Assembly: GCF_006345805.1 (NCBI RefSeq) | Contig: NC_043012.1 | Location: 52,204,001 to 52,268,000, forward strand | Direction: 5' to 3' | From: Octopus sinensis | Lineage: Eukaryota | DNA length: 64,000 nt | Part shown: piece by piece, positions 1-64,000 of the stretch | Position numbering within the stretch: the first letter of the stretch is position 1 | Layout: the number at the start of each line of letters is the position of its first letter | Position numbers and translations under genes: made by a program | The notes under the pieces: model-generated | What the model saw: the letters and a program-made list of their open reading frames with translations, nothing else | Database searches by the model: none | What the model was told of the DNA's origin: nothing

Positions 1-20
1 CTTTCATATAAGTATATATA

Positions 21-71
<51 letters not shown>

Positions 72-149
72 GTGTGTGTGGTGTGTGTGTGTGTGTGTAT
101 ACATACATACACATAAATATTCTTGGGTGTGTATGTATATATATATATG

Positions 150-181
<32 letters not shown>

Positions 182-571
182 TATATCTTTGCAACTTTTA
201 ATAAAACCTGTCCTTGTATGAAACGATCGTACTAAAAACCTATCCATTCTTGTTGCTTCTTCTTTCTCGTTTATATATATATATATATATATATACATAT
301 GAACATATGTGTATATGTACATACACATAAATATGCATGGGTATATATATATATATATATACATATATACATATATACATATGTAAATATATATTATACA
401 CACACACATACACACATGCACGCACATATATATTTATATATCGCTGCATACATGCTTCACCCACTTAGCATTCAATGGTCTTCCACGTTGTAAATTTAAC
501 CTTTGTAACGAAGTCAAGAGCAATATTTTCCTCTCGCCTCTCTCTTGTACCACCTTCTGTTTCAGTCACCT

Positions 572-616
<45 letters not shown>

Positions 617-664
617 CGCTCTCACTCTCACTTGCCTACAAAGCCACACATTTTCTACACATGC

Positions 665-695
<31 letters not shown>

Positions 696-1071
696 AATGC
701 TACTTATATGTATGTATTTTACATGTCCGCATGTCTATATCGATGCACATACGTAAATTGATAGGATTAAGTTCCTTTTCATCATTCTCTGTATGCGTAT
801 GTGTGTAAGCCTGTGTGTGTGTATGTGTGTGCGTGTGTATCTTTAGGCGTGCTCTTATGCGAGTTGAAGTACTTGATCTATATATGTGAATTTGTCTGAG
901 TCTATGTAGCGTATGTGTAAACAGCTACGTTCCTACGTATAATGTGTCTGTTTTTAACACTTGGATATCCAAACGTTGCTTGCGTATATTTGAGTCTATT
1001 TGTGTGTACATCCGATCGGATGTATAAAAGTGAGGCTTCTCTCTTTCTCTGTTTTCTTTCTCTCTCTTCAT

Positions 1072-1157
<86 letters not shown>

Positions 1158-1696
1158 TTATATACATGTGGGTGTCTATGTGTACGTGTAAGTTCGTGGC
1201 TACGCAGTCTATGAAAAATGTGTTGGAGTTAAGTGTCATCTAACTTTGAAAGTACTGCCAACTTATGTATATCTTTATATAACAGAATATAGATCATCTA
1301 AGCGGTTATTAAATGTTGGAGATCAGTTTTAAAGAAAATTTTCCAACTGTATTTTATGTAGATACGTCAAACTCAGAGCATTTTAGTTCCTGCTCTCTTA
1401 TGTCAAACAATTAATTTCTTCTCATAAATAACTCTGGTAACTTCATCAAATATCTCTGCTTGAATAGGATCTCCCGGAGAGATCCTACCCAACCTGTAGA
1501 CAAACATATCTATTCTATTGATAAATCCGAATTATAAATTATTTAATGATAGAAGGTCACACATAAGCGTTGGCCCAGTGGCCGAAATGCTGAAGGTTTT
1601 AATCAGTACACTGAGACTGTCTTTCAACTGCGTTTCTACAAAGATCAGAGGTGTTATCTGTTGAGTTGTGTGTGTGTGTATGTATGTGTGTGCGTG

Positions 1697-1807
<111 letters not shown>

Positions 1808-4186
1808 TTGAGTAAGAATTATGAGATGATTTCGCAGAGCAGAAAATATTAGTGTACGACCTTCTGTGAAAAATTCGTATGGTTGAATGTAAAAACTTGA
1901 AATAACGATAGATTTCTAAAGGGACACATTCTTGCAATCAAAAGCTTTTATCGCTCTTTGATTAATAGTCGAGGTTGTTAACAGTATTTATTATACTGGT
2001 GCGTCGTAACCAAATATTTCCTTACAGTGTAATTGTTCAGACTTGAATTTTTCTTTCAAGAGATACTTGAAAGGGTATTAGAGTGCCTAAGACGAAACCT
2101 GATAGAAAGAGTGGCGGCTCATATCTAAATTGTTTTGTTTCTTTCACGCAAATGTGTTCTATTTGAGCAAATCTGTTATCAAAGACGATGCAGTAGGGAG
2201 CAATCTGCTGTCAAGTGTATCTAGCTCTGAATTACCTAACTTTTCAAGATTGTGAATTGTTATAGGAAATTGATTCGGGCACTGCTTTAGATGGTGGCTA
2301 AAATAATCATAAGTGTCGGAATGGCAGATTCTTTAAAATGCAGGATGCAATTCCTTTAAATCGGTCGTCTTCGATCTGGGTTCAGATTCTGACGAAGGAA
2401 AACTTTTTGTTTCCTTTCTCCTTCTACAGTCGATAAATATCGTATTAGTCCAAGGCAGTATTTGGTCAATTAATAGAGGCCCAATTCTTAACGCGACGCG
2501 TACTATTGCCCTAAATGGTAAAAATGGACGAAACATCGCGTGATTTAATTTCTGCTCTCACTTTATAAAAAAAACATTTCTTTGATTAAAAACTTTTCTT
2601 CTCTGTCGCATCGATAAAAAATAGTGAAGAAACTCAAACTTAATATCCATTTTTTCATTCGCTATTACATAGTATAATTCTTAAATATGAAGTTTATTAA
2701 AATTAGATAACATATAAAAACCTACCATTATACCACACCAGTTTTAATTCGATAAGTCTTTCAAAGACCAATACAATAATATTTATCTTCACTTTATGAT
2801 TTCAACGTCCATAACTATTGTCTCATTGTCTACAATTTTTAGACATTTGATATATTCCTCTTTATTTTGACAAGAGAATCACTCCTAACATTGCTACTTC
2901 ATAACTAAGAATTCGTTTAAATAAATTTGCTGGCATTTAAAAACAAATTATCATCAGTTTTAGAAAGTAGAAATGCAAAATAGAAAAATGAAATTATTTA
3001 CATTCACCAATCGTAAATAAATATATTCAGAAAAATAATCTTTTTGTATTTGATTATAAAAAGAAATGAAATCTACCGCCTAATCTGTTTCCACTTCACT
3101 ATTGTCGTAGCTAATCTTGCAACATAATTCAGAGGAAAAATAGTGTTTTAATTTCGAAGAGGTTAAAAATGATATTGAATATTTCTTTACTATGAAACCT
3201 GAAGATTTTACGCCCAAGGGATCAAATTTCCCAAATAAATGTGGTGATGTTATCTATAGGAAGTGGGGACATTATCTTCATTGAATACATCAAGTAAGAC
3301 CAAAGAACCCTGTCTTGCTTTCTCATCTTTATATCCGACTAGACATTCGTTCCAAGCTAATACATACGTTGCTATGAGTAGATCTGTGTTTTATGCAAAC
3401 GTTTGTGTTGTAATGCATGTGTACGTAGAATACTTCAGTCTATTGCCAATCAGTGATTGTCTCCTCTTGTTAGGACATACTGAAAAGTGAGAGGACAGAA
3501 AGTAAACAACCTTTCGATAAGAAAATTAAATAATTTTCCTACTGTGCATGCGTGCGTTTGTGTGTGAGTATGTATGAATGTGTGTGTGTGTGTGTGTATG
3601 TATTTGTGTGTGTGTATGGGTTCCCGTAGCAGTCTCTTTTATTGTCTGATTTTGCAAACTTTCTGTATGGAATTTTGATTCTTTCCTGTATAAGTATTCG
3701 TTATTATATAAGCATGTATATTCAAACTTATTCCGTTGCCATATCCACATGGTATTACCAAATATATATTTAGCGATTCTTCTTCGTTACTTCAGCAGAC
3801 ACACAGACAAATGTTTATTCATGTGGGTGCCTGCGTGATTTTGTTTCGCAATCATTTGATTATAGAGATAAATGTGTGTGTGTGTGTGTGTTTGTTTGTG
3901 TGTGCGCGCACGCGTGTATGAGTGAGAGTGTGTGCGTGAGTTTTCCCAGATTATAACATACATAAATATGTATGTGCCTGAGTATACATATATATAAATG
4001 TGTTTTTATGTGTGGAGGGTGTATATATAAATGTTGCATGCATATGTTTATGTATATATATATTTACACACATATTTATATATTCATATATATGAATATT
4101 TATGTATATATATAAATATATATATATATTCATATATATATATACATGTATATATATGTATACACATATATGTTTATATATATATA

Positions 4187-4233
<47 letters not shown>

Positions 4234-5961
4234 ATATATTTAAGTATATATGTGTGTGTGAGTATGTTCTATGTACATACATAATACATAGACATTTAGA
4301 TGTATACATTTGAATTTATGTACATATGCATGCATCAGTAAATCTGTTTGCTACAATCTTACCCAAATTTCAGGAAGCCAAGTATTACTGCAAACTTCAC
4401 ACATAAATGACTACTTTCTCTCATTACTTGAAGCAGTGTCTACGACAGATTTCATTTCCTTCTCTGCTGCAGATATTGCTTTTAGAAAGGAAAGGACTTT
4501 ATAAAGTCATCACCGTCCAATATGAACATAAAGTATGTATGCCATTGATCGCAGCGGTATTAGAAACGGATATACAGAATGCAAAGGCAGCAGCTGAGTT
4601 GAGTTGAGAGGATACCGGACGTCTATGACAGTAGATTCCTTAGTTTACGTTCGGTTATTGAACTTGTTTTATTCATGAACATCTGATTTGTGTTATCTAG
4701 CAGTAATATAGACAACATTGGTTATGCGCGGATCTTATTTACAAGCTTGTGTTGAATCTAATATATTCGGTTTCTTTATTATTTGAAATTTAAATATTTT
4801 TCAGACGGTTCTTCGGTTGCAGTGACCTCAGTAAATTCATCTAATTATTCATCTAATTAATAGATTGAGAGACAAATTTAGTCCACTTGTGATATTTGGC
4901 TTGTGTCGCCAAACATCATTTGCAGACTTTAGAATGTTTGGATAAATTATTGAATTCTTCTTTGGATAAAGGAATCAATGACTTGTCAGGCAAAGCTATT
5001 CATGCAATTAGTTCAATTAAGTAGGTCATTCCTTGCAGTGCTCTATATCGACAGCAATTATTTACCATGCATTTCTGTAAAGAAGACGACAGAGGGTTGT
5101 ATCCTAAAGTATTGAAATTGAAGTTTCTGTAATGTAATATCTTCGAAAAGAAAAATAACTTTTAAAAGAAAAACATAATAAATTCATAAATCTTACAACT
5201 GTATAACTATTGATTTTGCCTTGTTCTCCTGTTTAATATGCTTATTCACTTAGAATATAAAATCATACACATGTTTACACACACAAACACAAGTATATAC
5301 ATATACATGCGTATATATTATACATATACACATATATATATATGTATACGTATTATATATTTGTGCGTGTGTGTGTGGAGAGAGAGAGAGAGAGAGAGAG
5401 AGGAGACTTAAATACAGATAATAAAAGAAAGAAGAATGCTAATTCCAACGGCAACGTATATAATGATGCTACAAATAAAATATGAAGAGCTAACTCAGAA
5501 ATTTTGAAGGGAGGTCGCTCAGCAGTAGCAATCAAATTTCCCTCAGATATCATTGTTTCGAACTACATAGGGCAGGAATGTTTTGCGTAGTCTAAAGAGA
5601 AACGGATGTGATAATAGCTTGAGAATTCTCATTAATCAGCGGTATGCAGGTATCATCACCACTCAGGAGTGTCCATAGACGTATAACAGTGTTATTGCAA
5701 TGCAACACATGATCATTAATTATATATCAAAGAGACAATGAAATCTACAATTTTTAGATAAACAAATTATTTCGTTAATTACTTACTTAAACTTCACTTC
5801 ATGGCTACCATACAAGTTTTCAAGAAATAAACGACAATTTTACGAATTTCATAAATTCATAGGTACTAACTATGTTATATATTTAGTGTATATATCATAT
5901 ATAGTACATTATTTACATTATTTAAAATTGACGGATATTTGTCCATATATTTTTTGCTGTT

Positions 5962-6007
5962 AACTCAACGTTTCGGCTGATATACTCTCCAGCCTTCATC
6001 AGGTGTC
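5962..6007 (-). ncRNA. Minimal type I hammerhead ribozyme motif (Penelope-like)
   Basis: Minus strand reads GACAC-CTGATGA-A-GGCTG(gagagtatat)CAGCC-GAAAC-GTT-GAGTT. This gives an intact core, a 5-bp stem II, a palindromic AACGTT stem III and 4/5 stem I pairs. Confidence 0.75.
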
Positions 6008-6093
6008 TTAGGGAAATTTCGAACCTGTGATCTTATTCCTAGGGTATTTTACCATGTTGTTGTTGTTGTTGTTATTATTATTATTATTTATTA

Positions 6094-6138
<45 letters not shown>

Positions 6139-6222
6139 CTTTATTAATGTCATTATTATTATTATTCAGGTCACTACCTGGAATCCAACCCGGAATCTTG
6201 GGTTTAGTAGAAATTTCCTCAA

Positions 6223-6268
6223 GACACCTGATGAAGGCTGGAAGGTATATCAGCCGAAACGTTGTACT
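6223..6268 (+). ncRNA. Minimal type I hammerhead ribozyme motif (Penelope-like)
   Basis: GACAC-CTGATGA-A-GGCTG(gaaggtatat)CAGCC-GAAAC-GTT-GTACT. The core and stem II are intact; stem I is decayed in this copy. Confidence 0.7.
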
Positions 6269-6385
6269 AACAGCAAAGAAGATGAGGACAAATATCCGTC
6301 ACTTATAAATAATGTAAATAATGTACATAATTCCTCACCTTTTAAATATAGAACTGTATTATCATATATAGTGTATATTATATAT

Positions 6386-6431
<46 letters not shown>

Positions 6432-6437
6432 TGTATC

Positions 6438-6468
<31 letters not shown>

Positions 6469-6606
6469 AAATATTCTATAATTGTACAAAATTCACCAAT
6501 AAAGTTTATTTTAACGTACTGACTACTTGGTAAAATTATTATTAAACAATTAATGGATTAATTAATTAATTAATTAATTAATCTTATTCTATGTCATATA
6601 TATATA

Positions 6607-7203
<597 letters not shown>

Positions 7204-9087
7204 ATGCGCTTATTCACTGCGGGATTCGGCCATGGAAAAATTCCATTAAGACGTCGAGTGTCAAAAACAGTTAAGACCTGTAACCAGGCGAAGCAAATTT
7301 CCCTGTAGATGAAGGAAAACGATAGATATCGATATTTTTATGTTGTTTCAGCTCGTCACCATCTTATAGATGAGCTATTTTGAAACGAATTAGAATAACT
7401 GGTCTGAGGTATATAAGCGTAAAATCTACCCGCTGATTTGCAGTAGGGCTGCGCAACAGAAATAAATTTCAATTTTGAATTAGGATTAGTTCTAATAGTG
7501 TAAACATTATCGATGTCACATACTTCAGGCGTGCTTTTTGCTTATGTACTCATTGGTTGCAGTAGTCGTCTAGGGATCATACAGGTGTACACAAAACGCA
7601 AACATTAAGTATGAGACATCGGTAATGTTTACATTATTAGAGATGCATCTTATTCGAAATTAAATTTTGATTCTGTGAGCGGCACAGTTGCACATAGTTG
7701 ATATATTTTACACGATCTGAACATGTGTGTGTAAGTACGTGCGTGTGTGTATGCATGCGTATATATATCTATCTATTTGTAGACTTAGTGCTGAAACCAT
7801 TATAACTAAACTTTCAAGCTTTTTGCTTTATAATTTTGAATATATATATATACATATATATGTAGGAAAACTAGAAGTTAAAAATGCACTGAGAATAATT
7901 AAAATATTTTTTATTACTATATTTAATGATTTAACCAGTTTCGCAGTTGACACTGATTTTCAAGATGTTGAAATAGAAAGACATGGCTTATATTGCAACT
8001 TTCTTGCTTCTGACTAGTATTTGAAGCTTTGCCTATTTTTATAGGGAGTTCATGGCTCAAATTAGCAAATGTTTTGAATAGGATTGGATTGGCAGAGGAT
8101 AGTTAGATGACTGGTCTTAGAAATTTTTGTAGGTTCCTTGCTACGTCCGTATGTTAGTATCAAATGACAATGTTTGGCGTCGTAAGTTAAGGTTCACATG
8201 TTTGGATGAACAGTTCAAGTGACAGGAGCAAACGATCAATTCTCTGAATGTTTTCTGTCAAGTCTTTGTAGATAATGAACACTTGATTGTGTTGAGAACC
8301 TTTAGTACGTTTCCCGCTGCGCCCTTGTTTTAGTGTCACGTAAAAGTATATTTTGCACCAAAAATAATGGCCGACACGATGGACTGAACATGTTTAGTTA
8401 CAATCGAGGCACTCTAAATTTAATCTGCCAAGTGTGAGAGAGGACAGGAGTCGTTTGCATGTAGTCCTGTGGCTAAAGTTTATGTTGTTTGCAGTGTAGG
8501 TTCTTCACGTTAAGTGGCAGAATGAGTTTTGTGTGTGAATAGCTATTTACAGACAAACGGGGCGGTTCTTTTCGTGTCCTCCTTATCATCCGGTTGCAAT
8601 GCTGTCGCGAATTCCCGTGACTCTCAACCGCCACCCAATTGGGCATGTCAGAGGTATTACAGTTTATGTTGCTACAAACGTGCATGATACTGGTCTTGGT
8701 TTGTCGTCCTCTGCTACTTTTTCCTTGCGTAGGATTACACAAAAGAGCTTCTCTAGCCATTTCGTTTTCACCTCTCTAGCAATTTCCTGTGAATATGACT
8801 CATGCTTCCTACATACATTCAAATCTCATCGCTCAGCAATGAATGCGTTCTGCTGAAGTCTCGTCTCAGGCCTCAGTGACGGATGAATCAACTACAGAGT
8901 CAACACAAAATCTTGGATGCAAAATAACAATTTCGACAATTTTGAGGTAGTCTAGAGTAGTCGTTGTATCTTTGACACTCAAAACCTAAAAGGTAATTTT
9001 CCTGAATGAATTTTTCCAGTAGCCAATAGGCACACACATAAATACGTATATTATCTGCTGGTTTACATTGATAGAACTGCTTAAGTC

Positions 9088-9303
9088 GGTGAGCTGGCAG
9101 AGTCGATAGCCCGCCGGAAAAAATGCTTAGCAGTAGTTCGTCTGTCTTTACGTTCTGTGTTCAAATTTCACCGAGATCGGCTTTGCATTCCATCCTTTCG
9201 GGGTCAATAATTTAAGCACCAGTGAAGCAGTGGGGTCGATGTAATCGACTAGTTCTCTTCCCTCAAATTTCAGGCATTGTGCCTATATTAGTAAGGATTA
9301 TTA
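9088..9303 (+). mobile_element. tRNA-derived SINE family A (tail type 2)
   Basis: GGTGAGCTGGCAGAG head, GTTCAAAT B-box, central TTTGCATTCCATCCTTTCGGGGTCAATAA domain and tail ...TTGTGCCTATATTAGTAAGGATTATTA. Confidence 0.8.
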
Positions 9304-10458
9304 GAACTGCTTATAATTTAAAATAAATAGTAATTCTCCATTCTTACTCCACATCGTCTTATATTATTTAAAAGGTAATGACAAACCTAATTTAAAATGT
9401 TCAAATATAATTCTTATATTTTTACCTTTGTGTGATACATTAATTGGGAATAGATTGAGAAACTCCGGTAGTGTATGGAAGTTCCACGTACACATGGCTG
9501 TACAATAATAACCTAATTTTATTGAAAATATATACTGTTATAGGCATAGACAATATATATATATAGTAGTGCTAAAAATTGCAAACTAACTAAAGAATGT
9601 CATTCACTTCAATATTGGAGAGGTGGAAAAAAAAAAAACGGAAAATATTCAGAAAAAGCGAGTCTGGCGAGGTGAAGAGAGAGACATACTTTAATACTGC
9701 AAATATTGAAGAAGCGACATAAAAATTTAAATATCTAGTAAAAATAAATAAGTACAATATTATTGACCTGCATATGTGAAATTGTTGCTAATAGCTAGAT
9801 AAAGTGTTATGCAGTTATTGTTTTGGAAATATCATTTTTGAAAGATCCCTGCCTTTCAGATCTCACCCATATGGTTTAAAACTATAAACACGATATCATA
9901 TTACATCGCTTTTGTCAAAGTTTTGTTTCGTTTTTGTATATGTTGGCTTTCTTTTCCCCACCCTCCCGAATATATCGTCATCTGCACAACACTGAATTAC
10001 TGAAGCTGTTTCATTTGTCAGTTGAGAGTCAAAGTTACTTCACATAAGACTACTCGCGTCATAACAATCAAGACTGACAGGTGTTAATGAAGTATTCTAT
10101 CTTAATGCCAAAGCAAACTGATCTTACTGTTTTCCGATGAAGTGTGGGGCAGCACCTTAGCGAGTGGTAATACAAAAGCTGTCTGTATTTGGCAAATATT
10201 TGAATTTTGCACCAATCTGTTTACCTAAAATTTCCATGTATAAGTTTACACGATGTTTCCAAGTGACGACCTGGTCGTATATTTAAAGTAACACAAAAAG
10301 CTTTCTACGTGTCATTAGTTGTCAAAAACATTTCACTCTGCTATTTAACTTGCTATTTATTATTTATATATCTAGTTAGCGGCATCAAATATACTGTGAA
10401 ACAGACTTAATAAAACATTATGTATGAGCTCATCTCGATATCTATAATATTATATATA

Positions 10459-10503
<45 letters not shown>

Positions 10504-10551
10504 TATATATATATTATAATATGGATATATATATACATACATATATATATC

Positions 10552-10585
<34 letters not shown>

Positions 10586-10953
10586 ATAATATATATGATA
10601 TATATATGTGTATATATATATATATATATACATATACATATGTATATACATATATATATACATATATATATATATATATTATAATATATATATACATATA
10701 CATATATATACACATACATATATTGTACAGACACACACTCACACCACACACACCACTCATTATATATATATATACATATATATACGCATATACGTATATA
10801 TGTATGTGCGTATACAGTGTGTGTGTGTGTGTGTGTCTGAATACGTTCACACACACAAATATGTATATGCTTATGTATGTATGCAAAGCTACCTACGCGC
10901 ACCTATACATGTGTATATCTATATCTATCTATCTATTTATCCATCTATCTATC

Positions 10954-11011
<58 letters not shown>

Positions 11012-11092
11012 ATATCATTTTCCCGAGCGTCGAACCAATACACTTGCTTGTTGTTCATACACCAGTCTTCGTCTCTCGCTTTCTATAAGTAT

Positions 11093-11148
<56 letters not shown>

Positions 11149-12674
11149 ATATATATTACATATGTATATATATACATATACATATATACATACTTATATA
11201 TGTATGCATATATATACGCATATATATATATATACACACATATATATATACATACATACATACATAAATACATGCATACGCATATAAGCACATAGATATG
11301 TATGAGTCTATGAGCACAATCTGTATGTGTATATCTATGTGTATAATAGATAGCTTACTTGATTCTTTTGCTAAAAGACCGCATTTAAATGATGCTTCCG
11401 TTATTGTTGCTCGTACAGTCACAGTTGTCGTTGTCGTCTTCGTCATAGATTTTGTTGTAGCTTTCTTTGTTGTTGTCGTCGTCTACTTTATTTCTTCAAA
11501 CAGCAGGGCGATAAATAATTATCTATAACCATACTCCTCCATCATCTGGCTGACTCACTTAGTTCTCTTTTTATTTATTCATCTGTCGCTTCGTTGGTGT
11601 AATTTATCCAAAATTTGCACCAGCATTCTGTTGTATTTTCTATCTGCTTCGTCAACTACACATCATATCTGTCTATTTATTTGTCCAGCTTTTGTGTAAA
11701 AGTTGTGTTTTATTTCATCCTTCAGCATTTCTTTAGCCAGTAAATAGTTGCTATTTCTTTGTCCAGTGTTCCAGTGTAGAGCAATCATTCTGACAGTCAC
11801 TGGAAAATGTCTTGTTTATCAAGCGATACGCCATTATTCCAAGGGTTCTTGGCAACATTTTGGACATTCCATCTGTCATACAGAGGAATGAGGACTCAAT
11901 TTTAAGACGATACGTCTTCTTCTCACCGATCACCAATCATTTTCGTAACCGACTTTACTTGTTTTCTTGCTACATTTCTCAAGTTATTTCATCAAAAGTT
12001 ATTTAAGGTCTGTGTTTTGATAGATTTATATAAAGCAACATAAACAGCTATGAGAGGAGAACATCAGACCAACAGACTCGCACACACATGCGATTTAACA
12101 TAGTATAAAGCGACTGAGTTCGACAATTGTTTCAGGAAAATGATCATACATACGAGAAAACATTATAGTGTCATTTTTTAAAACTCGGCACAAGTCACAA
12201 GAAATTTATTTTATTTTATTATTTTATTTATTTATTTTGCAATGATTTGATATCGTATCTTCAACTTTTTATTATCAAACGAAACGAGAGTCTTGAAAAA
12301 TCAAGTAACTGCCATTGAAACGTTATATACATTTATCCAGATTCGGGAAGATCTCTTTATTTATATACACAGATAGAATTCATCCACATTGAGTCCACAT
12401 CAGTAAAGTAGAGTTGCAAATATTTGAATGATGGATAAACGAGTAAAGAGACTGCCGTAAAGGATGTAAGATATTGAACGTACTAGAAGTAAACGAAACG
12501 CATTTTCATTTTGCCGAATCCTTATGGCAGGAATATACTAGAGTAATTTCAAACACACAGGTAATCCACACATCAGGCAAGAAGCATTCGCATTAATATG
12601 ATATACATGCATACACACCCACTCACACGCACACATACACACACATACACACACATATATATATTAACAAAACT

Positions 12675-12715
<41 letters not shown>

Positions 12716-12787
12716 CAAAACTGTCCGACGAACGGGAACGTGAAACTGAGTAACAGCTTTTGTATATTTCTGCTGCTTTTAAATAAA

Positions 12788-12820
<33 letters not shown>

Positions 12821-12844
12821 AAAAAAACAAAAGTTCACGGAAAA

Positions 12845-13110
12845 AAAAAACAAAACGAGGACAGGTGGTGTATAAAACAAACAAACGTATTAGTATAACG
12901 CTAAGGAATAGAAAATCTCTTTTATGTTTCGAGCTTACGCTCTTCTACAGAGAGGGACACAGAAAAAAAAACAAGGAGAGAAACAAGAAGAGAAAAAAAA
13001 TGTGTGTACTGGCTACCGACCTATCATGGCGACTGCCGGACAAAAGGGTCACACAGGAGGGCGAAGAAGTAGAGGAGATAACAAAGAAAAGATGCCACTG
13101 AAAACGAAGG
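12845..13110 (-). mobile_element. Non-autonomous repeat carrying a hammerhead-like motif (probable Penelope-like derivative)
   Basis: Colinear similarity with 26545-26740 (ACAAAA.GA.GAC.GGT...GTATTAGT.T.ACG.T...GGAATAGAAAA...GTTTCGA.C.T.CGCTCTTC.ACAGA). Confidence 0.6.
12916..12956 (-). ncRNA. Variant hammerhead-like motif (degenerate)
   Basis: Minus strand reads CTGTAGA-A-GAGC(GTAA)GCTC-GAAAC-ATA. Stem II is perfect with a GNRA loop; the core is non-canonical at position 6 and stems I/III are decayed. Confidence 0.45.
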
Positions 13111-13199
13111 TGCGTGTGTGTATAAGAGAGCATTATGAGCGTGTGAAAGACGGCTGATGGTCTTGACGTGTGCGTGTGTGTATGTGTAGGTGTGAAAAT

Positions 13200-13625
13200 G
13201 TGGGGATGGGAATTGGTCAGTGCCGATGTGTGGGTGGTGTGTTGTGATGTGATGTGTAGTGTGATATGGTGTAGAGTGGCGTGGTGTGATGTTGTTGAGA
13301 AGTGGGGGAGGCGAGAGTGGGGAAAGCACGGGTGGGGTGTGGGTTAGGCTGAGGTTTGGGTAGATTTGGGGTATGTGGGTAGGTAAAGGGTGGGGGTAGA
13401 GTGGGGTTTGTGGGTAGGAAGAGGGTGGAGTTAGAAGTGGGGTATGTGGGAGAGGGTGTACGGGATGGGATGGGGGATGGAAAGGATAGGGAAGGTGGAG
13501 TAGGAATGTGTAGGGGTGGGGGTGAGCTAATGGGGGAGGGTTGACGATGAGGGGGGAAGGGGAATGTAGGTATGTGAGAAGAGAAGAGAGAGTAAGAGAG
13601 AAGAGAGATAGAGAGAGAGAAAGAG
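13200..13625 (+). repeat. G-rich, C-poor low-complexity tract
   Basis: Many GGG/GGGG runs interleaved with GT/GA, grading into (GA)n. Confidence 0.8.
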
Positions 13626-14446
13626 TAAGATAAATATATATATATATATATATCGTTTTTTGATTCGGTTTGCGAGATTCTTTATATAAGTTCGTGTGTT
13701 GAAGCATATTCTGTTGTGTCTGGGGAGAGCCATTCTCTTTTAGTGCCTTATTATTTAACACACTCACCAGTAAAATTTCCACTTATGTCTTATTTTAATT
13801 TTCTAAAATGTTCGTTGTGTCTTGCAACATTTTCAATATATATATATATTCGTCTAATTATCTGTGGTATATGTATATCTAAATATATGTATATATTTTT
13901 TATAATACATAATGTTTACAAGTAAGCGTTGAGACGGAAAGGCTATAGGGCATAAATTATCGCCCCTTCGAATAAAAAATCTGGCAAATTATTTGACTGA
14001 GACAAATCTGTAATCCTGATGTAATTCTATAATGATGTTTAATGCTGCTAATGCGTTTGAGCATGTGGCAATATCACAATCATGTAAAGCTATTCTCACC
14101 AGATTTTTGTCGGAACCGAATTAATTATAATTGCAAATATTAGCAACTCAATTACAATAAATTAATTATTCCAAACCAGCATTGATACAGAGATAACTTG
14201 ACTTGGCAAACCTCAATTCCAGCTTCTATCACATAACTGAGAGGTGGGTGAAGTGATACATTTTTTTCATCGTTATTGTTTTTATTATTTCACTTTTCTT
14301 GTCCGTAATGCGCACCCTCCATGGATATTCGGGTGGAGCTCTGAATGCGTTGCTTATGCGCCCGTTGTTTTGCTTCTGTTTTGGAATATTCTACCGAATT
14401 CATATGACTCCAGGGGATTAATATATGTGTAAATATATGCTTAAAC

Positions 14447-14650
14447 CTGGTAGAGTCGCTAGCAAGCCGGGTAAAATGCTTAACTGCATTTCGTCCGCCT
14501 TTACGTTCTGAATTCAATTTCTGCCGAGGTCGACATTGCCTTTCATCATTTTGGGGTAGATAAAATAAATACCAGTTGAAAACTGGGGTCCATCTGATTG
14601 ACTTATCCCTTCCCTCGAAACAACTGGACGTGTACCAAAATTTGAGATCA
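14447..14650 (+). mobile_element. SINE family A (tail type 3)
   Basis: CCGAGGTCGACATTGCCTTTCATCATTTTGGGGTAGATAAAAT domain; tail GTGTACCAAAATTTGAGA. Confidence 0.8.
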
Positions 14651-14657
14651 GTTGAAG

Positions 14658-14689
<32 letters not shown>

Positions 14690-15271
14690 TTCAGTCTTGA
14701 GATCCGGTCAGGTATGTCTCTGCATTACTTCCTCACACAAAGACACTTACATGAATTATTATTGTTTACTATCTACCTATTCTGATTATCTTTATTTCTC
14801 GATCGATATAAATGGACGGTTAGTGAATTTCGTTTAATTATCATTATCGACTTTCAGAGCGACAAATCAATCAGGACATGACCGTCTTTTTGCGAGTCAC
14901 ATAACAACAATACTCGCTCTGTGAATTATCATGTCCCACTGCATGAACAATCTATCATAAAACTTTACTGGTCCATCTTTGTACCATTTTAGAGTGACGA
15001 AATAGGAGAGTCAACAAAAATTATTTTGCTGTATTTGATTTGGATCTGTGCCATTCTTAGACACTCTTCAAGTATTAACGATATAACGAGCCAGTCTTTA
15101 TTCATCCCTAAATTTTTCTTGATATGAAAACTTTCACCCCTCAATTTGTTCGTCGATCTCACAATTATGCAAGACCCTTGTTTACCATGCAATATGTTCT
15201 ATCTTTCAAGACATTGTGGCTAAAGAGAAATTAACGTAACTAACGTCGATAACATCATCATTATTATTATA

Positions 15272-15836
15272 TTGGGTTGTCCGGAAAGTTCGTGCCGAAT
15301 TATAGTAGCTTATATTCCGACTTATTTTAGAACATGGTTGAGTCCATAAAATAGGATATGACTACACTTCCATTTAGAGCACAGTGTAAGCTATCTTTTC
15401 GTGGAAGAAGGCTTATGTTCCTATAACCTGTGTTAATTCTGTAACCTTTTAAAATGGAAGATAAAAGAGTTCATTTTCGGCACTTGATGCTTTGGGAACC
15501 AGAGAAAAATTGCTGCAGCTCGGCTGGGATGTGTTATCCCATCTCTATATTCACCAGATATTGCTCCTTTGGATTTCCACTTATTCAGATCTCTTCCGAA
15601 TATTTTTAATGGTAAAAATTTCAATTCCTTGGATGATGTAAAAAGATATCTTGATGAATTCTTTGCCACGAAACGACCTCAGTTCTGGGAAGAAGCTATT
15701 TTCAAATTAAAGGAAAGATGGAGATGCATTGTGCAACAAAATGGTTCATATTTGGTTGATTAAAAATGTAATGGCAAGTATTTATTGACCTTTTCCTTTC
15801 CCTTAAAAATCGGCACGAACTTTCCGGACAACCCAA
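15272..15836 (+). mobile_element. Internally deleted mariner DNA transposon
   Basis: TIRs TTGGGTTGTCCGGAAAGTTCGTGCCGA / TCGGCACGAACTTTCCGGACAACCCAA with TA on both sides. The N-terminus MEDKRVHFRHLMLW is joined directly to C-terminal ...LGWDVL..YSPDIAPLDFHLFRSL...KLKERWRCIVQQNGSY (YSPDLAPSD motif). Confidence 0.95.
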
Positions 15837-18316
15837 TAGTTTTAGCTGTTGTTAGTGTTCTTCAGTAGCTGAAAGTGTTTGTGTCTTTTATTCCTCCCTG
15901 AGGACAACATATTATTTGTTAATTTTATTATTTTATCGTATTATTAAGCCAACCAAGGTTATAATGGTCTGTTCGAGTGTTTTTGTTCCTCGTCTATCAG
16001 GGAAAAGTTTTGAAAGGAGAAGCATATTTTAAATCAGATATTGTTTTGAAAATGGCTTCTACACTTCCATCTTTGCTTTCACACCACAAACAGGAAATTT
16101 GAACGTAATTTTAAATGTGAAACTCTTTACATTCAGAACCTCCTACATACAATACCACAGCCGTAGTAATAACAACCAACAGTAACAGAAACACTAGTCC
16201 TAATAACAGCAATAACAGTACCACCAACAACAACAGCGTCATTAACAACTACACAGCAGTTATAACAATAGCAGTAACAGAGGAGTTATATCTGAGTAGC
16301 ATCCTAAACAAAATCAGTAGCGGGAATGAATGATTCATTGTCACTGCATCAATTCCCCTTCGACAAACGCACATCGGCATTTTGAAGATTCACATGAAAG
16401 GAATATAAGGATCGTGAAGGAAGTATTATCTCCAAGAAATATATTGAAATTGGATGAGTATGGTGAGCATTGTCCGAGTGAGCAGGCCATTTCTGAACAT
16501 ATGCGTATAGATGAGAGTAGGATGATTAGACGATGGCGCTTGCTGTAGAGTTCAAAGATCCAGTGGATAATTCGTGCTTCCCCTGAGTAGCCCTCAGATC
16601 TCTATTTTTATACGCTTTTGTTTTTAGCATATTTCATTGTACCGTCCTGTAATGCCCCCGCAATTTTTGTACTTATCAATTCTTTTGATTTTTTAAAATT
16701 CAAATATTACCATCATATTTGTCATTACTTTTGTTGCTGTCGATGGGTATGATGATGATGATGATGATGACGACTACGACGACGACAACAATGATAACGA
16801 TGATGATGAGTTCCATTAGCGTGGGCCATGTCCATCGTTATAAAATGTTTCATAAATTGATATCAACGAACTACTGCAATAACTTAAACAGACATATGTT
16901 TCCTCTGGATGGATTGCATGTCGGAATTTCAGTATCTCGACTCATTATTTCAGAATTATTCTAACATTGGCGTGGGAAATAAATTTAAAGAAACAGAAAC
17001 AACACATAATCGTGTGGATCCTTATAGCTACAACTAAAGAATGTGTAAAGTAATAACCAGGTATTTAATGATTTAATGATATATGCAGCTTCGTAAAATA
17101 TTAACGTTCTCAGTAACTGTAAAACATACAGAGCTTTTATGTGGCTGAAAACTGCCTCTTCAGATTCACTCGAGTCATAATGCGGTCAATAACGTACAAG
17201 GCTCACTAGGTGCGCCATTCATAGTTCTGAAATAGAATTCTGATATATCTTGAAGTCATTAATGATTAAAATGGATCGATTACATGAAACTGTATTTAAG
17301 CTCTGATTGGGCTGACCTAGTAGTAAAGATTTTCAGGCCTTTACCATCTGTTATTCTATTCTATTTATTTATGCTATATCTCAGTCGGTGTTATCTAGTG
17401 GCTAGTTGTCTCTGATTTAAGACACTATGTTGTGTTTAAAGAGAATTAAGCTGTTGTTTTTAGCAGATTAAGCGACTCCCTAAAAGCCCTTTCGTTAAAG
17501 CATTATCTGGGACTAAAATAAGTACATTCATATTGTGTGGTAGCAGCTACCTCGACAACGACTTGAAAATTTAGAATTACGCAGCATTTACATTAAATAA
17601 GTATATCAAATGATTTGTGAGTGTGTGTGTGTGTTTGTAAATATATATATATATATATATGTATGTATGTGTGTGTGTGTGTGGTGTGTGTGTGTGCACA
17701 TATATAAACACACAAAATACGAATATCTCCATTTTAGAAAGAGCAATATCTTTATTGGGAAGTAGATCCTTATTGTATCATTAGATTAAGAAATCACCGC
17801 ACAGCTGTTAATTTCTACTTAACTGGCAATCTAGGTATCTCAGCAATAACAAGAATTTAATGATTATGTTGTCTGTTACAATTCTATGATTGGCTATATT
17901 GCTAGACTCAATGGTTTCCTAAATAACTTTAAGATTTACCTATTGGCACTTAATTCATTATTAGCGATAGTCGCTGACTTATTAATGTTTTCAGACATTT
18001 TGTCATTGGTTTCACATGAAATATAAAATCCGATATATCAATAAGAAATTGGAATTTTAAGAGAAATCGCCGGCCGACAGATGTTTGCAATAATATATCA
18101 TAAAACAAAGAACTGATTTCTAACTTTAGTTCGGAAACAAACAATAGACTTCGTTTTCAATGTAAATTCAAGAATTTTTTTTGTCTTCGAGTAGATTGGT
18201 TATAAATGCTATCTCGAGGGTAATAGCGACACATGTTATAAGAGATGGTGGTATGATTCAGAGATCAAATTCATTCTGCCGATTTCAGGAACACTCTCTC
18301 TTTCTCTCTCTCACTT

Positions 18317-18347
<31 letters not shown>

Positions 18348-18369
18348 GTATATATATATACATACATAT

Positions 18370-18469
<100 letters not shown>

Positions 18470-19795
18470 AGAGAGCGAGGGGGTTAGAGATAGACGGAAG
18501 GCGAGTGAGAGAAACAGACAGATAAACACACATATATGAGTATGTATACATACTGAGACAGGTAGATAGATAGTTAGATAAATAGATAGTTTTATTTTTA
18601 TATTCGGATAGACACCACGTAGTATACTGTTTTAAGCCACTCCACAGTATACGGCCACATGGTCTGAACAGCAATACGGACGTATAAGCCACTGGATTTA
18701 CTACAAGAATTCCTTTGTGTCTTTTGGGTTAATATCAAAAGATGTGAAACAAGCGATGGAATTCACGAGATTATTTATATATATATATATACAATACAAA
18801 ATGGGACAAGAATGCAAAACATCCGGACAACTGGGTGATACAAAAAGGGACAACAAAACATCCAGATACACGATACAAAAAAAAAAACAAGGACGACACC
18901 AATCTGACCAGCCTCAAGGAAAAACTAAGCTTAGAGCATTAGATTCCTTGGAAAAAAGCACACACACACACACACGCACGCACACACACACACACATATA
19001 TATATATACACACACATATATATATATACATACATATATATATATGTATATATATATATATGCATATATATGTATATATTTATTTATGTATATATATGTA
19101 TATGTGTATATATGTGTATATATATATGTATACATGTATATATATGTATATGTATATATATATGTATGTATATATATTTATATATATATAAAATATAAAT
19201 AATGTGTAAATATATGCATATATATATATACATACATATATATGTACATACCTACATATATATGTATATACACATGCATATACGGGTACAGGATATAAAA
19301 AAAATGTTGAACACAATGAGAAACGAAAACATAAAACAAAAACAGAGAAACGAAACATACAACATATAGAATATTCCCCTTCTTCAGTTGTCCTTGTTTC
19401 ATCTGCTCCACGATCGAAGGCAAGGACAAGACGCGACGCCATTGAAATAGTCCTTCCCGCAAAGCAAATTAAATCAAATTTGGGGGGTGAAATTGGTAAG
19501 AAGAACAGGACAGTGATAGCAAAGCAGTAAAAACAAACGGTGAGGGCTCTTAAGCCGAGACGATAGCAAAAATATTCTGAATGCGAGGACGACGAGCTCA
19601 TGAAGGAGACATTATAAGCACGACCTTTCTTTTCGAAGGTTGTGGGCAGGAAGACAGATTATCTTTCGTCAAGCATCATCGACGAGAGAGTCGAGGAGAA
19701 GGAGTGTAAATTTAAGTCACAGTATATATATATTCATGTAATCCAGTAGTACTTATAAAAAAAGCACCTCAATATATCATTCTACAAGACATTAG

Positions 19796-19945
19796 TTCAC
19801 CTGAGGAGGTAACTTAAATTCTGCATTGATTTGAAAGAATTTTAGCATTTTGCATTAACGCTGACATGTATGTAATTTATTTATTATGAAATATATTAAA
19901 ATAAATTAAACAGATATTTTACGTTACGAAACAATTTGTCATGAC
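19796..19945 (+). ncRNA. Hammerhead-like motif with ~100-nt stem II loop
   Basis: TCAC-CTGAGGA-G-GTAACTTAAA...TTTACGTTAC-GAAACA(att)TGTC-ATGA. The core is canonical, 9 of 10 stem II pairs form, stem III has 3 bp with a GUC triplet, and AATAAA lies downstream. Confidence 0.5.
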
Positions 19946-20719
19946 ACTTGAATTTTCTTATTGGTAAATAAAGTCTCATGGAACCATTTCTCTGCCATTT
20001 ATGACTATATATATATGTATATATATATATTGGACCGAGACAAACAATGTAACTCAAGGACGCCATATTTACTTGTCCCTCTTGAGGCTTGTTTCCTCTT
20101 TGTACACATTTAAAACTGCATTCAATTTGAATTCTCTTCTGTATACCATACTCATTGTATACGGAAGATCAGAAATACAATTGTAACCCCTCCTCAATGT
20201 TACGGAATACTTTATTTATTAATTCTTGTATATCCAGTACATAACTTTGTTTAAGCAGATGACTATTGGTGTCAATGTATTGAGAAATCTTGGCACAAAG
20301 CCAGCAGTTTCAAGAATAGTTGTAGATTAAGTATTATTTATACTTTAGATGAAAACTCAGAACTCAGTTAGCCACTGAAAATAAAATAATAGGTATTAAC
20401 AATCAAGCTGTTATAGAAAATATGCTATATCTAGACGTGTCTGCTGGAAATTGAATAACCTAACACAGCAAGTCTATGAAAGCAAGAAAAGGTTCATATT
20501 TCCAACTAACCACATATTTTCTGTGTATTTGAACGAATTAGCATTTTATTGGTACTTATTATATCTAGACTGACAGAAGGAACAGTTAAGCTGATATCAA
20601 CGAAATTTTAATACAAAATGTTAACATATGTAACCAAATTCAGCAAAGCCTTTTTTCCCTGGCATAATCTCAGATTTCGCCTCTCTAGACTATATTTGCC
20701 TAACAAGTTACTGGGAAGA

Positions 20720-20872
20720 GGCTGTTTGTTTACATCGACCCTGGTGCTCAACAAGTATTTATTTTACCGTCCCCGAAAGTATGAAAGGAATTGTTGACCT
20801 TTGCGGAAATTGAACTCGTCACCTGCGGACGTGCAAATTGCCGCTAAACATTTCATCGTGCTGCCGATCCTG
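20720..20872 (-). mobile_element. SINE family A, degenerate
   Basis: ACATCGACCCTGGTG...CCCCGAAAGTATGAAAGG matches the reverse of the family A central domain. Confidence 0.6.
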
Positions 20873-20915
20873 TGTACAATTATTAGGGTATTAGTAGTAG
20901 GGTTATTATTATTAT

Positions 20916-20965
<50 letters not shown>

Positions 20966-21002
20966 ACATTATCATTATCATCATCATCATTATTATTATT
21001 AT

Positions 21003-21558
21003 TGAGTGAGAGAGCAGTTCATGCCATCAACGTGACACTGGGGTAAAATATACGAAGCCCAATATACCCATCATGACTACCCATCTGATAAGGGTACACT
21101 AGGCACATGCATCACAACTATATGTGCGCGACATGGTGATCTCATAAAAAGATAAACAGCACATGACCTTGGAGGTGGGGCCCAGTTACAATTTTCTTTA
21201 GGTTGAGTAGCCCATCAAGCTCAAAAGGTCCCTGAATAAGGGTTGTTTAAGGATGTTGAAAGAACCACCCATGTTTCCAGAGGTGAATTATTCAAACCCC
21301 AAAGAATCCCTCTCAACACATGGCTATGATGCTCCCCCACTACTTCTGCTCGTGATCGGAGATGCAGATATCGTCAACCACTAAGGGACATGCTCAACTC
21401 GTTAAAGTCAAACAACTGACAAGCAAATCTGTGGTATTGAGCAGAATATTTGGTGTAGCCCATCTTTTATACCAAGACAAAACAATGTACATGATAACAC
21501 TTCCAATCAGTTAAGATCAGAAGCCATGAGAGCCACTGCCTGGTACTCCATCAGGGTA
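21003..21558. mobile_element. Unclassified ~556-bp interspersed repeat (family E), copy 1, embedded in (TTA)n
   Basis: Near-identical end to end with 62741-63296. No ORF, no Pol III boxes and no TIRs seen. Confidence 0.85.
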
Positions 21559-21576
21559 TTGCCACTGCCTGGTACT

Positions 21577-21930
<354 letters not shown>

Positions 21931-21942
21931 CTAATATATGCA

Positions 21943-22120
21943 TAAGGCCTGAAATTTCGTAGTGAGATCAAGTCGATACCATCGATGCAATACTAAACTG
22001 GTACTAATATTATTGATGGAAGGCAAAGCTGACCTCGGCAGGATTTGAACGGAAAACATAAAGAGCCTGAAGATTTGATGCAAAATATTTTTTTTGTAAA
22101 TGCTATAACTGTTCCGCCAA
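21943..22120 (-). mobile_element. SINE family A, degenerate
   Basis: AAGGCCTGAAATTT tail and GAAGGCAAAGCTGACCTCGGCAGGATTTGAAC. Confidence 0.6.
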
Positions 22121-23794
22121 TTTACATATTTACGGCAGTGCTCTCCGCGTGTGTATGGCAGTGTCTTTTGAGGGACGGAGAATTGTGTTCGTATGTTAAA
22201 TATGTTGTTAATGGTTATACGCTTCATTGTTACTTCCGGTATTTCTTTCGAATACTTATTGTATATAATATACAGTTTAAGAGTTAAATGTGACTTTGTT
22301 CATTCCGATCTGATATGGCGATAGACTAACGCACATCAACAATATAACAGCAACGTGAAAACTGCATCGCTGTTTCTGCTAGTACAAACAACCACACCGG
22401 TGCTACAACCGATACAACACTTTGAGAAAAGCCCTATATCACCCCAAACTCCACTATACAAACCATCTTCCATTAATTAATGCATCACCGCCACGAAAAT
22501 AATACAATGGCGACTCCTACAATTATTACAATACAATTCTTTAACCGAAACCTAATTTCCTTGCCATCTTTGCCGTTGCTACTACTGTTACTGCTACTGC
22601 TGCAACAAAACAGCTATGACAACAACTAGCGCCATTTATTTATCTATTTATTAAATTTATTGTATTTTTTCTCGGTCCTTTATTTTTGAAAAAAAAAATC
22701 AGAATATATTTTTCATCATCAAATAACAAACATTCTTTACACAACTAAATCAGGATGGAAAATTTTTAAAAGATTGTTAAGATGAAAGTCATTTTGGCAT
22801 TGTTTTTCGCCTAGCACCGTCCGTCTAGCGAACCATTTACATTCCGTTTCTAAGTACTGGCTATTTGCAAGCCAATTGTATTCACAGAACAACAGTGGAT
22901 TCCTATAATTGAACTTATAATTGAACAATAGCCTTTTTTTTTTCTCAACGGCAGTTTATGGCGATGTCATAAGGATGCGGACAAAACCCGAACAAAACAA
23001 AACACTAACATACAAATACACACGCGCATACAAAACAGAACACGTGCAAAAATAAATGTGTATCTGTGTATGCATACGAGTATATTTACATATGTATATA
23101 AATATGTATAAATATATATATATATATATATATTTGTATATAAATATGTATGTATCTATACACACATATATATATACACATATGCATATATATATATACA
23201 TGCATATATGTATATATATTTATATATATATTCATATATATATGTGTATGTGTATATGTATATTTATGTTTATGTAGTTACGTGCATACATATGCATCTG
23301 TGCTCACATACATACATAGGTATACATATGCACGCATGCTTACACACGCACTTATCGTATACACATCGTGAACTAAGAGTACAGGCAGCTGCACATAACG
23401 ACGCACATCAACAGATTCAGTCACACATAGTGAGATATATACATCACATATACAAACAGATTTTTACAAAACATTGTTTGGAAAACAATAAAACAAGGCT
23501 TCCTTGATAAAAAGAAAGAAAAATAAAAAAATAAATAATTACAAACAACAAAGATATAAAAGAACAGCGAGAATGCCAATAATACAAGACTTACAGTTTC
23601 TGATAAACATTAACTAAAGAAGAAGGAAAAATAATAATGTATTTTTACAAATATTCTTTTCAACAAATCAGGAAGTTTATAAGTTTTAATATTGATGTGT
23701 TGTATATATTAGAAAGAAAAGAAAATGTAGGCAAGCGAGAAAGAAACAAAAAAAAAGGTTAAGAAGAGATTCAGTGGTCGACAGATAGACAGAC

Positions 23795-23804
23795 TGATAG
23801 ATAA

Positions 23805-23883
<79 letters not shown>

Positions 23884-23955
23884 TATAGATAGATAGATAG
23901 ATGGATAGATAGATAGACATAGAGAGATAGATAGAGAGATAGATATATGGATGGA

Positions 23956-24025
<70 letters not shown>

Positions 24026-24096
24026 CATAGATAGATAGATACATAGATACATTGATAGATACATAGCTACATAGATAGTGAGGTAGATGATAGATA

Positions 24097-24150
<54 letters not shown>

Positions 24151-24226
24151 GGATAGATAGATAGATACATACATACATACATACATACATAGATACATAG
24201 ATAGATAGGTAGATGATAGATAGATG

Positions 24227-24258
<32 letters not shown>

Positions 24259-24301
24259 CATAGATGGATAGATAGATATATTGATAGGTAGATGATAGAT
24301 A

Positions 24302-24385
<84 letters not shown>
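23795..24385. repeat. (GATA)n tetranucleotide array
   Basis: Direct reading. Others at 41230-41340, 44922-44981, 46209-46388 and 51047-51403. Confidence 0.97.
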
Positions 24386-24774
24386 AGCTAGAGAGAGAGA
24401 AAGAGAGAGAGAGAGGGGGATAGAGAGATCAAGGGATACATATTACAGAGAGATAGAAAAAGAAACAGAGTCAAGCAAATGAAAAGTAAAGAAAAGCAGG
24501 GGGATAAATATTAAGAATACGAATGACGTTAATGGCTAAAATAAATGAAGAACGGGAAATTGCATCAAATATAACGACTTGAGCGGCGTTAATAATATTT
24601 ATTCTAATGTTATTGCTACGCTTGATAAGGATTTTATGAACAGCAACGATAATAACAATAAGAACAAACAATTACAGCAGCAACAGCAGCATCACTACCA
24701 GCGGCAGCTCAGCTGATGCAGTAACAACAACAACAATAATAACTAAAAATAAATGTTTGTCAATTACCATGGTG

Positions 24775-24799
24775 ATAGTGACGACGACGACGACTACGG

Positions 24800-24832
<33 letters not shown>

Positions 24833-24980
24833 CGACGGTTAATGATGATAATAAAGAGGTGTCGGGGATTGGAGGAGATAAGGAGAAGCACGGAGACGCT
24901 GGAGACGGAGAGAAAATAATAATAGAAATTACTATGATTACCATCATTATTATAATCATTGTACTTATTATTATTATCAT

Positions 24981-25039
<59 letters not shown>

Positions 25040-25045
25040 ATAGCT

Positions 25046-25118
<73 letters not shown>
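24775..25118. repeat. Compound (GAC)n/(GAT)n/(AGT)n microsatellite
   Basis: Direct reading. Confidence 0.93.
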
Positions 25119-25119
<1 letters not shown>

Positions 25120-25299
25120 TTTCCAATTAAGTTACATGCACATTATATGACCTGCGAGACCAAGGCTCTCTATATAGATCAAGATTTAACTAAATTATAT
25201 TCTTGTACTTATAACGTAGGTGATATTTGTGAAAAAGGCCATGAACGTTACTTAACCTAATTTCCCGTATTGGTCTTCTATCTACTTTAAAATATATTA

Positions 25300-25745
25300 C
25301 CAATGATGTTGCAGAAGAAGAGACGAGTAGCATCCATACCGAGAAATTTTACCCTCTATAGATACCACAGAGTCAAACCGAACTTGCATAAAGTCACTCG
25401 CAAACATGCTCCAATCCCAGGCACACAGGCCACTTCTTCTGCGTCTGTTTCTTCAAAGGATGCTTTTAGGGCATCTACTCCACAGTCGGGATTGTTTCCT
25501 GCGCCCGTGAGCCTTCCCGATTCATATGTCCCTCCTCTTTTCATTAGTGTTCTTGTGCCGAATTCATCAAGCACTGCACTTATCACTACGAGCAGTCATT
25601 CCTTCATTCGCAGAACATCGGGTCGCGAGTACTCCACCACTGATTTTATCTTTCCTGCAGTTCTTGATTTACAAATGTTCAAAAGGAAAATTAATGGCAT
25701 AAATATCACCGGTCCAGGAGGGCTCTGCAAAAGCCATGGTTATCA
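25300..25745 (+). mobile_element. Highly decayed 3' end of a LINE (CR1/L2/Jockey-group RT C-terminus)
   Basis: Translation SFIRRTS...FIFPAVLDLQMFKRKIN resembles the terminal SF.PRT..WN.LP..VFP...DLQ.FK..VN motif of these LINEs. Confidence 0.45.
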
Positions 25746-26478
25746 CAGACCCAGTAAGTATATAAGAAATCACACAGTGACTCCTGCATTCAATCCGTTA
25801 CGTACAGCAGTACAAGCTCGCTCGCCTTTCTATTCTATAGTCTTAAAAGACGACAGAAACATTTTATAAGCATATCATTTGTTGAAAACAGCTTTCGAGT
25901 AAAAAGGATGTATTGTCATCATTTCAACTGCAGAGAGCATGATATTTAGTTGGAGAAAGTCGCAAGTAATCTCATCTAGTTGTCATTTGCAGAGATTCAG
26001 CATAAAGCTAAGTTCTTCAGTAAGTGTAGTATGAAAGATTAACCTATATTTCTTGCAATACACGCACACAGCAACTTACAAATAAATAATTATTTTTCAT
26101 TATGCACGTGAGCTAATGATGAAGGCGCAGGGATCGGGCAGTTTGTTGTGTATTTGAATAAAACATTTCCTTTCATATTGCTTTAGCGCTGTGTGGAGAC
26201 AGGGATGCCACGGAATAGACCCAACGCTTCCTTTGAGTGTCCTAAAGAACAAATAAAATAGTTTGAGGTAGGATTACTCAAAACAGACCCTTGGGTTGGG
26301 GGCATGTTCCCTGAGTGATGCAAAGGCATCATCCGCCGGGAGTAGTAGGGATTATCAACAAATGATAGGTGCAGGGATACGCTGTTACAGCGCATGGCTC
26401 CATACTACTGCTTTTCTCCGCCTTCTCCCCCTCCTCCTCCTCCTCCTCCTACTACTACTACTACTACTACTACTACTG

Positions 26479-26520
<42 letters not shown>

Positions 26521-26544
26521 ATACTACTAGAGTTTGATTTTACA

Positions 26545-26740
26545 GAAAACAAAATTATACAAAAAACAAAAGACGAAGACGGGTAAGGGAACAACAGACA
26601 GGTGTATTAGTCTGACGTTCGGCAGGAATAGAAAAGTCTTTGACGTTTCGAACCTGCGCTCTTCAACAGATAGAGATGAGAGGAAGAACGAGAAAACGGA
26701 GAAAGCGGAGACTAAAAAATGTATAAGGATTAACGGTTTT
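26545..26740 (-). mobile_element. Second copy of the hammerhead-bearing non-autonomous repeat
   Basis: Homologous to 12845-13110; flanked on both sides by (ACT)n arrays. Confidence 0.6.
26636..26675 (-). ncRNA. Variant hammerhead motif
   Basis: Minus strand reads TCTAT-CTGTTGA-A-GAGC(GCAG)GTTC-GAAAC-GTC-AAAGA. It has stem II, a palindromic ACGT stem III, a GUC triplet and 4/5 stem I pairs, with A6 replaced by U. Confidence 0.55.
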
Positions 26741-26743
26741 ACT

Positions 26744-26786
<43 letters not shown>

Positions 26787-26789
26787 ATG

Positions 26790-26821
<32 letters not shown>

Positions 26822-27031
26822 GATAATAATAATAATAATAAGAAGAAGAAGAAGAGAAGAAGAAGAAGAAGAATGCTAACCCGACTACTATCACTGCTGC
26901 TGCTACTACTACTACTACTATTACTACTACTACTTCTACTACTACTACTACTACTACTACAACTATTACTAACCCTACTACTGCTGATAATAATATTCTC
27001 CTACTATTACTACAATTATTACTACTACTAT

Positions 27032-27074
<43 letters not shown>

Positions 27075-27095
27075 GCTACTACTACTACTACCACT
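26741..27095. repeat. Compound (ACT)n/(AAT)n/(AAG)n microsatellite
   Basis: Direct reading. Confidence 0.93.
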
Positions 27096-27372
27096 GCTAT
27101 ATGCACATACAGTTACGCTTCAAATGTGTACCTCTGTATGCATGCTATATAATACTACGTTTCACCTTAGTAATTTATACTACGGCATACACTCTACTCT
27201 TACACTATATCAAACTATACCACACGATGATATCAAGTTTAATTTAAATCATTAATATTTATGTTTTTTAATAAAGAACGCGAATACTTCGTTAGACTTC
27301 ATCTTTTTTTAATCATGTCAGTTTTAATCTATAACATGACACCGTTTACTGCTATGTTGCTTAGTTTAGAAG

Positions 27373-27421
<49 letters not shown>

Positions 27422-27456
27422 ATATATATTATATATATATATACATATACATATAC

Positions 27457-27495
<39 letters not shown>

Positions 27496-27526
27496 CATAC
27501 ACACTCATGTATTTATGTATAATTTA

Positions 27527-27735
27527 GTTTCAAATGTTGACACTATGCGAGTAATTTGTGGGGAGGGGGAACTTGATTATGTCACCCCAGGATTCAACAG
27601 GTACTTAATTTGTCAACGCCGAAAGGATGACAGGCTAAGTCGACCGCGGCGGTATTCTAACTGAGAAAGTTAATTCAGTAGAAATGCCGCTAAGCATTTT
27701 GTCCGGCGCGGTAACGATTCTGCCAGCTCGCTGCC
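27527..27735 (-). mobile_element. SINE family A (tail type 3)
   Basis: Reverse head TGCCAGCTCGCTGCC, central GCCGAAAGGATGACAGGC and tail GTTTCAAATGTTGACAC. Confidence 0.75.
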
Positions 27736-28139
27736 ATATGAACGTATAATTTAATAAACTTATATATCAAATATATTATATTCAATATTACATTATGTTA
27801 TATTACATTATGCGCACCGTACATCAAAGGTATATACCTCTTGTTTCTATAAAGAAAAATTTTTAGCACTTGACTCAACCCTTCTTTTCGGATCACAGGG
27901 AGGTCCTGAGTAGTTTTCCAGCGTTAATGTTCACAGAGTAACATACAGAGAGGAGAGAAAAAGAAAGAAAGAAAAAAAGGAAGAAAAGAAGGAAGGCAGG
28001 AAGAACGAAAGAAAGAGCCATATTTGAGAGATGGAGGGAAAATGAATAAGAGAATTGTGGGAAACGAGAAAGGGGGAGAGATTAGTTGACACCAGCTCTC
28101 GGTTTTTTTTTCACAATTATTCAAAGTATGACAGAAATA

Positions 28140-28580
28140 AATATTCTTTTATACTCTAGGTACAAAGCCCGAAATCTTTCGAGCGGGGCAAGGTGGCAGT
28201 CTATTAGATCGACCCTAAAATGCAACTGGTACATAATTTATCGACCCCGAAAAAATGAAAGGCAAAGTCGACCTCGGCAGACTTTGAACTTAGACGTAAA
28301 GACACACGAAATATCGCTACGCATTTCGCCCGGTGTTTTAACGTTTCTTATTTCTTTATTGCCCACAAGTGGCTAAACATAGAGGGGATAAACAATTACA
28401 GACAAAAGGATTAAGTCTATTACATCGACCCCAGTGCGTAACTGGTACTTAATTTATTGACCCTTAAAGAATGAAAGGCAAAGTCGACCTCGGCGGAATT
28501 TGAACTCAGATCGTAAAGACAGACGAAATATCGCCAAGCATTTCGCCCGGAGTGCTAACGTTTCTGCCCGTTCGTTGCTT
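28140..28580 (-). mobile_element. Tandem pair of SINE family A (tail-1 copy 28349-28580 followed by tail-2 copy 28140-28348)
   Basis: Two successive GAAAGGCAAAGTCGACCTCGGC domains with different tails. Confidence 0.85.
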
Positions 28581-29944
28581 TAAAATAAAGGCATGTTCCT
28601 TTATTTAGCAATCACTGAATATATAAAAATCAAATTCGACTTCCGCAGAATTTCAAATCGAAGTACAAATGATATACGCTCTAATCACTCTGCTTATCCA
28701 TATTATATACTGCTAAATACAAATAACATTTTAGTGTTGGCATCAAACAGGAAATACAGAAGATCTACTTCCTCCGGATTTGAGGTTAAAAAATACCAAA
28801 GCGCCTCGCAATCGAAAACTAGAAGAAATGATTTCGTATAATTATTGTGATTTTATTTTATTTCAATGACGGAGAATATTTTCTGTTATACTTCAACAGA
28901 AAGACTTCTATTTAGAAATCTCGGTTTTGAGTGGAATCGTAGCTTAAGAGTATAAGTGCGATAGCACTCTCTTATCTTCATAGCTTCTGTGAAACTATTT
29001 TTGTTGTGAAAAAAAAAAAGAAAAAAAAAGAAAAATGTTGGCTTTGGAATTTAGCTGATTGCTTTGAACGAGTAAATCAAGACAAAAATGGGTCTGCTTT
29101 CGATAAAATATGATAGACACTTATTGTAATTTCTTATGACTTGATAACGAGGAAAATTTCACAGCATCTATTAGAAGCTGATCTATTCGTGGCGGGAAAC
29201 TTTACACTGGCTGCTGCCGCTGAATCGATTGTCTGAAACAGCAAACAGATTAGCAGTCCAGTCACATGGCCTGCAATCAAATTAGAGGGCCGTACGTATA
29301 CCATCAACGAAGATTACCGTTCGCATTTGTCTTTTTCACTGGGAATCGCAATAGCATGGAATCTAGTTCATCATGGCTTATGCGTGATGCGACTATATTC
29401 ACTATTCGTAATCCTAATGGTAGCACTAAATCGTAATTTTGTTAAAGCTGATAATAGATAAAAGTAATTCTTGTAGATTTTGAAGCAAATGCCTCCTCAT
29501 TCAAGAATCTTAGAATGATGAACACACATAATATATCGGGAAGTGAAAAAAATTATGCATTTATGCAATAACTAAACTAAAGTTGTGTATGTGTGTGTGT
29601 GTGTGTGTGTGATGGTTAAGATACATAATTAGAAAGATGGGAATGCGAACACACCCACATACACACTCATATGGATTGAGGAGATGATAATGTTTCCTGT
29701 ATTTACGCATTCACTTAAGTAGAACCGCTGAACTAGAAGTGAGATTATCAATCGCAACCCATACTAACCTACTTCTGTATGAGTGCGTGTGTGTGCGTGT
29801 GTGCAAACGTGTGTGTGTATGTGTGCATATGGTGTGTGCTTGAAGGTTTTTGCATATGTCTGTGTATAGAGAACTAAATCATTGTAATACTAAGCCTGAC
29901 CCGAATATTTTAGATCTCTGTTGATATGCGTCGTGCTATGAGTT

Positions 29945-29988
<44 letters not shown>

Positions 29989-30028
29989 CATACATACAAA
30001 TTAAAATGTATATATAATATATATAATT

Positions 30029-30059
<31 letters not shown>

Positions 30060-30389
30060 TATATATATATACAAGACACACATCCATGCAGAATCTTCTG
30101 TACATATAAGTAGATAAATAATTATAATTCTCCAACTGCGTGAGTGCATGTCTTATGAGATATAACAGGTTTATCAAGCAAATGTCTTATACATACGCAT
30201 ATGAAATCGTGTGGAAGTGTGTTTGTGAGACTGTGTGAGCGTGTGCCTACGTGTGTGTGTGTGTCCACGTGTATGTGTTTGTGTAGTTTCAGGTATTTGC
30301 CCACCTTGTCAAAATGGATTTTATTGAACTTATCTAAATATAGTGCCTATTTAAATATATTTTGGTGGGTACAATTGTTTAAAGGAAAA

Positions 30390-31893
30390 ACAGCAGTTTT
30401 TTGACACAGCATGTCTCTGCCTTGGAAATCAAACAAATGTTTAATTTCCAAAATATTTTTTTATTTTAAGGAGCAAACAGAGAAACAAAATAATTGGATA
30501 GTTCAAAATTATTGGTACTTCTACAACATTCGGTTATCAATCAATCAATAGTGTATCAATTCTGCTCAATAAATGATACACCTTCGATCTTCATGGTTAG
30601 CTTTCAATTCGCTTCACGCATAGAGAAGAAAATAATTTAGTCCACCTTCAATCGTATATTATTCCCACAAAATGGCCTTCTTGCTTTCACTCTTTTCTTT
30701 AGCTGCCATCATAAATTTTCTATCAGACCTTCAATTGGCCATCGGGCAAGATCTGTCTTGCTTTCTTTCTATCAATTTTAGATTAAAAGCGAGGTATGTT
30801 TGGGATCATTGTCCTGCTTGAAGGTCCATCAGCGTCCTAATCTCAAAAGCTTCGCCGACGACTTCTGATTTTCTGTCAAACTATCGACATAATTTTCTTT
30901 TTCATCGTTCCTTCAATTCGAATTAGCTTTCCAGTGACTTGAACAGAAAAAAAACCTGTTCTACAGCGTTATGCTACCTCCACCATATTTGAACGTAGAG
31001 ATAGCATTCTTCGGATTGTAGCCTTCTTCATCCTTCAATTGGTAGTCCATTCGTTTTAAACGAATAACATGTGTTTGGTTTCGTCAGACCAGAGAACAGA
31101 GCGACAAAAACGTTCAGGCTTCTTCAGAAATTCCCTCGCCAACTTCATACGGGCAGTTAAGTTCTTCGTCTTCAACAATGGCGTCTCCGAGTGAAGGTAC
31201 GCATTGAAGCTTCTCTGTTGAGAGCTCGGGTAATCGTTGACCTTGAAATATTTAAACAGATAGTTCTCATTGTTAATCATTTTGATTAACATCCACTCAT
31301 CTCCTTCTGAAAAGCACTTCTTTCTGCTGAGTTCATTCCTGTTCTGTAACAAACCGGTATCTTGATGCTTCACGATTATGATGCGAACAGTAGATCTAGC
31401 CATAGATAATATCGTATACGCCTCTCCAGCAACTCAACATCAATAATATTTTTCCTAAAGCCAGAACTGTACGCCGTACTGTCGCAGACAAGATCGTTTG
31501 TTGACCCAAAGAAGGCTGTTAAAGGATTGTGCGAATGAAAATAAATAGCCTTGTCAGACATTTTTCGATGAGTTTATGTATTTTAGAGTTTTCTAAGGAT
31601 GACGAAATCTCTATAATTCGACACGTATTCTTATATGGTAGGCCAAATCAAGGTTCTTTGGAACGCAATAGTCAAATCGTTATGCAGGTGCCAATAATTT
31701 TCAGCCGTGCTTGAAATTTTTATCGATTGAAATTACCGTATTATACACCGGCAGATGTTCTTTCGCAAATTCTATACCTCAGTCGTTCATATTATTGTGA
31801 CATAAGAGCACTTTCGTGGTTATCAAATTTCCGCAAGAAATGCAATAAAAAATCCCTTTTTAGCAAATGTGTCAATAATTGTGCTCATGAGTG
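30390..31893 (-). mobile_element. Decayed Tc1-family DNA transposon
   Basis: Minus-strand remnants ARSTVR.., PLLKTKNLTARMKLAREFL..VLWSDETK, KYGGGSI, FKQDNDPKHTS and IENL*. The right end reads TA|CACTCATGAGCACAATTATTGACAC on minus, with inner repeats AAAATTATTGG(T/C)AC at ~30505 and ~31690. The left boundary is uncertain. Confidence 0.85.
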
Positions 31894-33119
31894 TATACGC
31901 TGTATATGCGATATTTTTCATAAAATTACTGATTTCAATTTGTGGTATTTAATTCCGAAAAATAGTCCCTAAGCACTACAGCACTACAGCACGGCACGTA
32001 TTTATTTGATTCTGTATAGAAAAGTATTACTGAGTTTCGGTTGTAACTTTTAATGCACAGAACCTAATAATGTCAAGCGCTTGTTTCAGCAATCTATCGA
32101 TTATACCACTCTGGTGGTGTCAATGATCATATATACTATATAGCGTATCTGGTGGTATTGGTCTGTCATTCAGAGCTATCTCAATGTTTGACTGGTACTT
32201 TAGAAAACGATTCACCGGGGCTATAACGTAAGGTTAAATTCGACGCTATTGTGCCAATCCTTCAATTTTGCCACTCTAGTAAGAATAGTGATCACGATCT
32301 TCAGCTATGTGTTTCCTTATATTTAAAACAGATTCTGAAATTATCATCGTCAGTATTTTTGTTGTTATTCATGTTCTTGTTATTAATTCTGTCGTTGTTT
32401 TAATATTTTAGTTGTTATTGTTGCTTATAATTGGAAGTGAGTGGATGTACAAAATACAACTCCCTCTGAGATCAGACTATTCATTTATTGAAAAACAAAT
32501 ATTTTTTAACAAACAAACGTAGAATATATTCTAATATATAAATAAGAACGATTTTTTTGTTTCTGATAACGCCAATACCGATGGAAGAAATCTTGTCAGT
32601 GCTGCTATAGAGAAAGCGAATTCATAGGTAAAGTGTTTGAACGCCTGGAAGAAAAAGGGGAAAAGGAACAACATTTTACAAAATTTAGAACATCGTTTGC
32701 CTATATAATTAGCCTTATATAAATCAGCACAAATGTTGCCGAAATAGACAGGTGTTTTTACCTGTCGTCATAGAAATATTTAGAAGCTTCGAAGTATACG
32801 TGCAATGATTTCTTTTGCAACATATCAGAGCATATGGAAGTGGGAACATAAGGATATGATAAGGAGAGATGTGGAGTTGGTGCACCACATATCTTCCCAG
32901 AGTATTATGCGACAGGTGGAGTTGGCATTTCGCGCATCTTCCACATGGTGTCCCCATATATGATGACAGAATGCAAAGGACATTAGTAATAAACGTCAAC
33001 CTTGGATTTTCGCTACATGAGATAGACAGGAGATGAGCGCAGAAATAACATGAAATAATACCGTGTCATGTGGCTATCTGTATAAATATGCAAGCGCTAA
33101 TGCCCTTCGAAGAGGACTA

Positions 33120-34330
<1,211 letters not shown>

Positions 34331-35210
34331 TCAATATGTGTTTAGGTAGGAAGTCCAACACAAGGTGCTCGGCATTTGGAATTTAGTCACGCACAGCCCT
34401 CAACTAGTCACGCAATGTGGTCGGTGGAACGTCCGAAGATGGCGTTCAAAGAGAGTAAATGCAGCAGGAATTTCTGCGGTATTCTCCTGGTAATTCAATG
34501 GGAAACTTATTCGAAAGATGATCGAATATGGCGACTAGGGTGTATGTGAACGGTTCTTGTCTGAGCATGAAGCTGTACGCTTGTAAGCGAAATGAAAAGG
34601 AAGACATGGGCCTTTAATATCCCGTGATTGGTTCCAAGCAAGTAACTCACAAACTGAGGAATTTGGTTTTCTGAAGTTATGTTGTTACTTGTTTTCATAG
34701 TACATTTAGCGCATCACACGCAAATCTCCATCATTGTATATTCTGGTTTCTGAGGTTTTGAGGCCTCCTCTCAATAAATAAATGTGTGTGTGTGTATATG
34801 TGGGACAGAGTGTGTGGGCTTTTGTTTTTGTATATAGGTGTTTGTGTGTGTGTGTGTGTTTATGTAGGTATTATGTGTATGTATGTACGTATGTATGTAT
34901 ACATTCATTCGGGCTTCTCGATATTTTAAAGTTTAATTTTTAATGGCAAGAATCCAGTTGGACCGCATATTGAATTATCAGCAAAGTAAATTAAAATGTA
35001 CATAATGTCAATCTACATACATTTAAATTCCTCTTTTTTTTAGTTTCCAAGTAAAAATTTCATTTTAGAATGTATTTTATAACAGAAAATTTTGACACTT
35101 TTATCACATTGATTTGGCATTCTTGATTCGACCCGTTCTCGAACTTAATATAAATACACGTACATTTGTATAAAGTAATTGAAATTACTACACACACGCG
35201 TGTACAAACG

Positions 35211-35264
<54 letters not shown>

Positions 35265-36074
35265 TAGATAGATAGATAGATAGACTTTTATATAGATGTA
35301 TATATATATACACACATATATATCGCAGTATATTTTGTGGCTTTCGCTATGTATTTGCATGTCAAAACACGGTTAGAGTGCATCTAAATCGAGCCTAATA
35401 CAAATCTTATGCGCTCAGTTTCGACAATTACATGTCGTGCAAGCTCAAGTGTAATCATTTTTAGTCCAATATTACAAATAAATTTCAGAAATGGTCGGCT
35501 TGTCAGGTTCACTTCGGTATATTAAAATTTCGTAACAGGCTCTATGGCCACGAAATTATAAATAGTAAGACATGTATTACACATCGTTTTCTCTTGATAT
35601 ATATTCGATTCATCTACATCACGTGGATTTAAATTCTGCAGTTGCTATATTGTATTAGAAGCTCTTATTCAGAATCGAAAGTATTGTGAAAATGCGTTCT
35701 ATGATTTCCTTCACGAAGAGAGCAAGGTGTATGGTTTTGAACTACACGCAGCTCTTTACTGACTGATCGGATTATGCAGTGATAAGGAAACATGTACAAA
35801 TACATAAATACATACACGCACACACACAACACATGTAAATATGTGTGTGTGATAGTATGTATGTATATACATACTATCACACACACATCACACACAATTA
35901 TATACGTTTTAATTATTTTTTGGGGAAATTTACTTAATCATTGATATTTTATTCTTATTTTAATTTTAATATTTCCATTATATGTAATTTTCTAGATGGT
36001 GTAATTTAATTGTTCATTTTGTTTTGAATTGTAAAAGGTGTTTTTTTTCTAATTTTATATATATTATATATATA

Positions 36075-36303
36075 TACTTACTTTTACTTTTACTTTTACT
36101 TTTACTTGTTTCAGTCATTTGACTGCGGCCATGCTGGAGCACCGCCTTTAGTCGAGCAAATCGACCCCGGGACTTATTCTTTCTAAGCCCAGTACTTATT
36201 CTGTCGGTCTCTTTTTGCCGAACCGCTAAGTGACGGGGACGTAAACACACCAGCATCGGTTGTCAAGCAATGCTAGGGGGACAAACACAGACACACAAAC
36301 ACG

Positions 36304-36344
<41 letters not shown>

Positions 36345-36507
36345 TACATACGACAGGCTTCTTTCAGTTTCCGTCTACCAAATCCACTCAGAAGGCTTGG
36401 TCGGCCCGAGGCTATAGTAGAAGACATATGCCCAAGATGCCACGCAGTGGGACTGAACCCGAAACCATGTAGTTCATAAGCAAGCTACTTACCACCAGCA
36501 CTCCTGC
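36075..36507 (-). mobile_element. SINE family B, full length
   Basis: Near-identical to 6607-7023; (AAAAGT)n tail. Confidence 0.88.
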
Positions 36508-37432
36508 ATATATATAATTATACACGTATAACTATATACGTATTATAATATAATATAATATATATATATATATAATATAATATACGCAGGTATTTACATA
36601 CACATACATATATATATATAAGTACAAAATAAGGATTACCTCAAAATGATTACTAGGTTGATCCCAGTTGGTATTCAAAATTGTTATTCAACAGTTAAAC
36701 TATAAATGAAATTCAGTTCTTATAAGAAAAGGAATTAGAGGAATATTCCATTAAGAACTCAGGCCTCTAAGCAGGTATCACTATGGCAACTCTCTCAGTC
36801 ATGGTCAATAAGATGATTACACGCTACGATCCTTTCTTCCAAGAACTGCTGGAAACAGCAGAAGTGAGTTAGAAGGTTAAACCTTAGTGCGCATGCACAA
36901 CTCAGTTGAATGTAAATCAGCGCCAAGCGGCTTTAAACCGTTTGCTTTATCCTCGTTACGATGGCAATAGTCCGGATACTTCTTGATCAGATCTCGTATA
37001 CAATATATATACATATTTCTATACATTCAGAAACAATATGACCATCTGTGTAATCTTATAAAGAGCAAAAAACCTTTTCTTTCATCTGCACGTCTTATCG
37101 ACATGCAAATTTTTTATGATTTCCTTTCTGACGAATGAAATATTTGTCGGTCATTTAGAAAACGATATTTTTAATCGTACATATTATTAGAGTTCATAAC
37201 CGTGTTCTCTTTTGTAGATGACGTACAATAAATTGGTGGAATTGACACAGATGTTGGAATGCCGTACCATAACTTTAGAGGCCTTTGATTTAGAGATATT
37301 TATATATCTCAGTACGAACACACCTATTTATCGATTTCATTCTCGTTGGATAAAACAGAAAGTGACATAAATAGTATAAGATTCAAGATTCAATTCAGAA
37401 GACCTAGAAACAGTAATTTTACAAAGTCCTCC

Positions 37433-37477
<45 letters not shown>

Positions 37478-37667
37478 AATGAATATGGATGTATGCATGT
37501 GTGTACATGTATATGTGTGTGTGTATGTGTGTGCGTGTGTGTATATAATATATATTATATTTATATATATATATATGTTTGTATGTAATATATATATATA
37601 TATATACTTACATACATATACATAAATATAAGAAATTGTGACTGTGTGTATTAGTATTTGTCATGTC

Positions 37668-37700
<33 letters not shown>

Positions 37701-37794
37701 TAAGTAATCGTTAGCAATATAAGAGAAGTCTAAATAAATCAATAGAGAAAGAGCACAGAAGTACAGAGAAACGAAGCCTAATCATCAGCTATTC

Positions 37795-37970
37795 AGTTAC
37801 CAACCAGCGTTGACTGTTTTGCGTCCTCCTTACCTTAGAGGTGACAGCAGGAAGAAGCTGACGAATAAATACATGTTCTTTAAAGTAAGTGCCATGGTAT
37901 ACTTCTTCGACTAAACCCTTCATTGCATTGTTCCAATATGGCAGTACTGCAAATGACTGAAATAAGAAAT
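37795..37970 (+). mobile_element. SINE family B 3' fragment, degenerate
   Basis: TTCGACTAAA...CAAATGACTGAAATAAGAAA matches the family B 3' end. Confidence 0.5.
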
Positions 37971-38338
37971 ATGGTAGATAACAGCGTATTAAAAATCGTC
38001 GAACGAGAGACCGCATACTTTTCAATTTATGATTCCACCTCTATACATAGTAACATCACTGTGTTTATTCCTTCCTTCACACATACCTCACGCAGAAAAC
38101 ATGAACAACAGCATTTCTATAGTGAATTCTATTCACAACCAGCCCCATTACTAACTTGTAATATATGCAAATATAAAATTCGAACTAATATTTTTTTTTA
38201 ATTCTTAGTAAAAAAAAAATGTACACTTGAATACTATGATGGTCAGTCTTTCTATTCAATACACGAGTTCATTGGAGTTTTGGTTTTATATTACACCAAT
38301 CTGTCATGAGACTCTTTCTTTCACTTTCCTCTTCACTC

Positions 38339-38379
<41 letters not shown>

Positions 38380-38466
38380 GTCACTATGTGTATATATATA
38401 TATGTGTGTGTGTGTGTGTCTGTGTGTGCATATACACATATATATATCTATGTATGTATATATACG

Positions 38467-38505
<39 letters not shown>

Positions 38506-38526
38506 ATACATATATATGTGTATATA

Positions 38527-38558
<32 letters not shown>

Positions 38559-39166
38559 ATATAATATATATATATAATAATATATATGTATATATATATA
38601 CATATATACATATATATGTGTGTGTGTTGTGTGCGTGTGTGTAGATATATATGTCTATATAGCTGTCCGTTCTTCTCTATATCTACAGCTCTGCCAACTA
38701 TGTTGCCCTCCGTCGTTCATTCCCTCTCTCACTCCCCTTTCTCTCCCTATCTACCTATCTATTTATCTCTGAATCTCTGCTTTGTTCTTCATCTGTCTAT
38801 CTATTTCTCTTGCCCTCTCACTCTCTCTCTCCCCTCTCTCTCTCCTTGTTATTCTCTCCCTCACCTCTAAATGTTACTTTCTCCTTCTTTTGTTAATATT
38901 TTCATTGCATTAATGTATGCACACAGAAAGTAATTGCAAATTTTTTGCCATATATGCCTCTATATGAATATATTTATATGTATACGCAAAACATCAACAT
39001 GCGTGTGTGTGTGTCTGTATGTGTATAATTATAATAGAAAGAGATAGCTACATAGCTTACTGCAAGAACATGAATATAGTCATATATTGTATGTATGTGT
39101 ATATATAGGTTTGTGTCTATGTATTTATGCCCTTATCTCTCTGTCTCTCTTATATATATATATACA

Positions 39167-39233
<67 letters not shown>

Positions 39234-40384
39234 ATATAATATATATATATAGATATAGATATATAGATAGATATACACCACACACACACACAAACCCACA
39301 TATATATATATATATATATAATATAGTATACATATATATCATGCTCTCTCTCTCTCTTTCTCTCATATACACACACATACACGCACGATCACTCACTCAC
39401 TTTTTACTCGCTTTTCATCATTACCTCGCTTTCTTACATTTTGTGTTTACCATTACTTGCCTTGGAAATTGATATCTTAAACTTAAGAAGAATTATATAC
39501 GAGCAGTGATCGTTATTTGACGACAAACTAGTTCGTTTTCTGTCGTATCAAAATTCCGTCTGACAGAATGTGTACACTTGCCTTCAACTGCTTGACGCCG
39601 TTGCATTCAGTTCACAACAACAGAACAAAATGAAAAAAGAAAACGCTAAAGAAAAGAGAGAGAGAGAGAGAGAGAGAGAATGAATGAATGAATGAAAATC
39701 AAGCAGAAAAGAAGTAAAGAAAACGAAAAATAAAGCAGCAACAAATACACGTTCACACAGACCGAACGACAGTTGAAGGATTGCTACAAGTTCGAAGGGC
39801 TACAAACAAGAATACAGAAGACCCCAGTGTCCATGGGTGACGTGTTGCGGTAATCAAATCCAAACAGAGCTGACATCAAATACAAAGTACTTTCGTTCTC
39901 TGAAGCAATCAAAACTTCTGCTGCCTAAGGCAGACGGAATGGAAAGATGGTCTTCCATTTTAATTCCGTAACGACGTCATTTGAATAAGAAGAAATTCTT
40001 GTGAGATAATTTTCAACCTAACAGTAGACACAAGGGTATGGATGGAAGCGGTGTTGGAGTTGGAGAAATGATTGGTAAACATAGTGTATAATTTACAAGT
40101 GATGAACAAAATACTGTTACAGCAAATCTCGGAATTTATTGGCGCTGGGTGAGGTGTTTGAATATGAAATAAGCTTTGTAACCTGGTGGTCGTGAGTTCG
40201 AGTCCATTACGCAGAAATGTAGGATATCTATATTCTACCATAGACGTGAGCTAGCTGATATCTCATGACTGCAGACGTACGCTACCGTATATCTATAACT
40301 ATTTATCTATCTATCTATCTATGTATCTCCCTCTCTTTCTCACTCTCTCTCTCTCTCTTTCTCTGTATATATATATATATATCT

Positions 40385-40857
40385 TTCTTTGACTGCGGCC
40401 ATGCTGGAGCATCACCTTTAGTCGGGCAAATCGACCCCAGAGCTTATTCTGTGTAACCCTAGTAATTATTCTATCGGTCACTTTTGCCGAACCGCTCACT
40501 TACGGGAACGTTAACACACCAGCATCGGTTGTCAAGTGATGTTGGGAGACAAACACAGAGACACAAACATATACACACACATTTATATATATACACATAC
40601 GACGGGCTTCTTCCAGTTTCCACCTACCAAATCCACTCACAAGTCTTTGGTCTCAGTTGGACTGAACCCATGACCATGTGGTTGGTAAGCAAGCTACTTT
40701 ATTTTATCAAATTTGCCATAAAAGCAGTACGTAGAGTGAGGAATCTTGTGGGTTGGACACAGACATTAATGAGGTGAATGATAGTGATACAAGGATGATA
40801 AGGATGGGAGAAGACAAAAAACGCCCGCCGACTTACCACACATCCACTCCTGCGCCT
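40385..40857 (-). mobile_element. SINE family B interrupted by a ~130-bp insert (40700-40830)
   Basis: Family B sequence stops at GCAAGCTACTT and resumes at ACTTACCACAC...CTCCTGCGCCT. Confidence 0.85.
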
Positions 40858-40865
40858 ATATATAT

Positions 40866-40902
<37 letters not shown>

Positions 40903-40928
40903 CATATTCTTATATATGTATGCGTGTA

Positions 40929-41161
40929 AAAGGCGGCGAGCTGGCAGAAACGTTAGCACGCCGGGCGAAATGCGTAGCCGTATTTCGTCTGCAGTTACGT
41001 TCTGAGTTCAAATTCCGCCGAGGTCGACTTTGCCTTTCATCCTTTCGGGGTCGATAAATTAAGTACCAGTTGCGCACTGGGGTCGAAATAATCGACTTAA
41101 TCCCTTTGTCTGTCCTTGTTTGTCCTCTCTGTGTTTTAGCCCCTGGTGGGTAGTAAAGAAA
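40929..41161 (+). mobile_element. SINE family A (tail type 1), intact, 18-bp TSD
   Basis: Head GGCGGCGAGCTGGCAGAAACG...GAGTTCAAATTCC; TATATATGTATGCGTGTA at 40911-40928 and 41162-41179. Confidence 0.92.
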
Positions 41162-41322
41162 TATATATGTATGCGTGTATGTATTTATATATTATATATA
41201 TATATATATAGATATAGAGAGAGAGAGAGAGAGATAGATAGATTGATAGATAGATAGATAGGTAGGTAGATGGATAGATAGAGAGATAGATGATAGATAG
41301 ATAGATAGATGGATAGATAGAT

Positions 41323-41356
<34 letters not shown>

Positions 41357-41533
41357 TAGCTATATATCACGCCTCGACTAGACTATGGGATGTTGTAAAA
41401 TATCTCTGGTTAAAATACGCCTCTAATTCTAATGCTTCATTCTTTCCATCTTCCCCCAAATCGTTTCACTAAATCACCTTCTTCTCGTCGTCCGCAACGG
41501 TACGGGTCCAACAGATAGCCAGCAGAACACTTC

Positions 41534-41633
41534 NNNNNNNNNNNNNNNNNNNNNNNNNNNNNNNNNNNNNNNNNNNNNNNNNNNNNNNNNNNNNNNNNNN
41601 NNNNNNNNNNNNNNNNNNNNNNNNNNNNNNNNN
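41534..41633. other. Assembly gap (100 N)
   Basis: Run of N. Confidence 1.
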
Positions 41634-42104
41634 TTAAGACGCCTTCTGATCTCAGAGATGCAGTGTTCCCAGATCTACAAGCTAATTATCAGAATATGGA
41701 TTGGATTGGCAAAAAGATAATACTGGCCCCGAGGAATAAAACTGTTCACCATATTAATGATGAAATGCTAAAAGTCATTCCTGGGGAAGTCTATGTATAT
41801 CAGTCTATCGATACAACTCCTGACCCAGAGGACGTCATCAACTATCCAATAGAGGTACTCAATTCCTTTGAGCACCCCGGACTACACCACCCACTTTCTC
41901 AAACTTAAAGTTGGTGCCCCTATATTGCTCATCAGAAATTTGGTCCCCCAAAACAATGCAATGGCACACGCTTGATCGTTAAGTCCTTATCTCCCACCGT
42001 AAACTTATATCAATGTTTGCCTGAATAATCATCATAATTCAGTGCAATCATTAACAGTACTTTCAAGCAATTCAGCCCCGAGCAACGCCGGGCAATTCTG
42101 CTAG
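41634..42104 (+). mobile_element. Helitron fragment: Pif1-like helicase remnant plus 3' terminus
   Basis: FPDLQANY..W...IILAPRN..V..IN..ML..IPGE...Y.SID......YP.EVLNS...PGL, then after a frameshift LKVGAPILLIRNL....CNGTRLIVK. Subterminal hairpin CCCG(A)GCAACGCCGGG and CTAG|T end at 42101-42105. Confidence 0.92.
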
Positions 42105-42130
42105 TATATATATATTATATATAAATATGT

Positions 42131-42169
<39 letters not shown>

Positions 42170-42271
42170 TATATTACACACACGCGTTTATGAATTTCTG
42201 TGACGAAAAAAACCGTTTTCTTCAGGTGAATATACAGGAAATACCTATTTGAAAGCAACATTTCAAAATCA

Positions 42272-43545
42272 CCACGATGATTATTACAGACACTTCTGTT
42301 TACTTTGTTCGTATAAAGATATTGAATTAAGACATCCTTGAAATCCTGTGGTACACACCCTGCCATCTAGATATTTATGAAGAGATCATGCAGTTTCTTA
42401 AAATGCTTTTGTTCACCATGCTTGTAGACTTCAGGAAAGACAGCATCTCTACTAGTTGCTTTACCAGAAGAGGTATGTTTCACAGAGTTTACCACTTCCA
42501 GGAAGTTTGGCTCCAGAGACAATTTCAGTATTTCAGCGCGCTGTGGAATAGACATTATAATGTCATCAATAGGCACTGAAGCGGAGTTCAACACGGCTTC
42601 GAAGTGATATTTCTATCGTTCCAGGATGTCATTTGTTAGCTAAAAGTGTCTCTCCATTGGATGAAAAACTAGCAGAAACACTGTGCTCTTGAAGACAATA
42701 CGTTTTTGATAATATTATAAAAGTCTGTAGAATGTTTCTTCTGTCCAGAGCTTCTTGGAGCTCAGTAGCCTTGGAAGACTACCAAGCCTCCTTCATCTGT
42801 TTCAGAGCACGCTGGACTTGACCTCAACATTTCTTATAAACATTCTCTTTTCTAGATGAGTTCTTATCGTTTGTATATGGCTTATGAGAGCTGTGAATTT
42901 TGTCTATCAACTGCTGGATATTTCTGTTGTTATCATTGAACCAATCTTGATGCTTACGAACAGAAAGTTCAAGAACTTCAACAGATGCAGAGTGCGTTGC
43001 ATCATGCAAAGTCTTCCAAGATGATTCTGTGTCATAACTGGCAGATCATGAATTCGCCAAGGCAATGATGACTTTTGTAGACTTGTGTGTTTCATATTGA
43101 ACGTAGCCTTGCTACGGATAAGATAATGGTCAGAGAGATATCAAGTGTAATGAAAGAAACGTGTAATGCTAAAGTCGCTAATATCTCGCTTCTTAGTGAC
43201 AACATAGTCTATGAGATGCCAATCTTTAGATGTAGAGTGCATCCAGGTTGTCTTGCAAACATGTCACTGTTGAAAAAAGGTATTTGTGGCAGATGGAGAA
43301 CACACACAGACCGCTGGAATTCATTCCTGAGACACCTTGGCGACTAAGTACATCCTCTCATGCATGATGGTCAGTACGAACACGATCGTTAAGTTAGCCA
43401 TAAGGATAAGTTTAACCATATGGTGACAAGCGGAGATGAAATCACGGAGCTGGTTGTAAAATTCATTATCTTCCTGCCCAGTGCTGGCCATGGTTGGAGA
43501 AGAGCAAGTGACAAGCGTAGCACGAGTATTGTGATCAAGTTCCAC
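42272..43545 (-). mobile_element. Decayed RTE-clade LINE fragment (endonuclease to start of RT)
   Basis: TLVTCSSPTM....DNEFYNQL, RKHQDWFNDN, SGKATSRDAVFPEVYKHG and VPQDFKD..IQYLY.NK.NRSVCNNHRG are RTE/BovB-like motifs; many stops and frameshifts. Confidence 0.88.
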
Positions 43546-43597
43546 GTTGGTATCACGATGTGATTAGAAATACCTTTGGGTAGAGAAAGAGGGATAG

Positions 43598-43636
<39 letters not shown>

Positions 43637-43710
43637 ATATATATATATATATAATATTATATATATATATATATATATATTACATATATACACATACATA
43701 TATACATATT

Positions 43711-43770
<60 letters not shown>

Positions 43771-43771
<1 letters not shown>

Positions 43772-44237
43772 TAACTTAGAATAACTTAGAAAGGTTTTGG
43801 CCAGTATTGGCCCAGGCCATGTTCTAACTTAATAGCACCACCTGTGAAGTCTTTCAGTTCAGGATTTGGGCACCAAGGCCATTCGAGCAGAGAGTTATTG
43901 TTTGCGGAGAGATATCCGGGTGTGGGTGGTTTGTCCGGTACTGTTTGAAGGAATTTGTCCAAAGACTTCTTGAATTTTGTGTGGTCAGTTCTTTTTTGAC
44001 GTGCCCTGGTGTAATGTTGAAGAGAGCAGGTCCAATTGAGGTGAAATAGTTGTGCCGTATTGTCGTTATGTGATGCGATTTACATTTTTGTTGTGGACGG
44101 ATGGCACGTGGTCCAAGCCTTGGATGCATTTTGAAGGTGATGCCAACATCATTCGGACAGTGCTGGTGGAATATTTTCCACATCATACAGATAATGTAGC
44201 GTTCACGGCGTCGTTGTAGTGAATACAATTTCAGCTT
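43771..44237 (-). mobile_element. 5'-truncated CR1-group LINE 3' end
   Basis: KLKLYSLQRRRERY..MWKI...GPALFN..P, then after a frameshift FKKSLDKFLQTVPDKPPTPGY..ANNNSL. Short 3' UTR ending in (TTCTAAGTTA)2. Confidence 0.85.
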
Positions 44238-44641
44238 CTCTCTCTATATATATATATATGTAATTTCACTACGGATCAAATAATTCAGGAGAAAATATTT
44301 GCGAGGATATTATTGACTCTATTATTATCTAGTGTAACAATTAAAAATGATAATAATAACAGAATCAATAATATCGGCGATTGAAGACCTAAAAAGCATC
44401 AAATAGTTGAAGTATTATGTCAAAGGACATAGTAAATATGTCTACCTGCTGAAAGTAACAGTCAAAACTATTAGCATTTATCATTGTTTTTTCGGCGATT
44501 TAAATACTTCGTATACACTATATCTACGTCAGGAATTCCGGTATGTTCCTTTGGATTATAATTGATGCGGGAAACGGAAAATGGAAAATGGATCCGGTAC
44601 GAATCTTCATTCTCACATATATACACAAATATATACACAAG

Positions 44642-44679
<38 letters not shown>

Positions 44680-44694
44680 CGAGAAAGAGAGAGA

Positions 44695-44735
<41 letters not shown>

Positions 44736-44890
44736 TGTGTGTGTATCACTCTCTCTCTCGCTCTTTTTCTGTCTCCCACCCTTCATCCCTCCCAATCTAT
44801 CTATCTGTCCCAAATAAAGGCAGATGCACACACACACACAGACACACACACGCATATATATAATACATATATATATATATTATATATATA

Positions 44891-44921
<31 letters not shown>

Positions 44922-44928
44922 GATGGAT

Positions 44929-44972
<44 letters not shown>

Positions 44973-44981
44973 GGATAGATA

Positions 44982-46210
44982 TGTTTCTTTATTAGCCACA
45001 CAGGGCTGCACACAGATAGAACAAATTACAAGTAGAGCTTTCTTTTGAAGGTTAAAAAAAAAAAGGAAGGGGGATTTCGATCAAAAGGGATCGTAAAAGG
45101 AGAGAAAGAGGACAAAAAAAAGGGGGGTTAAAAAAAGGGGAGAGGAAAAAAAAATTGATCAATAGGGATCGTTATCACAGAAATGTCAATATGAAGTGTG
45201 TAAGGGGAGGACAGGTGAGGTTTACCCGTGGAAAGAAAAGCCTACGGAAAAGGCCACGGTAACTCGGTCAATGGAGTCACATGTTATATTTCTTAATTTT
45301 TTTTTTTTTTTTTTTTTTTTTTTTGCGAATAAGCAACTCTCTGTTTTCAATTTCTGGGTTCATAGGATCATGCTCAAGGTGGCTTCGTCATTCATACGTG
45401 CCATTCTTGCTACATTCACCCATCTTTTTTTAAAACATTCGCTAGACAAAACTTGCCTCTCTACTCTCACTTTCCTTTTCAAGTGGTACTTGAAGAAGTT
45501 GATGAGAGATTGACCAGAGAGGAAAGTGTTTGTCTCCAATCCTTTCAGACGCGTCCACCAGATACATTCTTTCGCCATAGCCACAAGGATGATGAAAATA
45601 GGTCTTCCTTCCCGTTTGAAAGAAGGAGGCGTGACAATATTGACGATAGACTCAGCTGATAAACCGACTCGTCCCACACATGACAGCAGTTGTTCGACAT
45701 AAGCCCACAAGTCGGAAATTGTTGGACACTGCACGAGTGCGTGCAGAACGGTTTCGTCGCTCTGACCGCATCTCGGGCAGGTCGGCCCCGTGTTTCTCGA
45801 GCCGTGTCTGTAGAGCTTATCCCGAACGGGTAGCGCTTCTCGGTAGCACTGCCAGGCCAGGGATCTCTGGAAGTTGTCCATGGGCCCTGGCCCGAAAGTC
45901 GTCCTGAACAGGCGGGTCAGGTACTCCTCGTCGACGTCCAGGTTCGCCCCGAGCTCGTCGTCGTACCTCCCCTCCACTAAACCCCTATAGAATGCTTTGG
46001 TTGTGTTGAAGTCACTCAAGGTCGACCCAGGACGGCAGAGTTGCTTGAGAGCAACGCGACACTCGCGGTGCCATTCGCCCTTCCTCGGCCTCTTTTTGAT
46101 ACACGACTGCAGTTCGGTCATGGAGACGAGCTGCGGGAAAGCGTGCCTCACAAACGGCGACCACACCTGTTCAACGTCGTCTACATAGAGCCAGAGATGT
46201 CTCAGCGCAG
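44982..46210 (-). mobile_element. 5'-truncated Tx1/L1-clade LINE (ORF2 C-terminus plus 3' UTR) within (GATA)n
   Basis: Uninterrupted ORF 45360-46166 with W......LPVRDKL and CCHC zinc finger CPRCGQSDETVLHALVQC, then AKECIWWTR. Pyrimidine-rich 3' UTR ending GGCTAATAAAGAAACA. GC-rich relative to the flanks. Confidence 0.9.
45360..46208 (-). pseudogene. LINE ORF2 C-terminal fragment (zf-RVT region), open frame but 5'-truncated
   Basis: The 268-aa ORF extends upstream (..[18 protein letters not shown]) until the (GATA)n; no endonuclease or RT core. Confidence 0.85.
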
Positions 46211-46238
46211 ATAGATAGATAGAAAGACAGACAGAGAA

Positions 46239-46312
<74 letters not shown>

Positions 46313-46537
46313 GTAGATAGATAGATAGTTAGATTGATAGATAGATAGACAGACAGGCAGATGGATAGATAGATAGATAGATAGATACAGCGAGAGAGAG
46401 TGTGAGAAAGAAAGAGAGACGAAAAGAGATAATATATGGAGAGATATATGTATATGTAGATATGTAATTATTATACAGTGTATATGTATGTATGCATGTA
46501 TGTATGTATGTATGTATATATACATATATATATATAT

Positions 46538-46584
<47 letters not shown>

Positions 46585-46618
46585 AATTATGAATGTATAT
46601 AAGTATGTATTAGCTATG

Positions 46619-46673
<55 letters not shown>

Positions 46674-46830
46674 ATATATATAATATATACATACATACCT
46701 AATACATACATATATACATTCACACATTCATACATATGTACACATTAAACATACATATATAGCCATATATACGATATATTTGTAAAAACGCTAATATATA
46801 TAATTATGAATATGTGTATGTGTGTAATAT

Positions 46831-47045
46831 CTCTTTTACTCTTTTACTTGTTTTAGTCATTTGACTGCGGCCATGCTGGAGCACAGCCTTTAATCGAGCA
46901 ACTCGACCCCGGGACTTATTCTTTGTAAGCCCAGTACTTATTCTATCGGTCTCTTTTGCCGAACCACTAAGTGACGGGGACGTAAACACACCAGCATCGG
47001 TTGTCAAGCAATGCTAGGGGGACAAACACAGACACCCAAACACAT

Positions 47046-47086
<41 letters not shown>

Positions 47087-47242
47087 TACGACAGGCTTCT
47101 TTCAGGTTCCGTCTACCAAATCCACTCACAAGGCATTGGTCGGCCCGGGGCTATAGCAGAAGACACTTGCCCAAGATGCCACGCAGTGGGACTGAACCCG
47201 GAACCATGTGGTTGGTTAGCAAGCTACTTACCACACAGCCAC
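46831..47242 (-). mobile_element. SINE family B
   Basis: Near-identical to 6607-7023. Confidence 0.88.
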
Positions 47243-47268
47243 ATATATGTAGATATATATATATATAG

Positions 47269-47333
<65 letters not shown>

Positions 47334-47350
47334 TTATATATATATATATC

Positions 47351-47383
<33 letters not shown>

Positions 47384-47447
47384 ACATAATATATATAAAT
47401 ATATGTATGTATGTGTATACACACACACACTATATATATATATATAT

Positions 47448-47484
<37 letters not shown>

Positions 47485-48297
47485 CACACGCACACACACA
47501 TAGACCGACATAAATATGCATATATGTGCACGGATATCTGTATGTGTGTGTGTCTGCTTGCGTGTGTGTGTGAGTTTGCGTTTTTGTGTGTATGTATGTA
47601 GTTACCGTTTTGCGTAATATTAATATTGATTGCTTATTTTAGTATAGTTTTTTTTTTTGCTTATATTCTTTATACATTTGTTAGTCTTTGTATTTATTTA
47701 TTTAGTTATTTAGTTATTTTTGTATTCATCTTTTGCAAGTATTTATCAACAATCATGAAATGCTGTGCTTAAAATTCATGTGAATGTGACAAATTGCCTC
47801 AAATCCATATTCTTCCAGTTATTTATTTTAATATACATTTTTTCGTTTTTTTATATACACTGTTTCTATTTTTGTTTGTCTTTGGATTTTTGTATGGTGG
47901 TTTTGTTTAGAGTTTATTCATATTTTTATCGTGTTTATTTTTTGTTTTTTTTTTGCTATAGTTTCCAGTTCATGTAAAACTAATTAGGTTCCAGCGAAAG
48001 GAGAGGGCTGTCGGTGGGGCGGCGTAAAGTGACGACATTGCTTGTGAGCTTCTTCGACAATTTTCTCTCTATTTTCTCTGGCTTGCCAGGCTCACCTCTA
48101 TATCTCTCCAAGTTCGCACGTTGTGCACACACGCACGCTTGTGCACAGGGGCGCTCACGCAAGGGGAAGCCGACATACGATGTAGAAAGGATATATACAT
48201 ATATATGTGTGCCTCTGTGTGTGTCTGTGTGTGTAGTGTGTGTGTATTTACAGATAAATAGATAGATGTAATGATGGATTGATAGATAGATACACAT

Positions 48298-48331
<34 letters not shown>

Positions 48332-48391
48332 GCTTCTGTATGTGTTTTACATATATGGATATATGGTGCATGTATGTGCGTATTCATATAG

Positions 48392-48439
<48 letters not shown>

Positions 48440-48552
48440 ATAGATAAATAGATAGTTGGAAGGATGGATAGATAGACAAATAAATAGAAAGATAGGTACA
48501 TACATATATACATACGTATATATATATATATATATATATCCATATATACACA

Positions 48553-48607
<55 letters not shown>

Positions 48608-48890
48608 CGTACATATATATATATATCTATATATATATATATATTATACATACATACATATATATATGCTTCGTGTGTGTTTTACATATATGGATGTATG
48701 GTGCATGCGTGTCGGTATTCATATAGATGTGTATATATGTGTGTCTGTGTGTGTGTGTGTGTCATTATATACGTATCTATTCATACTTGCATATAAACGT
48801 ATATATGCATACATATATGTGCGTACATATGTTTGTTTATAAAAGCGTGTATATGTCCATATTTGTCAGTGTATGTGTGTGTATTTATAT

Positions 48891-49298
48891 TGGTGAGAAG
48901 CTTGCTTCCCAACCACATGCTTCCGGGTTCGATCCCACAGCGATGCATGTTGGGCAAGTGTATAGTACTATATCCTCGGGTAGAGCAAAGCCTTGGGAAT
49001 GGACTTGGCAGGCGGAAACTGAAGGAAACCCGTCGTATATATACATATGTATGTGTCAGTGCGTGTGTGTGTGTGTATGTGTGTGTGTGTGTGTGTGTAT
49101 TTGTGCGACTATGTTCGTTCCTTCCACCATCGCTTGACTGCCGATGTTGGACTGTTTACGTCCCCGTAACTTAGCAGTTCGGCAATGGAACCGATAGAAT
49201 AAGTACTAAGCTTACAAAGAATGACCTGAGGTGGATTCGTTCGACTAAAGCCGGTGCTTCAGCTTGGCTGTAATCAAAGGCTGAAACAAGTAAAAGAG
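48891..49298 (+). mobile_element. SINE family B, diverged
   Basis: GGGTTCGATCCC B-box, TTGGGCAAGTG, internal (TG)n and GCTGAAACAAGTAAAAGAG end. Confidence 0.8.
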
Positions 49299-49368
49299 CA
49301 TCTGTGTGTATATATACATACATAATACACATATACAATATATTATATATATATATATATATATAATA

Positions 49369-49400
<32 letters not shown>

Positions 49401-49511
49401 TGGTGTGTAGTATGTATTTATGTATAGATATATATAAGTGAGTGTGTGTAAATATATATTCACACACACACAGAAAAACATTATTTATGTATATATAAAT
49501 AGATAGATATG

Positions 49512-49560
<49 letters not shown>

Positions 49561-49590
49561 TATATATATATAATATATAATATATATACA

Positions 49591-49637
<47 letters not shown>

Positions 49638-49652
49638 TATATATATATTATT

Positions 49653-49767
<115 letters not shown>

Positions 49768-50089
49768 ATAATATATATTCCTGTCTCCCCTCTATCTTTC
49801 TGCATCTTGTTCTTTAATTGTATTCATTATTCATATTTTGTTTACACAAATAAATATTCTCCCACTCCGTCTGTCTTTCAGCAGTTACATATATCTCTCT
49901 CTTTGTTTGCTAACATCACCTTCTCCCATCCTCACACACTCTTCCTCTACCCCTTTCTATCTCTCACTCTCTCTGTCAGTATCCTTGCATATCTCTCCCG
50001 TCTGTCACACTCTCTATCTTTCACTATTTCTATATATATATATACACACACACACACATATATATACATATGCATAGTTATATGTGTGC

Positions 50090-50126
<37 letters not shown>

Positions 50127-50344
50127 GATATATATATATATATACATTCATGTATATATATAGTTGTGTGTGTATTATTGAATGCATATATATATTATAC
50201 TACATATATCAATCTCCATCTCTGTCTACGTATATATTTATATATATACATACATATGTACATATATATAAATATAAATAAATATATGATGATATACATA
50301 CATATATATATAAATATACATATATATATACATATATATCTACA

Positions 50345-50416
<72 letters not shown>

Positions 50417-51045
50417 TAGATATAGATATAGATATCCAAATACGCAAATGCATATACATTCAGACATCCATATACATTCCTACATACATACATCCATAAA
50501 TACATATTTCTAACTTTTTCACAGCATGAATGTTTGTCTCTAAAATCAATCTTACACGTTACTTGTGCATATAATATCATAATATTATTTATATTTTGTT
50601 CTAACATATATCAAATCTATTTTTCTCTCCTTGAATAATTTCCAAGATTCGTTTGGAAAATATCGTGAATTTCTCAAAGCATCCAAATTCATATGAGTTT
50701 CCGGGAATGATATGCCGGATAATTCACAAAATGTAATACAAATTATAAAAAAATATGTGGAAAAAGAAAGAATGTTAAAAAAATAAGAGGGAATGTGCAG
50801 GAAAAAAAAGAAGAAGCCATATTGTAGATTATAATAAATGATGTAAGTTATATATTCTAAAAGAATTTCTATCAAAGTAACTTGCGTTTAATTTTATGAA
50901 ATATATAGCAATAATGAAAGAAAAAAAATTCCTATCTGTCTGTCTCTCTACATACATATGAATGTATTAGTTTTAGACTCTTATCTTTCTCGATGTAAAG
51001 ATATATGCGTGAGCGCACGTGTATGTCTTCAACGTGTGTGTGTGA

Positions 51046-51091
<46 letters not shown>

Positions 51092-51092
51092 T

Positions 51093-51124
<32 letters not shown>

Positions 51125-51204
51125 CATAGATACATAGATACATAGATACATAGATACATAGATTGATAGATAGATAATTAGATAGATAAATAGATAGATA
51201 GATC

Positions 51205-51238
<34 letters not shown>

Positions 51239-51291
51239 CATACAGTTAGATAGGCAGGTAGATAGATACACACATGCATACATATTCACAC

Positions 51292-51404
<113 letters not shown>

Positions 51405-51993
51405 TGAATATGCATATGGATCTACAAGTATATAAAATACACTCAAATATATAAGATTAATATTTCAGAAATGCAGATATTCGTCTATAGGAATATTTAT
51501 ATATATATATAAATGCTTCTTGTACGTTAAACGCATACATATGCGCCTGCACGCGCATGCGTGCGCCTCAACGGACACTTGAACGCGTATACATACGTAC
51601 ACATACACGCCGGCACACAATCACACAGATAGCACATACGTAAACACACACACCCACACAGCTCTTGTATTTAACGAGAACTTTCTAGACTAGGTTTAAT
51701 GAAAGCAATGCTTCATATTAAACAAAGATCTTTGTCTCATGCCTTGCTGTAAATATTAGTTAAATCATCTTTAATCCACACTCATCTTTAATCACATCTT
51801 TAAAACAACAGAACAAGACAGATACTCCTTGACTGAATAAAAGGTGTGATGATACGGTTGGAATGCCTTCGATACTAGATCTTATTATTCATAACTCATT
51901 TGAGATCCCAGAATAACTCGTATTTCTAGCATGAGCAGCTGAACAAGAGAGAAAAATTTTAGACTTAACCCAGCTTAATTCTTTTTGAGGAAA

Positions 51994-52215
51994 GTTCAAA
52001 ATAAAATATTCTGGCACAAGGCCAGACATTTTGGCTGAAGGAGGTAGTCGAGTTTATCGACCTCAGTATGTACCTGGTACTTATTTTCATCGACCCCGCA
52101 AGGATGAAAGGCAAAGTCAACCCAACCACTAATTTGAACACAGAACGTAGCACCAAACGAAATACCTATCTCTTTATTGCCCACAAAGACGGGACGAACA
52201 AGGACAGACCAACGC
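51994..52215 (-). mobile_element. SINE family A composite (tail-1 remnant joined to a truncated family A body)
   Basis: Junction AATAAAGAGATAG|GTATTTCGT on minus, the same as at 33811. Confidence 0.75.
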
Positions 52216-52344
52216 CATAGAAAAGTTCAATATAAATGATATTCGCCATGTTATATTATCTAACCATTTGAATCATAAAACTGTTCCTTCATTAGAAGGG
52301 ATCCTGCACACGCTGAACTGAGTCTTCGACACAACTATCTTTTA

Positions 52345-53033
52345 TCTCTTTCATGTGTTTCAGTCATTTGACTGCGACCATGCTGGGGTACCGCTTTGAG
52401 GAATTTCCTACAAACAAATCGAACAAAGAATTTTTTAAAAATTTCTTACGTAGTTTACTTAATATATCAACCTCGTTTGCCGAACAGTTAAGTTACATGA
52501 CGTAAACACCAATTGTCAAACGTTGGTGGGGACAAATGCAGACATACACACACACACACGCGCACACACACGTACGCACATACACACACATACACACACA
52601 CACATATATATATACACATATATATGTATACTGCGGACTTAGTTTATGTCTACCTAATCCACTCACTGTGGAGGCGCCTGGCTTAGTGTTTAGGGTGTCA
52701 GCATCATGATTGTTAGATTGTGGTTTCGATTCCTGGACCGGGCGACGCGTTGTGTTCTTGAGCAAATCACTTCATTTCACGTTGCTCCAGTCCACTTAGC
52801 TGGCGAAATTGAGTGACGCTGCGATGGACTGGCGTCCCGTCCAGCTGGAGAACACATACGCCATAGAAACCGGGAAACCGGGCCCATGAGCCTGACTAGG
52901 CTTTAAAAGGGCGCATTTATTTAATTTAATCCATTCACTAGGCTTTGGTCTGCTCTAAGCTGTAGTAGAAGACACCTGTGACAGGTGCCTCGCAGTGAAA
53001 TTGAACGCGCACTATGTAGCCATGCTTCCGCCT
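52345..53033 (-). mobile_element. SINE family B, diverged, host of a nested SINE
   Basis: TGTTTCAGTCATTTGACTGCG start and CATGCTTCCGCCT end; split at 52667/52927. Confidence 0.75.
52668..52926 (+). mobile_element. tRNA-derived CORE-like SINE (family D-related) nested in family B with 13-bp TSD
   Basis: A-box TGGCTTAGTG, B-box GTTTCGATTCC and TGTTCTTGAGCAAATCACTT. TAATCCAYTCACT at 52655-52667 and 52927-52939. Confidence 0.88.
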
Positions 53034-53242
53034 ATAAATTCTGGATTAACGACACTTCAATTAGAGAAAATTTTGAACTATTAACTTAAAATAGCAAATA
53101 CTGCGACCGATTTAAAGGAATGATTAGCAGCTGAGAAGATTAGAAGTGATGATTTTCTTTGACAAATCTTAAAATACAAAAATTAAACTAAAAAGAAAAT
53201 TTAGTTTATCACGATGACTAATATTTTATTTCTGATGCTAGA

Positions 53243-53426
53243 CCAGGTGTCGCTGTGTAGTAAAACATGGTTCTTTATTTAATCCCACCGTATGGGACTT
53301 TAAGGAAGTGTCTTCTAGTATAGCCTCGAGGCTACAGTTGAGGCCTAATGTGCCACGCAGTAGCACTGAACCCGGAACAAAGTGGTTGTGAAGCAAGCTT
53401 CTTACCACACAGCCATGCTTGCGCCT
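53243..53426. mobile_element. Two family B heads fused in inverted orientation
   Basis: A plus-strand head remnant and a minus-strand head meet at the perfect palindrome TAGCCTCGAGGCTA (53321-53334). Confidence 0.65.
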
Positions 53427-54052
53427 ATTAGTTTATATTGCTTAAAAGTTTCACAAAACTTTATCAATTTATAAAAATAAAGACATTATTAATTTGCAAC
53501 ATTGGTAATTGAATGGTTGTAATTGATTGAACATAATTTGGCATGTTAGAGGTATTTACTCTATCAACCTCTGAATGATAAATGACAACATTAGAATTGA
53601 CGGCGATTGTCGATGGTTAAATTTTGCCTCTGACAACTTGGTTTCAAAATTTACTGTCAGTAAATTATGATTTCTGATTTGGTTACATGGCCACTCAGTT
53701 TGTTGACACGATACCGTAGATTCTTCACCATTCTTCACTCACCACAATAATGAACAAAAAAGTTACAATATTACTATGCTTTTTCAAACATTTTTGAAGC
53801 TCTGAGTTTATTTATAGGGATATTTTTAATACAATAAACTTTAACACATGTATATGACTGTAAAATATGTACTAGGTTGTCAAGTCAACATAGCACACAA
53901 TGATATCAAAAACTGATGACATATTTTTTGTAAGGGTGTGACACAAACTTCCGTCACCTTATCTAATCAACTCAACTTATTCATGCATATACAGCCTACA
54001 AAACCTACTTTCATTTCCTGCCATTTCCAGATAGATGCTATTCTACTCTTCC

Positions 54053-54305
54053 TTTGTTTACATTATTTACAACTGACGGATATTTGTCTTCATTTTGTTT
54101 GTTGTTAAAACAACTTTTCGGCTGATATACCCTCCAGCCTCCATCAGGTGTTTTGGGGAAATTTCGAACTTGGGTTCTCATTCCTAAGGTATTTTTCGAT
54201 ATTGATATCATTATTATTATTATTATTATTCAGGTCTCTGCCTGGAATCGAACTCGGGATCTTGGAGTTAGTAGCCCGCGCTCTTAACCAAGACGCCATG
54301 TGCCC
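54053..54305 (-). mobile_element. SINE family H: complete tRNA-like head + (AAT)n + hammerhead-bearing tail
   Basis: Minus strand reads GGGCACATGGCGTCTTGGTTAAGAGCGCGGGCTACTAACTCCAAGATCCCGAGTTCGATTCC (A and B boxes), (AAT)n, then ACAC-CTGATGG-A-GGCTG..CAGCC-GAAAAGTT (mutated hammerhead). Confidence 0.85.
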
Positions 54306-54544
54306 ATTCTTATATCGGCACCCTAGAAAACTGGATTTAAGCAAAAAAGCAATCTACAATACCACTATTTTCGTTATTATGAACGAAATAAAAATAAAAT
54401 TAAGAAGAAAAAGACAGGAATCAAATATGAATCATTCTGCACGCTGATAGGTACAGGAAACATAATTTATTTGTTATGCCTCAATAACATCTGATCTAAA
54501 TATATTAGATTTAAAACAATGTAAGTGCTATATCGGGTCTTAGT

Positions 54545-54735
54545 ACTCACAGGGCCAGTTACCCGATATCCTTGGTATTCAAGTGATCGAGATCATATCA
54601 CCACCCCTGAACACGATGCCGTCTATCCCCAGGGCCTTACTCATTTACAGCTGAGTGAACTGAAGTAACGGGAAATGAAGTGTTTTGCTCATGAACTCCA
54701 AGCCTAGTTCTGGAATCGAAACCCCGATTTCTTGC
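54545..54735 (-). mobile_element. CORE-like SINE (family D-related), degenerate
   Basis: CTCATTTACAGCTGAGTGAACTG...GTGTTTTGCTCA...GGAATCGAAACC. Confidence 0.7.
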
Positions 54736-54747
54736 CTTCACAACATA

Positions 54748-54960
54748 TTGGTTTCAAAAGTTGGCACAATGCTAGCAGGGCTTTTTTTTGCGGCGAGTAG
54801 GGGGGAATTGATTAAATCGAACTTAGTGTTCAATTATTATTAATTTCATCGATCCCCGAAAGTTAACTTCGCTGGAATTTAAACTTGATGCGTAAAGACG
54901 GACGAAAAGCCGCACTGGATTCTGCTCCGCGTGCTAACGATTCAGCCAACTCGACGCCTT
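54748..54960 (-). mobile_element. SINE family A (tail type 3), degenerate
   Basis: GGTTTCAAAAGTTGGCACAA tail and GCTAACGATTCAGCCAACTCGACGCC head. Confidence 0.65.
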
Positions 54961-55508
54961 GCACTTGCACAATATATTATACAGAGATTAATAAAAAAAA
55001 AAGCAATGTAAAAAGCCCCTCTCACACTCACGCCTATCTGAAATACATACAGTAACAAACGTAGTTCATGACTTGGTTAAATTTCATTACTTTGACCATG
55101 GATCATGAAAACAAAATCTGTGATTTTATTAACATTTGGATCAAGTGCCGTGCCCGATTTAAGAATAGTAGGGTTACTGTCCTACAAAAGTTGTTTTTTC
55201 TCTTCGAAGCATTGTAAAGCTGTAATCGTCATTTACGTATGCTTTGTCCTGCTCAACATTAGCAAAGATTTCTCTGCAACAAAATGCAATTATGAAACAA
55301 TAAGGGTGTTTCGTAGACCTGTACAAAAAAAGAGAATATCTAGAAAAATGAAAGTCATTCACAAAAATGTAATCTTTGAAAAAAACATGTGAGAAAACCT
55401 TGTTCACGGTTTAGTCACACTTGGTCTTAGTTTTAATGTACCAGTCTTAATCTGGCGCTAAACGGAGATAACAACAGACAGTTACATTACAAACTTTCAT
55501 TACTAATA

Positions 55509-56731
55509 CGAGGGGCGTTCAAAAAGTAATGCCCCTGACCCACTTGCAGTTGTTTGATCTAGCTGAAATTTTGCATGTGCACTAATTGTGGTTTCTGATT
55601 TACAGGTGTTTGAACTGAGTCAAGTGTGAAATGGAGCCTGTTGAGTGTCGCGCAGTGATCCGGTTTTTGTATTTGAAAGGACGCACACCACGGGAGACTT
55701 TTGATGAAATAAAAGTAACTTATGGTGATGATGCCCCATCATATGACCTTGTAAAACGCTGGCATTGTGAATTCAAACATAGTCGGAACTCTGTGGAAAC
55801 AGCTCCCAGATCTGGTCGCCCCCTTCTGCCGTTGATGAGACGTCTGTCCGTCAAGTTGAGGCTGCCATTTTGGAAGGTCAACGCATAACTATTCGCTAAA
55901 TAGACCATAAGGTCAAGATTAGTACCGGGTCTGTGGAAACTATCATTCATGACCATTTGCATATGCAAAAGGTGTCTGCCAGATGGATTTCCAGGTTGCT
56001 CACACCTTTCCAGAAGCAAGAACGCGTTGAGTGCTCGAGGATGAATTTGGAGAGTGCCAAGAAGATGAGTCAAAATTTTTCAAAAGACTGATCACACAGG
56101 ATAAAACCTGGGTCCATCACTATGATCCATAGACCAAAGCCCAGTCAATGCAGTGAAAGCACCGTGACTCACCTCCTCCAAAGAATGCAAGGGTGCAGCC
56201 CTCCGCTGACAAGGTTATGCTCACAGTCTTCTGGGACCAGGGCGGAGTAGTGATGACAGAATTCCTGGCAAAGGGTACCACAATTACAGGAGTCTATTAT
56301 GCTTCACTTTTGAGGAAATTAAGAGAAGCTATCAAAATCAAGAGGCGGGGCAAGATCAGCAAATGCATCCTCCTCCTGCAGGACCACGCTCCGGTCCACA
56401 ACTCGCGTGTCGCCAGATCAGAAGCACAGGCGTGCAGCTATGAACTCCTCCCCTTGCACCCTCTGATTTTCACCTCTTCCCAGCCATGAAGTTGATTTTG
56501 AAAGGAAAGCGCTTCCCAGATGATGCAGCCTTGATTTCTGAAGTCACGTCGTGGTTGGAGGACCAAGCTGGGGTCTTCTACAAAAACGGTCTCCAGAGCT
56601 GTATCAAACGATGGAGAAATGCATAACTCTGGGTAGTTCCTATGTAGGAAAAGACTAATAACTGTGCCAAGTGTCGTTGCTCTACTGCTATGGGAAGTGG
56701 GTCAGGGGCATTACTTATTGAACGCCCCTCG
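55509..56731 (+). mobile_element. Near full-length mariner transposon, inactive
   Basis: TIRs CGAGGGGCGTTCAAAAAGTAATGCCCCTGACCCACTT / AAGTGGGTCAGGGGCATTACTTATTGAACGCCCCTCG with TA on both sides; 1223 bp. Confidence 0.96.
55631..56658 (+). pseudogene. Mariner transposase pseudogene
   Basis: MEPVECRAVIRFL..PRSGRP, WISRLLT (WVPRLLT motif), ITQDKTWVHHYDP*, KVMLTVFWD, LLQDHAPVH and LAPSDFHLF; stops, frameshifts and a small deletion. Confidence 0.93.
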
Positions 56732-56865
56732 TACATTACTAATATATTACTAATCCTCATCAGTTATCGGTCAGAGGGTCAAACGCAATTTCACGCCTTC
56801 GACGAAAATGTTGAATCCCTCTGATAGCGCGGACGGCTTCTTGCCGCCGGTTAAATGGTAATCAA

Positions 56866-56945
56866 GGAACAAGGGACAAAACAGTACAGCAAATGGACAA
56901 ACAAAGAACAAGGAACAAAACCGTACAGCAAATGGACAAACAAGA
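56866..56945. repeat. Two-copy ~39-bp tandem duplication
   Basis: GAACAAGG(G/A)ACAAAAC(A/C)GTACAGCAAATGGACAAACAA twice. Confidence 0.85.
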
Positions 56946-57145
56946 ATTAAGCAACTATGCAATACAGAAAGTGAACTTACAAATAGGAGATATATGTAAT
57001 TCAAGACGAGACAGAGACAATATATACATATTTTGATATATATAGAGAGAGAGGGAGAGAGAGGGGGAGAGCGACGGACACACAGAGACAGAGAGACATA
57101 TCACAACAGAGGTAATGCATTGCCCTGATGAAATGTTACTGCCCG

Positions 57146-57176
57146 CTACTACCACTACTACTACTACTACTACTAC

Positions 57177-57207
<31 letters not shown>

Positions 57208-57421
57208 AATGATGCTACTACTAATGTTACTACTGCTGCTGCTGTTGCTGGTAATATTGTTGTTGCTACTACTACTAAATATATATTAGCGACAGAAGTA
57301 GTATTCATACCGCGAGCTAATATTTATCCCCACATAAATGTGGATGTCCTGTTAGAACAAACTATACTAATACTACTAACTAGTAGTAGTAGTAGTATTA
57401 GTAGTAGTAGTAGTAGTAGTA

Positions 57422-57456
<35 letters not shown>

Positions 57457-57479
57457 GTAGTAGTAGTAGTAGCAGTAGC

Positions 57480-57518
<39 letters not shown>

Positions 57519-57545
57519 TACAGTAGCAGCAGCCGCGGCAGTTGT
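57146..57545. repeat. Compound (ACT)n/(GAT)n/(AGT)n microsatellite
   Basis: Direct reading. Confidence 0.92.
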
Positions 57546-57681
57546 AGTTGTAGCAGGCACAGTCGTGTAGGTCTGTAGCTTACAACAAGCATCCCAACAT
57601 TATTACTAAGGGAACATGACTTCAACCACAAGTATCACTGCAGAGACAGCAACAACATATATTCAGAAAAAAAAAAGACAA

Positions 57682-58085
57682 ACTATAAAGCTTATGGCAA
57701 AATTAACCATAATGCCAAATCTTATAATGGTTATACAGCTGACACTAACATTAGGTATAAAACCAACACCAATAAACATTATGAAACGGACACAAATGGT
57801 AAATATAAAGTCGACATCATCAATAACTATAGAGTCTACACCAATAATGGTTATAGATCCGACACTATTTGAAACTATAAAATCGACACCAGTAAGGATT
57901 ATAGAGGTGACCCCAGTATTAAGTATGGAGTCGGCGCCAACTATGGAATTGACACTAATAATAACTGTAAAAGCGACACTAATAATAAGTATAAAGCCAT
58001 TATCCAATATCAACTATTAAACCGGTGCTAACTATAACCATAAATTTGACACGTATATAACTATACAACCATCACCAATAATAAT
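57682..58085. repeat. Diverged 24-bp minisatellite (~16 units)
   Basis: Approximate unit ATAAAGTCGACACCAATAATAACT recurs with 24-nt spacing. Confidence 0.75.
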
Positions 58086-58479
58086 CCTTTCTACTGTAGG
58101 CACAAGACCTATCAGTCATGGAGGGATGAAAGGAAAGAAGGATCTCGATGATATTTGAAATCAGGTTACAGCTGGAACGATACCGCATGGCAATCTATCA
58201 GCCTAGACAAAGCAACTAAGCTAGAAAAAGAAACTCGTACGTGATTTCAATGCTAGAAATATCAACACAATTACACCCAGGTTATATTTTACTGTAATTT
58301 AAAAAAGATGACCAAATTAATTAATATGCAGGTACAAAACCGAATTTCAGGACACTGGATGTCTGGAACCGCTTATAAACCGCAACACTTTACAAGCAGG
58401 AATTTCAGATACAGCCATCAAATTGCTTTACTGATACCTTCTGCAGGCTAGTACCTTGCATAATACAGTATTATTATGA

Positions 58480-58527
58480 GGAGACCCCACTTCGGTCATG
58501 AATGACCATGGGATTGTACCTAGAAAG
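58480..58527 (-). mobile_element. Isolated 3' tail of family D SINE or its partner LINE
   Basis: Reverse of CTTTCTAGGTACAATCCCATGGTCATTCATGACCGAAGTGGGGTCTC, matching ~59225-59267 and ~60385-60431. Confidence 0.75.
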
Positions 58528-58758
58528 AGAGGGAGAGAGAGAGATAGATCACAAACAGGCACACATATATTGAGGACATCGCGAGAATTTATAAACTTTT
58601 GAGAAAACCTAGAATAATACTTTTGAGAATTGATCCTCGTGTAAATATTGGAAATGTGCGATAATTTGCAAGGGTCAGTCATCAGTCCTTGCTAACCAGC
58701 AGGTATTTAGAACCCATTATTAACATACTATTATTCATTCCTTTATTTGTACTTCAAT

Positions 58759-59270
58759 GGAGGCGCAATGGCCCGGTGGTTAGGGCAGCGGACTCGCGGT
58801 CGAAGGATCGAGGTTTCGATTCCCAGACCGGGCATTTTGACTGTTTATTGAGCGAAAACACTTAAAGCTCCACGAGGGTTCCGGCAGTGGGGGGAGGGAA
58901 CCCTGCAGTACACTTTCACCACAACTTTCTCTCACTCTTTCTTCCTGTTTCTGTTGTACTTGTATTTCAAAGGGCCAGCCTTGTCACACTCTGTGTCACG
59001 CAGAATCTTCCCGAGAACTAGGTTAAGGGTGCATGTGTCTGTGGAGTGCTCAGCCACTTGCACGTTAATATATGAACTGCGACGTCACTGGTGCCAAGCA
59101 GTATCGGCCCCTTTGCCTTTCCCTTGGATAACATCGGTGGCGTGGACATGGGAGGCTGGTATGCGTGGGCGATTTCTGGTCTTCTATAAACAACCTTGCC
59201 CAGACTTGTGCCTCGGAGGGTAAATTTGTAGACGCAATTCCATGGTCATTCATGACCGAAGGAGGTCACA
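58759..59270 (+). mobile_element. Chimeric SINE: family C head/body plus family D tail
   Basis: 58759-~59068 mirrors 59368-59680, and ~59100-59267 matches 60262-60431. Imperfect TSD AT(T/A)TGTACT(T/G)CAA at 58745-58757 and 59271-59283. Confidence 0.85.
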
Positions 59271-59324
59271 ATATGTACTGCAAAAAAACTTCCTAAACAA
59301 AATTACACAAACACACTCATACAC

Positions 59325-59683
59325 GAGGGTTCCAGTTGATCCGAATCAACGGAACAGCCTGCTCGTGAAATTAACGTGTAAGTAGCTGAGCACTCCACAG
59401 ACACGTGTACCCTTAACGTAGTTCTCGGGGATATTTAACGTGACACAGAAAGTGACAAGACCGGCCCTTTGAAATACAGGTACAACAGAAACAGGAAGTA
59501 AGAGTGAGAGAAAGTTGTGGTGAAAGAGCACAGCAGGGATCACCACCATCTCCTGCCGGAGCCTCGTGGAGCTTTAGGTGTTTTCGCTCAATAAACACTC
59601 ACAACGCCCGGTCTGGGAATCGAAACCGCGATCCTATGACCGCGAGTCCGCTGCCCTAACTACTGGGCCATTGCGCCTCCACG
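59325..59683 (-). mobile_element. tRNA-derived SINE family C
   Basis: Minus head GGAGGCGCAATGGCCCAGTAGTTAGGGCAGCGGACTCGCGGTC..GGTTTCGATTCCC; TCATACAC repeated at 59317-59324 and 59684-59691. Confidence 0.88.
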
Positions 59684-59954
59684 TCATACACATACATACA
59701 CACAAGCTTACACAAATATACTTCTAGGTCATCGGCTGTGGCTCAATCACGTTTTCGCGTATTTCTTTGTTTGCGTTTCCTTAGGCATGCAGGGGCCTTT
59801 CATAGCTTGGTAGTCCCAATATTGTTACTGGGAAATATTGTGGAAAGAGATCACATTTGTTACTCGATGAAGGCTGGGGTTGAAGTAAACAGGTTCCTCG
59901 TCGTGACTGGTTATTTTCATTTCTTCATTTCTTCGACTAGAATATTCAAAATAC

Positions 59955-59994
<40 letters not shown>

Positions 59995-60110
59995 TGTGTG
60001 TGTGTGTCTGTGTCTGTGTTAGTGTGTGTGTGTCTGTGTTAGTGTGTGTGTCTGTGAGAGTGAGTGCGCACACACACAAATGCACACACACACACACACA
60101 CACACATACA

Positions 60111-60432
60111 GTGAACGCGCATGGCTCAGTGGTTAGAGCGTCGAACTTACGATCGGGAGGTTGTGAGTTCGATTCCCGGACCGGGCTGCGTGTTATGTTC
60201 TTGAGCAAAACACTTTATTTCACGTTACTCCAGTTCACTCAGCTGTAGAAATGAGTTGCGATGTATCGGTCCCTTTGCTTTTTCCCTGGATAACACTGGT
60301 GGCGTGGAGAGGGGAGGCCGGTATGCATGGGTGACTGCTGGTCTTCCATAAACAAACTTGCCCGGACTTGTGCCTGGGAGGGTAACTTTCTAGTTGAAAT
60401 CCCACGGTCAGTCACGACCGAAGGTGGTCTCC
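60111..60432 (+). mobile_element. tRNA-derived CORE-like SINE family D
   Basis: TGGCTCAGTGG A-box, GAGTTCGATTCCC B-box, TGTTCTTGAGCAAAACACTT...CACTCAGCTGTAGAAATGAG and terminal stem-loop GGTC(agtcac)GACC. Confidence 0.88.
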
Positions 60433-60800
60433 ATACGCACTCACACGCACATACACAAGCACATACATATTCACATGTGCACCAGCATGGCTACTGTCCA
60501 GTGATTGAGATTAGTAATGTGATATGTGTGTGTATATAAACTCGTATATATATATATATATATATATATGAATCTATGCATATGCATATATATATATATA
60601 TATATATAAATATATATTATATGTATGCGTACGTATATACATCATATGTGCATTGTTTATATACAATTACCTAATATACACATGTATATATATATGAATG
60701 TATGTATATACACATACATCTATATAAATATATATATATATATACATATATAAATATATATTATGCACTCATATATCTATGCTAATGTATGTATATATAC

Positions 60801-60831
<31 letters not shown>

Positions 60832-61213
60832 GCTGTACTTTCAGAGGATCATAATGCTAGTAAGCGCATTGCGGTTTTATTTTCCTAAGGAACTAAGGTT
60901 CGATAGATTTTTCACCACTCTACTGTGACATTTTCAATAATTTCAAATTCTGCCATTAATGCGACACAAACTGTATAAACTGTACTGAACAATGAAACTG
61001 TTTCAGGAGGAAAGTGCGTCTAGTATGTGTACCTACAGGCATCATGGAGTAATGTAAGCTTCAAAACTAGTTTAGAGATAAAAGGTTTGAGGAAGGAATT
61101 TGAAAACGGATTATTTGTATGTACATAAACACAGTACACACAAAAACACACACATATGTCGTCTATATAAAATTTATTTGAAAATATATAAGTACGTTTG
61201 GTATTACACACAC

Positions 61214-61448
61214 AAAAGGCGGCGAGCTAGCAGTCACGTTAGCACGCCGGACGAAATGCGTAGCCGTATTTCGTCTGCCGTTACGTTCTGGGTTCAACTA
61301 CCGCCGAGGTCGACTTTGCCTTTCATCCTTTCGGGGTCGATAAATTAAGTACCAGTTCCGCACTGGGGTCGATATAATCGACTTAATCCGTTTGTCTGTC
61401 CTTGTTTGTCCTCTCTGTGTTTAGCCCCTTGTGGGTAGTAAAGAAATA
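61214..61448 (+). mobile_element. SINE family A (tail type 1), intact, 12-bp TSD
   Basis: TATTACACACAC at 61202-61213 and 61449-61460; near-identical to 40929-41161. Confidence 0.92.
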
Positions 61449-61531
61449 TATTACACACACTGGCACACGCACACAAAGGCATACACACACACACGCACAC
61501 ACACACACACACACACATACATATATGTTCC

Positions 61532-61660
61532 TTTATTCTCTTACTTGTTTCACTTATCTCACTGCGGCAATGCTTGAAAGGTTTGAGTCAAAGAAATCGA
61601 CCCCAGAACTTATTTTATCGGTCTTTTTGCCGAACCGCTTGCGTTACGGGGACGAAACAT
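61532..61660 (-). mobile_element. SINE family B 3' fragment
   Basis: TTACTTGTTTCA...ATCGGTCTTTTTGCCGAACCGCT...TACGGGGACG. Confidence 0.7.
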
Positions 61661-62197
61661 ATCTAAGTTTTAACAGAGACCCGTCGGAGAAGGTGGCAGC
61701 TGCAGTGAGCGTCGTTGGCCAACTCCGCGGCAACACCATCGCAGCCATTACCGCAGGGCAAGGCTTGTCAAATCATTTTTCCTGTTATGTGGCCCATCAC
61801 TACACTCCCCCCTGCATCTTTTACTACTTAACCACACCTTCCACCATTTGTTTGTTGTCTTTCTTTTCCTTTCTTATCTTTCCTTTTTCCTGTTTCTTCG
61901 TATTCAAATCGATTAAAGAAAATTTCATCAAATTGTTTTCTCATCAGAAAAAAATACTAAGAGATGAACAGGTCAACAGACCTTGCTGATCTGGTTGAGC
62001 TTGCTGTCAGTGAGCATGCGACATTCGACCGCAAGAGAATGGAGGACGAGCCGGTCATTAATGGCAACAGTCGATTTGTCAACTTCTATCTGTTGGAAAC
62101 TAATTGAAACAATCTAAAATGGTTCGTTGTTAAAGAAAAATTATAAATAAATATAAATGTATGTGTGTGAGTGTCTGCGTTTGTGTGTGTATGTATG

Positions 62198-62239
<42 letters not shown>

Positions 62240-62241
62240 TG

Positions 62242-62272
<31 letters not shown>

Positions 62273-62291
62273 TCCTATACGCGTACATAAA

Positions 62292-62740
62292 AGGCGAGCT
62301 GGCAGATCAGGTAGCACGCCTGGCGAAATGGTTAGCAACATTTCGTCTGTTTACATTCAGAGTTCAAATTTTGCCGAGGTCGACTTTGCATTTCATCCTT
62401 TCGGGGTCGATAAATGAAGTACCAGTGAAACACCGGGGGCGATGTAATTGATTAGTCACCTCCCACAAAAATTCCAGGCCTTGTGCATATAGTAGAAGGG
62501 ATTATTATTAAGGTGCCGAGCTATCAGAACCGTTAGCACATTGGGCAACATTCTAAATAACTTTTTTTGTTAGTCCTTACGTTCTGAGTTCAAACTCCGT
62601 CGAGCTCAATTTTGGGTTTCATCCTTTCGAGGTTCATAGATCAAGTACCAGCCAAGTACTGGGGTCGATATGATTGTCTCTCCACACAAAAATCCAAACC
62701 TTGTGCCTACAGTAGAAGAGATTATTATTATTATTATTAT
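62292..62740 (+). mobile_element. Two head-to-tail SINE family A copies (tail type 2)
   Basis: 62292-62510 and 62511-62740, each ending GTAGAAG(G/A)GATTATTATTA. Confidence 0.85.
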
Positions 62741-63296
62741 TGAGTGAAAGAGCAGTTCATGCCATCAAAGTGACACTGGGGTAAAATATACGAAGCCCAA
62801 TATACCCATCATGACTACCCGTCTGATAAAGGTACACTAGGCACATGCATCACAACCATATGTGCGCGACATGGTGATCTCATATCAAGATAAACAGCAC
62901 ATGACCTTGCAGGTGGGGCCCAGTTAGAATTTTCTTCAGGTTGAGTAGCCCATCCCGCTCAAACGGTCCCTGAATAAGGGTTGTTTAAGGATGTTGAAAG
63001 AACCACCCATGTTTCCAGAGGTGAATTATTCAAATCCCAAAGAATCCCTCTCAACACATGGCTATGATGCTCCCCCACTACTTCTGCTCGTGATCAGAGA
63101 TGCACATATCGTCAGCCACTAAGGGACATGCTCAACTGGTTAAGGTCAAACAACTGACAAGCAAATCTGTGGTATTGAGCAGGATATTTGCTGTAGCCCA
63201 TCTTTTATACCAAGACAAAACAATGTACATGATAACACTTCCAATCAGTTAAGATCAGAAGCCATGAGAGCCACTGCCTGGTACTGCATCAGGGCA
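62741..63296. mobile_element. Unclassified ~556-bp repeat (family E), copy 2, embedded in (TTA)n
   Basis: Near-identical to 21003-21558; begins TG and ends CA. Confidence 0.85.
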
Positions 63297-63323
63297 TATT
63301 ATTATTAGTATTATTATTATTAT

Positions 63324-63464
63324 TTGAGTTTAAATTCTGCCGAGGTCGACTTTGCGTTTCATCCTTTCGGAGTCGATAAAATAAGTAGCAGTTACGCACT
63401 GGGGTCAGTGTAATCGACTAATTTCCTTCTGCAAAATTGCTACCTTTGAGGCAACATCTGAAAA

Positions 63465-63526
<62 letters not shown>

Positions 63527-63785
63527 GTGGTGGTGGTGGTGGTGTTGTTGTTGTTGTTGTTGTTGTTAAGGTGGCGAGCTGTCAGAACTGTTAGCACGTT
63601 GGGTGAAACGATTAGTAGCATTTTCCTCCGTCTCACGCTCTGAGTTCAAAATCCACCAAGGTTGAATTTGCATTTTATCTGTTCAGGGTCAGTAAAATTA
63701 AGTACCAGTTGTACACTCGGCTCAGTCTATTCAGCATAACCCCCATTCCCCGATATTGCTGGCATTGTGCCAAATTTTGAAGCCA
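63324..63785 (+). mobile_element. Two further SINE family A copies separated by (GTT)n
   Basis: Partial copy 63324-63450, (GTT)n 63468-63567 and a tail-3 copy 63568-63785. Confidence 0.78.
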
Positions 63786-64000
63786 CCACTATTATTAATA
63801 TTAATACATTTACAAAGAGCCAAAATCGTTGTCTGTTATACACACACACTGACGGTTACACACACGTATGGATGTGAGTCATTGTGTGTATATGTATACG
63901 TACATATATCCGTGTGTGTATGTGTGTGTGAATTCACATATTTTTTTTTGTTTCTATTTCTGTTTTTTTTTTCCTTGTAAACTCTTATTTTATTGGTAAG

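What the first reader, a model, noticed from the sequence alone, without database searches (positions are those of the whole stretch)
5893..6372. Single insertion with an inverted duplicated tail: hammerheads on both strands inside one 13-bp TSD
Seen: TATCATATATAGT brackets the whole unit. The left part is a minus-strand family H copy truncated inside its tRNA head, and the right part is a plus-strand tail with ~33 extra terminal bases. The ~115-bp arms are inverted repeats, each with an intact CTGATGA/GAAAC core. Established: PLE insertions often carry a partial inverted terminal repeat, whereas L1 twin-priming inverts sequence without duplicating the tail at this length. Inference: the architecture independently supports PLE-type mobilisation. 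Transcription from either side would give both a long hairpin and a ribozyme.
Basis: partly seen in the sequence, partly recalled or inferred. Interest (0 to 1): 0.75.

Follow-up and report, generated by a model that had tools for sequence, protein, structure and literature searches.

The report
Two-armed Penelope insertion with tRNA promoter

Summary
In detail: a 13-bp direct repeat brackets two head-to-head 117-nt arms, one with a 33-nt extension. It is the family norm. Head-to-head pairs make up 8 of 12 family loci in 1 Mb sampled blind. Of 44 pairs, 39 have one long and one short end, and 28 carry a target duplication of 11 nt or more (controls 0.9%). This is the published Penelope (PLE) architecture.

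The family is not a separate SINE. Head, microsatellite, hammerhead and tail are the pseudo-LTR and ORF start of a 2.6-kb RT-encoding Penelope element; the tRNA-like head follows the ORF end in 28 of 31 copies found by protein search. Most arms that reach the head stop at its start (30 of 32), and the sense strand lacks T4 runs, so Pol III transcription is likely but untested. Arm geometry favours two separately primed cDNAs, probably from one template.

At this locus both hammerheads have a broken stem I and fold into the hairpin, so cleavage is unlikely. No empty site was found. This scan already noted the tRNA-headed family on other DNA many times. The locus is ordinary; the promoter is the interesting part.

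The parts
5893..5905 (+). Left target-site duplication (13 bp; last 2 nt also match the element's short end)
5904..6020 (-). Left arm: pLTR / ORF-start segment ending at the 'short' 3' end (tail position 117)
5962..6007 (-). Minimal type I hammerhead motif, core intact, stem I mismatched at the second pair after the predicted cut site
   Evidence: pairing read by hand
6021..6061 (-). Spacer of the pLTR; holds the inferred start codon of the PLE ORF in other copies, mutated here
6062..6164 (-). (AAT)n/(AAC)n microsatellite between head and spacer, variable in length among copies
6165..6210 (-). 3' part (positions 32-77) of the tRNA-like head; A box lost by truncation, B-box-like motif at 6180-6190 with one core change
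6210..6326 (+). Right arm: inverted, 5'-truncated copy; joined to the left arm with 1 nt overlap at 6210
6223..6268 (+). Minimal type I hammerhead motif, core intact, stem I reduced to 2 pairs next to the core
   Evidence: pairing read by hand
6327..6359 (+). 33-nt PLE 'tail' extension ending at the 'long' 3' end; in full copies it continues in frame into the RT ORF
6360..6372 (+). Right target-site duplication (13 bp; first 4 nt also match the element's continuation)
54054..54305 (-). Second family copy in the window: single arm, full head, short end, hammerhead core mutated, no clear TSD

Best explanation
[quoted passage not shown] Shown: arms, TSD, two fixed 3' ends, continuity with an RT ORF on both sides, head placed between ORF end and hammerhead, 5' ends piling up at the head start, no fixed T4 run on the sense strand. 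Inferred: (1) the element's protein nicks both target strands; (2) one nick primes reverse transcription at the 'short' internal site and the other at the 'long' site about 33 nt further 3', probably on the same RNA region; (3) both cDNAs end early or run off the RNA 5' end and are joined head to head; (4) RNA that starts at the tRNA-like head gives the many short, SINE-like copies. This copy has lost the A box and start codon and has damaged ribozyme stems, so it is likely inert except as a possible double-stranded RNA hairpin in read-through transcripts.
For: One event: 8 of 12 family loci in 100 blind 10-kb stretches are head-to-head, against about 0.3% expected from a density of 12-13 loci per Mb (my arithmetic). 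39 of 44 pairs are long+short, 21 of 25 among pairs not selected with the long query. A TSD of 11 nt or more (at most 1 mismatch) flanks 28 of 44 pairs against 17 of 1892 cross-locus controls. PLE identity: the tail runs on into an ORF; near-full copies are 2.6 kb with RT PF00078 and telomerase RT as best PDB match (E 0.002); ORF-bearing insertions show the same long+short arms with 12-14 bp TSDs. Head inside the element: 28 of 30 loci found with the ORF-end DNA and 28 of 31 ORF ends found by protein search. Two primers: the long arm reaches further 5' in 16, the short arm in 18, tie in 6 of 40 pairs, which no single fold-back explains. Same template: paired arms share 0.74 derived sites against 0.30 between loci (34 pairs, 0 of 5000 permutations); 4 of 5 partners of ORF-bearing arms also run into the ORF against 2 of 32 otherwise (P 0.001). 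Pol III: A- and B-box-like motifs (consensus boxes recalled), best match to a tRNA-Arg(TCT) of this genome (z 7.1), 30 of 32 tail-selected arms stop at -12 to +8 of the head, zero T4 runs in three 2.6-kb copies against 4.0 expected from synonymous shuffles (P 0.0085), while 68 other long frames show 254 against 222 expected. Literature: PMC8557442, PMC3846280, PMC11167929.
Against: No empty site was seen: 5 of 7 runs laid hold the filled left junction and 2 stop short of it. 16 of 44 pairs lack a TSD of 11 nt or more, and only 2 of the 5 complete blind pairs have one. The 13-mer is AT-rich and lies beside TA repeats. Neither ARAGORN (window) nor Rfam (4 loci with full heads) calls the head a tRNA, and only 20 tRNA sequences of 6 amino acids were compared. 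A short palindrome sits at the head start and could itself cause the 5' pile-up. T4 depletion is modest (P 0.04 with a Markov model). 2 of 6 blind arms that reach the head run on into the ORF. Shared variants could come from gene conversion between arms. No family model confirmed the GIY-YIG domain; it rests on recalled motifs. In vitro, PAc showed no difference in start site between strands (PMC11167929).
Confidence: 0.75

Rival explanations
1. An independent tRNA-derived SINE, assembled from a tRNA head and a PLE tail, that borrows the PLE protein.
For: Short copies begin at the head and outnumber ORF-bearing ones in blind and tail-selected samples. Short master copies could well retrotranspose in trans, so part of the family may behave as a SINE.
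Against: The head lies at a fixed place behind the ORF end in 28 of 31 protein-selected copies, and head-spacer-tail also precede the ORF start. No sequence specific to short copies was found.
Confidence: 0.15
2. One insertion, but the inverted arm arises by fold-back of a single cDNA (self-priming at a palindrome) and the tRNA-like segment is a passive captured piece under a Pol II promoter.
For: A palindrome spans the head start and many junctions lie on it; self-priming at palindromes is proposed in PMC3846280; D. virilis Penelope has a LINE-like internal promoter and an intron (PMC2377424, passages).
Against: Fold-back makes one arm a nested copy of the other. Here the short-ended arm reaches further 5' while the other carries the 33-nt tail, and this holds in 18 of 40 pairs. 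It does not explain the T4 cut-off (20 T3 runs, no T4) or arms that stop at the head start while the partner ends elsewhere.
Confidence: 0.2
3. Two independent insertions that happened to land head to head, with a chance AT-rich 13-mer.
For: Arms differ by 11%; the 13-mer is low in complexity; PLEs are reported to insert near existing copies (PMC6765202, passage).
Against: Each arm is 8-9% from the family consensus and they share derived sites, so 11% fits decay after one event. Pair frequency, the long+short rule and the TSD excess cannot arise by chance adjacency. The junction shows no second TSD.
Confidence: 0.03

Closest known systems
EN+ Penelope/Poseidon PLEs: Pen2a_Av of Adineta vaga (PMC3846280, passages) and the general PLE layout (PMC8557442, passages incl. 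Fig. 2 legend)
   Same: Inverted 5'-truncated copy at the 5' end, a 30-40 bp tail at one end only, TSD around the whole unit (9-10 bp in Adineta), palindrome at the pLTR 5' end, pLTR overlapping the ORF start.
   Different: TSDs here are mostly 11-14 bp; the pLTR contains a tRNA-like segment and a microsatellite; pLTR-only two-armed copies are very numerous.
PAc, Poseidon of Anolis carolinensis (PMC11167929, parts 1-2 of 4 read)
   Same: Hammerhead overlapping the ORF start; two internal RT start sites 30-40 nt apart inside the first 172 nt of the ORF (here about +120-138 and +165 from the inferred ATG); both target strands cut and extended in vitro; AT-rich targets.
   Different: No tRNA-like segment is mentioned in the parts read; no strand preference of start sites in vitro, whereas genomic pairs here are one long plus one short in 39 of 44.
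Sm-alpha / Sj-alpha SINE-like elements of schistosomes (seen only through the review PMC6765202, passages; the primary paper was not held)
   Same: Pol III promoter followed by a hammerhead in a short repeat.
   Different: Described as non-coding tandem SINE-like repeats; here the same layout is the terminal repeat of a coding element. No sequence comparison was made.
TRIMp3: Cassandra, Helenus, Ajax (PMC10886601, passages)
   Same: A small-RNA-derived Pol III promoter inside a terminal repeat.
   Different: These are non-autonomous LTR elements of up to 1.3 kb; the paper argues autonomous partners must use Pol II. Here the repeat belongs to a 2.6-kb coding PLE.
L1 twin priming (recalled, not looked up)
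   Same: Two primers from the two nicked strands; inverted product inside one TSD.
   Different: L1 inverts the 5' part without copying the 3' end twice; here both arms copy the same region from start sites about 33 nt apart.

Membership tests
EN+ Penelope-like element | Single ORF with a telomerase-related RT | tested here: met
   PF00078 in 2 of 5 pieces scanned, one over cut-off; telomerase RT best in PDB, E 0.002; all copies seen are broken
EN+ Penelope-like element | C-terminal GIY-YIG endonuclease | tested here: inconclusive
   No Pfam or NCBIfam hit; conserved C-terminal domain with GIY-YIG-like and Cys/His motifs in 13 aligned sequences, motif identity recalled
EN+ Penelope-like element | pLTRs in direct or inverted orientation overlapping the ORF start | tested here: met
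EN+ Penelope-like element | Optional 30-40 bp tail at one end | tested here: met
   33 nt here; 39 of 44 pairs long+short
EN+ Penelope-like element | Minimal hammerhead with palindromic stem III in the pLTR | tested here: met
   Core in 74 of 115 tail copies, with 4-bp stem I in 54 of 115; no Rfam hit
Penelope/Poseidon clade | RT phylogeny groups with Penelope/Poseidon | not tested
   No tree with named references; clade guess rests on recalled N-terminal motifs and C-terminal EN position
tRNA-derived SINE | tRNA-related head with A and B boxes | tested here: inconclusive
   Box-like motifs and z 7.1 to tRNA-Arg(TCT); not called by ARAGORN or Rfam
tRNA-derived SINE | Head is absent from the autonomous partner; only the 3' tail is shared | tested here: not met
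   Head follows the ORF end in 28 of 31 copies
tRNA-derived SINE | Transcribed by RNA polymerase III | not testable with these tools
   Indirect only: 5' pile-up, T4 depletion
Active hammerhead ribozyme (this locus) | Core plus stems I and II able to form | tested here: not met
   Stem I broken in both arms; whole unit folds as a long hairpin
Non-LTR retrozyme | Tandem non-coding units each with a hammerhead | tested here: not met
   Head-to-head pair, not a tandem array; definition from bioRxiv 10.64898/2026.07.22.740005, parts 1-2 of 5

The most novel reading that the evidence does not exclude
A protein-coding Penelope element whose entire 2.6-kb RNA is made by RNA polymerase III from a tRNA captured in its pseudo-LTR, and whose enzyme dimer copies one RNA region twice, one protomer from each of two fixed start sites and one per nicked strand, so that the element spawns tens of thousands of SINE-like hairpins of its own 5' end.
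Probability: 0.35. Interest if true: 0.8.

Novelty: new variant of a known kind. Interest (0 to 1): 0.5.

Why it matters
The locus itself is a textbook Penelope scar. The family matters in two ways. First, the one-long-one-short rule with symmetric 5' ends gives a genomic constraint on the unresolved second half of PLE integration, testable in the existing in vitro PAc system. Second, a coding retroelement driven by a tRNA-type promoter would blur the LINE/SINE division and raise the question of how an uncapped RNA is translated. At roughly 30,000 loci (12-13 per Mb, extrapolated), two-thirds of them inverted, the family is also a large potential source of double-stranded RNA; that was not tested.

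Tried and rejected
Empty site: 7 distinct runs laid; 5 hold the filled left junction, 2 contigs stop short; the right flank was skipped as repeat, so a joint could not have been seen. No RNA holder was listed for the flank; this says nothing about expression. Rfam gave only microRNA-type hairpin matches below gathering score, treated as chance. Local folds of each hammerhead were not significant (z -1.96 to 0.36). Single-armed copies mostly lack a long TSD (2 of 16 with 10 nt or more), so no TSD rule is claimed for them. An outside control for T4 depletion failed: the metagenome scan gave 1 distant, broken locus, and the protein search in the genome returned only the same family. Identity with the published octopus SINEs OR1/OR2/OK (names recalled; OR2 named in PMC4758252) could not be tested for lack of sequences. 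PMC108972 and PMC4795812 were not held. Rows dropped from the blind count: one 73% head-only hit (L250) and five 28-35 nt hits to one short stretch of the ORF query. Five duplicate loci were removed before the pair counts. Notebook entry 3 holds provisional figures (9 of 13 loci, 7 isotypes); the corrected ones are 8 of 12 and 6 amino acids.

Full report
Observation. The 13-mer occurs at 5893-5905 and 6360-6372 and nowhere else in the window. Between the two copies lie a minus-strand arm (5904-6020) and a plus-strand arm (6210-6326), 117 nt and 89% complementary, a spacer, an (AAT/AAC)n run and the 3' part of a tRNA-like head, all on the minus strand, and a 33-nt extension of the right arm. 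Each arm is 8-9% from the family consensus and they are 11% from each other. The genome is a 2.7-Gb animal genome; earlier AI notes call it likely an octopus, which I did not test.

Chance. In 100 stretches of 10 kb taken at fixed coordinates (999,500 called bases), 12 held family sequence and 8 of the 12 were head-to-head; all 5 with both 3' ends intact had one long and one short end, 2 of them with a TSD of 11 nt or more. At 12-13 loci per Mb, chance adjacency within 500 bp in that orientation is about 0.3% (my arithmetic). Among 90 non-duplicate loci from three DNA searches and the first blind sample, 44 had two 3' ends head to head (this locus included): 39 long+short, 2 long+long, 2 short+short, 1 intermediate. 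Leaving out loci found with the long query gives 21 of 25. A TSD of 11 nt or more with at most one mismatch flanks 28 of 44 pairs, against 17 of 1892 cross-locus controls. Contigs of four public runs show many unrelated flanks starting at 6356-6359, confirming the fixed long end. These searches return top hits, so only the blind sample is unbiased.

What the family is. Some copies continue past the long end into an ORF. Searching with that continuation and with the ORF end gave near-full copies of about 2.6 kb. They carry an RT (PF00078; telomerase RT as best solved relative, E 0.002) and a conserved C-terminal domain with GIY-YIG-like motifs (recalled, no family model hit). All are broken. 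The ORF end is followed by a short linker and then the tRNA-like head in 28 of 30 loci found by DNA (four are near-identical duplicates and one is the query) and in 28 of 31 ORF ends found by a protein query. ORF-bearing insertions show the same long+short inverted layout, with 12-14 bp TSDs in several. So head, microsatellite, spacer, hammerhead and tail are the pseudo-LTR and first codons of an autonomous Penelope element, and this locus is two truncated pieces of it.

Mechanism of the inversion. If one cDNA folded back, one arm would be nested in the other. At this locus the short-ended arm reaches further 5' while the other arm has the tail. Over 40 pairs the long arm reaches further in 16, the short in 18, with 6 ties (automated boundaries are rough in pairs with large unassigned gaps). 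Two separately primed cDNAs fit better, one from each nicked strand, joined at their ends (1 nt overlap here). In vitro the anole element PAc cuts and extends both strands and starts at two internal sites that bound the tail (PMC11167929, parts 1-2 of 4). Two results suggest one template: paired arms share 0.74 derived sites against 0.30 between loci (34 pairs, 0 of 5000 permutations), and 4 of 5 partners of ORF-bearing arms that reach the head start run on into the ORF, against 2 of 32 tail-selected arms (P 0.001, small n). Gene conversion between arms could give the first result.

The head. It has A- and B-box-like motifs at tRNA spacing (box consensus recalled). Its best match among 20 tRNA sequences of 6 amino acids from this genome is tRNA-Arg(TCT), 50 identities in 78 columns, z 7.1, next best 5.9. 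ARAGORN and Rfam do not call it. Of arms that reach the head start, 30 of 32 tail-selected, 32 of 33 head-selected and 4 of 6 blind ones stop within 17 nt upstream of it. Three 2.6-kb copies have no T4 run on the sense strand (two are near-duplicates); one has 20 T3 runs and no T4; synonymous shuffles expect 4.0 (P 0.0085) and a Markov model 3.2 (P 0.04); 88 copy segments (66 kb) hold 13 T4 runs, none shared by more than 4 of about 22 copies. Sixty-eight other long frames, many not genes, show 254 observed against 222 expected. T4 is the Pol III terminator (established knowledge). Pol III transcription is therefore likely but indirect; a palindrome at the head start is a rival cause of the 5' pile-up.

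The ribozymes. The motif is a minimal type I hammerhead with a palindromic stem III, the kind reported to cleave weakly and only as dimers (PMC4209133, passages). Across 115 tail copies the core is intact in 74 and stem I as well in 54. Here both cores are intact but stem I is mismatched in both arms, the motifs are on opposite strands, and the unit folds into one long hairpin on either strand (-180.5 and -173.0 kcal/mol). Hammerhead cleavage was not needed for PAc insertion in vitro.

Age and empty site. The filled left junction is present in runs labelled with two other organism codes whose flank differs by up to about 3%, so the insertion is old. No empty site was found in 7 runs; 2 were uninformative.

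Comparison with what is known. The inverted 5'-truncated copy, the one-sided 30-40 bp tail and the TSD are described for PLEs (PMC8557442 and PMC3846280, passages); the second paper was a lead from note e1-9514361. D. virilis Penelope has a LINE-like internal promoter (PMC2377424, passages). Pol III promoter plus hammerhead is known in schistosome SINE-like repeats (PMC6765202, passages), and small-RNA promoters in terminal repeats of non-autonomous LTR elements (PMC10886601, passages). I found no paper describing a tRNA-derived segment in the pLTR of a coding PLE in ten searches (listings, plus the passages named). Repbase, Dfam, subscription journals and supplements were not seen.

Earlier notes. 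I reached the tRNA-in-pLTR reading, before searches showed that the scan had noted it on many other copies in this and other genomes, including the lack of T runs (e1-10336567). These notes are not independent support.

Verdict. Observation confirmed. One Penelope-type insertion, about 0.95. Family as the pLTR of a coding PLE, about 0.9. Two separately primed cDNAs, about 0.7. Pol III use of the head, about 0.6; for the whole coding RNA, lower. Active ribozyme at this locus, about 0.1. New variant of a known kind; interest 0.5.

Noticed in passing
window 54054-54305 (-): Second family copy: single arm, full head, short end, hammerhead core mutated, no clear TSD.
   Followed up: partly
L016, L018, L033, L041, L133 (upstream of the spacer): Another retroelement's 3' end sits in the (AAT)n run of several copies; L016, L018 and L033 share about 670 bp. 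L041 resembles an R4/Dong-type microsatellite-targeting LINE (recalled). This may explain head-to-spacer gaps of 700-900 bp.
   Followed up: no
L022, L027, L077, L066, L114 (head start): A short palindrome spans the first bases of the head; many inverted junctions are near-perfect fold-backs centred on it.
   Followed up: partly
L194:4759-5256 (-), L093, L091, L246: Pieces of a second, distant PLE-like RT family (motifs recalled); these are not depleted of T4 runs.
   Followed up: partly
L163-L166, L191, L192: One near-full copy with both arms and an exact 12-bp TSD occurs with the same flanks on a chromosome and three small contigs: segmental duplication or assembly redundancy.
   Followed up: no
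L062:1240-1936: Long+long pair in which both arms share the same unusual variant ends; no TSD found.
   Followed up: no
window 5523: Three of four runs laid carry 8 extra bases here relative to the window, so the window likely holds a small deletion allele.
   Followed up: no
window 6635-6900: Start of a different, very common repeat just right of the element (resembles an abundant cephalopod SINE, recalled).
   Followed up: no
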